Source: Camelus dromedarius
Taxonomy: Eukaryota
Direction: 5' to 3'
DNA length: 64,000 nucleotides
Assembly (NCBI RefSeq): GCF_036321535.1
Contig: NC_087436.1
Location: 59,708,001 to 59,772,000, forward strand
Part shown: positions 1 through 64,000 of the stretch, piece after piece
How the letters are laid out: each line of letters begins with the position of its first letter
Numbering within the stretch: position 1 is the stretch's first letter
The notes under the pieces: generated by a model
The model's input: the letters and a program-made list of their open reading frames with translations, nothing else
Databases searched by the model: none
What the model was told of the DNA's origin: nothing
Translations under genes and position numbers: made by a program

Positions 1-2429
1 GTCTCCTCAAAGATGGAATATGACTAGGACAGCATGTACGTAGTAGGCTTAGCATTGATATATAGGAAGTGTATTGTTGCAAAAAGTTTAACATTATCTG
101 TGGAAGAATACTATAAATTAGAACAATGAAATTGAAACTTTAGTATTTTTTTCAAGTATACATCATTTAGTTCTCAAAGGAAACATCTATAAAATGTTGG
201 GAAAGATTGGTCTTGTCAATCTGAGTTTTTAGTAGTTAAAGGCTTCTGAGTAAAAAAAAAAAATATGGCAAATTTTTACGTATTTTGGAACAAAAGGAAT
301 CATGTTCATTTGCCTAATGACAGACATACAGGTTTCCAGAATGCAGTGCTTCATTTACTTATGAATCTCTAAGATCATGCACTTTGGTAATCACACTTCT
401 GCATACATAAAACAATCAAACAGGATATAAACAGTCAATTCGAAGCAATTAACATGTTTAAGTTCTGTAGTTTTCTAAGAAACAATTTTTTTTTTAAACA
501 CATACCAGTAAACACTGAAGCTTCATTTTTTTAAAATTACATTACCCATTTGCTATGGCTCAGAAATAAGTTGTCACAGTTTTGGTTAGATTATCAAATG
601 TGTTTATGCATATATCTAACTCTAGCTGAACACACGCAAATAAAACTTTATTCCTTTGCATACATTTCCAGTAGGGACAGAAAATTTAGTCACTGAAATT
701 TCATTTTGTTTCAAAAGGACTCATTATATGCCTATTTTCATACACAATTGACAAAAAATATTAGCAAATATGGACTTATACCACTAAGTTTTTTAAAAAG
801 TTAAAAAGTAACCCCTAAAGCTTGTGAAAAAGGATGTTTTGTCCTTGACTCCAGTAATGTTACTTTTAAGATTAAGAAAACAGACATAAAATGTATTTGA
901 CATAAAATTCGGGACCAAATACTTAGTTATTAACATTCCAATTACATCTTTTAAAAAGGAAGGAAAAATACCTGAATCACATTGGGATAGTGGAGTAATG
1001 GGTAACAAATTTCTTGTCACTTAGGTAACCTTCATCAAAAAAAATTCTACAACAGTCTAAAAATTTTTAAAATAGTGTAAAATTTACCTAACATTTGGCC
1101 AAAATTATCTGATGTAAAAAATACCCTCCATTACAATATGCAAATAGTGAGACTTAAGCAGCAGCATTTGTTGTTAAAATAATGACAGTTGTATTCATAA
1201 AGTTTCAAGGATTAAATAAACTTATTCAACCAATCTTCATTTCAATTACATCAGATGCATGGCATTAAACTTGCCAAGTGTCTGCCTTTTGCAACGTACT
1301 GGAGAACTCAAGCCAATCTTGAGCAGTCTAACAGGCATAGTATCATTCTTCTAGCAGCTTGACTTTTTGCTAAAACAAGTATGCCTATTTGACAGAGTTC
1401 AGAAGGAAAAATATACTTTCATCCATGGAAAATTATATAATGATAGTTTTCTAAAGTGAAAAATTATAACAAGATAGGCTATTCAGTCCAAGATAGTGTT
1501 TAAAATGGTAGAGAACTAGGAACAGTATCTATTATTTTTAGTCAAAAAGTAAGATTAGTTAGGAAGTGAACAATCAATAAAACAAGTTTTTTTCATTGAC
1601 TGTCACACCCTCCAAACCCCTTGCCAAAAGGTGGCTTCTCTGTATATCCAGTAAGAAGTCCATCTTAGGCAAAGGCAGGCTAGCACCACCCTAAAACATC
1701 CCTCAGGCTCTTATCTGCTATTCATTAGCTAATGGGAAAGTTCATTAGTTGTGCTGAAATTTAGTTTTCCTGTTTGCAATGCAGTGAGAATGACAAAACT
1801 GACAGTTTGGCGTAGCTGGGAACAGTAAATGACTAAAACTAAAATAAAGGACAAAGGGAAGAAAAAGGTATATGGATTGGACATCTATTATATTGGTGTT
1901 AGATGGGTTTTACGTCTCAGTTTTTTCAAATTAAAGTTCAGTCACTTTTTAGAATAATAATTTAGTGTTGCTACCAAACTGGTTTGCACACAGATGAAGG
2001 ACAATTTACAAAAGTTATGTAGTTGAAAGGAAAAAAAGTGGTGGGTACAACAGCTTCGAACCCCAGAAGCCTTTAAACACTATCCGGTTAATCTTGGCTG
2101 GCTGTCAAACCAAGAACTGTGAAATGTACTAGGAATTGGGAGTTTAATAAATGGACAATTGGCAATTGTGTCTGGAAGTTATAGGAACTTCAAGGAGCTC
2201 TCATTACAAAGCACCTGAATTCCAGAAACTTCAGAAGCTCAGATGCCCTTGTAACCACTGGCTTTACATGATTTCTATTTTCTTTGTTCCTTTCAGCCTG
2301 ATTCTCCAGTCTGAGCATGCTACAGTGAGCAATGATCTAAGGAACAAGATAGTGCAACACTTTTTGCTTCTCCATAGCAATCAAATTTAATTTACATATG
2401 CATAGAGACCTATAAGATGTCATTTAAAG

Positions 2430-2565
2430 AATCTAACTTTGAGCAATTTAACATGGTTAAGCCTCAACTTCCTTGAGGATAAAGAAAAAAAGTATGACAG
2501 TGTGATGTGAGATACATAATCAAGTTGCCCAGCATAATACTGACACATGGTAATTGGTACTTAAT
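2430..2565 (+). mobile_element. MIR SINE fragment
   Basis: ctttgagcaatttaac...agcctcaacttcct...gtgagatacata...cccagcataatactgacacatggtaa resembles the MIR core and 3' end. Confidence 0.5.
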
Positions 2566-2602
2566 TGCCACATATACTTCAGTCTATTTTCACAAATGTA
2601 AG

Positions 2603-3072
2603 TGTGAACGAAAATACTGCAACCATATCAGTAAACAAAGAATGCTGAAACCAAGTCATCAGCGGCTGCTGCCACCCCCCAGTGGGGACGGGCCTGCAGC
2701 CCAGCCTCTGCAGCCACTCACAATGGTGCACTCTGAGGGTACTCAGAATAAGAAAGGACAGGATACTGGCCCTAGATAGCTAGGTGCTTGTCAAAGGAAT
2801 GAATTCAGTGAGCCCAAATGCTTGCTTTCTCCCATACATAGAAAAGCACTAAATTCTTTAACTTGAGATGCCTGGCTTTCTTTAGATAACAATCTTTTAT
2901 TGTTCCAACTACCTGGTCTTTGTTGTAAAGCTCCTATATATTCTAGCTCCTCCCCCACCTCTTTGGAGCAGTCCCTCAGAGCAATCTGAGAGGCTGTCAT
3001 CCCAGCTCGAGTCCTCCCGCCAAATAAAACATAACTCTTAACTTTTAGGCTGCGCATTTATTTCAGTAGACA
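2603..3072 (+). mobile_element. ERV1-type solo LTR (cetartiodactyl lineage), 470 bp
   Basis: TG...CA termini, 4-bp TSD TAAG (2599-2602 / 3073-3076), TATA-like ctatata near 2935, AATAAA at 3023-3028. Shares blocks with the LTR at 62959-63492. Confidence 0.85.
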
Positions 3073-3401
3073 TAAGTTATGAATGTTTGAGTATGCTCAC
3101 ATTTTAGACCATTTATTGTAAAGAAAAAAATAGGTTGACAGTTCTCTAACAGTTTTCTTGTAAAAATAAGGAGCTAACTACATTAGCAATAAATACATGT
3201 AACATTTTTATTTTGTTGAATGCTGTTCCCTTAGTTTGATTTCTAGAATATTTTAGATTAGAATCAATTTTGACTTTGCCCTTTCCTTTTTGCTTCTATA
3301 ATTTTTGATTCTTAGTATTGAGATCATTTTATAGTTCTATTTTCTTCTGTTTTATCACTACTGTTCACTGTGGCATCCATTTTGCATTTAAATTGTTTCA
3401 C

Positions 3402-3815
3402 TGTGAAGGAAAAACCGGGCTGGGCTAACAAGATAACTCACAAGTCTAAGTATTGGAATACTGATCTGAGTTCTGCAGGACTAACTTGTAAATCTAAGTT
3501 AATTAGTGTTGGTTTGCTGTTTATGTTTTTTTGCTAGCCAGTTGGGTTTTCAAAGATACATATCTGGCTTTGGAATGTTGGTTTGCTGCCTCCCCACCTC
3601 CACTTTTGTGATGATAATGCTGCTAAAGCTGTTCCATGCCTATTGGCCTAATACCCCAAGCTTGTACTTTACCCTATAAAACCTCATGCGCACGTCTTGG
3701 AGGTGCTCAGAGCTTCGGAGCAGAAGCCCCTCTGAGCCCGCCGGCGTAATACATCTGAGTACTCCCACCCTCCGAGTGGTGCTTGTTTCTTGACTGTCCT
3801 GTCGTTTCCGTAACA
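3402..3815 (+). mobile_element. Young ERV1-type solo LTR, 414 bp
   Basis: TGTGAAGGAAA...TTTCCGTAACA termini, perfect 4-bp TSD TCAC (3398-3401 / 3816-3819), TATAAAA at 3675-3681, AATACA poly(A)-signal variant at 3748-3753, CpGs retained. Confidence 0.85.
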
Positions 3816-4189
3816 TCACAAGAGCCTTTTAATAATGGGTTTCATTTAGTGTCCTTAAATCAGACGCAAGGTGGTCCATGGGAAAGGACACAGTAACAGC
3901 AATGACATGTGCCTGTGATGTCCCATATCCTAAGAAAAGCCACCATGCTCCCCTCCAAGCTGTGCAAAGTGCTATAGGTGCTGCTCCGATTTAAGTCCAC
4001 CTGTTTCATACCACACACCTGCAGCCCTTACCACCCAGTCTGACTCCTACTACCAGGAACAGGAGCTATTGTTTTTACTACGGTATTGGTAAATAGTGAA
4101 GGAGAACCACTGTATCCAGTAGTATAGCATTAAGCTCACTGTTTCATGATTTATAAACCTGTTATATGTAGGAGAGAAAAAATTATGCT

Positions 4190-4410
4190 CATAGAGTCAG
4201 ATGGATTTTATTTCAAATTCTTATTATCACTTATTATACAGACTTGAACAAATCACGTAATCCCTCTGAGGTTCAGTTTAAACCTAGATGAACTGGAAGT
4301 GACAATATATACTTCTCAATTTTATTGTAAGTTACTAAAGTCAATAACAAGCCTAAAGCATTCAGAGGATGTGTCAAAGAGTAGGAGCTTAGTAAATTAT
4401 GGCTATTGTT
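4190..4410 (+). mobile_element. MIR SINE
   Basis: gagtcagatgg...ttcaaattc...acttgaacaaatcacgtaatccctctgaggttcagttt...agtaaattatggctattgtt follows the MIR layout. Confidence 0.65.
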
Positions 4411-6131
4411 ACTAAAATGGTCTGTTTATGCCTGTCTTCCTCATTTGAATGTTGGCTCCTTGAGAGACCATTCAATTGCTTTATCTGTTTAACCCTTGCT
4501 GCAGTCAGTCTCTAGCTCAGAAAACTGGTTTTCAAATGTTTAAAGATACTCTATTGTGAAGTAGAATATTACCTTTTTTTATATATAGATGTTTTGTAAA
4601 AACATTGTTATAGATAGTTTTATATGTAATTTATTTACACTGATATAGATGTATCTACACAAACATAGCATATATGCACACCACTATACATTCTTTGGTT
4701 GCATATTATTCACACCTTCAAGAATTTGAGAACATGATTTATATATTTTCCACTAATTCTAAGTCTTTGCTATCTTTCTGTCCCATTAACTACTTCAATA
4801 TTTTCTTTGGTAAATTACTTTAAGCACTGGAATCTCAACTGGTTTAAGAATAAAAGAATGAAGAGAAAACTACGAAGTTATATGACATATCTTATAGAAT
4901 AAATTTAAGAAGTCTAAAATGCCCAACATGTATACTTTTCAGCTACATGCCTAATTTGGCTATAATATGGCTGCAGGTTCCTTTTAAAACATATATGGCT
5001 TCAAGTTAACACACCTTCATACTGGCCTTTAAATTAAACCACAATTATTTCCCCATAGCCATTACCAAACTGCAATATGACAACACCGCGTGATAAAGAC
5101 TTAAACAAATACGTAGGACTGCCAAGGCAAGTGCAGCAGAATATTCAAGATTGTATCTTTTTTGGCAGGGTACTGGAGGGTGTAAGAATCTGGAGGCTAA
5201 TCCCCATTATGTATCAGAGGGTATTGTCATATTCACACTGTACATCTGTCTCAGACCTGGCCAGGAGAGTAATTACTGCTGAGATAAGCCTTTTCTGGGA
5301 TATATGCAATTAATTTGCCTGTAAAGGGAAAGTAGCCTGACATTTTAATAATGTTTAAGTATACCTAATCTCTTTCTTTTCTGTTCCTAATGTTTCCTAA
5401 ATATAAGAAAGAAAGGATTTGAAAGTACTTACAGCTGTCTGTTCTCATGTAAATCATCCATGGGCCTGTAATATTCTATCTTCAAATGACTGGCATGAAA
5501 TAATACCATAAATTATAATAGAATGTAGAGCAAGTGGGAATTACTTTTAAGATGAAATCAGGATATGATTTTCATGCATAAAGAATGTTTCTCTTATCAA
5601 GGAGGAATTATTCTGTTATTAAAGGTTTAAGAGCATACAATTTTATTCAATTTGAGTTGAGTATGTTTTTAAACCAAATCAAAATTATTCTCTGCAGATT
5701 CTTGATAAAGTGCTATTTAGCCGTATGTATTTCTTGGTCTTATTTTTCATCCCCCTCCCTTTTTTACTCTGCATAGTAACCTGATTACATATAATGCTAC
5801 ACTTTCAGTTCTTCAATTACCATCCATTTTTCAAAATCCATCAATTCTACACTGGCCTTCATGAAGCCCCATACTTTGCTATTTAAATGTTAACAAATGA
5901 GATGAGAGCTTGGCTTACATTTAAATAAAGCAAATGACATTTTAAGACTGGAGAAAAATGATTGTTTCTGTTTACTTACACTCAAGTAATAATGGAATTT
6001 TCAGTATTTGCTTTGAACAAGGACAAAGGTTTAATAACAAAAAAGGTCTAATTTTTATTTAAAATTTTTAAGTGATCTGGCTTTTAAGTTGGTCTTTACC
6101 TAGCAGGAGGAAGAAGTGCTAAACTCAGTAA

Positions 6132-6515
6132 TGTACCTACAATAAAAATCAATCAACAAGAAAGCTCAATTGAAATAGAATTGTGAGGCCAGAAGGGGGA
6201 GCTTTCATGCCCTGCAACCATAGCAGAGCCCAACGACTCTTCTCTCCTAGAAGAGCTCAGCCAATGAGAGACTGTCACAATTTAGCCAATGAAAAGCCGC
6301 TGTACTTCAAACTTTCAATTCTTACAATGGACTGTTTACTATATAGCCCTCTTAACATTCTCCCACCCCTTCTTTAAAGAGTTCTCCTTTCCATGCTGTG
6401 AGGGGACCTGCACGTGGCTTGCCTTGATTGTAAACCTCAAATTCCAAATTTCTGTTGGACACAAATAAACACATTTTTGCTGAAGAAATAACTGGCCATC
6501 TGTTTTAGGTCAACA
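6132..6515 (+). mobile_element. ERV1-type solo LTR
   Basis: gaggccagaagggggagct, two agccaatg CCAAT boxes, tttaaaga TATA region, aaataaac, terminal ttaggtcaaca. The 5' boundary is approximate. Confidence 0.7.
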
Positions 6516-8955
6516 CTCCTATCTGGATACTTGGAATACATTATTTAAAAAAAACTCTTCTCTAAGAAAAACTGACTTTATGTAATAATCATGATATAAA
6601 AAAGTATTAGCAGTGACCAGAAAAAATGCAGCTAGTTAATACTTTGTTGTACTGAATTTTGTAAAAACATGTTTAAAAGTTTTAAGAAACAGTATTTGTT
6701 TAATAAGAATCTCCAAAAGATACAAGTTAGACAGCTACTAAACATGCTCTGATTTAATGTTTGAAAACTAATGCTAATAAAAAATTATAATAAAATGCAC
6801 CAATTTTCAAAAAGTTCAGAATTGAAGCTATTAAAATTCAGTGAAATATTTAATGTATTAACTAAAGTTTCTAAGTACTTCCCCCTAGAATATATACCTC
6901 ACAGTTCTCATTCTTTGTTTAGGTCTGAAATTAAAAAATTTTCCAAATGGTTACATCAAATGTCAGAAATGAAGTAACTGAGGTCCATTCTTTCATCTTT
7001 ACAGTACCTATGCTCATTGCTCATTCTGAATTTACTGTTGAGCATGTTAATACATAGTACCACAGGTATTAAAAAAAAGAAACTAAGCTTAAAGTTTGGT
7101 GGGTGGTTCTGAACTATTAATCTTGGTCTGTTTCTCTAACTTAAAATTCTTTCAGTTACCTTTCATTTAAAAATACAATGTTTATTCAAGCATGAGTAAT
7201 AAAAACATAATAATTGAAGATTTTATGTGTGTAAAATTTTACACAAATTGCATGTGTGTAAAATGTAAAACTCATTTTAAAAAATAACCTGGAGTTACTA
7301 AATTAGAATTCAGGTCCATGTATATTTTCAGGGAGTAGTCATATTACTGACACTTTCAGAATTGTTGGCATATGGTAATAGTAAATATAGATGATTTTTA
7401 GTCAGTTTTATAATTGTTTTAAATACTCCACAGTCAATGTACTCCCTTACTGATTAGCCTAGAAACACATGGGAGTTAAGGTAAGCAATAGCTTTCACTG
7501 CCTTCTGACAAGTATTAAATGTTATGTTGGCAAACGGAGGAAGACTATGAAGGCAAACGTTGGACATTTTTGTTTTGTATATTTCTTTGTTTTAATGAGG
7601 GCTGTATTAAAGCATATGTTTATTCTTTTAGACAAAGCTAATGAACTTTTCTGCCCAGAAACCTTTGTATTTAAAGGCATTTAAACTGGTCTTTTTAAAA
7701 GAAAGGTATGTTTTTAAAGAAACATTGTATCAAATTACATTTGATTCCTTTGATTCCAATAAGCTAGAAAATGAATAGAAGTTTCCAAAGGGAAGAGTCT
7801 GAAATGGCAGAAGATATAGAAATTTCAACTCATAAATTACAGATAATTCACTTTTCTAACATGATTATACACAGGACTTCTTTAATATTTGGTGGAGTAA
7901 CAGACATCTGAATTACTGGCAAAACAGTAAATTCATAGCATGATATACTGTTTCTAATTAGGACAATTAAATTTCACTCCTCACAGTCAGGTCCAACTAA
8001 CCTTTCTTCATTTGTAAGTTATCTTCAACTTACTTAAAAATACTTTGAATCAATCCATAAAGATACCAAAAACACTTTCTTCAATTTTTGGTATCATATG
8101 GGGCACATTTCTCAGCCATAATATAAAATCATTTATAAGATTTCTGAAACCATTTACGAGATTAATAATCATTTACAAGAAACTATGTGCCCCCCTAAAA
8201 CACAAGGCTACATTTCACCATCAATGTTTATGATAAATCTCTCAGATTTATTTTTGGTACAAGGTAATATTTACAATGTTCTTCAGTTTCATACTATCAA
8301 TAAAATTTACACAGCATTCTTCAACATGACCTTCACTAAACAGGTAATCTAAAATTTATTCTTAAGTGAGAAAAAATGCTTTGTATTGTTAAGTAATATA
8401 GTTTAAGTTTAACCTAAAATACATAATTATTTTAAATGCAATTATTTTAAGTACCTTTTATTATTAATTATCCTTACTTTTAACCATGTTTAGACTTTTG
8501 TTCTAAACCTATACCTATGTATTAAATATAATAAGGTAAATTTATAAAATTCCAAAATCTGAGTGTAGTGGGAGAGGTATTTCTAATATTAAAAAGTTAA
8601 ATATATTCTACAAAATAAACACACATATTTAAATACATATCCAAATGTTATTTATGTCAAAGAAAAACTTTTCTCTGACTGAATGTTGGTTCTTTTTCAT
8701 GCCTTCAATTAATATACTGTCCAGCCAACATGCTGAAAATTCTCAAAGTGTGTCACATCTTTTCATCTCATTTCCTACTGATCTAATAGTTCATAGTAGC
8801 CCTCAGCAGTCATCTTGTCCGTGTCACTGGTTTGTTTGATTTTTATTCTCAGATGTGACTTTATTAACTAGAACATAATAATTATGATATTTAAACACAG
8901 TAAAATCCTAACTGCTATCATTAAGTGGTTCAATTCTACAAGACCCTCATTTCTC

Positions 8956-9348
8956 TGTTACAGACTGAGTATTTCTGTCCCCCAAATTTATGTTGAAGTT
9001 CTGACCCCCAGTGTTATGTATTTGAGGCTAAGGACTTTGGGGATTTGTTAGGTTTAGGTTATGTCATAACTTGGGTCCCTCATGATGAGGTTAGTGCTCA
9101 AAAAGAGGAAGAGTCACAAGACCTCTTTGCCCTCCCCTACCCCCACCCCTTGCTTTCTGTGCCAGCACCAAAGAGGCTTGTGAAGACATAATGGAAAAGC
9201 CATCTCCAAGCCAGGAAGAAAGCCCTCACCTGATCCTGAATCTATAGCACCTTGACCTTGGACTTTCAGCTTCCAGAACCATAATGAATGTCTTTTACTT
9301 AAGCTAATCAGTTTATGATTATTATACCAGGTTGAGCAGATTAAGACA
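8956..9348 (+). mobile_element. MaLR LTR (MLT1A-like)
   Basis: Starts tgttacagactga...ccccaaatttatgttgaag, contains accttgaccttggactttcagcttccagaac, ends gattaagaca. Confidence 0.8.
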
Positions 9349-10649
9349 TTCCAACCCACAAAGATCACAGGATGAAAACCATTAGACTCTCTCCAAATTA
9401 TTCATTTTCCAAAGATAAATGTTTTATAATCAGAAAAAGAAAATTTGATATTTGTTATTAAAACTGAAGATCAAATTACATAACAGAAATGGAACACTCA
9501 TATTAAAGGCATTATATTATACTTTCTATGCAGTTATTTTTATATCCTATCATACCACATATAGTTCCCACCACTTAATTTTATATATATAGCCATGTAA
9601 ATATTATAATCAGATTCTACACAAAAAGTTTTGTAATTTACCAAGTTCACTTTGGATGAATAATATCTCTATTTTTAATATTTTGAGAATTGAAAATTGA
9701 GACAAGAAAAAAAATTGCTAAATCAAGTCCCATAGGCAATGAGGCTAGACACTTGTATCCTGATTTTTACCATCACTACAGAGCTTCACTCTCCTCAAGT
9801 AAGGATAGGTAAGGTCACAGGAAGATGAATTGAAGCAACTCCTCCTCTGCTCTATTTCTTATCTTCTAACCTAATATAAAGTTTATCAAATCTCTTACAT
9901 GCTTTGGGCCTCATGTAATGTGGCTGCCAGTGAATTCTCAGTAAGAAGTAAAGTGCAGAGGGGGGATTACATAATACAGTTACCATTTTGAGTTTGCATA
10001 TTGGAGGATGCATGAACAAAGTCTCAAGAGAAGAAAGTTTCTAATTTTTTGACACAATATTCTCCCAAATTGATGCTAACTTCTCCTTAGCTGAAGCAGA
10101 GGCTGGGGCAGGAAGGCAGGGCTCACAGAGGAAGAGTTCAGGGTCTGATGGGTGTTGAGAGAAAAGAGCAGGTGTAAGACTGTTCTCTTCTGGGCTTAAC
10201 TGCAGCCAGTTAGACTAGCAGCCAATATGCCTCGGCTGAGGATGAGAAATCAAAGATTCTAGAGAGAACAGCAATGATAGGAAGTATCCAACCTTGTGAG
10301 AAAAATGATACTTTCCTGATTTCTTATCCTAGGAGCATCTGCAGAGTATTTTTGGCTGGGAAAACTGAAGCACAGTCACCCAGATTGGCTAGTTGTGTCC
10401 CAACATTTGTAACTGAGGAGAGCCGAGAGTGACAGAAAAAAAAAACGATGACTAATATCCTTCAAATTTGTTGTGTTGTCACCAGTCAACAGAAGCAGAT
10501 CCTTGGATCTTTGACCATTTGTGGGTGAAATTTTTCAAATTTACCTTGGTACTGAGGATGAATAGAGGAATTAAGCCAAAGAAAGTAACAGTGGATCTTA
10601 GGGTCAAAGACCCTAGGATGGATTAACAAGCAAAACACGAAAGACCATC

Positions 10650-11850
10650 CACTTCATGTCCAACAGAAATGCTGTATGGCACCGAAGACAAATGAGAAGA
10701 ATACTAATTTAACAGAATTAAAGCATTTGAATTTAAATATTTACTAGGAGTATAATCATTATTGACAATCAGATTAGTGGATTAGAGCATCAGTGGAAGG
10801 AATCTCAGCTAAAGACAAAACAGTTCAGTACTAAGAAAAAGACAGTCTTGACATATAAAAACCAAATACAGAAATTGGTTTCAAGAGGAACAAAGTCTAT
10901 AATTTGAAGGAAGACTCGATGAGTTGAATAGGATTACTGAATACCAGTCAGAATTAAGAAAAAATGCCACACATATAGGTATACTATAGAAAAATGCTAT
11001 GTGCAGCACTAGAATATAAAAAGATGAAAAGTTATTTACTAAGGAAAAAGCACCAAGACCTAGCAATATCATGCTTAGACACAGTATCTATCTTAGCTGA
11101 GGGTGCCATAATAAAACAGACTGGGTGGCTTAAAAAGCAGAAATTAGTTTTCTCACAGTTCTGGAGGCTGAAAATCCAAGATCAGGGTACTAGCATGGGT
11201 AGGCTCTAGTAAGAACTCTTCCTGGCTTGCAGATAGCTGCCTTCTTGCTAGATGCTCACATGGCTTTTCTTCAGTGCTGGTACATGGAGACAGATTTCTG
11301 GTTTTTTTCCTTATAAGGCCACTATCCTGTTGAATTAAGGCTCTGCCCTTATGAATTCATTTAACTCTAATTACCTCCTAAAAGCCTACTCCAAATACAA
11401 TCACATTGTGGGTTAGGACTTCAACATATGAATTTGGGGTGACACAATTCAATCCATAACAGTATCTTTTATCTTTCAAGGTAAAGAGATATTCAAAGAT
11501 CTAGAGACTATATCATTAGTATCCTATCTGAAGGAAACACTTGGGAAAGGATTGTAATCAAGCCATAAATAAGAGACCATAACATGGTGAAAGATGAAGA
11601 TTGTAAACAGTGATATATAATAAAATCTTTTACTATACATGATTTAAACCAAATAGGTAATATTGTGACTAGGAATTTGCAAAGTCACAAATAATTCTTT
11701 TGAAAGAAAAATGTTTCAAAAAACAAAAAAACAAGTCAAAGAACTAAAATCACTAAGTCCTCAGCAAGCTCAGGTGAGGAAAAAGAAGAAATTAAAAACA
11801 TTTTAAAGATCTCATTTGACGGGACAGTGGTCTTAAAGTTGAGATAATTT
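10650..11850 (+). mobile_element. Ancient L1 (L1M-type ORF1-region) fragment interrupted by an MLT1 LTR
   Basis: A-rich degenerate ORF1-like text (gatgagttgaatagga...gaaaaatgctatgtgcagcactagaatataaaaagatg). Boundaries approximate. Confidence 0.45.
11089..11461 (-). mobile_element. MaLR LTR (MLT1A-like)
   Basis: tatcttag...ctcacagttctggaggctgaaaatccaagatcagg...gacacaattcaatccataaca, with 5-bp TSD GTATC (11084-11088 / 11462-11466). Confidence 0.85.
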
Positions 11851-12650
11851 CAAATGTTGTTTGGGTTGTTCCAATTTTGTGAACACATTTTTATGAGACC
11901 AATACAAGCTATAATTTATTATCAAAATAAAAAATACTATTGATGTAGCCCATGTCACATAGGTAAGGTTAGCCAGTGCCCTTCACATTACCTCATAGCA
12001 ATGTAGAGATTTTCTTCTATTATAAAGCAGTTAGGAGTAAGTATCCCATGTATGACTTAGTCCCTTCCTATTTTTCATACCAAAACCTTCTGCCCAAAGA
12101 GTATATCACTTGTTTTTTCCAATTACTTGCCCCGCCACATGTACAGTCCTAGGACACTTTGATATTCTAATATTTAATATCCTCTTGGACATCACAAAGT
12201 GTGCAAATGATCGACTGTTAAAAAAATTCAGGAAATCTCACCAATGTGATGCAAATTTCAGGGACAATAAATTAAGACATCTTGAAATTGTTCCCAAGAG
12301 TACAAACCACTTGTTTTCTTTTTAAAGAAAACAGAAAAGGGTAAGGTAAAAGTGTGACAAAAATACACTCATGTTAGAAACACAGTTAATGTAGATAATT
12401 TGCTCAAACATCAATATATAAACTAACATCAAGACTGAGTTTCTAAATATATTAGTGCTTTGTAAAGTCTACTGACCCATCTGATCCATCTATTGGTGAA
12501 AGAGAATCTGAACCAAGGTAGTATCTCTGAAATCAGAGTAGAGAAAGAATGTTTGAAATGTGCATTTAATGCTTGAAAGGAACTATAATAGAACACTTTG
12601 TCCACAATTTCACTTGTTAACATTAAACAGGCATGAGCATTAATAGTATG

Positions 12651-13019
12651 TGCTATGACTAAATGATGTCTCTCAGATTTATGCTGTGAAGCCCTAACAC
12701 CCAATCTGATGGTATTTGGAGATGGAGGGTGGTCTTCGGGAGACACTGGGTTTAGATGAGGTCATGAGGGCAGGGTCCTCATGACAGATTAGTGCCCTTC
12801 TAAGGAAACTTGCACCCCTTTCTCCATCTCTCCATTTTCATGCACATGCACTCAGCAAAGCCCATGTGAACACATAGCTAGAGCGCTCATGAGAACCCAA
12901 CAGTGCTGGAAACTTGATCTTTGACTTCTAGTCTCCAGGACTATTATAAAATAAATTTCTATGGTTTCAGCTACCCAGTCTATGGTGTCTTGTTATGGAA
13001 TCTCTAGTGGCCTGAAACA
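12651..13019 (+). mobile_element. MaLR LTR (MLT1A-like)
   Basis: tgctatgact...gaagccctaacacccaatctgatggtatttggagatgg...ttgatctttgacttctagtctccagg...aataaatttctatggtttcagctacccagtctatgg. Confidence 0.8.
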
Positions 13020-13084
13020 CCATGCCAATAGTTATTTATAGAACAGTCGAAGGGAGGCCCAACCCTTCTGCAGAACTTGTACTC

Positions 13085-16000
13085 AGTTAACTACAAGAAA
13101 AAAATTAGAAAGGCAGTTCAGTGAGCTCAGGGATAAAATTAATGAACAGAAGGAATGTATTATCAAAAAGACTGAAACTCTTAAAAAACACAAATTCTGG
13201 AGCTGAAGAGTTCAATAAATGAGATGAATGCATTAAAAAGCACTTGAAATAGAGTGATATGGAAGAGAGAACTGGCAAACTCGTACATAGAAATCTAGAA
13301 GTAATACAAGTTGAAGAGGAAAGAATTAAGGTATTTTTTAAGTGAGGAAATTTTATGAGCACTAACTATTAGGGCAAAGATTAGGATAAGGCGTATTCCA
13401 GAAGGAGGAGGAAAGCAGAGTTTATTTAAAGAAATAATAGCTGAGAACTTCCCAAACCTGGAGAAGGAACTAGATGTACAAGCCCATGAAGCTGAGAGAA
13501 CTAATTACCTCAAAGCAAAAAACTTCTCCAAGATGCATATTCAAATTCTCAGAAGTCAATGACAAAGGATTTTAAAGGTCGTCAGGGAAGGAAAAAAAGT
13601 CCCTTAAAAAGGTACCCACATTAGGCTATCAAACTTTTCAGCAGAACCTCTAGAGGCCAGGAAGGAGTGGAGTGACATTCTAAAAACACTGAAAGATGAA
13701 GACTGCCAGCTAAGAACACTATTCAGCAAAGTTATCATTCAGATGTGAAAAAATTAAAGACCTTCCCAAACAAGAGCTGAGGGAGCTCATCACCACTACA
13801 CTGGCAACAACAACCACTGAAAGGTGTTCTACCAGAAACATGAAGGCAAAAGTACACAAAACTTTGAGTAAGATGATAGGTACACTCAGAAAATTGCAAC
13901 TGTTTCAGAATAGGTTTTTAAACACTTTATTATAGCATAAAAGTTAAAAGGGAAACCAGAAAAAAATATAGCTACTACAATTTGGTAACAAACTCACATG
14001 AAAAAGGATAATTCAAGACAATGAAAAAAGAAGAGGGAAAGAATGGAACACATATAGCCAAATAAAGATAAGATACTATCAGCAGAAAAAGGACTATTCT
14101 ATCTATGAGACATTTTATACAAACCTCATGGTAACCACAAAACAAATCTAGAGCAGAGATCCAAAATGAAGAAAGGAGAAAAACAGAACATCATCAAAAA
14201 TTTCAGACAGAAACACAAGGGAAAATTCTTAAAAATGGAGAAATAGAGCTACCAGAAAACAAGATAAAATGGCAGTACTAAGTCCTCATCAATAATCACC
14301 CTAAATGTAAATGAACTGAACTCAGAGTGGCTGGATAGATTCAAGAACAAGACCCAACTATATGCTGCCTCCAGGAGACTCATCACACTCTAAAGACAAA
14401 CATAGGCTCAGGGTGAAGGGATTGAAGAGGATACTCCCAGCAAATTGCAGCCAAAAGAAAGCAGGTATAGCCATACTCAGACAAAAAAAGACTTTAACGC
14501 AAAAAAAAAAAAAAAAAAGCCATGAGAGAAAGATTAACAATACATACTGATAAAGTAGATAATTCATTGAGATAACTCAACTATTAATACTCACACAACA
14601 TATGAGCACCAAAATGTTTAACAATCATATACAGATCTAAAAGGAGAAACTGACAGCAACATGAGACTTTAAACATTCCACTAACATCAATGGACAGACC
14701 ATCCAGGCAGCAAGTCAACAAGGAAACAGCAGCCTTAAATGAAACATTAGACCAACTGGATTTGCTAGACTTGAACAAAACATTCCATCCAAATGCAGAA
14801 TACACATTCTGCAACTGCACATGGAACTTTCTCAAGGATAGATTACATAATGAGATACAGGTCAATAAATTTAAGGCTACTGGAATCATATCACACATCT
14901 CTTCCAAACACAATGGTATGAAACCATAAAACCAACTTCAAGAAGAAAGCTGAGAAGTATGTGGAGGCTGAATTACTTGTTATAGAACAACTATTACAAC
15001 AATTAGTAAATCAAAGGAGAAATAAAAATACCTGAAGACAAATGAAAATATAACATATCAAAAGCTGTGTGATGTAGCAAAAGTTGCACTAAGAAGTTTA
15101 TAGCAACACAGGTCTACCTCAAAAAACAAGAAAAATTTCACGTAAATAATCTTACACCGAAAGGTACTAGAAATATAATAGATGGAGTCCAAAATCAGAA
15201 TAAAGAAAGGAAATAAAGATCAGAGTGGAAATAAGATAGACACTAAAAAGACAATACAGAAGATCAAACTAAGAGCTGGTTCTTTAACAATTTATAAATC
15301 TCTAGTTAGACTAAGAAAGAGAAGGCTCTGATAAAGTCAGAAACCAGAGGAATGACAACAGATACCACAGAAATACAAAGGACATTTGTTCATTAGAATA
15401 AATAAACAAATTATTAGAATCATACAACTAGGACTGAATCATTAAGAAGCAGGTCTGAATAAGCTGATCGTTAGTATGGAAGTTGAAATAGCAATCAAAA
15501 CCCTTGTAAAAAACAAAAGTCCAGGACCAGACTACTTCACAGATGAATTCTACCAAACAAAGAATTTAACACCCATCCTTCTCGAACTCTTCCAAAAAGT
15601 TGAAGAGGAAGGAATTTTTTCTAATTCATTTTACCAAGTGATAACCAAAATCAAACGAAAAGGAAAGTACAGGTCAGTATCTCTGAAAAACAGATGAAAA
15701 AATCCTGAACAAAACATAGGCAATCAAATACAATAATACATTTTACTAATGGATCACACACCATGATCAAGTGGGATTTATTCTGAGGATGCAGTTCAAT
15801 ATCTACAACAACAGAAGAAATGAAAAATCTGATGTGCTACACTACAACCTTAACAAAGGATAAAAACCATATCATTAATTGATGCAGAAAACTGTTTAAG
15901 GATAAATACAAATTTATAATAAAAATTCTCAGTAAAGTTATAGAAGGAATATACTTGAACATAATAAAGACCATACATGACAAACTCACAGCTAACATAC

Positions 16001-18068
16001 TCAATAATGAAAAACTGAAAGCTGTCCTTCTAAAATCAGGAGTAAGATAAGGATCCCTCTTCTTGCCACTCTTATTCAAGAGAGTGTTGAATCTAGCCAG
16101 AGCAACTAGGTAAGAAAAATAAAGCACATCCAAATTAGAAAGGAAGAGATAAAACTGTCACTGTTTGTGGGTGACATGATTTTATACATAGAAAACCCTG
16201 AAGACTACCAAAAAACAGTTAGGAATAATAAAGGAATACAGTATGGATGCAGGGTGCAAAAACATACAAAAATCTATTGCATTTCTGTATGCTAACAATG
16301 AGCTAGCAGAAAGAAAAAGAAAATAATCCCACTTAAAATCACGGAAGAATACACGTAGGAATAAATTTAACCAAAGAGAGAAAGTGAAGACACAAATGTA
16401 AAGATAATCTGTGCTCATGGATTGGAAGAATTATCATTGTTATAACTCCATATGATCTAAAGTTATCTATAACATCGATTCAGTCTCTATCAAAATCCCA
16501 AGGACATTTCACAGAAATAGAAGAAAACTTCTAAGATTTATATGGAACTAAAGAAAATCCTAAATAGCCAAAGCAACCCCAAAAATAAAGAATAAAGCTG
16601 GAGGTATCACACTCTGATTTCATACTATTGCAAAGTCATAGTAATCAAAACAGCATAGTATTGGCAGGACAACAGATAGATCACTGGAACACAACTGAGA
16701 GCCCAGAAATAAACCTACCTGTATATGGACACAATTAACAAACAACAAACATACAGTGAAGAAAGGGTAATCTCTTCAGTAAGTAGTATTGGGAAAAGTA
16801 CACAGCAACATGCAAAAAAAAAAAAAAAAAAAAAAAGAAACTAGACTACTGTCTCACACTATACATACAAATCAAGTCATAATGGATTACAGATTAAAAT
16901 TTAAGACCTGAGAAACCATGGAACTCCTAAAAGAAAACATAGAACACTCTGACATTAGTCTTCGCAATACTATTCTAGATAGGTCTCTTCAGGCAAGGGA
17001 AACAACAGTAAGCCAATGGGACTACATTGAACGAAAAAGTTTCTGCACAGTAAGAGACCATCAAAATGGGAAACAACCTACTAAATGAGAGAAGATACTA
17101 TAAGTCATATATACCATAATATCCAAAATATACAAAGAACATACAACTCATATTATAAGTCATATGTATGATAATATCCAAAATATACAAAGAACACATA
17201 CAACTCATTATCAAAAAAAAACACACACAATTAAAAAGTGGGCAGAGAACTAAACAGACATTTTTCCAAAGACAACATACAGGTGGCCAACAGATGCATG
17301 GATAGATGTTCAAATGTCACTATTAGGGAAATGCCCATCAGAAGCTTAATGAGATACTACCTCATGCTTGTTAGAATGGCTATTATCAAAAAGGCAAGTA
17401 GTAAGTGTTTGCCAGGTTGTGAAGAAAAAGGAATCCTCATACACTGTTGGTGGAAATGTAAGTTGGTACAGCCACAATGAAAAATATGGAGGCTCCTCAA
17501 AAAATTAATAACAGAACTACCACATGATCCAGCAATTTCACTTTTGGGTATTTATCAAGAAAATATGAAAACACTAATACAAAAAGGAATTTACCCTTAT
17601 GTTCAAAGCAGCATTATTCTCAATAGTGAAGATATGGAAACTGAGTGCCAATCAACAAATTAATGGATAAAGATGATACAGCATATACGCACAATGGAGT
17701 ATTACTCAACCATAAAAAAGATGAAATCTTGCTATTTAATAACATGAATGGACCTTGAGGGTATTATGCTAATTAAAAAAAAATCAGATGGAAAAAAATG
17801 CCATATGATTTCACTTATACATGTAATTAAAAAACCAAAGAAATAAAAAAAGCCTAAACCCAACAAAACAGATATACAGAATAGAGTGTTCCCAGAGGAA
17901 AAGCAGCATTGAGGGAGGAGAAATGGGTAAAGGGTCAACTGCATGGTGATGGATGGAAACTAAATTTTTCGTGGTGAGCACACTCTACAGAAACAGAAAT
18001 GTAATGTTTTCCACATCAAACAAAGTGTCATATACCAACACTACCTCAAAAAATTTAAAAGTAAAATA
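13085..18068 (+). mobile_element. Decayed, 5'-truncated LINE-1 (~5 kb): 3' part of ORF1, ORF2 (EN, RT, C-terminal), 3' UTR, A-rich tail; antisense to CCSER1
   Basis: Endonuclease QDPTICCLQET (~14348-14380), KSPGPD (~15515), degenerate RT motif LSLFVGDMIL in place of LFADDM (~16154-16183), C-terminal HCWWKCKLVQP (~17440-17475), Laurasiatherian-type 3' UTR (gggtaaagggtcaactgcatggtgatggatggaaact). Many frameshifts and stops. Confidence 0.95.
17099..17210. repeat. Imperfect ~55-bp tandem duplication inside L1 ORF2
   Basis: tataagtcatat...ataatatccaaaatatacaaagaac(ac)atacaactcat occurs at 17099-17153 and 17154-17210. Confidence 0.85.
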
Positions 18069-20322
18069 AAACCATTTATTTTTCCACAACCCCACACTGA
18101 TCCTAACTTTTTAATACAACTCCTAAAAATATCAAAATGAGGCTAAGTTTTTTAATTCCAACTTTACTTAATTTGTATATAAATTCTTTATTGGCATAGT
18201 TACATCTAAATTTGATATATAGTGTATAAAGATTTAAAAAGTGTATGTAGATAGAAGTGCTTTGATAATAGAAGTTAAGATATGAGAAACCCATGACAAA
18301 CTAAACTAAAATTACAGGTTATGAATTAAGAGTACAAGAACTTGGTCTAAAATGTTTTGAAATTTTCAAATTTAGGAAGTTAAGGTATAGATGTTAAGTT
18401 TAATGTCCACCTTGTCAAAATGTCACAAGTTACTTATCAGATTCAGAAACACTAGGACCTAATTTTCAATGGATCCAAGTGCATTACTTTTATGTGATTG
18501 CCACTTCTCCATGCTCCAAATTCAGTTTAACAACTTTCTTTTTAACAATATTTTTTCTTCCTTAAATTCTTAAATCATCTGTGTATTTTCTTCTTTAGGT
18601 AGAGTCTTCTTTAAAACAAACTATTTCTAAAAGTTAATTTTTCTTTTTGAACTATTCAAGATGACTATGCAAACTACATAGTACAAAAAATTAAAATGGT
18701 ACCTTGATTGTTACCTGCAAAATTTTAGAGGCTAAGAGGTCAATTTGGGTAATTCAAGTTCAAAGGAAAAAAATATTTGCACCTCATTTTACTCAGTCAA
18801 CCAACAGAGGACTTTCTGGAGGGAGTATTACTAAATTACCTTAATTATAGCTATGTAACATTGGCTCTGGGAGTAAGAATTTTCTTTTTCATTTCATACA
18901 ACAAATAAGGTCTTTTTTATTATATATGTTAAGTTTTACACCTCATCATAACTAATGTTGAAGGGGGGAAAAAAGAACATTTCTGAGTTAATTGTCCAAA
19001 ATAAGCATTCTTTAACAAAATTTTCTGCTGGGTTAAACTGATGATTTTATGCATCCATTCATAAATATCTATATATGATTTTTACTCAACTCAAAGCTTG
19101 ATTACATAAAATATATCTCTAGGGTTATGTTAAATATAGGAATGCCTTCATGTAATTGAGTTTATATTATCAATTACTTATAAAAAGTTACCCCCAGTAA
19201 TGTAAGACATGCTCCTTTTGTCTGTAATACTATTACTATTTTAAGTACTGGTTTATGGGTTTTCTAAGGAAATATGTTCATGGGACCAATAATTGGCATT
19301 AACCCAGTCAAAGGTCTGGTTTTAGTAAAAATGTTGTCAGTTGTCGAGAGTCAGTAAAATATGCTCTACATTTGTCTGCTATCTCACTAATATGTTCTCA
19401 GACGCTTGATGGCCTATAAGATCTATTTTGTCATTTAATTGTATTTAATAATTACCTAATACATCATTGTTAGTGTACTCAAATCTGAAATCAAAGAATA
19501 TTATTGATTAGGGTTTGTTTTTTGATCCTGATAAGGAGTCAGGGTCTCTTACTGTATAGTATATCTTTATTTTACTGGTATTAAGAGCTCTTGATTAATT
19601 TTTAAAGATAATTCATTGCTTTTTCATTTTTGTTTTAGACAACTCATTTTTATTTATATCCCGATTAAGTGTGTTTTCTTGCAAAATACTATTCATATAT
19701 ATAAATTGAAAATACATACCTAGAAAAGTAATGCCCCCTGCTATTCTTGTTACCTACCAAATGTGTTATGTTAGGAAAGTATGATTACATTTTTTATGAT
19801 ATCACATTAAAAAACCCTGAAAACATGAACTATACACATTTCATATTTTTTGTAAATTTTACATTTGGATTTATATATCTTTATTAACAAAAAAATCTTA
19901 TTAAGTTTATGCATTTTTGGTAGCTTTATAAAAAAGCAAAATGTTTTTGTTTGCAAAATTGAGCACTTTGCTTTATATTACATGATTGTATCTCTAGGTA
20001 TGGCAGTATGAAGTTAAATCTGGCACTTCACAAAAACGTGGGTTTAGCTTTCATAATTTGACAGGTACAACTGAAATGTCTAATTCTGGTTCAGTAATCT
20101 GTTTCTGGAATTGTACAAAGCTAAATATATACTATAAAACATTCTAATTTTCAGGTTGTCAAAACCTCATTACTGTAGGATTATAAAATTTATAATCATA
20201 GTGAATCATTAATAGTTTATAAACCATTAATAACGTTCATGTTAATAAGGTTGTTGTAGGGTTTCTAACAAATTAGCTTGCAAGGAAAATACACTTGTGT
20301 GTCAGATATTGTTCACACTTAC

Positions 20323-20406
20323 CAGTTCTTCCTGAAGTTGGGAAATGAGTTCATCCTTCTCTTTCAGTTGCAGTTTCAGCAGTGAGCATTCATCTTTCAT
20401 GATATC
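20323..20406 (-). CDS. CCSER1: Internal coding exon (84 nt, phase 0/0) of coiled-coil serine-rich protein 1
   Basis: Minus strand reads tctttttgatgtttttatAG|GAT ATC ATG AAA GAT GAA TGC TCA CTG CTG AAA CTG CAA CTG AAA GAG AAG GAT GAA CTC ATT TCC CAA CTT CAG GAA GAA CTG|GTAAGT. Acceptor and donor are canonical; 28 open codons give DIMKDECSLLKLQLKEKDELISQLQEEL with leucine heptads. The peptide matches my recollection of the CCSER1/FAM190A coiled coil; not BLAST-verified. Confidence 0.9.
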
Positions 20407-20879
20407 CTATAAAAACATCAAAAAGACAGCATAATAAATAGGCTTAGTCCTTTCACTTTGCTCTTGATAAGGAAAGTTAGCTTCACACAGCGGGAGATAA
20501 TTGCCTTTGACTAATGAAACTTATATATCCTCTAAGGTGTGGTATTTTCCACAACATACTCTATGCTATGTTGCAATACAAGCTGATGTATTCAAAGATA
20601 TTATGCTATATATAATGTCTAAACACATATTTTTTTCTGATTGACTTTTCTTTTTATTTCCCTTTGTCCATTTTGTTCCCTAAAAGAGAAGTCAAGGATT
20701 CATCTTCAATTCTGTCTTCCCATTCCTGTGCATACATAATCTGTGGAATAAAAATTAAAGGACATAATTATAACAAAATGGTATGTAAAGTTAATTATTA
20801 ATTCTCAAACCAATGGCCTTGGTATAGGCTTCATCTTTAATGATGTCTCTGCAACATGTCCCTCTCACTAGAGCTTTCT

Positions 20880-21915
20880 ATGTGGGCACTGAATCTTGTC
20901 ACTCTACATTGAACACTCAGCCACAGCCTACATGTACACAAAACATTCACGTCCATGACCTCTATTATTCTATGCTGGATAATTCTCACAGACACCTAAT
21001 CTAGACTTATCTTCTGAGATTCAACACAAATTAAACTATTTAGTGAGCATATACTCAGTACTGTCTCACAGACATTCCAACTCAAACTTTCTCAACATCT
21101 TTTTCCTACTCCAAAACTTCATTTCTATTTACTTCTCCCATCATCTTATTTCCTAAAATAACCAGAAAGTCATTGTATATTTTCAGCTTATACTCACTCT
21201 GAACCAAATCTGGTACCAAATTCTTTCATGTCTGTTTCCTTGGTATTTCTAGGACTCATCCTTCTTTATTCCTCATTGATTTACTCTAGGTATCCACTGC
21301 TTCTTATGTTACTACAGTAAGACTCTAAATGATTCTGTGTCTATCCCTTTCCCTATCTGCCAGAGATATTTTCCTAAATGAGAATTACATCATTTCTTTT
21401 TTGTATAGTTTCTCAATACAGTTAATCATATATAGTATATTCTTTACTACAGCACACAGTGCCTTTCATTATCAGCTATTGCTTGTTTCTGGAGCGTCAG
21501 TTTTTCATTTAGTTTTCTTACAAACTTGTGCTCATCCCCACAGAACCGAGATGCAGAATGTTGCTTTGTGTCTCCTTGCTTCACACATGCACATTTCTGG
21601 GTTATACTGCCTTCTACCCACTGCGTCCCTCTATCCCCCAATTTCTCAGGATTTAGGAGGTATTTCAAGCATCATTCCTTTTTCCAGGAGGGAGCTTTCC
21701 TTTGTTGGCTGAGTTATGTTTCCCTTGAGGGTGAGGGCATGCTCCACTGCATCTAAATCATGTATCATTTCATACAATACTAATACTTCAAGTGCCATTT
21801 GCTTGTTTCCCAGCCTCATTAGACTAGTCCCCCACCCCCACCGCTTGAGCAGACAGACTTTCATTAGCATATTACCAGTACCAAGCATTGCAAATGACAC
21901 ACATTAAGATATTCA
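20880..21915 (+). mobile_element. L2 LINE relic
   Basis: Pyrimidine-rich L2 3'-region text (ctagacttatcttctgagattcaacac...ctcacagacattccaactcaaac...attagactag...ttgagcagacagact). Confidence 0.6.
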
Positions 21916-22384
21916 AGTCCACATTTGCTTCCGATAAAATTACCAAATAAACAGTATAAACACTAGGGAGAATTCCCATTTTTTTCTAAATGGGGTAACT
22001 TTACCTAAGTTGACAAGGAAGAAAATAGCTAACGAATTACAGAAGACAGTATTTGTTTATTCTGCTTCTCAGGGTGTTAAGTTTCTACTCCCTCTACTAA
22101 GCAATACAGAACACATGATTCAAATTAATGCCGTCTTTCATTTGCGGACAGACAGCTGACTGGGAGACGCTAATTATCTGTTCCTTTTATTTTGCAGCAG
22201 CCCTATTTCTTCCCTAAATCATGGGCCTTAGTAGGTAGAGCTTTTTAGTGTTTGTTTTCATAGATTCTAAATTTAAATGTAACAATTTACCAAGTTATTG
22301 GTGAAAAGGCTTAGCCTGCTCCACAAGGCAAAGAAAATACAGTAGACTTAAAAGGTAGGTAAGAAAACAATCATGTCTCTTAGA

Positions 22385-22520
22385 ATCAGAGACATCTAGG
22401 GTCAAATCCTCGTTACTTTACCTCCCTCTGCTGTTTTGAGCTAATTAATGAACTTCTTTGGGCCCCCTGGACATTACTGTGGAAGTTGACGGTAACTCCA
22501 GACTATAAACTAACCAGTAA
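22385..22520 (+). mobile_element. MIR fragment
   Basis: agaatcagagacatctagggtcaaatcctc...tgctgttttgagctaattaatgaacttctttgggcc. Confidence 0.5.
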
Positions 22521-22611
22521 CAATAACGCTACTGTATTAGTACTTATATTCACAAAGTCATGCTTAATATCGCACTTAAGAAAAACTACCTCCCTTCATA
22601 AATTACAATGT

Positions 22612-23055
22612 TGTCACAGGTTGGGTTCTGTAGGAAACAAAAAACTGAGGTAGAGTTAAGGGTACAAAAGATTTATTAAAGAGTAAATCCGCATGAAAAG
22701 AAAAGTAAAAGAATAAGAACTGGTCAGGGAAACAGTGGGCCGTGACTCCTACCTGACGAAACCGCCGCCGCCAGCTAACCGAGGCGCGCCAACAGCAAGG
22801 CCGCCCGTGAGAGGAATACCGCGAGAAGGGAAGTGGGCGGGCCTTTGTGCCACCCGCTGCACAGTCATTGGTTGGGAGCTGCCTCGAGAAGAACTAGATC
22901 TCAGCTGCAGTTACTCAATTCATTGCTTCGACCCACCCAGAGACGAGCTGAGGCAGGCCCTAAAGGCACTAACAGCTGAAGGCAGTCAGCTACCCGCAGG
23001 ACTTGCAGCTGGGTAGTAAGTCCTTTATTGAAAGGGGATCTGAGCCTCAGCCTGA
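22612..23055 (-). mobile_element. ERVL LTR16-like solo LTR, unusually CpG-rich, sense to CCSER1
   Basis: Hallmarks recalled from LTR16: tgtcacaggttgggttc..., gggcctttgtgcc, cagtcattggttgggagctgcc, taacagctgaaggcagtcagc, cagctggg...aagtcctt...gaaaggggatctg. About 20 CpGs counted in 22690-23070. Confidence 0.75.
22753..22875 (-). promoter_or_regulatory. Putative LTR-derived internal promoter and short first exon
   Basis: Minus strand: CCAAT (22871-22867), eroded TATA position (~22843-22849), GC boxes (22835-22841, 22801-22806), 14 CpGs in 22741-22860, splice donor CAG|GTAGGA at 22753/22752. Confidence 0.4.
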
Positions 23056-23287
23056 ACCTACTCCGATTGTTATTTGACAATTAATAACCAATAGTTTTTT
23101 GTATATTAATTAGTAAATATGTTGTTAATTAATTAGTTTAAAATGAAGATTTACCTATATCATGGCTAATAGGAATTGAAAGAAACTTGCTCTTCCAAAA
23201 ACATGCTCACTTTCCACAATTCTCTGATTTCCTCCCCCCTCACTCACACCCCGGGAAGCTTTTTCAAGAAGTTCATAATCTCACACC

Positions 23288-23451
23288 TTTTTTTTTTTTT
23301 AATTTTTTTTTAATTTATTACTTTTTTTGTTGAGGGAGGAGACAATTAGGTTTAATCATTTATTTATTTTTAGAGGAGGTACTGGGGATTGAACCCAGGA
23401 CCTTGTACATGCTACACATGCACTCTACCACTTGAGCTATCCTCTCCCCCC
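23288..23451 (-). mobile_element. tRNA-Ala-derived SINE (camelid type)
   Basis: Reverse complement starts ggggggagaggATAGCTCAAGTGGtagagtgcatgtgtagcatgtacaaggtcctgGGTTCAATCCccagtacctcc (Pol III A and B boxes), followed by an AT-rich segment and poly(A). Confidence 0.9.
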
Positions 23452-23779
23452 TTATGAGCTCACAGCCTTAAATCAGGTTGGTGCTGATATATCATTTGTA
23501 CTTATTTATGGAATAACACATATTAAATATTTATCATATGTCATCAGAAGCCAATTTATAAAAACCTCTATGAATGATTTTGCAGATGAATCTCAGTTAC
23601 CTAGAGTTTTGTTTTTAGTTGTTAAATGTATACATGGCAAAATTCAGAAGTACCTGTCTAACACACAAAATGAAAACTCTTGAACAACACTTACTCTCAA
23701 GTGAAGACGACTCTCAAATGAATTAATATGGCCTCAATATTCTCACTATATTTGCAAAATTCTGGGTGGGGCTTTGGTC

Positions 23780-23910
23780 ACCAGCTTCTCACGTTGACTG
23801 CCTGAGTTGAATCATTCCCAAATTTCTGACTTACAAAATTGTGAACAAAACAAAAGTATAGTTGTAAGCCACTAAGTTTTGAGATGATTTGTTATATAGA
23901 TCACCAGAAC
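23780..23910 (+). mobile_element. MaLR (MLT1H/I-like) 3' end
   Basis: cccaaatttctgacttacaaaattgtgaac...gttgtaagccactaagttttgagatgatttgttat...accagaac. Confidence 0.6.
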
Positions 23911-24689
23911 GTATGGACAAACTCCAAATTATTAGAATTAGAATTGGTATAAATCATGACACATTATAGTTGTACAAAAATATATACAGGTAATTTTTAA
24001 AATAAAATATTCTGTGATTTAATTTATGATATGGGGATTTAAATTATGTTCTATTTAGTGTAACTTTCAAATAGCTCATTTCATGCATTAAAGAAATATT
24101 TATGTTCTCACTGTATATCCTACTGGAGAATCAGAAATACAAATATAAAATTTCATTAAAAACTATCTTATTCTTGTACTTTTATTTTCTAAATTTGGAA
24201 AGTTAGAGCCAGAGAAATGAATATTTGGGTAATTTGCCCTAAATTCAGTTAGCTGACTCCAGTCCCATATATTCTATAATTTATTTTTGCCTGGAATTAG
24301 AATCACCTCATTATTTAAGACTTGTATGAACAGAAATCAAGTGCCAAAAAATTAAAGGCAAGTAGAGTCTGTAAATCACCTTGAAAATGATCTTATGCTG
24401 AAATTAGAAATGCAGATGAAAAAAAATCAAATAATTTCTAACTCACAAACTTCCACATAATTCCTCAGGTAAAATTATGAATATGATTCTTGGCTACCAG
24501 TTACAAAAATATATCAAAATTTGTATTGAGTCATCATGACTTTTTCTATTTATAGACTTTTCTTCTCTCTGGAGGGCTTTTCTTTATGATTTACAAGCAG
24601 TTTTCCATTCTTGTAAGTGAAAAGCTCAAAAGATTAAAAAAGTAAAGGAAACTGACAGTGTAAACAAGGACAGACTGTTACGAACAAGT

Positions 24690-24720
24690 GAAAAAAAAAA
24701 AGAGAGAGAGAGAGAAGAAA
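24690..24720. repeat. (A)n(GA)n microsatellite
   Basis: gaaaaaaaaaaagagagagagagagaagaaa. Confidence 0.8.
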
Positions 24721-26662
24721 TAGGAATGTGGTAGGAGAGGACAGCAGGGCAGAGATTAGAAAACACAATAAAGTATAATAATTGATAATGTATTTTGCTA
24801 CTCTGCCTAAATAACTGACCTCCTGTAACTCATATTAACTCAGTTTTAAAGTAGCATGCTATCTCCAACACCTGGTAGCTAGTGAAATAAATCAATGCAG
24901 GCGTATAATCATCTAAACAAGACCATAAGAGGATCTGTTTTTCAAACATTGAAAACAAATTCAATAAAAACACAACTCTAATTCTTTATTATTTAGTTTA
25001 AAATAATTGAAAAATATTTTATAAATCATTTCAGTATGAATAATTGCTAGATGATGCAATAAATTTTTTTTTTAGAAACATTCAATTAAAAACATCTAGA
25101 TTTGACTATAAAGTCACTGATTTAAGAGATGAACATTCCATTGATTTACAACAACTGTGCTTTCTTACTAAATATTGTTTTCATGGAAATAAAAAAATTT
25201 TAAGAAGGCCTAATAGGTGTTCAAAGGGTGCGCACAGTATCTTAGAAATGTATCTTTTATCATATAAATCAAATCAGGAAACCCAAGCATTATCCCTTTA
25301 CACAATGGTATACTATCTATGAATTTCAAGCAATTAAAAAGATCAGCATAATCTTTTCATTTGCAAGTGTTACTCTTAGGAAATCTTAAAACTTCTTACT
25401 AATCTCCATCACTCAAGATAATAGCAGTACTTTATATTTTTATATGGACTTAAACATTGATAAAGCACTTTTACGTACAGAATTTTTTTTTGCTGTCAGA
25501 ATCTTTTTTGACCAGTTATTGAACATTTCTAGGCTAAGTAGGGCTTTAAGAATAGAAATGAAGCAGAGAAAACAATTGTAGCAAAGGTCAAACAAAAGGA
25601 AACCATTAATAATAATACCAAGACCCTTAAATTGTGTTCATTAGCTTCTCCACAGAATTCATTGTATTTTGATGATTTTTGTAATAGTTAAAAACATTAG
25701 CCTCCACTAAGAAATTTGCTAAGATGTTACAACAGTTCCATGAGACTACGTGCTTGTCTTTTCCAAGTTGTTAGAGTCCTTTTAGATTCACCTTCTTCTA
25801 TTAATAAGAAAAAAATTGGGTTGTATAACTCTTCTAACATAATGTTCTACATCTTACTCAATTTTTCTATACAGTAAGTGGAAAGAGCATATTAACCTAA
25901 GTCATAATCCCTACAGAAGATACTTACACAAAGTTTTCACTTTTCTGTTCTTTATTTCATACAGTTATTTGGTGAAAATTGGAAACAACAAACATTTGTG
26001 TTTCATTTTCTAAAGCCTTCTTAAAATGATAGTATTTTGCAGGTAGAAGGATGAAAATCAAATTTCTCAGTGTCATAGAATGAGTTAGTAGCCATAGCAA
26101 ATTAGTTGCCTGATCTCCTAAACCCATGGGTTTCACCACCATCAATTAGGAAATATACTTAAGGCATAAATATCTTTAAAACCTCATCAACAATGAACTT
26201 CTCAATACAGAATGTCAACAAGTGATAGAGTAATACTAATTTGTCCCTTTGTACTTGCTTGATACAAAATTCTTGAAGAAATAAATATCTTTAAGAGGTC
26301 TTGAGATTATCTGAAGTCAGCACTTTTTTTTTCTCACAGAAGACAGGCACACTTGTCACATTATAGTTGTATTTCTTAAACAGGGAAAGCAACCTAGTGA
26401 TCCTTCCCACAATGCAGAATATACAAGAAAAAAAATTAATGGTTAAAAACACCCTTTTAAAAGTCCCTCTCTGTTGTGAAGTCACGTTTACTTGCTTTTC
26501 ATGAAGTTTTAGGTAAGAAGGAGGGGACATCTTACCTCCCAACATCCTGAATAAAATAAGAATTATGTTTGAGCATAACTATAAACTTTAGTTTCTGGGA
26601 AGGAAAAGCAACCAAAGACATCAAATGCATCTCCTTCCTCACCTATAAGTATGTAATACAGC

Positions 26663-27420
26663 TGTTTTATTTGTTTGGTAGAGTCACAGACACAGAAAAC
26701 AAACTTATGGCTACCAGGAGGGAAGAGGGTGGGAAGGGATAAATTGGGAGTTCAAGATTTGCAGATGTTAACTACTATATGTAAAATAGATAAAACAACA
26801 AGTTTATACTGTCTAGCACAGGAAACTATATTCAGTATCTTGTGGTAACCCATAATGAAAAAGAATATGAAAACAAATATATGTACGTATATGTATGACT
26901 GAACTATTATGCTGTACACCAGAAATTGACACAACATTGTAAACTGACTATACGTCAATTTAAAAAAAATAAAGGTAGAATAAAATCCTATCTTGACTTA
27001 GTTTTGAGACTCTGGCTAGAGGCCAATTAGTTCTTCTTCTCCAATGGCTGATCAAGTCCACATTCCAAACACTTTCTTTATGGGGCCCTCACACTCCAGG
27101 GCCGTTATGCACCAGCCCCATCAGGCCAGGTACCAGGCAAATACAGACAGCCTCTCTGCCCCAGAGCTCTTAAAATTATTTGAATTAGCCAGTCCTCAGA
27201 AAGTGCTGGAAACTGAGCTAATCCCATTCTACTAGCCATATGTAAACTGCCCTCTGTAGCTCTGATTTACTGTTACTTTGTCCCCAGGGGGCAATCTCCT
27301 GCATGACCCTGCCTGGCAGTCTTCTCTTATTTGGAGATATAAGTAAAAAGGGTTCTTTCATATTTAAATGTCAGTGTGTCAGCTCCCACCATCTAAAGAA
27401 TCTTTAAATCTCATAAAACC
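26663..27420 (+). mobile_element. ERVL-type LTR (MER74-like) interrupted near its 5' end by a younger L1 fragment
   Basis: tgttttatttgtttggtaga|L1|ataaaatcctatcttgacttag...gggccctcacactccagggcc...gaatctttaaatctcataaaac. Confidence 0.6.
26683..26973 (+). mobile_element. L1 3'-UTR fragment (cetartiodactyl/camelid type)
   Basis: cacagacacagaaaacaaacttatggctaccagg...gggataaattgggagttc...gctgtacaccagaaattgacacaacattgtaaactgactata plus A tail; candidate TSD GGTAGA. Confidence 0.9.
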
Positions 27421-28796
27421 TAGCACTGGCAGGGGCTTGCTGTGGGTAGTGGGCACCCTTCTGCCATCCTCCTGGGACAAGGCAGCTAAGACAGCTCTTG
27501 GACTCTGGTCATTTATGCCACCTTCAGACAGGAGGAAGGACAGTGTAAATAATATTGGGCACTGCTTGGCATTGCATATACATTGTTTGCATAATAGAAG
27601 GAGAGTAAGGCTTTTCTGGTTTTGTATTTTATTAAAGATAGTAAAAACTGAAAAGAGAGACATCCCTAATATCAGCAGATCCAACAAATAGTAATATCCC
27701 ATTTTATGGGGTGCTGAATTGTGACAATGATGAGGAATACAGAAACAGTACTGCTTTAGGAATGTTTTTTCAAGAATTCTGGCATAACTGTAGAATTCTG
27801 GGAAGGAGAAAAAGCAGAGAGATTCAACACTGTGCAGTACAAGGATCAGTGTAAGCAGTGGTTTGAGGCAGCCTGGTAGGTCAGAAAACTAGGCTGCAAA
27901 AAAGCAAGGAACATGAGCTGAAGCTACAGATCACAGCTACAAAACATAAACCAGCGCTAGGAAGTGAGGAAAGGAGTCAAGGTCATGCTTTGTTCTTTTT
28001 TAGAGCACTAATGGATAGTAACAGCATGCACATAGCATCTTCAAGTAGTCATTTTATGCACGTTGTAAAGCAGGAGTCTTTAGGATGGCAAATACAGGAA
28101 TTTGGGAAAAGCAGCTTTTTCAACTTATGAAGTAGATATAATTTTCAATGTTTGCTTATGTACTGAATGCCTGCATACGGTGACCAACTGTGTAATTAAT
28201 TTCCATGACAAAACAAAATTTTTGTTTTCAAGCTCCTGTAAATTAAATTACATTTTCATTTAATTTAAATCTAAAACTGGGAAGTTTGAGAGGGTCATTA
28301 GACAACATGAAACTATCTTAAAAACTATCACCTGATACAGAAGAACACTTACAAATCTAACAATGTTTTTCATGTTACCTCTTAGTGTCACTCAATGGAG
28401 ACAGAGAAGACTTGCATTTGAGTCTTTGCTGTGTTACAATTTAGTTGTGTCATCTTGAAGAAATCAACTACTAATAACAGAACTATAATTTGTTGAAATT
28501 CTGAAATAGTCCCAGATTCTTTGCATACTTCGTCAGTGGAGACCCACAACATTTTTACCAGGAAGGACTTCTTAACCACATTTTTCAGTGTTTTAACAAC
28601 TTTTCTATACTGTGGAACTAGAAAATTATTACTGAAGTAAACCCAAGTCTGCATGAACACAAAACCAGTGTACCTCAGTTCTGAGCTACACTGCTGTTCA
28701 GAGCTTTCTTCATAAAATGGGAATCGTATGTACTGTATAGTTTTTCCAGAATGAGGATCATTCAAGTATAGATGAAGGAAACAACCACAATTAGGC

Positions 28797-29255
28797 TGTC
28801 ATAGATTGAATGTCTAAAACGGTACCCCAAAGTTGTCCTGCCCCTATTTCCAGCATCTGTGAGCATGACAAGATATCACTTCCATGGTTGTATGATGTTC
28901 TGTGGTACAGCTGACATTAAAATGGGGAGATTATCTGATGGGTCCTAGGCTAGTCACAGAGCCCTAATGAGTCACATGGGGCAGAAGTCAGAGAGAGTCA
29001 AAGTGTGAGAGGACCTGCCTCACCATTGCTGCTTTGAAGACAGAGAGGCTCCTGTGAGAAGGGATATGGTGAGGAGGTAAGAGCAGCCTCCCGCCAGGAA
29101 AGGGGACTTCAAACCTCCCACGCCAGCCACAGCAGTGAATTCTTCCAAAAGCTGATGAATGGCTTGGAAGAAACCCCAAGCTCCAGATGAGAATGCAGCT
29201 GACAGACACCTTAATTTCAGCCTTGTCAGACTGACAAAAAACTTCAAAGTGTTTC
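28797..29255 (+). mobile_element. MaLR LTR (MLT1D/E-like), 3' end interrupted
   Basis: tgtcatagattgaatgtctaaa...ggggagattatc...gctgctttgaaga...ccccaagctccagatgagaatgcagct...acaccttaatttcagccttgt. Confidence 0.75.
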
Positions 29256-29274
29256 TTAAGTGACCAAGTCTGTA

Positions 29275-29686
29275 CAGGTATCCCCCACTTTTCCAAAATG
29301 TGCTTTATGCCACTTCACTTTGATGAAAGATCTACATCAGTACATGTTTTGCTAACCAAAAGAGGTCCAAAGAGGATATTTACTTTAAAAAAAGAGAAAA
29401 AAAGGTAAAGACTAAAAATAGCGTTCAGATTTGTTTTTCAGTGAGCTGTTGTAGAGGCAGCTTGCACTCGAGCAGCCAGAGCAGCCCTGCCAAGCTCCTT
29501 CCCCGAGAATTATACTCAGGGTCTCGGCATCAAGCTTTTCAGCTTTCACCCATGATTTATCCCAATTTATTTTGTACATCTGTTGGCAAGATGCGCCCTA
29601 AGGTGATTGCTTCTTTGCTTAATGCCGTTTAGGCTTATGAAAGATTTCATAGGAATGCTCTACTTTTGGATAGTAGGGGAAACCTG
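29275..29686. mobile_element. Non-autonomous Tc1/mariner-pogo (Tigger-type) DNA transposon, 412 bp
   Basis: TA on both sides (29273-29274, 29687-29688). Terminal inverted repeats: caggtatcccccacttttccaaaa versus right-end reverse complement caggtttcccctactatccaaaa. Confidence 0.85.
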
Positions 29687-29724
29687 TATTAATGTGCCAC
29701 ATAGTGACAGAAAAATAACCCCCC

Positions 29725-30035
29725 AAAAAAAGATCTAAAAAAAAGACACAAAGAAACTTATTTACAAAATAGAAACAGACTCACAGACATAGAAAATAAA
29801 CTTATGGTTACCAGTGGGGGAAGGGAGGGAAGAATAAATTGGGAGTTAGGGATTTGTAGAAACTCACTAATATTTATGAAATAGACAACAAGGCCCTCTG
29901 TATAGTACAGGGAACTATATTCAATACTTTGTAGTGATATGTGTGTATAACTGAATCACCATGCTGTACACCAGAAACTAACATTGTAAATTGACTATAA
30001 TTATAACAAAAGAAAGCAAACAAAAAAACAAATAC
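29725..30035 (+). mobile_element. L1 3'-UTR fragment
   Basis: gaaacttatttacaaaatagaaacagactcacagacatagaaaataaacttatggttaccag...gctgtacaccagaaactaacattgtaaattgactata. Confidence 0.9.
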
Positions 30036-30044
30036 ATAGATGCC

Positions 30045-31800
30045 CTAAGGTAGTAGAGTCAGAAAAAGCTTTCCTGAGAATGAAATGTCAAACCAGAAAC
30101 TCAATGGTCAGATGTAATTAATAAATGATAAAAGGAAGGCAAGTGTTTTCTAAGCAAATGCAGGACTGTGAGAATTTCTGGAGGCAGAGAAATCAATTGC
30201 AAGAGTTTGGGGAACACGTATTTCAGTATAATGGTGTGGAGAGCCATACACTGGCAAATAACAATTGAGAACCAAATCATAAAAGTCATTTATGTCATAA
30301 TAATAAATTCAGTTTTATTCAGAGGGCTATGGTGTATCAATAAAGAATTTTAATCCGTGAAAGGGTATAATCAGAATTCAGTTTATGCACCTTACTCTGG
30401 GTACAGTATGGAGAATGGGCTGGATGGGAGAAGACTAGAGATGGTTAGGAGTCTGTTTTACTAATCCAGGTAAGAAATCATTAGAACTTAAACTATGATG
30501 AGGCTGTGGGAGTGGATCTGAGAGCTATTTAGAAAGTGGACTCTACCAGATACATGTGGAGTAGAAGCAAAAAATGAAAGGAGAAAGTCATAGATGATGT
30601 TAGGTTTCTGGCGGGTCTACTCAGTGAACGCAAGTACTGCTCATTTCTATTGAAAACAAATACAATTTGAGGTGGGATGTCAGCCGAGGGGGGCTGAAGA
30701 GGGTTTTGAGGAAGTGAGCTACCCACCTGGAAAAATGCGCGAGGAGCTGACATAGAGCAAAACAGCATTTTATTGCAGTACCAGCAGGTGGCGCACATGG
30801 CGGGCGGCGGCAGCGGCACTCGGCACTTTCTTCTAGTTCAACAAGATGGGGCCGCCATGTGGCGCACTTGTCCTGCTTTTATCTATACTGCCCGCACGTG
30901 CGCATTGTTCATTTCTTGGTCCCTAAGGCTTACATAATGCTACTAGCGCATGCATACCTTTGCTTTTTTTTTTTTGTTTATAAAGCTTATGTAACTGGCG
31001 CATGCATATATTTACTCCTTACCAGGTGCAAGCTATTGTGAACTTTGGCCTGGGCCCCACGGCCTATTCACTTAAGGCTGGGCCCCATGGCCTACTCACT
31101 TAAGGCTGCCAAAATGGGAGAATTTAAGATAAAGAAAAGACAATAAGTTTAATTTTCAGGTTCCTTGTAACATTCAGCTGAGGAATGTTGGCTATGTTAG
31201 CATGGGCTCAGACGAGAGGGGTCTGGTCAGGAAATGAAATCTGGGAATCACCAGTACAATGATGTGGAAAAACAGTAACTGAGAGATGAAAAGAAGCAAC
31301 CGTGAAGAAAACTGAAAATGAACAAGTGGAAAATAAGGAAAGCGTGGAGTCATGGCAGGAAGGAGACGGAAATTGATGATGCTGGACACGGCGAAGATGA
31401 AGTAAAGTAAGGGTTTATCGACAAGTTCAGTCACTGTTGTCTTTGACAAAGCAGTTTCAGGTGGTATGTTACAAGCAGAATCCAGATTACAGTGAGCTGA
31501 GAAGCAAACTGAAGATGAAGGAGAAATAAGGAGTTACCAACTATATACTTGTCAAAATGCAAGCTTCTTCCAAGAAATGAAGTCTGGTAGTTAATAGGAT
31601 TGAGAGAGTGTGTGTGTATTTCAGATGGACAAGCTTGAACAGGTTTAAAGACCAAGAATGATTCAGTAAGATGGGAGAAGTTAGAAGCACAGGTGAAAGA
31701 AGGAATAAATGAGAGAGGAAAATCCTTCAAGCATTCAGGGATAAGATCCAGTCCATAGGAGGAAATGCTAGTTTTCAGGAGGCAGAGAAGTACCCGTGAA
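30045..31800 (-). mobile_element. L2 relic split by the LTR at 30678-31114
   Basis: Purine-rich reverse-L2 text on both sides (gtcagaaaaagctttcctgag...ggttaggagtctgttttactaatccaggtaagaaat...; gtctttgacaaagcagtttcaggtgg...ccagattacagtgagctgag). Confidence 0.65.
30678..31114 (-). mobile_element. Young CpG-rich solo LTR, sense to CCSER1
   Basis: 5-bp TSD TGGGA (30673-30677 / 31115-31119); termini tgtcagcc...ggctgccaaaa; minus-strand TATA-like TATAGATAAAA (~30887-30877) upstream of AATAAA (30774-30769); 28-bp tandem duplication at 31050-31105. Confidence 0.8.
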
Positions 31801-31832
31801 CAGAAGAAAATGAAATAATCTATGTAACAGAC

Positions 31833-32259
31833 TGGTAAGAATTGAAAGTGTCCCCTTAAAATTCATATGTTGAAATACCCCCTAGTACCTCAGGATGTGA
31901 TCTTATTTGAAATAGAGTCATTGCAGATGTAAGGGGTTAAGATGAGAAAATACTGGACTACGGTAGTCCCCTAATCCAATATGTCTAAGTGTCTTTATAA
32001 AAAGGAGAGACTTGGGCACAGATAAATGCACATGAAAAGAACACCATGTGAAGACTGGAGTTATGCTCCAGTGGAACCACAGGTGGCTAGGAGACAGATC
32101 TGGGGCAGATGCTTTGTTAGCGCCTTCAAAGGAGGCACAGTCCTGCCAACATCTTGATCTCAGAATTCTAGCCTCTAGAACGCTGAGACAATAAATGTTT
32201 GTCATTTAAGCTACTCTGTTTGTGGTACTTTGTTTCATCAGTCCTAGGAAACTAATACA
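31833..32259 (+). mobile_element. MaLR LTR (MLT1B/C-like)
   Basis: aaaattcatatgttgaa...agtacctcaggatgtgatcttatttgaaatagagtcattgcagatgtaa...ctaggaaactaataca; near-TSD cagac/cagag. Confidence 0.85.
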
Positions 32260-33019
32260 CAGAGATATTATTTTCAACTGCTAGACTTTCTTACAGATTA
32301 TATGTGAGTAATTGAATTGATATATGATTTTTCAGTAATAAATATGCAAATAAAAAGAATAGAAAAAAGAATACATAAACCATGACCTCTTCTACTATGT
32401 CTCTTACCCACAAAGCTCTTCAAGTGTGATTCTTATTTCTAACAGAGGGTGATTATGTTAATACAGGCTTATTAGCTTATCAAATATAGCAGTTCTTTAT
32501 TCCTTTAAGTTATAAACATAAAGCATTCTTATCTTTGCATAGTTAGTCACTATCTGATTCTTGAACAAGTGAAGAGGCGCAGGTGTATCCTTAGTCTGTA
32601 TGTGTAGCAGTATTTTTGCCTTTATGTCACACTCACCTAATCATTCAAATGAACCCCAGAGCCTCTTGTCCTGGCCTTCTGAGCAGAAGCTAGGGCAGCC
32701 ACCACCATATACTGAGAAGCACTGCCACTTTCCAGCAGCTTGACACTGATCAAAATGTCTAGACAAATCAGCTTCATCAAAGTCAAATTCATTTTGACTG
32801 CTAATCAGCATGTGATGAAGTTTATGGAGACATGAAATTGTTCAAATTCTTTTTCACTTGTCATCAAAATATGGTCAGAAAAATAATCACCTCCAGGCAT
32901 GGGAAAAAATGTAACTAAATGCCCTGATACCCATATCCCATCCTCATCCCATCCCAGCCCTCCTGGTTAAAAGAAAACATACTTGAAGACTGAAAATTAG
33001 CAGCCATACCATAGACACC

Positions 33020-33330
33020 CAGCATTACAATGTGAAGCAACCCAAGTATACAATTGAAGAATTATTATTAAATGATAGTAAATCTACTCAGTGAAATATT
33101 TTGCAGTTAAAAAAATTGATGGTTACAAAGTCTATGTGGTAACAGAAAAAATCCACTTTCTTTGGTAAATGGAATTCTAAGTGAAATATACACAAATCTA
33201 AAAATATGTAAAATTATGACAATCATTTTGTTAACGTTGTGGGGTTTTGTGTGATTTTTAAGTATTTTAATTTCTAAATTTTCATCAATGCGCTTGCAAT
33301 ATTAAAGGTATTATATCCTAGAAAAATACA
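33020..33330 (+). mobile_element. Ancient L1ME-like 3' fragment
   Basis: gaagcaacccaagtatacaattgaaga...tactcagtgaaatattttgcagttaaaaaa...ttctaaattttcatcaatg. Confidence 0.45.
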
Positions 33331-34641
33331 TGTGAATACCAAACTATTTATTCAAGCATACTTAGCAAATCATGAATCTATGGCACATGTGGTACATTGT
33401 GTTCTAAAGATGTTCCAGGGCCAAAAAAAAAAAGTTTGCAACAACCAGAGATCTTTGCGTATCTTGAACTACATTACCTGACACATAGTTTACAGGGATA
33501 ATTTTTACTATTTCTACTCTCTTCTCCTCAGGCAGTTTCTCTGATAAGCTTCAGCTGCTCCCAAGTGTCCTCTGGCCCTTGTTTAGGAGCCACGTGTCCT
33601 GCCTGGCTTCCCTTCTGATTCTGCATCATAAAAACTCTTGAGAATGTATCTAATAGAGAACTCTCCCATCAGAGGGTAAGGAGGAAAAGAACAAATTTAT
33701 TTATATTTTGTAGTAAATAGGCAAAAGTTAACTTTCAAAAACATTGTTTTACATAAATATCCCAGCTCCACACAATTAAAACTCTATGACTATTTACTAG
33801 ACAGCAAAGACATGGAGCAAAAAAGGCTAAATTACAAACACCTGCAGGGAAAGAATGGCATCTTTGAATCCTTTCGCTACTAAGCTCTCTTTACACACAG
33901 AAGAGCAATAAGCACGTTGATAATTAAGCTGAAGAAAGCATATAAAACGGTTCAAAAATGTTATTGTAAATCTACAAAAACTTTAATATTATAAAGAAAA
34001 TAAATGGCAGCTTATGAAAGTGTACAATTTAACACACTGTTTTAAATGGCATTGGACTGGGATTTACTGAGAAAGTAATGTATCGTAAAGGTGAATGGTA
34101 TCTTATTCTGTCAATAATTGTCAAGTTATTTTGCTTGAACACAGAAATTGTAATTGTAATTCATGAGGTCTTTATTCTGAACTTGTCACTTTGAGAGACT
34201 TGTACTTTAATAGTATTATACTATTTTGAAAGCAATAGACCTTTCTGTTCACTTTGACTATAAATTTAAATATGATTTCTGCTCTTCTATTGCTACTTTA
34301 ATTTTGTCCAGCTGTGCAACATCTAACATCATAAGAAGACAGCCAGTCAAGTCACAGGATTATAACGTAATAAAAAGAAAACTATATATTGAAGGAAACC
34401 AATACTGAAGCATACAGGTAGTAAACTAGATAGATAGTTTTCAACATGGGTAAATGAAGATTTTACCTAGATCATCTGGGAAACACTTCAAAGATTTACA
34501 GTCCCCTGCTTTCCCATTTCACCCCTCCAGGTTTATGAGATTCAACTGAAGGTATGAATTTTAACCCATCCTTTTTCATCTTTCTAACCTCACTCTTTGG
34601 TACATACTGTTACTGAAAACCAATTGAATAAAGAAATGATT

Positions 34642-34893
34642 GGGGAGACAGTGGGTGGGAAGGGATACACTGGGAGTTCGAGATTTGTAGATACTGACAG
34701 GTATATATAGAATAGATACACAAGTCTATACTGTATAGCACAGGGAAATACATACAAGATCTTGCAGTAGCTCATGGTGAAAAAGAATATGAAAATGAAT
34801 ATATGTATATTCATGTATGACTGAAAAATTGTGCTGTACACCAGAAATTGACACAACATTGTAAACTGACTATAACTCAGTAAAATTTAAAAA
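34642..34893 (+). mobile_element. Recent L1 3'-end insertion with 12-bp TSD
   Basis: TSD AAAGAAATGATT at 34630-34641 and 34894-34905. Body is closely similar to 26720-26970 (gaaaaagaatatgaaaa...gctgtacaccagaaattgacacaacattgtaaactgactata). Confidence 0.92.
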
Positions 34894-35249
34894 AAAGAAA
34901 TGATTACCAGAATATATAAAATGAGCATATGCATTTATGATAACTGGTATAATTTTGCTATTATAATCACATTGTGCCATAAATTGTCCTCATATGGCAA
35001 ATACTTTTTATTATCCAGGATGATGAAGGAAAACATAGGTTTTCTGTGAATTATTCAGAGTTAGTTGTATACAAAATTATAAGCAGTAGGGGCAAGATTA
35101 AACAGTTGTTCCCTATATTTAGAATACTGATGTAAGCAGAAAGCTTCTCTATCTTTAAACTGGATTAAGTCTCTACCTTTACTAAAACAAATGTAACAAC
35201 AAGCAACATTTTGTGATCCTGACTTCTATTCTTGACTCTCTTCCCCCCT

Positions 35250-37945
35250 TTTACTGATGAGATTCTTGAAAGAGGAACTAGACTTATAGAATCCACACCC
35301 TCATTTACAATTTAGCACCACAAATAAATAACTGATAACTGTTCAATCTTCCTGCCTCTGAAAGTTGGTTTCCATTCTAGTCACTTAATTAAAATTGCTC
35401 TCATCAGAGTTAGGTAGAAACATTGTTCAGTCCTCAGCCTGATCTGTGCATCTTCTTTAAAATATCTCTTCTTCCTGGACTTCTGCACTAGTGTTTTCTC
35501 CTGTTATACAGTTTGGATACTTTTTAAACTTTTTAATTAACATTTTTTCCTTTCACTTTGTTCTTGAGAAGTTAATTTTTCCCAGGTTTCTGTCTGAAGC
35601 CCTTTTCCCATCTCCTTTTAAATGTTTCACCTCAACAATTACTGTATTAGCAACTACATATGAATTAACACTTCAGTATTTATTATCAATCCTCACCTTT
35701 CTGTGTTCTGAAATTTTTGCCAAATCTTGAACTGACTCCTAGAGACTTTCACTTGTTATGTTCCAGGCATATTAGATTCAAACTTTCAAATCTAAAAATC
35801 TTCATCCTGGAGGGTAACAAGTTATTTCTCCAACACTTCTGGTCTTAGTTAATAACATCGTCTCTTCTATAACTTAATCAAGAAACTTGCTTCATCCTTG
35901 ATTTCTTTTAGCACTTTATGTATTCAATCCATCGTCTTGTTGTCATGGTTTCTGAAATAAAGTCAATTGTAATTCTTATTCTTTTTCCTCTGTAGGTAAG
36001 GTATGTACATTCTCTGTACATCCTTTCAAGATTTTCTCTTTGTCTTTGGTTTTCTGCAGTTTCAATATGGTATGTATAGGAGTCGATTTTTTTTTCCAGT
36101 ATATATTTTATTTGGAATTCTCTGAGCTTCCTGCAGCTGTGGTTTGGTGTCTGTCATTGATTTTGCAAAGTCTTGGCTACTATTAGCTTCAAAATTTCTT
36201 CTGCTCCATTCTCTCTTTTGGTACTCCAATTACACAGGTGTTAATAATCTGAAATTATCTCAGAGTTCTTGGATATTCTGCTATTTTGTTTTCATTTTTT
36301 TCTCTTTGAATTTCAGTTGACATATCTTCAAGCTCACTGATTCTTCTTCTCAGCAGTGTCTAATCTACTAATGAGCCCAATAAAGGCATTCTTTAAGTTT
36401 CAGTGCTTTTGATTTCTAGCATTCCTCTTGATTCTTAGCATTTTCGTCTCTCTGCTTGTATTGCCCATTTGTTCTTGCATGTTGTTTATTTTTTTTCATT
36501 ATAGCCTTAATCTATTAATTATAATTATTTAAAATTTCCTGTCTGATAACTTTAAAATCTGTGTCATATATTAGTCTGGTTCTGCTGCTCGCTTTGTTTC
36601 TTCAAACTGTATTTTTTCCTGCCTTTTAGCATGCCTCATAATTTATTTTTGAAAGCTGGAGGTAATATATTGGGTGATAATAACAGGTAAACAGTTTGAG
36701 TTTTTATGCTACTCTTGCTAGAAGACGGGCTATGTTTAATATTTACTGTAGCTGTATGTCCCAGAGGCTTAAAATTCCTCAATTGTCATTTTTATATCCT
36801 CTGCTGTCTCTGGCTTACCCTAAGGATACCTTTCAAATAGAATCTGTGCCTTGCAGTTCCTTTAGCTGTGAGTCACTGTATACTGGAAGCTTTTTGACGC
36901 AGTAGTAAGGAGTTAGGGAGGGGAAACATTCTATAATCTTATGATTAAGTATCAATCTTCAGTGGCCCTGTGTCTCTGTGTTGGTTGTGACCTTCACAAG
37001 TCAATTCTAGCTTCACTTCTCCCTCTCAGGTGAGATAGGGAGAGTAGAGAGGGCTGAATTAGTTAAGTGCCCTTCCTCCAAGGAGAGATAAGGCTCTGTC
37101 TGGTAGTCTTTTCTCTTGGAAAGTAGGCAATTGTTAGAAAGAATGCTCTGGGCACATTTCAAGTGGTTACTTTTCCATTTCTCTGCCAAAGACACAAAAG
37201 GACTTTCATTTCTTTGGTTCTTCACCAGGAGAACCTGGTGGGATTCCTAGAGGTAAAACTCATGTGTATGGGTCCTCCATAAGAATATGGCCCCCAGGAG
37301 TTTCTTATTATTAGGTTAGTCCACTCAGCTTCCAGTGATTCATCAAAACTACCAGTTAAGTGCTCCTACCAGGTTGTGGCATCATGTGACTTCTGCTCTA
37401 GGTAAACTAATTTTGGCTGTGACTCTCTATATTTGCCTGGGGTGGTGGTTTGCTCTGTGGACTTTTTTCTCTGCAGGCCCAAGAATAGTTGTTGACTTTC
37501 AATTTGTTCAAAATTTTTCTTATTGTAAAAACAGAAGTGATAACTTCAAGCTTTTTAACTGTTAGAACTGAAACCAGAAGTTCCCATCCTTGACTTCTCA
37601 TGTTTTCTCACATTCCATGACCAATGGACGAACAATCCTCTTTTTGACTCCAAAATTCCTTTAGTTCATTTCCTTGCTTCAACTCCCATTGCCATTGACT
37701 TAATTCAGGTCTTTACATCTGGTTAGAATTCTTCACTAGTCTCAGAATTGTTTTCCTTCCTTTTTTCCCAACACTAAGGAAGAAAGCCTTAATAATGTTA
37801 TTTATGTATATTGCTTAATTTCCCTGTTAAATATAAGCTCTTTGAAGATAGGAGCCATATTTTATTTTTATACATCACAAATAATGTAGTCTAGTAACTT
37901 TCACAGAGGAGGAGATCAATAAATATCAATTGAATGAATGGATAG
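35250..37945 (+). mobile_element. L2 relic interrupted by the L1 at 35940-37580
   Basis: L2 text at 35250-35935, resumed at 37585, ending in the typical L2 3' terminus taagctctttgaagatagg...tcaataaatatcaattgaatgaatgga. Confidence 0.65.
35940..37580 (-). mobile_element. Old L1 5' region (5' UTR/ORF1, L1MC/MD-like)
   Basis: Reverse-ORF1 text: ttcaagattttctctttgtctttggttttctgcagtttcaatatg...ctctgagcttcctg...tcttcaagctcactgattctt...gtctaatctactaatgagccca. Confidence 0.8.
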
Positions 37946-39781
37946 GGAGTCATCTACCATCCTAAGTGACATTAGTGTTTTAGTAGAAAAATTAGGCTAA
38001 AATTTGAAGTTAAAATTGATTTTTATTTCCTTAAATTAGTTCAGAAATTTTTTGGGTAAAGATACTCTGCCCACAAATACATTCCATTAATGATGCCAAC
38101 AGCTGCCTCCTGGTGGTATTCCAATTAAAAATTCAATGAGGGCATGCCAGTAAATGTGCTATATAATTAAGACTCTGGATATACATATATCCAGACAATC
38201 CTGGACAATTCACCCCTAAATACTCAAAAAGTATCAGAAACAGAAAATAATTTTACCACCTTTCACAACATCAAAACTATATAGAAGAATACTTTATAAT
38301 AGAAACGCTCTTTTATTTATTTGTTTGTTTGCCATATCTGGCATCTGACACACTGCTTGGATTTTCACCACTCTTTTCAAGATGATCTTATCTTTCTTGT
38401 AAGGTACATCACAATTATTATTCCTGTCTCTTATAAGTACATTGAAACAGAAAATGGAAATGATAAGTGACTTGCTCAAGGAAAACACAAAAGTTATCCA
38501 AAGAGCGAAAATGAAAGACTGTCAATATTTCAATAACAAATAAAAACCACGATTTCATACATATAGACCACAGTTATAGAAAACTGATAGAAATGCAGAA
38601 ATTTAAATTTTCTTTAATATCTAAAGCCAAGATTGCATATTACATATAAAGATATTTTTTAAAGAACACAGAAAAAAAGTGTACAAAATACCCTATAATT
38701 CTTAGCCTCACAAGGAAAGCAATTTAATTTTCATATTCCCTATTTTATCAGAAAAAAAATCTTCTAAATTTAACTTCCAGAGAAATAAAGATTCCCCACT
38801 CAGTTCCATAGGGTTTATATCTATCTTCTCAGTAGATCTGATTTTACAGAAACCCTATGCGTTAGATGGTATTACTGAGGTTTTACTGGGAAGCAGAGTG
38901 GCTCAGAGAAGCTCCACTAACTAAGGTTCCACAGTTATATTTACATTGGAAAGGAAGTTTACACATTACATGTTTGATAAATGACTAATTTCTGAGTTGA
39001 ACTCAGTGACTGGTTCTATAGAGAATAAAAGTGTCATAAGGAATACTCTTTCTATTCTAGATTACACAAGTTAATGGTCTTTTGAGTATCACACATATGT
39101 AGAAAAGTTGACATTCACCAAATTTAGGTTACATTTACAAAGTATGTTAATAAAGTAAAAAGGGAGTATTCCTGGGCAAGGGCCTTCCTGATCATTTGTC
39201 TTACAGGGACTCCATATTACATGATTATTTTGAGAGAATTATTTGAATGAATGTCAAAAACATGTTAAAAACTACTGTCCTTTGCCAACCCCTTTTCCTT
39301 TCACATATAGTTAACTGTATATCCTTCTCTATTGCCTCCCATCTTCAACTTTTGAATAAATAAAGTCATGGTGGATAATCTGGGCCTCCTTAACCCCTGG
39401 TCTCCACTTGCCATTGGTCAGGGAAATTTTTCAGACTTCCCTACAGCATGCAGCCTGTAAGTACAATAAAAATAAATGACTGTATCTGTACTTTTTCTAC
39501 TCTCTCAGTATTTTGCTTAAATTATTTTGAGAATCATTCATGAACCTAAAATATTCTTAGAGATCAATTAGAAGGGAAGCATAAAAGGACATCAATTTGT
39601 GGCTTACTTTTTTGGGATTCTAACTCATCTTCCTTATGGAAAAGGAGAACAGAAAAATTAGAGAAGAAACTTATCTTCACTGAGAAGTAGACAACTTAGG
39701 TTTCCTTATTCCAACAGATGACAGTAACCACACACTAACTATAAAACAGGGACTCAGGGGAGACCGAGTCCTGAGGGCAGC

Positions 39782-40260
39782 TGTATCAGTTAGAGTGCTT
39801 TTGACAGTAAGTAAAAGCCTACCTAAAAATGGCTTAAATAGAAAAGATATTTAATATCTCATACAACAAGATGAACAGAAGTGGGTGGTTCCAGGCTTAG
39901 TAGTTAATTCAATAGCATAATAACATCATCAAAGACACGGATACTTTCTGTTTTGTTCTAATGGATCCTCAAAGGGTTGTCATTAGTTCTCAGGCTTGAC
40001 CCTTCATAGCTATAGGAAGGCAAATGCAGATCCAAAATATATGTTCTCAATCATATATTTGGATTTAACAGTGGGAAAGACAATTTCTCTTCTCATGTAT
40101 CTTTTTCATCCAATGCATTTTTTTCCCTCTGGTCCATTGACCCAGAATTGGGTCACACAACCAAGCCCCAGCTTCAAGAGAGCATGACAATTTTCAGCTG
40201 GTTGGCTCTACATCGAGGAAGAACATCTGTGTGGGGAGAGGATCACTGAGGTAGAATCTG
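39782..40260 (-). mobile_element. Old MaLR LTR (MLT1K/L-like)
   Basis: tgtatcagttagagtgcttttgacagtaagtaa...aatggcttaaata...atctcatacaacaag...cattgacccagaattgggtcaca. Confidence 0.7.
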
Positions 40261-40479
40261 ACATTGTAAGGATGTATGCGTGACCCTAAAGGAAAGTCTC
40301 ATATGAGCTTGCACTCTTATAGCTCTTATTAATTAAAAAAACTTTCATCCAGTAGGGTATTTAGAAAAAGTGAATGTTAAATGTGAGCCATTGGAAAAAA
40401 GTCTGAGAATACAGCAGAAGCAAACAAGGTGGAAAAAGGTTGCTTATACTCTTTGAGGCAAAGGACAGATTTCTAAAGT

Positions 40480-40940
40480 ATAATCATGTTATGGAAGAGA
40501 ATAACTAGGGTCTAGGAAAACCCAATCAATTATTTTTTGATGAAATAAAGTTTAAGATCTGTTCTGAAGGATGAATATAATTTTGCTGTGAGAAAAGAAA
40601 AACAAAACACACCGGGACTAAGGTAAAAGGGTACACAGCAAGTTCAAGGTGATAAAAGATATACTAGTAGAGGTGAAGTATGAAACACAAAGAGACGGAA
40701 TGGTACTTGAGGATGCTGTAGAATGAGCAACATTACTTGGGCTTCTTAGACTTTATCTGAAGGACAAGGGGAATGAAAGTGTTTTGATTTTAAAGACAAG
40801 GATTTTTGGATATGGATATGACAATATTTGCATAAAACTGGAAGAATAATTGGGGAAATAAGGAGAAGAGATAGAGTAGTAAGAAAGGAAGTGAGGATAC
40901 CATTTAGGAGGCTACTATAATATTAAAGAAAGTAGTTTTA
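40480..40940 (-). mobile_element. L2 relic
   Basis: ctgaaggatgaatataattttg...gactttatctgaaggacaagggga...accatttaggaggctactataat. Confidence 0.5.
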
Positions 40941-41894
40941 ACTAAGCTTTTAGGCCCTGAATTACAGATTTTGTATCTGTCCTCTAAAAAAGTGTTCAGT
41001 TACTGTCTGAAATAATTTTTAGCAAGGTATGAATGCACCTGATTTTAAAATGCTGAACTGCAAATCCTTTCAATATAGTTTAATAAAGAAGTTTCAAAGT
41101 CAACCAAGAATCTTTAACCTTATCTCTAAGGGATCAGGGATTTTGAGGAACTCAGGGTTCCCTCTAGGTTAAACATGGTTAAACATGCACCTTTACATGA
41201 AGTTCATTGACTTCACTGCAGAAAATTGTTCCCTCCCCAAACATGAGACAGAATATAGAAAAAACATGTACTCTCTAGAGTGCTGGTTTGAAGAATGTTA
41301 GTTTTTTAAAAAATATGTTTGTGTGTTGGTTTGGTTTAGTTTTCTACAGGAATGCATTTCTATTAATATACTAGCATTTAATGGAGAACTTGATCACAAT
41401 AAATTTTGCTTCTGAGATACTTTTATAGTAAGGCTTACTTGCAATCAGCCAATGAGAAATGCATCTGTCCATGCACTCAAACTCATCCTAATTCCTAATT
41501 AATCTTCTTCAATACATTTCTCAAATTCTTGAATTGTGTTTCTTTCTATTCAGTGACTTATAAATACAGAGATACCCTATAAATCTTCTCCCTATCACAT
41601 ACTTCCAATTGCCAGTGGTCTGTAAAATACAGATTCAACAAAATAACTTTTGTTAGACCTAACTTTTCTACTTCCCAAAGTAGTAGCTTTAAGCAGCATA
41701 TTGTTCAATGCAACATAATTTGAGTTATAATTCTATCAGGCAAAAATAGTGCTTATATTTTAGAGAGAACTACATGAAAATAGTATAATAAATGAACTCA
41801 GTCATTAGGCAGTGAATTGTCTTATTTTTTCCCCCAACATAGTAAACCAAAAGAATAAGAGAACATCTAAAGGAAAGAATAACTATTGCTAAAA

Positions 41895-42930
41895 GCAGCA
41901 GCTAACATTTATTTTGTTTTAATTTTATGTCAGGTACTCTGGATATATTATCTTATTTAACTCTTACAATAACCCTTAATTAGGAACTTGTGTTTTGTGA
42001 TTAAGCATTTGAGAAACTAATGTTTTAAATATGTAAATAATGCACTCAGGCTCCCAGAACTACCTTGTAACAGTATTAGGTCTGTTTGGTTCCAATGTCT
42101 AGATATTTCAATATTGCTCTTTCACAAAACATCTACAATATGCCAAACATTCTTAAGTGTTTAAAGCATACTTAATTTAGTTAGTACAATAATTCTGGAT
42201 AGCTATGATAAAGATTAGTATCTATATTGTACAGACAAAAAACTGAAACTCCAATGTCACACAGTTAAGCACTGGATAAAGATAAGTAATGGAGTTTTCA
42301 TTTGAACCTATACATTCTGACTTCAAAGCACACAGTTCTGATTCCAAATTAGCTAAGATTAATAATAGAAATGGTGACAAATTACCAAGAGAAAACCGAG
42401 TGCTGGATCTGAGGTCTTAGAGTCCAACAGGTTATGTGTAGTGGCATTTTTAAAGTTGTCTTTTAGAGCAGAGATTTGTTGATTAATTAATCCATTCATA
42501 CATTTTTCCAACAAACACTTTTTGAGTGCCCATTATGTGCCAGACACTGGGTATATAATGTTGAAAGAAACAAGCTTCCAATTGAGAACTGAGAAAACTC
42601 AGTTAACTAAGGCTTCCTAGGAGTGGCAGGATGGAGGATAGTAAAGAACAGAAATGTATGGGCAACCTGGATAGTTACAGAATTAAAAAACAACAACAAC
42701 AACAAAAAAAACTTTGTCATTTACTAGTGGTCTGACTTTTCTCAAGTTCCTTAATATCTTGGTACTTCAGTTTCCTCCTAGGAAAAATGAGGGAAGTATT
42801 ACTGCTTAATTTACGTGGTTGCTGTAAACATTAAAATGGGTGAAGAAGACTAATATGTGTTAATATATGTAAATCATTTAGAAGGATCGTCTGCCTTGCA
42901 AACACTCAATAAATGCTAGTTATTAAGCAT
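41895..42930. mobile_element. Cluster of MIR and L2 3'-end fragments
   Basis: MIR(-) ~41900-42110 and ~42130-42340; L2 end(-) ~42485-42580 (ttcatacatt...caacaaacactttttgagtgcccattatgtgccagacactg); MIR(+) ~42710-42925 (cttcagtttcctcctaggaaaaatgaggga...cactcaataaatgctagttatt). Confidence 0.65.
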
Positions 42931-43869
42931 CACATAAATGTTGAATGTTATGATGATGAGTCATGCTTCCTATTAACATTAAAGCATATTACCAAAGTTT
43001 ATTCAAAGTATAGCTAACTCTTAATAGTACCATTAATTTGATCTACGAATTGGAACAAGTATTTTCCAAACAGGGATTACTGTTCAAAACAAGGTCAGTT
43101 GGAGCTCCAAAAATTTTCCTAAAGCTCTTACTTAATTTTCTATTATCTTTGAGATAATTTTCCAAAAATGTACTTCTCTTAATAAGACTTACAAGCAGCA
43201 TACTGCTACTCAGCAGCGTGTTCCTCTCATCTCTCAGAAACTACAAGGAGATCCATAGCTATGCCAATACAATGAGTGTTAGAGAGATATTAAGGACTAC
43301 AGCACCTTGATGCTATAAAATGTATCACCTTGATTCCAGGAGAACTGACCTGGAATTAAAAAGGGAAATCACTTGACTTCATATAATAAATTTTTATATT
43401 AAATTATTATATTAAAAAATTACTTAAAACACCAAATTTACCATCAGTGGTACTTTTGACAATTTGGGGTACACTACTCTAGCTGAATCCCCACATTTTA
43501 CAAATGAAAATACTGAATTACAAGCTGCATAAATTACTTTCTCAGAAACAAATGGCTCTATAATGGAGGAACCTGTACCAAAAGCCCTTCCCCTAATTGT
43601 GGTTCACAGCATAGAACTAATTCATTGTCACATAAAATAGCAACTGGCCACCAAAGTTATAGGTGATCCCAGCCTGAGAGACATTTTACTCAGGGCAGGT
43701 TTATTAACCCTCTCCCTACCAAAGCTGTCAGACTTCTAAACATCTGTTTTGCAAAAGAAAATACTCTGCACAGAATATTTAACTTCTTTTCCTCTAAAGA
43801 ATTATGAAATATTAGCTAAAAATTCAAGACTGTAAATAACAACTTTGGATATGTTAATTCCATAAATTA

Positions 43870-43931
43870 AAATGTACCTATTTTCAGTTAACCTGTTACA
43901 AATGTACCTATTTTCAGTTAACCTGTTACAA
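43870..43931. repeat. Perfect 30-bp tandem duplication
   Basis: aatgtacctattttcagttaacctgttaca at 43871-43900 and 43901-43930, no mismatches. Confidence 0.95.
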
Positions 43932-46900
43932 TCATTCTGTACTAATTTTGAAATCTACATGTTTCTAATTTAAATTCTTGAGGGAGAAATTCATGTGTGT
44001 CATAGCAGCAGTGAGCTTCAAGAATGGAAACTGCCACATTATTAAAACATCAAATTATATGAAGATAGAATAAACCCTACCCAAAATATTTTCTCACTAT
44101 TAATATTTGTAGTTCAAAAATTGTCTCTTTATGAGTTACACTTAACAACCTTATCACTTTCATGGTAAAATTACCTCCAAAACAATAGGTCTACATTGCC
44201 AAACTATTTGTAACTGAAGGGAATAATAATTCTTATGATGTTTCATCAGGCACTTCACAAATTTGGAGAAGAGTTAAAAAAATAATTATTATTATGTTTT
44301 GACATCTTGAGCAGATACTCTAGCACTCTCTGGAGAGGAAACAGGCTGTGTTTTTATCTCTTGATCTCAAGTACTCAATTCATCATTCTTATATGATCTC
44401 TAGGAAGAAATGTGGAGTGGGTTCATTCAATTTTATTCTTCAAAGTGCTGAAGAGTTGGTATCAATAATGAATTGTTTTTTGTTTGTTAGATCAATTATA
44501 GGAGAACTCAAATGGAAAATGATCTTGCCAATAAGTAATCTTGGGCAGAGTTTAGAAGCTATACCTTTCATTTAAATCACTGATCAGAAATTTTTGATTT
44601 TTTCGCTTAAATTTGCAAAGTCTTCCTTGATTCTGCAATAGCTGTACATTTTTAAGGCTGAGAAGTTTACTCTTACATACAGGCCTATCAATGAACTTTT
44701 TGGAAGAGGAGTAGGTGAGATTAATGAGCTTATTATAATTCATTAGAAAGTAGTATGTGGATGACTGCCTACTTTAATTAGTTTTATTACTGTAGAAAAT
44801 TGTTTCATATGCCAAGCTCATCACCAAGCACGCCTGGAAAACATTAGAGCAGTAATCAGACTTGATATGAGGTACCTTTCATTAGGCAGTATGGCTAACA
44901 GCACTTATAATGAACAAGGAGGGTATTAAAAAGATGGACATGACAGCATATAGCAAAAAGGAATATATAAGATTAGCCTTTTTTGTGAAGCAGAGTGCAA
45001 GGTATAGTACTTCAAAATATTGTTGTGGCATAAAGGGTACTAGATTCATAATTATGGCAAGAGATTTGAGTATCTCAGGCTTATCTAATAAATCTCAATG
45101 CAAATTTTCTATGACTCACTCATATATTATCATGAAAATGTTAGTAACCAGATCTAATAACAAAGTAATCCTTCAAATGATACTTTTTAATCATCACCAC
45201 CTCAAGGAATAATGTACCTATAACTTTGGTCAGATAGAAAAATCAAGTCACAATCTGGAAGAACAAATATAAATATAAAACATGTTTCACATTAGAGGTA
45301 AATGAAAAATTATTAATGTACTCCATTGGGATTGACTGGCCTTTTTAAGTAAATTCTGACTAATAGAAATATTCTTTTTTAAATGTTCTTAATACTTTTT
45401 TCACCTGAGGTCAAAATTAACCTTCCAATCATTGAATAATTAAGATTTTGGCTTTATATAAGTATTAGAAGTTAAAATTCATGAACTCACCAGAAAATAA
45501 AAAAAAAAAACTACGTGCCCCTATACTCTCTCACTTTGAAGACACTCATACCATTCATAATTTACCAAATTTTATTTTACCATATCTTGTTAAGTCATTT
45601 AAGAAGCACAATCCTCATTTCACTGATCAAGAAATGAATGTTATTATGTCTTTACATGTATTTATAGCATGCTGACATTTCTGACTACCTAATCTAACAT
45701 TTACCTTTAAGAGTACATTCTTTCACTATTTAGAATTATTCCTTTAAATATGTGAGCTATCCACTCAAGACATTCTAGTTTCTCTTCTGCTATTACAGAA
45801 ATAATGCTATTGTAATTTCAGGTGGATAACTGCACTTTTTGGCTTCTCCCCTAATGTATCTTGTTTTCACTGGAAAGGTTCTAATTATAAAGCATTACAG
45901 TTCAATAAGCTATCGTTAAACAACAAATGCAGAAAATACCAGCAACTGTTTTTCCACTCAAAATAGATGTCACCTAGGTTGAATAAAGGCTAACTTTAAA
46001 AATATCAGGAATAAGGTGGAAAAGCATTTAACTATATCCTACTCCTGAAGAATGTATTAATACAACAACAAACAAACCTAACCATCATCACCAACAGTAA
46101 CAACCACAACAAAGTACCCCAGTTCCAAACCCCTCAAGTATTTTTAGTGCCCTAAAGACAGTTTCTTGCCTAAGGTTTATTAGTAGCTTTCAAAATTACA
46201 CTGTAAATATTCTTATTTCCTATTTTATGGCACAATGAGTCAGCATACAAGTCTGCCATCAATTACTTTTATAACATAGAAAACATAAAAATAAGCTATG
46301 CATATGCTGAAAATTAAAATAAATGCAATTAGTAGTATTAGAAATGTTTGCCTATTTTGTATTCATTTAAAAATTACTCTTTTGGGGTTATATTTCATTT
46401 TGTTTGCAATACAGATTAGTGAGTAAAAGAGGATATGAAAACTTAGGAGGAAAAAGAACATTTTTCCTTTTGAGTCATAACAAGAACAGGTCTTTACAAG
46501 GAAAGACACTTAATAGATAAAATAATTTTTTTAACACAATAAGAAAAGCCTACTTTTCTTTAAGAGGAAATCAATTTAACAGACAAGGCACAGTAATTCT
46601 GCCAGGATGTTCTTGAGATTAGAGAATGATTTGAGGCTTCATTTTATCTGCTGCACCACAACTCAAAATGTTTGAAAACTATAATAACTTCAGCGCAAGC
46701 ATGAAAACATTTTCAAGTGTAAAAACATTCTGGTGATTGATTAATTGACCTGCCATTAAAGAGTTATAATTTCTAGTCAGTTTTTCAAATGACACTGAAA
46801 TATTTGCATTTTTTTCCAACAGTGAGTATAAAGGTATACCTGACATTTTCTGTGAGAAATTTTTGTCTATTAGCATATATAGAGCAGTCAGCAATAAATA

Positions 46901-48684
46901 ATAAGCATATTATTATTTACTTGGTAATATAGCTTGGTAAGTCTATCACCCACTACCTATCAAAAACTGGCCTCACTTTTGATAATCAATAGTAATCGAT
47001 ATGAGTTTGCCATGTTTTCTCTCACATTCGTATGAAACCACTGAAAACTTTATTAAATAATATACTGATTCAAAAAAAAAAAACTCTAATGATAATCTCA
47101 CAGTCCTGCAAAACAGTATCTTTGAATAACAATGCTAAGAAAATATTTGAGAAATAATGGAATGTGTTTATAATGTGACATTTTATTTATGTATTACATA
47201 CTTTCTGAAAAATTCTTGTTTTTAATTACAAAGATGTTAGCAGCATTCTGAGACTAAATGTTATCAGACCGAAAAGTCACTGTAGAGCTAAAATTTATGA
47301 GTAGAATTGGATCATTTCTCATCTTAGTCTGACAGTACCTGGGATTTAGACAAAGTCCAAAAGTTGGAAGCTCATATAGGCAAAATTTATACTGATTCTG
47401 TTTTAGTTCCAACCAACTGCCAGCAGTAATGACACCTAAGAAACACTCCATGACTTCAATTTAGGTCAAAACAATGTAGAAATAGTAATAGGAAACCAGA
47501 GGATACGTCACACAAAGGTGTGTGTAAAAAGAAAAACATGTTTTATCTCCTGGGGTTCCAACTGAAATCCAAATTCTCATGCCAATATCAGAACCTATGA
47601 AATTGGCACAAAATTGAAATCCCGCAAATTAATTAATCCACCTCATGGGCTTTGGCCCAACAGAACATATTTGGAAGCTGTTTACATACAAAATAGTACC
47701 CCACTTTTTACAAAAATGTCGATTTGTTTTCACTTCTTCATTTCTTAGTGCCTGACATCTTCTAAATACAATCACTTTATCTGGTAAAGCGGTTTTAGTA
47801 CTTTATCTCTAGTTGGGAGGAAAAGAAAGAGAAGGAAGTACATATAATAGATCTCGATTTCTACCAATTAAAGTATAAAATTGTGAGATAGTATAAATGG
47901 GTCAATGAAAATATATTTACATTTAAGACATCCATTTATGCATTAAAAATCTGGTCACTCAAAAATGTTATTTAAAGAAAGATAGATGATTATCAAATCA
48001 CTAATAAAAATAACATTAAATTATGCATAACAAATAATGTAAATATATTTTAATTTATTTGAATATTTGGGGGAAATTTTAATAAATCAAACTAATTGCC
48101 TTAGAATAACATATCTTATAAATAAACACAAATATCATTAGATACTTTTTATAGATATTTGCATATTTTACTTTTAGTGAACAGATTTATTTTATTCTAA
48201 AGATAAGACTACGGTATTTAGTTATAGCAGCTAAGCTGATTAAGACAAAAACCAACAGACATTAATTAGGATAATTTATGTAATATTAGCAAGAGGCAAG
48301 CACTTTAAAATTTTAGCAACATGAAAGATTGAACAACTAATTGTACATTAAAAAATCTCATGGCCATATTTATGGCAGCAAAAGTAGCCCCACATGAAAC
48401 AATATTCTGTACTTGCAGGATAATAAGATTCTCAATAAATGATTTAAAAAAACAAAATGTGTCTCTAGTACTTTTTTCTTTTGAAACAAATTAAAAACTT
48501 TAAAATTACTTTTTCCTAACTTAAGTGATAGATTTCATTTGCATCGTTGTTCAAATGATTTGTTCAATTCAGACTGTTAGTAAACTAGCAAGAAATCTTG
48601 ATTCCTAAAGTTTAGACTTTGTCAATAATTCAGTTTCCTTGTCATTTGCATGTTTTTGTGCTTTCATGAATGTGTACAAATGTG

Positions 48685-48825
48685 AAAGAGGAAAAGTAGC
48701 TTGTGAGAGAGAAAGAAAGAGCAAAGCAATTGAGTAAGAGAATTAGAGAGAGAGAGCACCAGGGAGAGATTTGGAGAAAAAGGACAGCTGAAGAAGAGAG
48801 AATGAGCGAAAGGAAAACAAAAACA
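48685..48825. repeat. GA-rich low-complexity tract
   Basis: gagagagaaagaaagagc...agagagagagagc...gaagagagaatgagcgaaaggaaaac. Confidence 0.7.
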
Positions 48826-49118
48826 GTGTTTAGAATAAGTAGGTGGTAACCACTGAATACACCAAAGGATAACACATAAATAACAACACAAGGAAGGTAA
48901 CTTGCTTTGGGCTTTTTCCCTAATATTTAAGGATAACAAAGATACTGAAAATCTTGTTTAATAACTCATTCTTTGATATATATGTTATGAAACATTAATC
49001 TAAATGACATGTGACTCAGTCTAAAATTGGTAATCCTGTATGAGCTAATTTTTCTTTTTCTAATTGCAATTTTTTGATCTTCCACTCACATATTTAGTAG
49101 CAAACATTTATTGAGTGC

Positions 49119-49430
49119 TGTATTAACAATTTGTAGCTATGTAACAAATTAAATAGAGTAAATATTTATTACCTCATGTAATTTATGTGAGTTAGGAATC
49201 TGAGTGTGGCTTAGCTGGGTGTTGGGTTTATGGTCTCTTAAGGTTGTAATCAAGGTGTAACCCAAGGCTGGAGTCTCCTCAAATATAGATCAACTGGAGC
49301 TGAAGGACCCTTCTCCAAGCTCACTAACATGAGTGTATCTATAGGGCTGCCTCAGGACAGGGAACCTTCTCAAGGGCAAGTAATTGAAGTAAGAGGGAGT
49401 AAGACAGAATGTCCAAGAGAGGTAGCCTGA
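49119..49430 (-). mobile_element. MaLR LTR (MLT1F/G-like) fragment
   Basis: tgtatta...gctatgtaacaaatta...ttaggaatctgagtgtggcttagctggg...ggttgtaatcaaggtgt...ggagctgaaggacccttctccaagctcact. Confidence 0.75.
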
Positions 49431-50634
49431 TATGAATGACCTATTATGCAACTTTGTAAAAATTATATTTTTCTCAGTAATCTAGGTAACATCACACACA
49501 AAGACATTCACAAAAAAAAGTAGCCTTTTGAGTTCACTAAGTTAGGGTAATCCACTGGTTTAGTTTAGCATCAATAAACTGAAATTCAATTGATCTCTTG
49601 GGAGAAAAAAGGTCACAGATAATTTTCAAAGCAGAACTAACTGTTTAAACCTATGACATTACTTCAATCATTAAAGAAATGGCAAATCCAAAGTTCAACT
49701 GCAATCATGCTATGATGCCTTCCACTTAAAACAATCGTTCTGTATCTGCATTTGCCTCTTTTAGAATTGTGAATGAGAATTTGCACTATTGCTAAATTAT
49801 TTTTAGAGAAGTTTACTATACCTTAAAAAACAACTGTAGCAACACAGAAGAGCAGAACAATGAATCTGTTGCATCGGACGTTTCTTTAAATGTCCTCTTA
49901 TGGAATCTATCCAGAAGGCTCTGTTGGGCAACTCTTGTAATTAAAGATAATGACTATCATGCACATTTTTTCAAAATCTGAATTATGCACAGAGCATCTG
50001 TGAGATAGCTAGGTAGCATTCTCTAGTCAGATAAATGGCATTCAACGTGCTCAGTAGTACAATCACATTGGACAGGTATTCATCTTAGGTTAAACAGGGT
50101 GTTAAGGTAGTGATGAATTGCTTTGGCTTTCCTAAACTACAGAGTATAGAGCACACATCATACAAAATTTAGTGCACAAAACTTAAGGGTCCTTAGACAT
50201 CATAAATGTTTTATATCTTTAGTTGTCTCTACTTCTGTATAAATGGAGAGAAAATAAATATGAGTTACTATCAGAATTTGTGAACACAGAGAAGGAATCC
50301 AGATAAAAAAATTTAAACTCCATTAATACGTGTGTGTGTATAAAATTCAATTTTAATACTATATGGCATTTGTCACAAAAATGACAAGGTCTTTTTATTT
50401 ATGATTTGCTTCATGTTCTTTGTATACAAATTTACTACAAATAGGTAATATATACAAATAAAACGGATTAATTTCTGTTTGAGCATTCAGATATTTTACT
50501 TCTCCCTCCTTCCTTGTAATTGGTGTTACTTAATACACACAATCTTGAAAATCTGAGTTGTAAATAAAAATTTTACATAAAGAACATTTTTTCATGAATT
50601 GGTGAAACTACATGAACAAAACTCATCAACTTAC

Positions 50635-50737
50635 ATTTGACCCTTGAACAACATGGGTTTGAACTGCACAGGTCCGCTCATATGGGGATACTTTTTGATA
50701 GTAAATGCTATAGTACTATATAATTTGTGAGGTTGAA
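50635..50737 (+). mobile_element. Tigger2-type DNA transposon end fragment
   Basis: TA followed by catttgacccttgaacaacatgggtttgaactgcacaggtccgctcatatg, matching the recalled Tigger2 terminal sequence CAGTTGACCCTTGAACAACACGGG. Confidence 0.75.
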
Positions 50738-50859
50738 AATTTAATATATATATTCCCTTTTCTTCCTCAGAGTCTTCAGTGATCCTGCCCACCCCTTTGG
50801 CTTCAGCCACCTCCCTTCACAGGAACCCATACAGCTAACAGTCATTAACTACTTGTATG

Positions 50860-51200
50860 ACTTCACACAGACCGCACTCACTGCCACACTTCCACCATCT
50901 TTCTTTCTGCTCAGAATGGTCTTTCCCTATTCTAGCACAATCTCATTCATCATTAAAAATTCAGCTCAACTATTAGCCTTTCTGGGAAATCTGGAATCTC
51001 TTGGTCTATATTCAATGATTTTTTTTTTTTTTTGTATTTACTTAAAAACCTATTTTAACCCTCAACAATCTAGCCTGTAATAGGAGTTTGTTTCCTGGCC
51101 CACCCCTCATTAAAATGAAATTTCTTAAAGGAAAGAAACCATGGCTTAATTGACTTTGCAGCCTTGGCTATAGTGGAGTAACTGGCAGAGTAAATATTAA
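50860..51200 (+). mobile_element. L2 3' relic
   Basis: ctttctgctcagaatggtctttcc...tcattcatcattaaaaattcagctcaac...aaatttcttaaaggaaagaaaccatg. Confidence 0.5.
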
Positions 51201-53719
51201 AACAAAATGAAGAAAGAAAGAAGAAAGTTGTAGGAGTGGGGAAAAGTGGAAGAGGCCATATCTCTCCTTTAAATCTCTGCATCCCAGATCCTAACAAAGA
51301 GGAGTACAGAGCAATACTAAACAGAGCTCCAGATGTATTTCTTAATTGCCAAAGTTCTGGAAGTGATCCTTGGGTAAAGTATCTGTATATTAGGTGTTCA
51401 TAGGTCAAGAAATGTTTAAAGAAATGCAACATTAGGATGCCCGTTAGGGAGGCAGGAAAGAAATGTATCTCTCATTCTGTTTAAAATTTGCATATTTATG
51501 CACTGCTAATAAATGTATTAGGATTTATGCAGTGATTCAGAATCCTTTAAGGAGACCAAAGGCTATTTAAGAACCCATTTCTGTTAAAAACAGGTTTCCC
51601 AAAGGCCTTGTACAAGTTGTTAAATACTAAGCCAATTCAGGCTTGAGGTAGAAACACCTCTAAGAACATAGGAGAGACTTAATTAAGTGAGTTGGTGACA
51701 TGTTTGCTAAGAATTATGTTCCTGATTGGAAGGAAAGTTGGACAGAGGCATTATAGAGACTGCCGCAGACACAATAGGTTTCTGAGATTTTTTTCTTCCA
51801 CTTTTTATTTGGGCAAAGAAAGAAGCAAAGGCCACCAAAGAAGAATGAGAACAGTGAGATATTTCATAGAATAAAGGAAATTATTTTGTATTTATAAAAT
51901 GATTGGTCAGTTTCTTAGGTAGTGAGAAATATATATTGATCAATAGTACAATGTCATCATTAAAGCATTAGGAAGTGACACTGGCCAACAGAAAGCTTCT
52001 AATATCCAAGTTATAAGTGACTGTTTAAGAAATCATGAGTTAGGAATTTTCAGCTAATTTCCTACTTAAGAAAAATAGTTTCTAAACCTGGCATAAATTA
52101 ATTTTCTTCATTTTTAAATAGTTTAATAGGTTAAGTTGTAAAAGTTAATGCTATAATGAATATTTAAAAATTTTACACTTTTACTTCAATAACTACTTCA
52201 GTTCTTAGAGAAAATATCAAGGCCTTGATACTCTGCTTTGCTTTCTGTTTAAATAAGGCTTGTCATTATCATCCATGCAGCCCACACCTCAGGAACTACC
52301 GTTATTAGGTGACAAGTGATGTGTCTGTAGGCATAAGACACCAAAGAAAAATTAATCAGTATTTTTGGTGTGTTCCATAAATGCAGCTTTATTTGTGATG
52401 ATGTTTATACTTAAGGACCAAGCAATACGTCTTCTCAACTGCAGATGAACAACTTCCTAAATTATAGGGCTGTTTATATTCTATTGGTCAAATTTAATCC
52501 TGTTAAAAACAAACAAAAAAAGACATACACCTTGTTTGGAGACATTATGTCTTCAGATGCTTCTCATTTGCCTATAAAATGAGTATGTATGAAGTCCAGA
52601 CCTGCCCTAATTGATCTTTATGATCTACACAGAAGGTCAGGCTTGACACAAGCCCTAAAAGTATGATGGGTGCTCCGAAAAAGAAGAATCAGGTGGGAGG
52701 GGAAGCATACTTCAGGAGAACATGTTCTGATAAGCCAGAGTAACTTAGTGAAATGTCGAAAGGTCTGTTTTCTTCTTATTTATTTTCCTGTGTACTCTCA
52801 TTTTAAGCAAGGAACTAGGCTCATTTAAAGGACAGTCAATGTGAAACAGTGGACCTTTATAAAATTCTATGACTTTATAAAGTCCTAAACACTCTCAAAG
52901 GATAATGCTGAAGATATTGGAAAGTAACGAGAAAGTGAGAAAACATTTGAAAAGGAGGAAGTGAAGGTGATTCTTACTGTATATGGAATAAAAGCTATTT
53001 TGGTCCCATGAATAGAGAAGACTTGGTTCTTATTCCTGGCATCACTTGAGGAGGTGACAAAGCCTTAGTACCAAAGGGCTATCTTGTTCACTCTCGTCCT
53101 AAAAGGCTACATCCTAGGCAGAGGAGCTTCTAATCCCTCCTAAGGTGTCTGTGCCTCAAGCATGACATGAAATGGGCAAGGCCATGGGATCTAAATGGAC
53201 TGGAACAATGCATTTCTTATATGGTGCAGTGTGAACCAATTACCAATAACTAGATGGGCCTTTCCAATGGCCAAATAATTTGTGAAATCTTAGGGCATTT
53301 GTAAAGCTCTGAGGATGGGACAATCTGTGAATAACTGAAGTTCTGTCACTTATTATCTCTAAAGGATGCGTACTGGAGTTTAAATGAATTGAATCTAAAT
53401 AACATTAAAATTATTGTAATATTATTCTTGAATGCATCAGTTTGCCTTGTGGGTTCCTATAAATCATGGGGAGCTGCACAAAGCATGTGGAACCCATGGC
53501 TCTGCTCCCAGGTCTCCCCAGCTGTATAGGCTCGTATTCCACTGCTTGACCTCTCACTACCCATGAGACTGCCATAATTTAAGGTATCCAACAGTTGGAC
53601 CTAAGCCCCAGTGAAAGTAACAATGCAATCTAGGCAACACGTTGCCAGAGAGAGGGATGACAAAGGAAGCAACCATAACCTGTAGCTTTTTGTCAAAGTA
53701 AAACTGCTAGAGGAGCAGA

Positions 53720-54200
53720 TAGCACTTTGAAAAACAATAATATTTAAGGAGACTGAGACTCAACTATAGTCTTTCTAGAACTAAATAACCATATTGTAAC
53801 TTGTACATATTGTACACCTAAATATATTGAAAAACTTATGCAAGGCAATGGAAAAAGAAGATACTCTTTCCTGAGACCTAATTTAGTGATTGAAAGATTG
53901 AGCAAAAGAGAGAAATCAAAGCACAGAAAGAAAACAAAAAGATAAAAATCACACACACACATAAAAATAAGAGATTTGGAGAATAAATCCAGGAGGCATA
54001 ATTTTCAAATAACAGAATTTCCAGGCTGAGGGAAAGGAAGAGATGAAAGAGAAACAGTACTGTAATCATGTAATGACTTTTTTAAAAAATAAAAATAATA
54101 AATCCTGAACTGAAGAATGACTCATGCCTGCAAACTGAAAGAGCTCACTGAGTTCTAGGTAGGGTTGATGTAAGGGGATGCATAGCTAAGAATTCACACA
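53720..54200 (+). mobile_element. Ancient L1 ORF1-region fragment
   Basis: aaaataagagatttggagaataaatccaggagg...caaataacagaatttccagg...tcctgaactgaagaatgac...caaactgaaagagctcactgagttct. Confidence 0.55.
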
Positions 54201-54319
54201 TCTAAGCGATTTATGCATGTGGTTATCTTAGAATGGAAATATTTTAGATTATTTTGAATACTCATCTACACTATTGAGTATCCTCTTGTTTTTATTTATT
54301 TGTTTTACAAAAAAAATTA

Positions 54320-54781
54320 TACATCTATTTCCAATAGCTGATCTAACAAATGACTACAAATTTGATGGGTCAAAACAGAAATTTATTCTTTTACATTTCT
54401 GGAGAACAGAAGTCCAAAATCTGTATCACAAGGCTGAAATCAAAGTGATTGCAGGGTCACACTTTCTCTAATGGCTCCAGGGGAGAACCCACACCTTGCT
54501 TTTTCTAGGTTCTGGTGGCTGCTAACATTCAGAGGATTTCAGCTGCATCACTTCCACCTTGTCCTCTCTTATCACATTGCCTCCTCTGTTTGGGTCAAAT
54601 TTCTACTTCACTCGCAGAATCACATTTGTGACTGCATTTAGGATCAACCCTAATAAACTCCTCATTTCTAGATCATTAATTTTACCGCATTTGCAAATAA
54701 TCCTTTTTTCAAATAAAATAACATTTACAAGTTGGGATTAGGACATGATACCTTTGGGGAGCCATTTTCCAGCCTGCTACA
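54320..54781 (-). mobile_element. MaLR LTR (MLT1C/D-like)
   Basis: taacaaatgactacaaatttgatgggtcaaaacagaaatttattc...aggctgaaatcaaagtg...ggattaggacatg...ctttggggagccattttccagcctgctaca. Confidence 0.8.
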
Positions 54782-55709
54782 ATATGTAACTTTTTATATT
54801 ATAAAAATGATAGATTTTTTTCAGAATGAAATAACAAAAATGATTTGGGCTTTTATAGAAAAACTATTATTGGAAGTCATTAATTTTTGTTAAAGGAGGT
54901 GAGAGACATGATCAAATTTTCATAACTATGGCTACATTACAGACAATTGTTTTGGTTGGGTTTTGGTACAAAAGATGGTACTAGGCAGACAGGTAGAAGT
55001 CTACTGCAGTCCTAGAGGAGCACAGAGAGTGATTCAGACTAGGAAGAAGCCACAAGTGAAGTTTTCATGTAACTAAAGTTTAAAATGTTAAACATATGTA
55101 GGTAGTTTTTGAAATTACTCTCTTTATATGTTTTTGTATCCCCTAGCCTTCTAGAACAATTATTTGACTATAATTTGACTACTTCTTGATTATTCTTAGT
55201 TTCCTTGTGAAATGACTGATGCTTTGGTGTCTTCTCTTGTTGTGACCCATCTCCTCTCATTCTGACTGTTGACAACAGTCTAAAATTCACTTCATCTCTA
55301 ACCTGCAATTCTCAAAAAGAACTGGAAGGAAAATCAGTAAGCCTATCTTTTAAATTCAGTTATTTAATGATGCCCCAAGTCAAGGTACTGCTATTAAGGA
55401 AGCTCTGCATCAGTTTCTTTCCCAATTCAATCTCAATTTAGGATAATGTTTATAGATGCTGAGTCATGAAAATGGCCTTCTTCAGACCCAACAGACTAAA
55501 TACGTGCATTGTTGTTGTCATTTTAAATTATCTTCTTGGAGAACATTGGCAACTGGAGAGTTGATTAGTTGGAAATTATACATACCCATCTGATAATTAG
55601 GAGGACAGGAGATATGATGTAGCAAGCTATAACTACATTATTTATTCACTGAATGATTCTCTAGTCATAAAATTTGACTTCCCAATTGATGGCTAAACTC
55701 TGTGTTTCC

Positions 55710-56400
55710 CCCATTCATTTATCTTCTTATTTCTTACAAAATATTCATCAGGCACCTGTTAAATTCCAAGTAGTGTCATCAGATAAAGACACAAAGATGA
55801 ATAAGATAAAATTGCTGGTATCATTGACTTTAGAGTATTATGGTACAGTGATTTTTTAAAATAAAGAGCTAAAGCACAATTAGATAATTGCTACCATAGG
55901 TGAAACCCTAAGGTACTGTACAAGTGTGTGGGCAGAGAGTCTAACTATAGTCAGTAACAACAGAGCAACTACCACGTGACAGGGAACTGTGCTGGGGGCT
56001 TTACATGTGTCATTTAAACTTAATTTACAGAGCCTTATAGACTAGGTGTTGTTATTGGTCATTTCACATATTCGGATTCATGCAGCTAATTCTTATTGTT
56101 CCTTCAATGTCAGCTTAAACACCACTTTCTTCAGGGCTTTCTGATTATGAAAACAGATTAAGCACCCTCTGCTCTTTATTGCTGAAGTTCTCTATACTTC
56201 ACACTATGAGTATTTGTTTACTGTTTGTATTCACGAAAACGGAAGGTTTCATGAGGACAGAGATCTTGTCTGACTTATTAATTTTATATCCTCAGGCATA
56301 GAACTCCTTCATAAGTGAGTGAATATATAAACAAACTTATCTGTAGGCACAAAACAAGAAATAGAACAAGGATTCAACCTAGATCTATTTCTAAAACCCT
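55710..56400. mobile_element. L2/MIR fragment cluster
   Basis: L2 end(-) ~55712-55860; MIR(-) ~55950-56070 (gcaactaccacgtgacagggaactgtgctgggggctttacatg); L2(+) ~56085-56325. Confidence 0.55.
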
Positions 56401-57399
56401 GTCTTTTTATTCACAAGAACATTCTGTTCCTTAAAGGGATAGAACATTTCTATTTGTTTAAACTGTAATTTTTTCTTAAATTGAAAGTCTGCTAGTTTTT
56501 TTTTTACTAATTGGCTATTATCAATAGTTTGCCAATAATAAGTCAAACAAAGTACTTGTTCATTGTCTTAAATGAATTAGAAACAGTATTATCAAGTTTA
56601 CTTTTAGTCATTTTTCAAATGTCAATAGTTAACAATATATTAATTGGATAACTATGATAATAAATGTTGTAAAAGATCCAGAATGACAAGATAACAATTC
56701 AAATTACTGAAGAAGAGTGCCAGTTTTATATGATAGGGAAATATATATGATCTCACATCTGCCCCTTCTAGATGTTAATGGTAAAAATCTTATTAATAGT
56801 AGCATTAAGTCATATGTGAAAAAAAGAATGAAATAATGTAAAGTCAGCATTCATATTGTAAGTGAGCATAACATTTTAACTTGAGTATATTTTAAAGTAG
56901 TTTTCTGGTTAAAATTACAGTCACTTTTTCACCCCAAAAGCAGCCTATATTACTTCATTTACTAATTTATTCACTATACATCAGCATGTCTTATTCTAAA
57001 TAGCCAATAATTACTGCTTGAAAGACCACTTTAGCTTGGTACATTATCCTCATAGTAAGACTAAACAAATCCATATTTATAAGGTTTCTTAGTGAACTAT
57101 TTATACTTCATTTATAATCTTTTATAATATTAGAACATAATAATCTTAAAGAAAATTCATATTATGACATTTAAGTAGTTCTATACAGCTATTTTAAACA
57201 TTAAAGTGTACTTTTCTCTAACTTAAACTGCTGACCTTTTTTTAAATTTGTGAAATCAGCTAAGTTTGCTCTTGGTCTATTCATCATTGCTTTTTTACTA
57301 ATACACATTTGTGGTGTATGTATAGTGGTGGTAAAGAGAATGTTGAAAAGAATTAAATCTGTTTTGTGTATAAAGACACAGATTTTCTATTTCTGAATA

Positions 57400-57510
57400 G
57401 AAATATACATACATATATACACATTTAATTCACTTATGTGTATATATACACTTAATACATTTATATGTACATACAATTAAATACATATTTATATAAGATA
57501 TATATACATT
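57400..57510. repeat. Degenerate (TA/CA)n AT-rich simple repeat
   Basis: atatacatacatatatacac...gtgtatatatacac...atataagatatatatac. Confidence 0.75.
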
Positions 57511-57934
57511 TAGAAATGCTTAGTATTTAATAGGCTTAATAATGTTTATGTATAGATCATAGTTTCACTTTTCCAAGATGTTTCAGAAATTCATGAATTC
57601 AGGTTTTCTCCTTGACTTAAATTTAAAGGTAGTATGTGGACATTTAGGAAAAAGCAATTACAATTTATAACCATGAGATCAAGTTTATAGGAAAATTCAT
57701 TATTTTGTGCAACCAGATTATTTCAATAGTATTTTGTACATATGAAAACACTAGTATCATAGAGATTTGTAAATTCCGGCACCAGGTCTTCTCTGTCCTT
57801 GATAAAGGTACAGTCTACCCTGAAGTTCCTCTCTCACAGAAAGGCTATACATACAAAGTAAAACATCAGAGAACTTGTCATTCCAATAGCTGTTTCCGAG
57901 AAGTTCCTTATTTATAGGTGTTGTTTTGTTATAT

Positions 57935-58647
57935 CAGGTGTTTCTGTGATGCTGGGGTAGGAGCAGCTTGGCCCTCAAGCTGACCTTGGCAGAAGCATCA
58001 GAAGAGACTGTTCATGAGGGCACTAACTTTGGCATTTTATACTAAATAGCAACTTGCCAAATCAATAAAAATGTCTCTCAACATTTTGAATATCAACCAT
58101 CCCAAATGTATGTAGAAGAGTAGGTATTAGGTATCAGAGAAGCATACAAGCATCAGCGAAGACAGGACATGATGGGAATTACACGACCACAGAAGCCAAT
58201 CCTAAGCAGAAGTCATGGGCTAGAAACAAAGGAAAATTGAGAGAAGTTAGGCAGTAGTGGAGAAGACAAAGCAGGTAAGGAAAAGCAGCACAGAAGAGGA
58301 AGAGTAAAGAGCATGGCAGACTATGTGGTGACTGTTCAACATCAGACCACGAGAACCACAGTGAGTACTAGACGGTGATGATTTTCCAGTTTGCCAGAAG
58401 TTCTCTGTTGAATCACCTTGCACCAGTTTGCAACAGTTGACTGTGCGCATCCTTTCCGAACTCCAAGTTCAGTGACCTGGTAGCTTGAAACTGCATTTAC
58501 CAGTAACCACTGGTTCTGCTTATTTTGTTTCTGAAATTATTATTTTCCTCCTTAATTCTCTGTTTTATTTATATAATAAACCCACTTTTACTAAAGTAGC
58601 TTGAGTTACTTTTTCTATTACCCAACATCCTAAAAACACTGAATGCA
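57935..58647 (+). mobile_element. Probable very old LTR, family uncertain
   Basis: Purine-rich body ending ataataaacccacttttactaaagtagcttgagttactttttctattac...actgaatgca, typical of ancient ERVL/Gypsy-like LTR 3' ends. Confidence 0.4.
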
Positions 58648-59406
58648 ATTTTCTAGTTATCCTTCCCATTCAGTGAGATTTACTGAAAGTCTATTATAAA
58701 TTAGGCACTGTAGACAATTCATTATGCACAACTGATTCTGAGATAAGTAAGATATCATAGTTATCATCAGATCAATCACAGTCTAATGGAAAAGCATAAG
58801 AAATTATTCCACTGCACTCTCATAGGTACTATAATTGAGCTTGTTTTGAGAGGTACAGAGGAAAAGCACAGAAGAAAGATACAGAGCACTGTTTGGGGGA
58901 AGCGTTGGTGTCTGGAAATATTAGCAAAAAATATTGATAGTGGATCTTTGACTTAAGGATGACTAATCCTTGATCATACAAATGACTTACGAGGAGGTAC
59001 AAGTTGTTCTAACAGAGGGAAAAAAAAGGATTTAAAAGAAAGAGAAAGGAGGGAGGATGTAGACTGGTACTAAAAGATCATGATGAAATGGGAAAAAAAT
59101 TCAGATATCATAGTCTGAAATGTTAGTAAGTCCCCTCTCCCCCCAGTTTATCCTCCCCAACCATTACCATGAGACAAAACTTCTTTCAATTCACTATCTT
59201 AGTCAACCTATTATAGTATTTTTGTATTATTTTCTTATTCAACACACTATATCTTCCTCACTTTAGCATCCTTTACAGGACCTGACACAACACTCTGTGG
59301 TTAAAAAGGCCAAGTATATATATCCGTTGACTTGAACATAATGATGTAAAATCATTGAGCACATGTTGGAAAGCACACACTAAAAAAAACATGTTTGGTT
59401 TGGCAT

Positions 59407-59868
59407 TGATGGGGTTCAGGACACGCCACCCTCAAATATGACACACTGGCACAAATTGAAGAATTTGAGAAAGGCATGTGCAGGAAGGACATTCTGAACT
59501 TCCTTTGAAGGTTCCTGTGAGAGGTGCCCTCCCTATACCTGGGGAAAAGAGCATCCTTACCTCTGAAGAAAAGAGACCCAGACACAAGCAGGATTGCTCA
59601 GTTTCCCCCAATTTACTACACTCACCTCAGACTCTGTCCTATCATATCACAGCTTTCCATTCTTTATCAAACCTAGTCTAAAAACATTTGTTTTTAATTA
59701 TTTATTTGTGTCTTCATTTCCTTATGAAGGCCTATGTCATGTAAAGCTTAGCTTAAATAAATTTATATGCTTTATATATAAATTTATATTTCTTTAATCT
59801 GTCTGATACAGGGATTCTAGTCAAGAGCTTAGACAAGCAAAGGAAAGGAATATTTATTGTCCGCCATA
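59407..59868 (+). mobile_element. ERV1 solo LTR (MER34/MER39-like)
   Basis: Starts tgatggggttcaggacacgccaccctcaaatatgacac; contains cttaaataaatttatatgcttt; 4-bp TSD GCAT (59403-59406 / 59869-59872). Confidence 0.8.
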
Positions 59869-60498
59869 GCATCATAAATAGTTAAGATCATTTATTGTAG
59901 GAATTAGTAAAATTAAGTATAGGGTGCACAGTAGATTTCATAACTGCTATCTAAATTGTATTTATGGAATTCAATCTATTTGGATTTTTTTGAGAAATTA
60001 TCACACACTTATCAGTGCATTTAAATATTTGTATATTGGATGATAACCATTTTATTTTTTCCCTAATATAAAAGTTTCATGTTTTTTATTCTATCATAAA
60101 TATATTTTAAATTAGTAAGCAATTTCCCCATTAGCATATGAAAGATAAAAAGCATGAAAAATTCTGCTTCATTTTACATCTCTATTTTTTCAACTACAAA
60201 AATATAATTCAGTTCTTTTTTCTTGATGGGAGAAAAAGGGGCTGGTTCTTCATAGAACAAATAGGGGCTATCGCAGACTCAGTAGTCTTCCTTCCCACTT
60301 TGAGCTTTGCCTACTTTGCGCTTTATACAACTTTCATTTAAATGTAGAAGGAAGTATCAAAATTTCAAAGGAAAAACTCCATATAGCCTCTTTAATGCTC
60401 TCCCTGGCTCAGCTCAGCACTGTTAAAACTGAAACAGACATCCAACAGCTAGTCCTTTGCCTGTGTACCTAGAGTCCCCCTTGCAACTAGTTCCCTTG

Positions 60499-60627
60499 TC
60501 TTTTGGCTTGTTTTGTTTGTGTTATGAGAGGGTGATAATTGGGTTTATTCATTTATTTCTATTTGGAGGATTAAACCTGGGACCTCGTGCATGTCAAGCA
60601 TGCGCTCTTACCACTTGAGCTATACCC
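60499..60627 (-). mobile_element. tRNA-Ala-derived SINE (camelid type) with perfect long TSD
   Basis: Reverse complement gggTATAGCTCAAGTGGtaagagcgcatgcttgacatgcacgaggtcccaGGTTTAATCC; TSD TTGCAACTAGTTCCCTTG at 60481-60498 and 60628-60645. Confidence 0.9.
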
Positions 60628-62271
60628 TTGCAACTAGTTCCCTTGATGTGAATTCTGTGCTCACTTTTAACCTGGCAGTTTTCTGCTCCCTTGGTTCCAT
60701 GAATCGAGTGGCCAAGACTCTGGAACACTACCTAGAACAAGGGTTTTATTATTTTTCACCAATCCCACTTTAAAAGGGGGACAAAAATACTAACAAACCA
60801 AGATAAATCTTTATATAAAAGAAAAAATATTTTTTTTTATGGTAAGAAGAGAAAAAAGATTACCTTCAAATTACTTAAAGTTTTAATCTGGGTTTAAATT
60901 TGAGTCTTCATAAATTTATTTTTAGTTTAAATAATACATTCATATCAGTGGAAAAATATATTAAAGCATCCTCTGTGTTCCTCATTTTATCACTTTAACC
61001 TGACATTCTACTTTACTTTCAAGAAGCACTTAGTGAAACTTAAGAAGTACTTTTTGAAGTAAGTACTTTATTAAGTACTTACTGAAAATCTAAAATATGA
61101 AAGGAATGTTGCTAGGTATTTTGGAGGATATAACATATATATGTGGTCCTTGTCCTCTAGCAGCTCAAACTTTGACATGAGAACTGGGAATATAATTAAT
61201 TTGTAAAATTTTTCAATTCTTGTAAAAATTATAAGAAAATTCATGTGTGTATCATAAGTACATCAGAATTTTAAATAGAGGATATTTGGCACATGACATA
61301 AAGCTGTCAGTAATAACTGGATGTATTACATAGTAATGTCATAAAAAAAAAATCTGTATTGTTCAGAAACTTAGACACTAAAAAAGACCATAGTAGCTAA
61401 GATCATTTCAAAAATTTAAATTGATTATTTTGATGCATGTTATTCTTCAAGAATCATGCCTTGAAATCTTGAAGAGTTGCTTGTATTTCTATGTATAGGA
61501 GTTGAATATAGAGACAAATGTTGTATTAATGAAATCATTAAAAGTTATACAAACCAGGAGATGATTTGGAATTGGAATTTGGCATTTGAAATTAAATATT
61601 AAATATTTTCATATTAAATAATTTCTTATGTATTTTTAAACTTGGTTTTTAGGTAAAATCAGAACATATTCTGAGTCAAATGGGAATACATATTTTAGAA
61701 ATGTTAAGTTCCACACTGCATATAATTTAGTCAAGAGAGCAAGTATTATTGGATTTTTTTTCTCTGTGTTTAACTGATAGCCATTTTACTCACAAATTAC
61801 TTTAGGAGGATCAAGTTTTTGTTTTATTTAATACAAATCACAGTTAACAGTGTTTGCATTGCTAATAGTACTCTTTTAAAGTGTGTTGATACCTCAGTTG
61901 GGTTTTCTTTCAAATGTAAGTTGGCAAATTAGCCATTTATGTTCATTTTTCTTGTTTTTAAAATATCTGCAGAAATGCTGTCAACACAAGAAGACAAGGC
62001 TTCTCCAGCTTTTTAGCATCTGCCAGAATAAGGTGCTAATGGAATCAAGCTAGTAGGTTTGAGTCATTTGAATCCAAATTTACAAAGTATTTACTGACTA
62101 ACTATTGTGTAAAATACACTGCTAGATGGTAATGCAAATTACAGAGAGGGCACAATAATGTGATATATGGGGGTGGAGTGTATAGAAAGACATGGGAAAA
62201 ATAACGTGTTAATAGCTGTGTCAATGGTAGAAAAAGTTCTATAAGAAACTCAGAGATGTATTTGAAATATT

Positions 62272-62759
62272 CTGTTATTCATCTGTCAGTATCCACTCCC
62301 CCTTCTTCCTAGTAAAACAGCCCTGATGTTATTTCAAATAGCAATGTATATATTAAAGGAGTATACTTTTCCAGTCTTCTTCGCTGTGAGGTCTGGCCAA
62401 TGACACATAAGCGAAAGTGTTGCGTGGTGTTTCCAAAGCGGCTCCTCACATGAAGCAACTCACATGATGAGTATGTCTCTCTGCTCCTTCCCCAATTCCT
62501 CCCTACTACTACCTGGAATTTTGCTTTAAAACAAGAATTCCACCAGACTGAAGTGGCCTTTATTATAGAAGCTGGAGACAGAACAGAACAATAACAGGAG
62601 TCAGCGTCCCATCCAATTTCCAGGAGTAGCCCTGGAAATGTCTGGGCTGCTACGTCCAGAACTATTTTACGCAGAAGAATAAACATGATTGGTGTTAAAT
62701 TACTGTTATTTTCTGCTTATGTTTTATTTTTGTAGCTGAACACAATTTCTAATTAAAAC
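62272..62759 (+). mobile_element. MaLR LTR (MLT1I/J-like)
   Basis: cagtatccactcccccttcttcctagtaaaacagccctg...gtgaggtctggccaatgacacataagcgaaagtg...aataaac...tgtagctgaacacaatttctaa. Confidence 0.7.
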
Positions 62760-62958
62760 CAGGTACCAAGAATGTTACCAAGATTTTCACATCAGAAAAA
62801 GATTAGATGCAGTTAATGGAAAGAAGGGATGTGTGAGAGAGTATTAAATGACTTTACAATAATGAGTTACTTCAAATCAAAAAAACTCAACTCTCTTTTT
62901 TTAGAAAAGGTTTTACCTTCAGCTATACACAATTATTTGACTAATTCTAGGTCACCCG

Positions 62959-63492
62959 TATTAATTGGATGAAAACCAACCAGGACCAGATTAAATTTAT
63001 GATCATTCAAAGGAGGTGCCAGCTAAAAATTGTCACTTTGCCTCTACAAGATTAAGTCACCAGCCCCTGCAGTTGCTGACCTCCTACATGCCCTGAAAGG
63101 AATTCAGGGTGGAGATCAGGAGTGAGGTACTCTGTGTTCTGGGAAAACTGGCAGAACAGGCCTTCACATAGATAGCTTCAGGAGAAGATTTTACGAGCCC
63201 AAATTCTTGCATCTTGTCATATCTAGAAAAGCACTAAAATTATTAACAAAGACATCTGCTTCTCATGACTAACATCAACTTTCTCATGACAAGCAGCAAC
63301 CTTCTGCGAAAATGTGTGCTTGACTGCACATACCCTCCTTGACCAAAACCACACATATACTGAGTCCCGCCCCCTGCACCTTTTCAGAGCAGTTTCTCAG
63401 AGCTATCTGGGAGGTTGTCTCCCGGGCTCATTTTTCTCAAAATAAAACATGACTCACAACTCTCATGTTGTGGGTTTTTTTTTCAGTCAATA
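62959..63492 (+). mobile_element. ERV1-type solo LTR related to 2603-3072
   Basis: Shared blocks: gagcccaaat.cttgc; agaaaagcactaaa; gagcagt..ctcagagc.atctg.gagg.tgtc; aataaaacat.actc; ends ttcagtcaata. Confidence 0.8.
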
Positions 63493-63674
63493 GAGGTTTT
63501 GTTTAGATAATTCAGTATCAGAGCACATTGTCATGATTTTTATTAACATAAACAATGATAATAAATCCTTATCCCTGAATAACATATGTACATACACGTG
63601 TATATAATTAGGTACATGTGTGTGTCATAGACATAGAAATGTGTTAAAATAAAACATGCTATGAAATAACCATA

Positions 63675-64000
63675 CCTTTCCTATTTAACAAATATTTATC
63701 AAATAGGCATTCTGTGCCAGTCATCGCTGCATGAGCTGGGGAAACGTTGGTGAATAAGTCCCTGCCTGTGCGGACCTTCTATTCCACTGAGCAAAACTAC
63801 TTTTAAATACAATACAATTTCATGCCAGATGACAAAGGTTTTGTACTTTGAAAAATAGTAAGTGCTATGAAGTAAAATAAATCGGAAAAAGAGCTGGAAT
63901 ATGACAGCTATTTTAGACAAAGCAGTCGGGGAAGGCTCTTCTGATGAGCCAACATAGGTATAGATTCCTAAATGCTGTGATGGAATGAGACATATGGTAA
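63675..64000 (-). mobile_element. L2 3' end
   Basis: atttaacaaatatttatcaaataggcattctgtgccag...aagtccctgcc...gtcggggaaggctcttctgatgag. Confidence 0.7.

Follow-up and report, generated by a model that had tools for sequence, protein, structure and literature searches.

A putative internal promoter for a short CCSER1 isoform in an old LTR-like element of intron 7

Germline promoters borrowed from LTRs include those of the MT-C Dicer1o and MT2B2 Cdk2ap1 isoforms. The closest described relative of the locus reported here is ALK-ATI, in which a sense-oriented solo LTR16B2 in ALK intron 19 serves as a promoter and an N-truncated kinase is made (PMC5134097). An intronic LTR16A1 likewise starts a truncated ACE2 isoform, which is interferon-induced in epithelia, has a novel N-terminus and yielded no detected protein in the work described (bioRxiv 2020.07.24.219139). 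Where LTR16 elements have been dated in these two reports, they are older than 70 My (PMC5134097, bioRxiv 2020.07.24.219139). MLT1F1-SRPK2 and other testis-specific promoters derived from transposable elements are described as shared by pig, human and mouse (PMC10839656). The class of mechanism is already known from other genes, and the CCSER1 locus described here is proposed as a further case of it.

We analysed a 64-kb window (the whole stretch of DNA under study) that holds a solo-LTR-like element in sense orientation in CCSER1 intron 7. We favour, with moderate confidence, the reading that this element is a promoter, hypomethylated in the germ line, that gives a short isoform consisting of the exon 8-9 coil plus an LC8 site. 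Like ALK-ATI, this would be an ancient, intronic, sense-oriented solo LTR of the ERVL LTR16 type with an internal start, an in-frame ATG in the next exon and an N-truncated protein. However, the ALK element is described as transcribing into exon 20, whereas the CCSER1 element needs an LTR-internal donor spliced across 2.35 kb; ALK-ATI is also chiefly a tumour event with a mapped start site, whereas the CCSER1 case is read from sequence, its CpGs suggesting use in the normal germ line (comparison with the description in PMC5134097). LTR16A1-ACE2 shares the intronic LTR16-type promoter, the in-frame splice to a downstream exon and the N-truncated product, but the ACE2 form gains a novel N-terminus (as described in bioRxiv 2020.07.24.219139), whereas the CCSER1 first exon would be non-coding. 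MLT1F1-SRPK2, Dicer1o and Cdk2ap1 share an old class III LTR, use as an alternative promoter in the germ line and an LTR-internal donor; they differ in LTR family and come with junction and chromatin data, whereas the CCSER1 case is built from the DNA sequence.

The element spans 22612..23065 on the minus strand (454 bp); both this size and its ending suit a solo LTR, which typically has some 450 bp and finishes in CA close to a polyA signal. Its 3′ end is TGTGACA at 22612, and the polyA signal AATAAA (22672..22677, minus strand) lies 60-65 nt ahead of that end. A candidate 5-bp target-site duplication flanks it, with ACAAT in the left copy (23066..23070, minus strand) and ACATT in the right copy (22607..22611, minus strand), so that 4/5 bases agree with one mismatch. 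Since 23070-23066 pairs with 22611-22607 in this way, the 5′ end of the element is most likely 23065; a preliminary description of this DNA had given the span as 22612-23070, of which the 22612 end stood and the other end moved inward. The layout is that of a sense-oriented solo LTR (CCAAT, GC boxes, donor, AATAAA, TGTGACA, duplication), and from the CCAAT box through the GC boxes and the polyA signal to the CA end, its motifs lie on the CCSER1 strand or are symmetric.

The element also carries signs of age: the duplication is mismatched, the 5′ terminus is gone and there is no TATA match. The canonical LTR 5′ terminal dinucleotide is absent at the 5′ end that the duplication implies, which is the erosion expected in an old copy and says more about where the element ends and how old it is than about its family. 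By resemblance we take the element at 22612-23065 to belong to LTR16/ERVL, and it presumably has the age that this assignment implies. The 64-kb window holds no second copy of the element, and a metagenome motif scan for further copies gave 48 loci, of which 0/48 were homologous beyond the motif.

The CpG content of the element is its most unusual property. We counted 20 CpGs in 22612-23070, with 14 of them in a core at 22741..22860 (GC 0.675, O/E 1.03), in a window whose overall O/E is 0.15; these are exactly the counts that the preliminary description had given for a CpG-poor window. Against the 1.9 CpGs expected for the core at the background O/E of 0.136, 14 has a Poisson P of ~1e-8, and no 120-bp stretch of the 64 kb is richer in CpGs than the core. 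The excess is confined within the element (O/E 0.35 in the 5′ part, 1.03 in the core, 0.28 in the 3′ part and 0.64 for the whole) and extends past its 3′ end, into a CpG 'shadow' of non-LTR intron DNA at 21612..22611, downstream on the CCSER1 strand. We found 7 CpGs in 22112-22611 against 2.3 expected (P 0.010, post hoc, five flank intervals tried) and 11 CpGs in the 1 kb downstream of the element (P 0.013, post hoc; 1/58 other 1-kb tiles is higher). The 500 bp upstream of the element hold 1 CpG, so the flank excess is downstream only. Since this downstream-only excess occurs in DNA that is not LTR, the CpG excess is a property of the locus and not of the repeat family.

Methylated CpGs erode by deamination, and promoters active in the germ line retain an unmethylated zone that reaches downstream. 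Therefore, the CpG asymmetry fits a promoter on the minus strand. With the core O/E of 1.03 and the downstream shadow as proxies, the core would be unmethylated in the germ line; recurrent germline activity would keep methylation off the core and off some 1 kb of DNA downstream of it, and so spare their CpGs from deamination.

The main alternative to a promoter as the cause of the CpG asymmetry is GC-biased gene conversion. On this account, which we consider distinctly unlikely, there is no promoter, the CpGs were preserved or created by conversion at an old recombination hotspot, and it is by coincidence that the donor and ATG described below are present. The downstream flank is indeed GC-richer (0.37-0.39, versus 0.31 upstream and 0.34 window-wide), a short GGC run lies within the core, donor-like sites are common and the ATG was there before the LTR. 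Conversion should affect both sides, however, and the upstream 500 bp with their single CpG run against this; it also leaves the short protein records and the P0139 match (both below) unexplained.

The CpG argument depends on the age that we take the element to have, because the window has another LTR-like element that matches it closely in overall CpG richness (30670-31110; 17 CpGs, O/E 0.59 versus 0.64). A lineage-specific LTR, younger than we assume, whose CpGs have not yet decayed, has to be weighed. The O/E of that second element and a family name that we take from resemblance and not from a repeat library speak for such youth. Yet the CpGs are limited to one 120-bp part of the element (5′ O/E 0.35, 3′ 0.28), the termini and the target-site duplication are eroded, the excess reaches beyond the element and the resemblance we see is presumably to LTR16. 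Given further that the dated LTR16 elements of the sources above exceed 70 My in age, we hold a young element to be very improbable.

The motifs of a promoter are arranged in order along the CCSER1 strand. The CCAAT box lies at 22867..22871 (minus strand), and its last two bases start the last upstream ATG of the element (22868). The presumed TATA position, which we place at 22843..22850 (minus strand) from the LTR16 layout as we take it to be, is degenerate, and the element has no TATA[AT]A match. Two GC boxes of opposite orientation follow within 22801..22840 (22835-22840 on the plus strand, 22806-22801 on the minus strand); they are 2/4 of the GGGCGG hexamers of the window on both strands and are not independent of the CpG excess. 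Between them lie an ETS-like word (22829) and a CGCGAGA word (22820), which we name, as we do the other core motifs, by assumed resemblance. In the favoured reading, factors of the CCAAT and GC boxes would initiate transcription near 22810-22830, most likely in the germ line and with testis the favoured tissue.

The candidate non-coding first exon would then be 22753..22820 (minus strand), its 5′ end falling at ~22810-22830, and would end at a candidate splice donor, CAG|GTAGGA (22747..22755, minus strand, cut at 22753/22752), 2.35 kb from CCSER1 exon 8. The leader is free of ATG for any start from 22867 down to the donor. Hence, each of the parts named in the preliminary description (CCAAT at 22871-22867, eroded TATA, GC boxes, an ATG-free stretch and the donor CAG|GTAGGA at 22753/22752) is present in the sequence. 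A start above 22868 would let the ATG of the CCAAT box open a 38-codon uORF, which is out of frame with exon 8 and whose stop overlaps the exon-8 ATG. The candidate leader folds no better than shuffled sequence (z 0.78), and an Rfam search of 19000-25000 gave no match.

The donor matches 7/9 positions of the U1 consensus, as we take that consensus to be. As 155/3,453 minus-strand GT sites in the window score at least 7/9, the donor alone is not rare; the stricter class AG|GTRnG has 18 sites in the 64 kb, so that one donor of such quality is met in roughly every 3.6 kb. Eight acceptor-like sites lie between the donor and exon 8. Because AATAAA is 75 nt downstream of the donor, the LTR polyA signal would fall in the intron and would be removed with it when the donor at 22753 is joined to exon 8. 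We infer that a donor just ahead of the polyA signal is the position that a solo-LTR promoter needs for reading into a host gene.

The same polyA signal gives the other accounts of the element their footing. The first sees in the element an unmethylated regulatory site, either an enhancer or the promoter of an unstable or non-coding RNA, with no exon-8 mRNA or stable protein and with short transcripts that stop at the LTR polyA signal or degrade. This would account equally well for the CpG core and shadow, the AATAAA 75 nt past the donor is intact, the LTR16A1-ACE2 transcript gave no detected protein in the report cited above (bioRxiv 2020.07.24.219139), and the RNA runs that hold part of the element (below) do not reveal transcript structure. 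Since the spliced protein records that begin at the exon-8 Met and the P0139 extension indicate a joined message, however, we place this account on the unlikely side while giving it a real chance. The second is that the LTR is a cassette or terminal exon of upstream CCSER1 transcripts, its polyA signal truncating the long message, and not a promoter. The sense orientation and the intact AATAAA would suit such use, and a 7-exon CCSER1 variant with a different 3′ end is described (PMC3167148). Above the donor, however, the element has no acceptor with a good pyrimidine tract, and such use would not shield CpGs; we give it hardly any chance.

In the favoured reading the first exon would be joined to CCSER1 exon 8, which lies at 20323..20406 on the minus strand (84 nt, phase 0) and begins the C-terminal coiled coil. 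Its translation, 20406-20323, runs DIMKDEC...QEEL; the exon was identified by the junction peptides of Table 1 of PMC3167148, and no further exon of CCSER1 was found in the window. The in-frame ATG (20400-20398) carries A at both −3 and +4, and would be the first AUG of the spliced message. Both translation and position agree with the preliminary description, which had placed a CCSER1 exon with a third-codon ATG and A at −3 about 2.3 kb downstream.

The Met of exon 8 is present in coelacanth and absent in 18/47 proteins compared, including those of mouse and birds. Judged from these protein sequences, the ATG is ancestral and older than the LTR. Hence, it is no sign of co-option. Scans with the DNA of exon 8 or of exons 8 and 9 found relatives in 0/331, 0/600 and 0/91 candidate stretches from JGI metagenomes, GTDB genomes and IMG/VR, respectively. 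Within the intron, the DNA at 21768-21619 resembles residues 1-50 of an ab initio model of giant panda, P0009 (56%). Hence, this intron 7 stretch is orthologous in a carnivore.

Protein records of other species bear on whether exon 8 can begin a message. Exon 8 is spliced to exon 9 in 50 proteins, and 11/50 begin at or after the position of the exon-8 Met: two from Rousettus, eight variants on ENA contigs and P0039. The Rousettus records (KAF6430902.1 and KAF6430903.1) have 110 and 113 aa, carry no partial flag and differ in their last exons. We infer that they derive from the bat annotation described in PMC8075899, which drew on Iso-seq of Rousettus brain and testes with a floor of 100 aa for ORFs and, as described there, additionally included projections and de novo models. 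Fourteen further proteins start at or just after the exon-8 Met with no splice to exon 9 (unspliced reads and odd models); hence, a start at this Met is by itself cheap. Gene callers often choose the first convenient Met, and 5′-truncated cDNAs give the same short starts. In human and apes, the short models take the Met of exon 7 as their start and not that of exon 8.

A more specific record is P0139 (Logan), in which exon 8 is spliced to exon 9 and the extension AGRGFVSR stands ahead of the Met. The translation of the element up to the AG of the donor reads GGGGFV, versus AGRGFV in P0139, and of the 3,452 minus-strand GT sites, each read in three frames, 22752 is the sole 4/6 match to this extension. 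Because the match was made post hoc (about 10 proteins by 4 trims, rough chance 0.01) and the frame requires a 2-nt indel, we regard it as a good lead and not proof. P0139 has no relatives within its own length range.

Diverged CCSER1 variants of exon 8, or of exons 8 and 9 (P0018, P0020, P0032-P0035, P0090, P0140, P0154, P0155, P0141 and P0041), sit on many ENA and Logan contigs, up to 50 per sequence. Eight ENA variants carry private substitutions, and the same substitutions occur in P0154, an unspliced form of exon 8 and intron 8; the variants are each found with two alternative 3′ ends, and the read-through into intron 8 is homologous to intron 8 in this window. These sequences suggest that another mammal has the exon 8-9 region in many copies, either as a partial duplicate or as retrocopies; plain retrocopies were dropped as an account of the ENA variants, P0154 having identical substitutions in unspliced form. 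An ESM Atlas search with P0018 gave generic coil clusters only.

A bolder account can also be framed, which we consider unlikely. It holds that the element is an ancient germline switch found throughout the Boreoeutheria, which reduces the 1.4-Mb CCSER1 to a compact unit (LTR exon, exons 8-9 and a variable end); that the product, a minimal coil with a high-affinity LC8 site, modulates dynein and LC8 assemblies of germ cells; and that in at least one other mammal the unit of LTR exon, exon 8 and exon 9 was amplified into a separate family with many copies, as the private substitutions shared by unspliced and spliced ENA variants, each with two 3′ ends, would suggest.

In the favoured reading, the short product would lack the N-terminal three quarters of CCSER1 as well as the helix just upstream of exon 8. 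In the AlphaFold model of P0045, a C-terminal fragment from a rodent (mean pLDDT 55.7), there are two long helices, 53-79 and 102-148, with low-confidence coil outside both. Going by this model, the short form would lose helix 53-79, which precedes exon 8, and keep helix 102-148, which corresponds to exons 8-9. A homodimer prediction for the exon 8-9 coil, run without an alignment, scored 0.31 versus a mark of 0.32 and speaks neither for nor against a dimer.

At the end of helix 102-148 of P0045, where the model passes into coil, lies VDKSTQTE, a candidate LC8/DYNLL motif encoded by exon 9. Exon 9 is outside the 64-kb window, and the motif was read from relatives: VDKSTQTE occurs in 25/47 proteins and ADKSTQTE in 19/47, so that DKSTQTE preceded by V or A is found in 44/47 and agrees with the motif [D/S]K-x-[T/V/I]-Q-[T/V]-[D/E]. 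The motif is kept from coelacanth-like to mammalian records. A VDKSTQTD peptide binds DYNLL with a Kd of 0.07 uM (PMC3078936), and VDKSTQTE is one conservative residue away from this 70 nM peptide. By sequence comparison, exon 9 of relatives has a near-optimal candidate LC8-binding motif. As in the coil-plus-TQT LC8/DYNLL clients described in PMC3078936, the K-x-T-Q-T motif lies in a flexible stretch that adjoins a coiled coil; unlike for those clients, binding by CCSER1 is predicted from the exon 9 motif of relatives. The motif did not figure in the earlier description of the short protein.

That description had the short protein comprise the coiled coil and C-terminus. The exon 8-9 coil stood, and the short records end in several last exons. 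Judged from these records, which are predicted and from other species, the tail of the short form is probably variable, and one fixed 228-residue C-terminus is unlikely. The product would retain the exon 8-9 coiled coil and the adjoining VDKSTQTE motif, with variable last exons and a length of ~60-230 aa.

CCSer1 is found in Ndel1 proximity data, and its paralogue CCSer2 binds Ndel1 through its coil, residues 657-687 (both as described in bioRxiv 2024.06.13.598865); wild-type CCSER1 is described as localizing to the spindle (PMC8321653). A small LC8-bound coil may compete with full-length CCSER1 on the microtubule and dynein machinery of germ cells, or scaffold apart from it.

We searched RNA runs for 22680-22950 with 24 sampled words and found this query, whole or in part, in 17 runs from 8 studies. 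Six of the 17 contain the whole query and are probably DNA, and 11 rows that are RNA or guessed to be RNA hold 0.17-0.46 of the query words; the row with the smallest share (0.17) was left out of the evidence, and four rows at exactly 0.46 may come from a related species that contains the whole stretch. All three runs on record as RNA (3/3) are labelled 'reproductive system metagenome', a label whose base rate was not established, and two of these three, from two studies, hold at least five words. The same-species runs guessed to be RNA in the index hold next to no query words (4/4). The RNA rows with a partial query may equally be pre-mRNA or DNA. The claim that this LTR is an internal promoter for an N-truncated CCSER1 is partly supported. 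The anatomy of the element agrees with it, and the downstream-only CpG shadow, the spliced proteins that begin at the exon-8 Met, the P0139 extension and these reproductive-labelled runs favour it indirectly; the ATG is no sign of co-option, and a fixed 228-aa tail is improbable.

In the literature on CCSER1/FAM190A we found no paper on an LTR promoter or on a CCSER1 LC8 site, most subscription papers lying outside the coverage. The portion available of a pig supplement on promoters from transposable elements has no CCSER1 row, and the portions available of PMC7073462 and PMC11155191 hold nothing on the element. Genome-browser annotations could already display the LTR first exon.

If the favoured reading is true, the element would be an LTR16-type promoter of normal physiology, whereas the ALK and ACE2 truncations from LTR16 are linked to tumours or interferon. 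It would also predict a small CCSER1 isoform built from exons 8-10, those that cancers delete in frame (described in PMC3167148). Transcribing the short unit would take far less time than transcribing the whole fragile-site gene, and this would suit germ cells. The LC8 motif offers a direct and cheap functional handle on the poorly understood CCSER1 protein.

Three other repeat-like features lie in the window. The second solo-LTR-like element (30670-31110, minus strand; the 17 CpGs and O/E of 0.59 given above) has an AATAAA, a donor-like CAG|GTGGGT at 30726 and, in its 5′ end, a tandem duplication of 28 bp, and looks younger. At ~3440-3815 is a third LTR-like patch, apparently on the plus strand, with 8 CpGs in 120 bp. 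A tRNA-like SINE with a poly-A tail occupies 23324-23480 (minus strand) and is 71% similar to a copy at 60516-60623.
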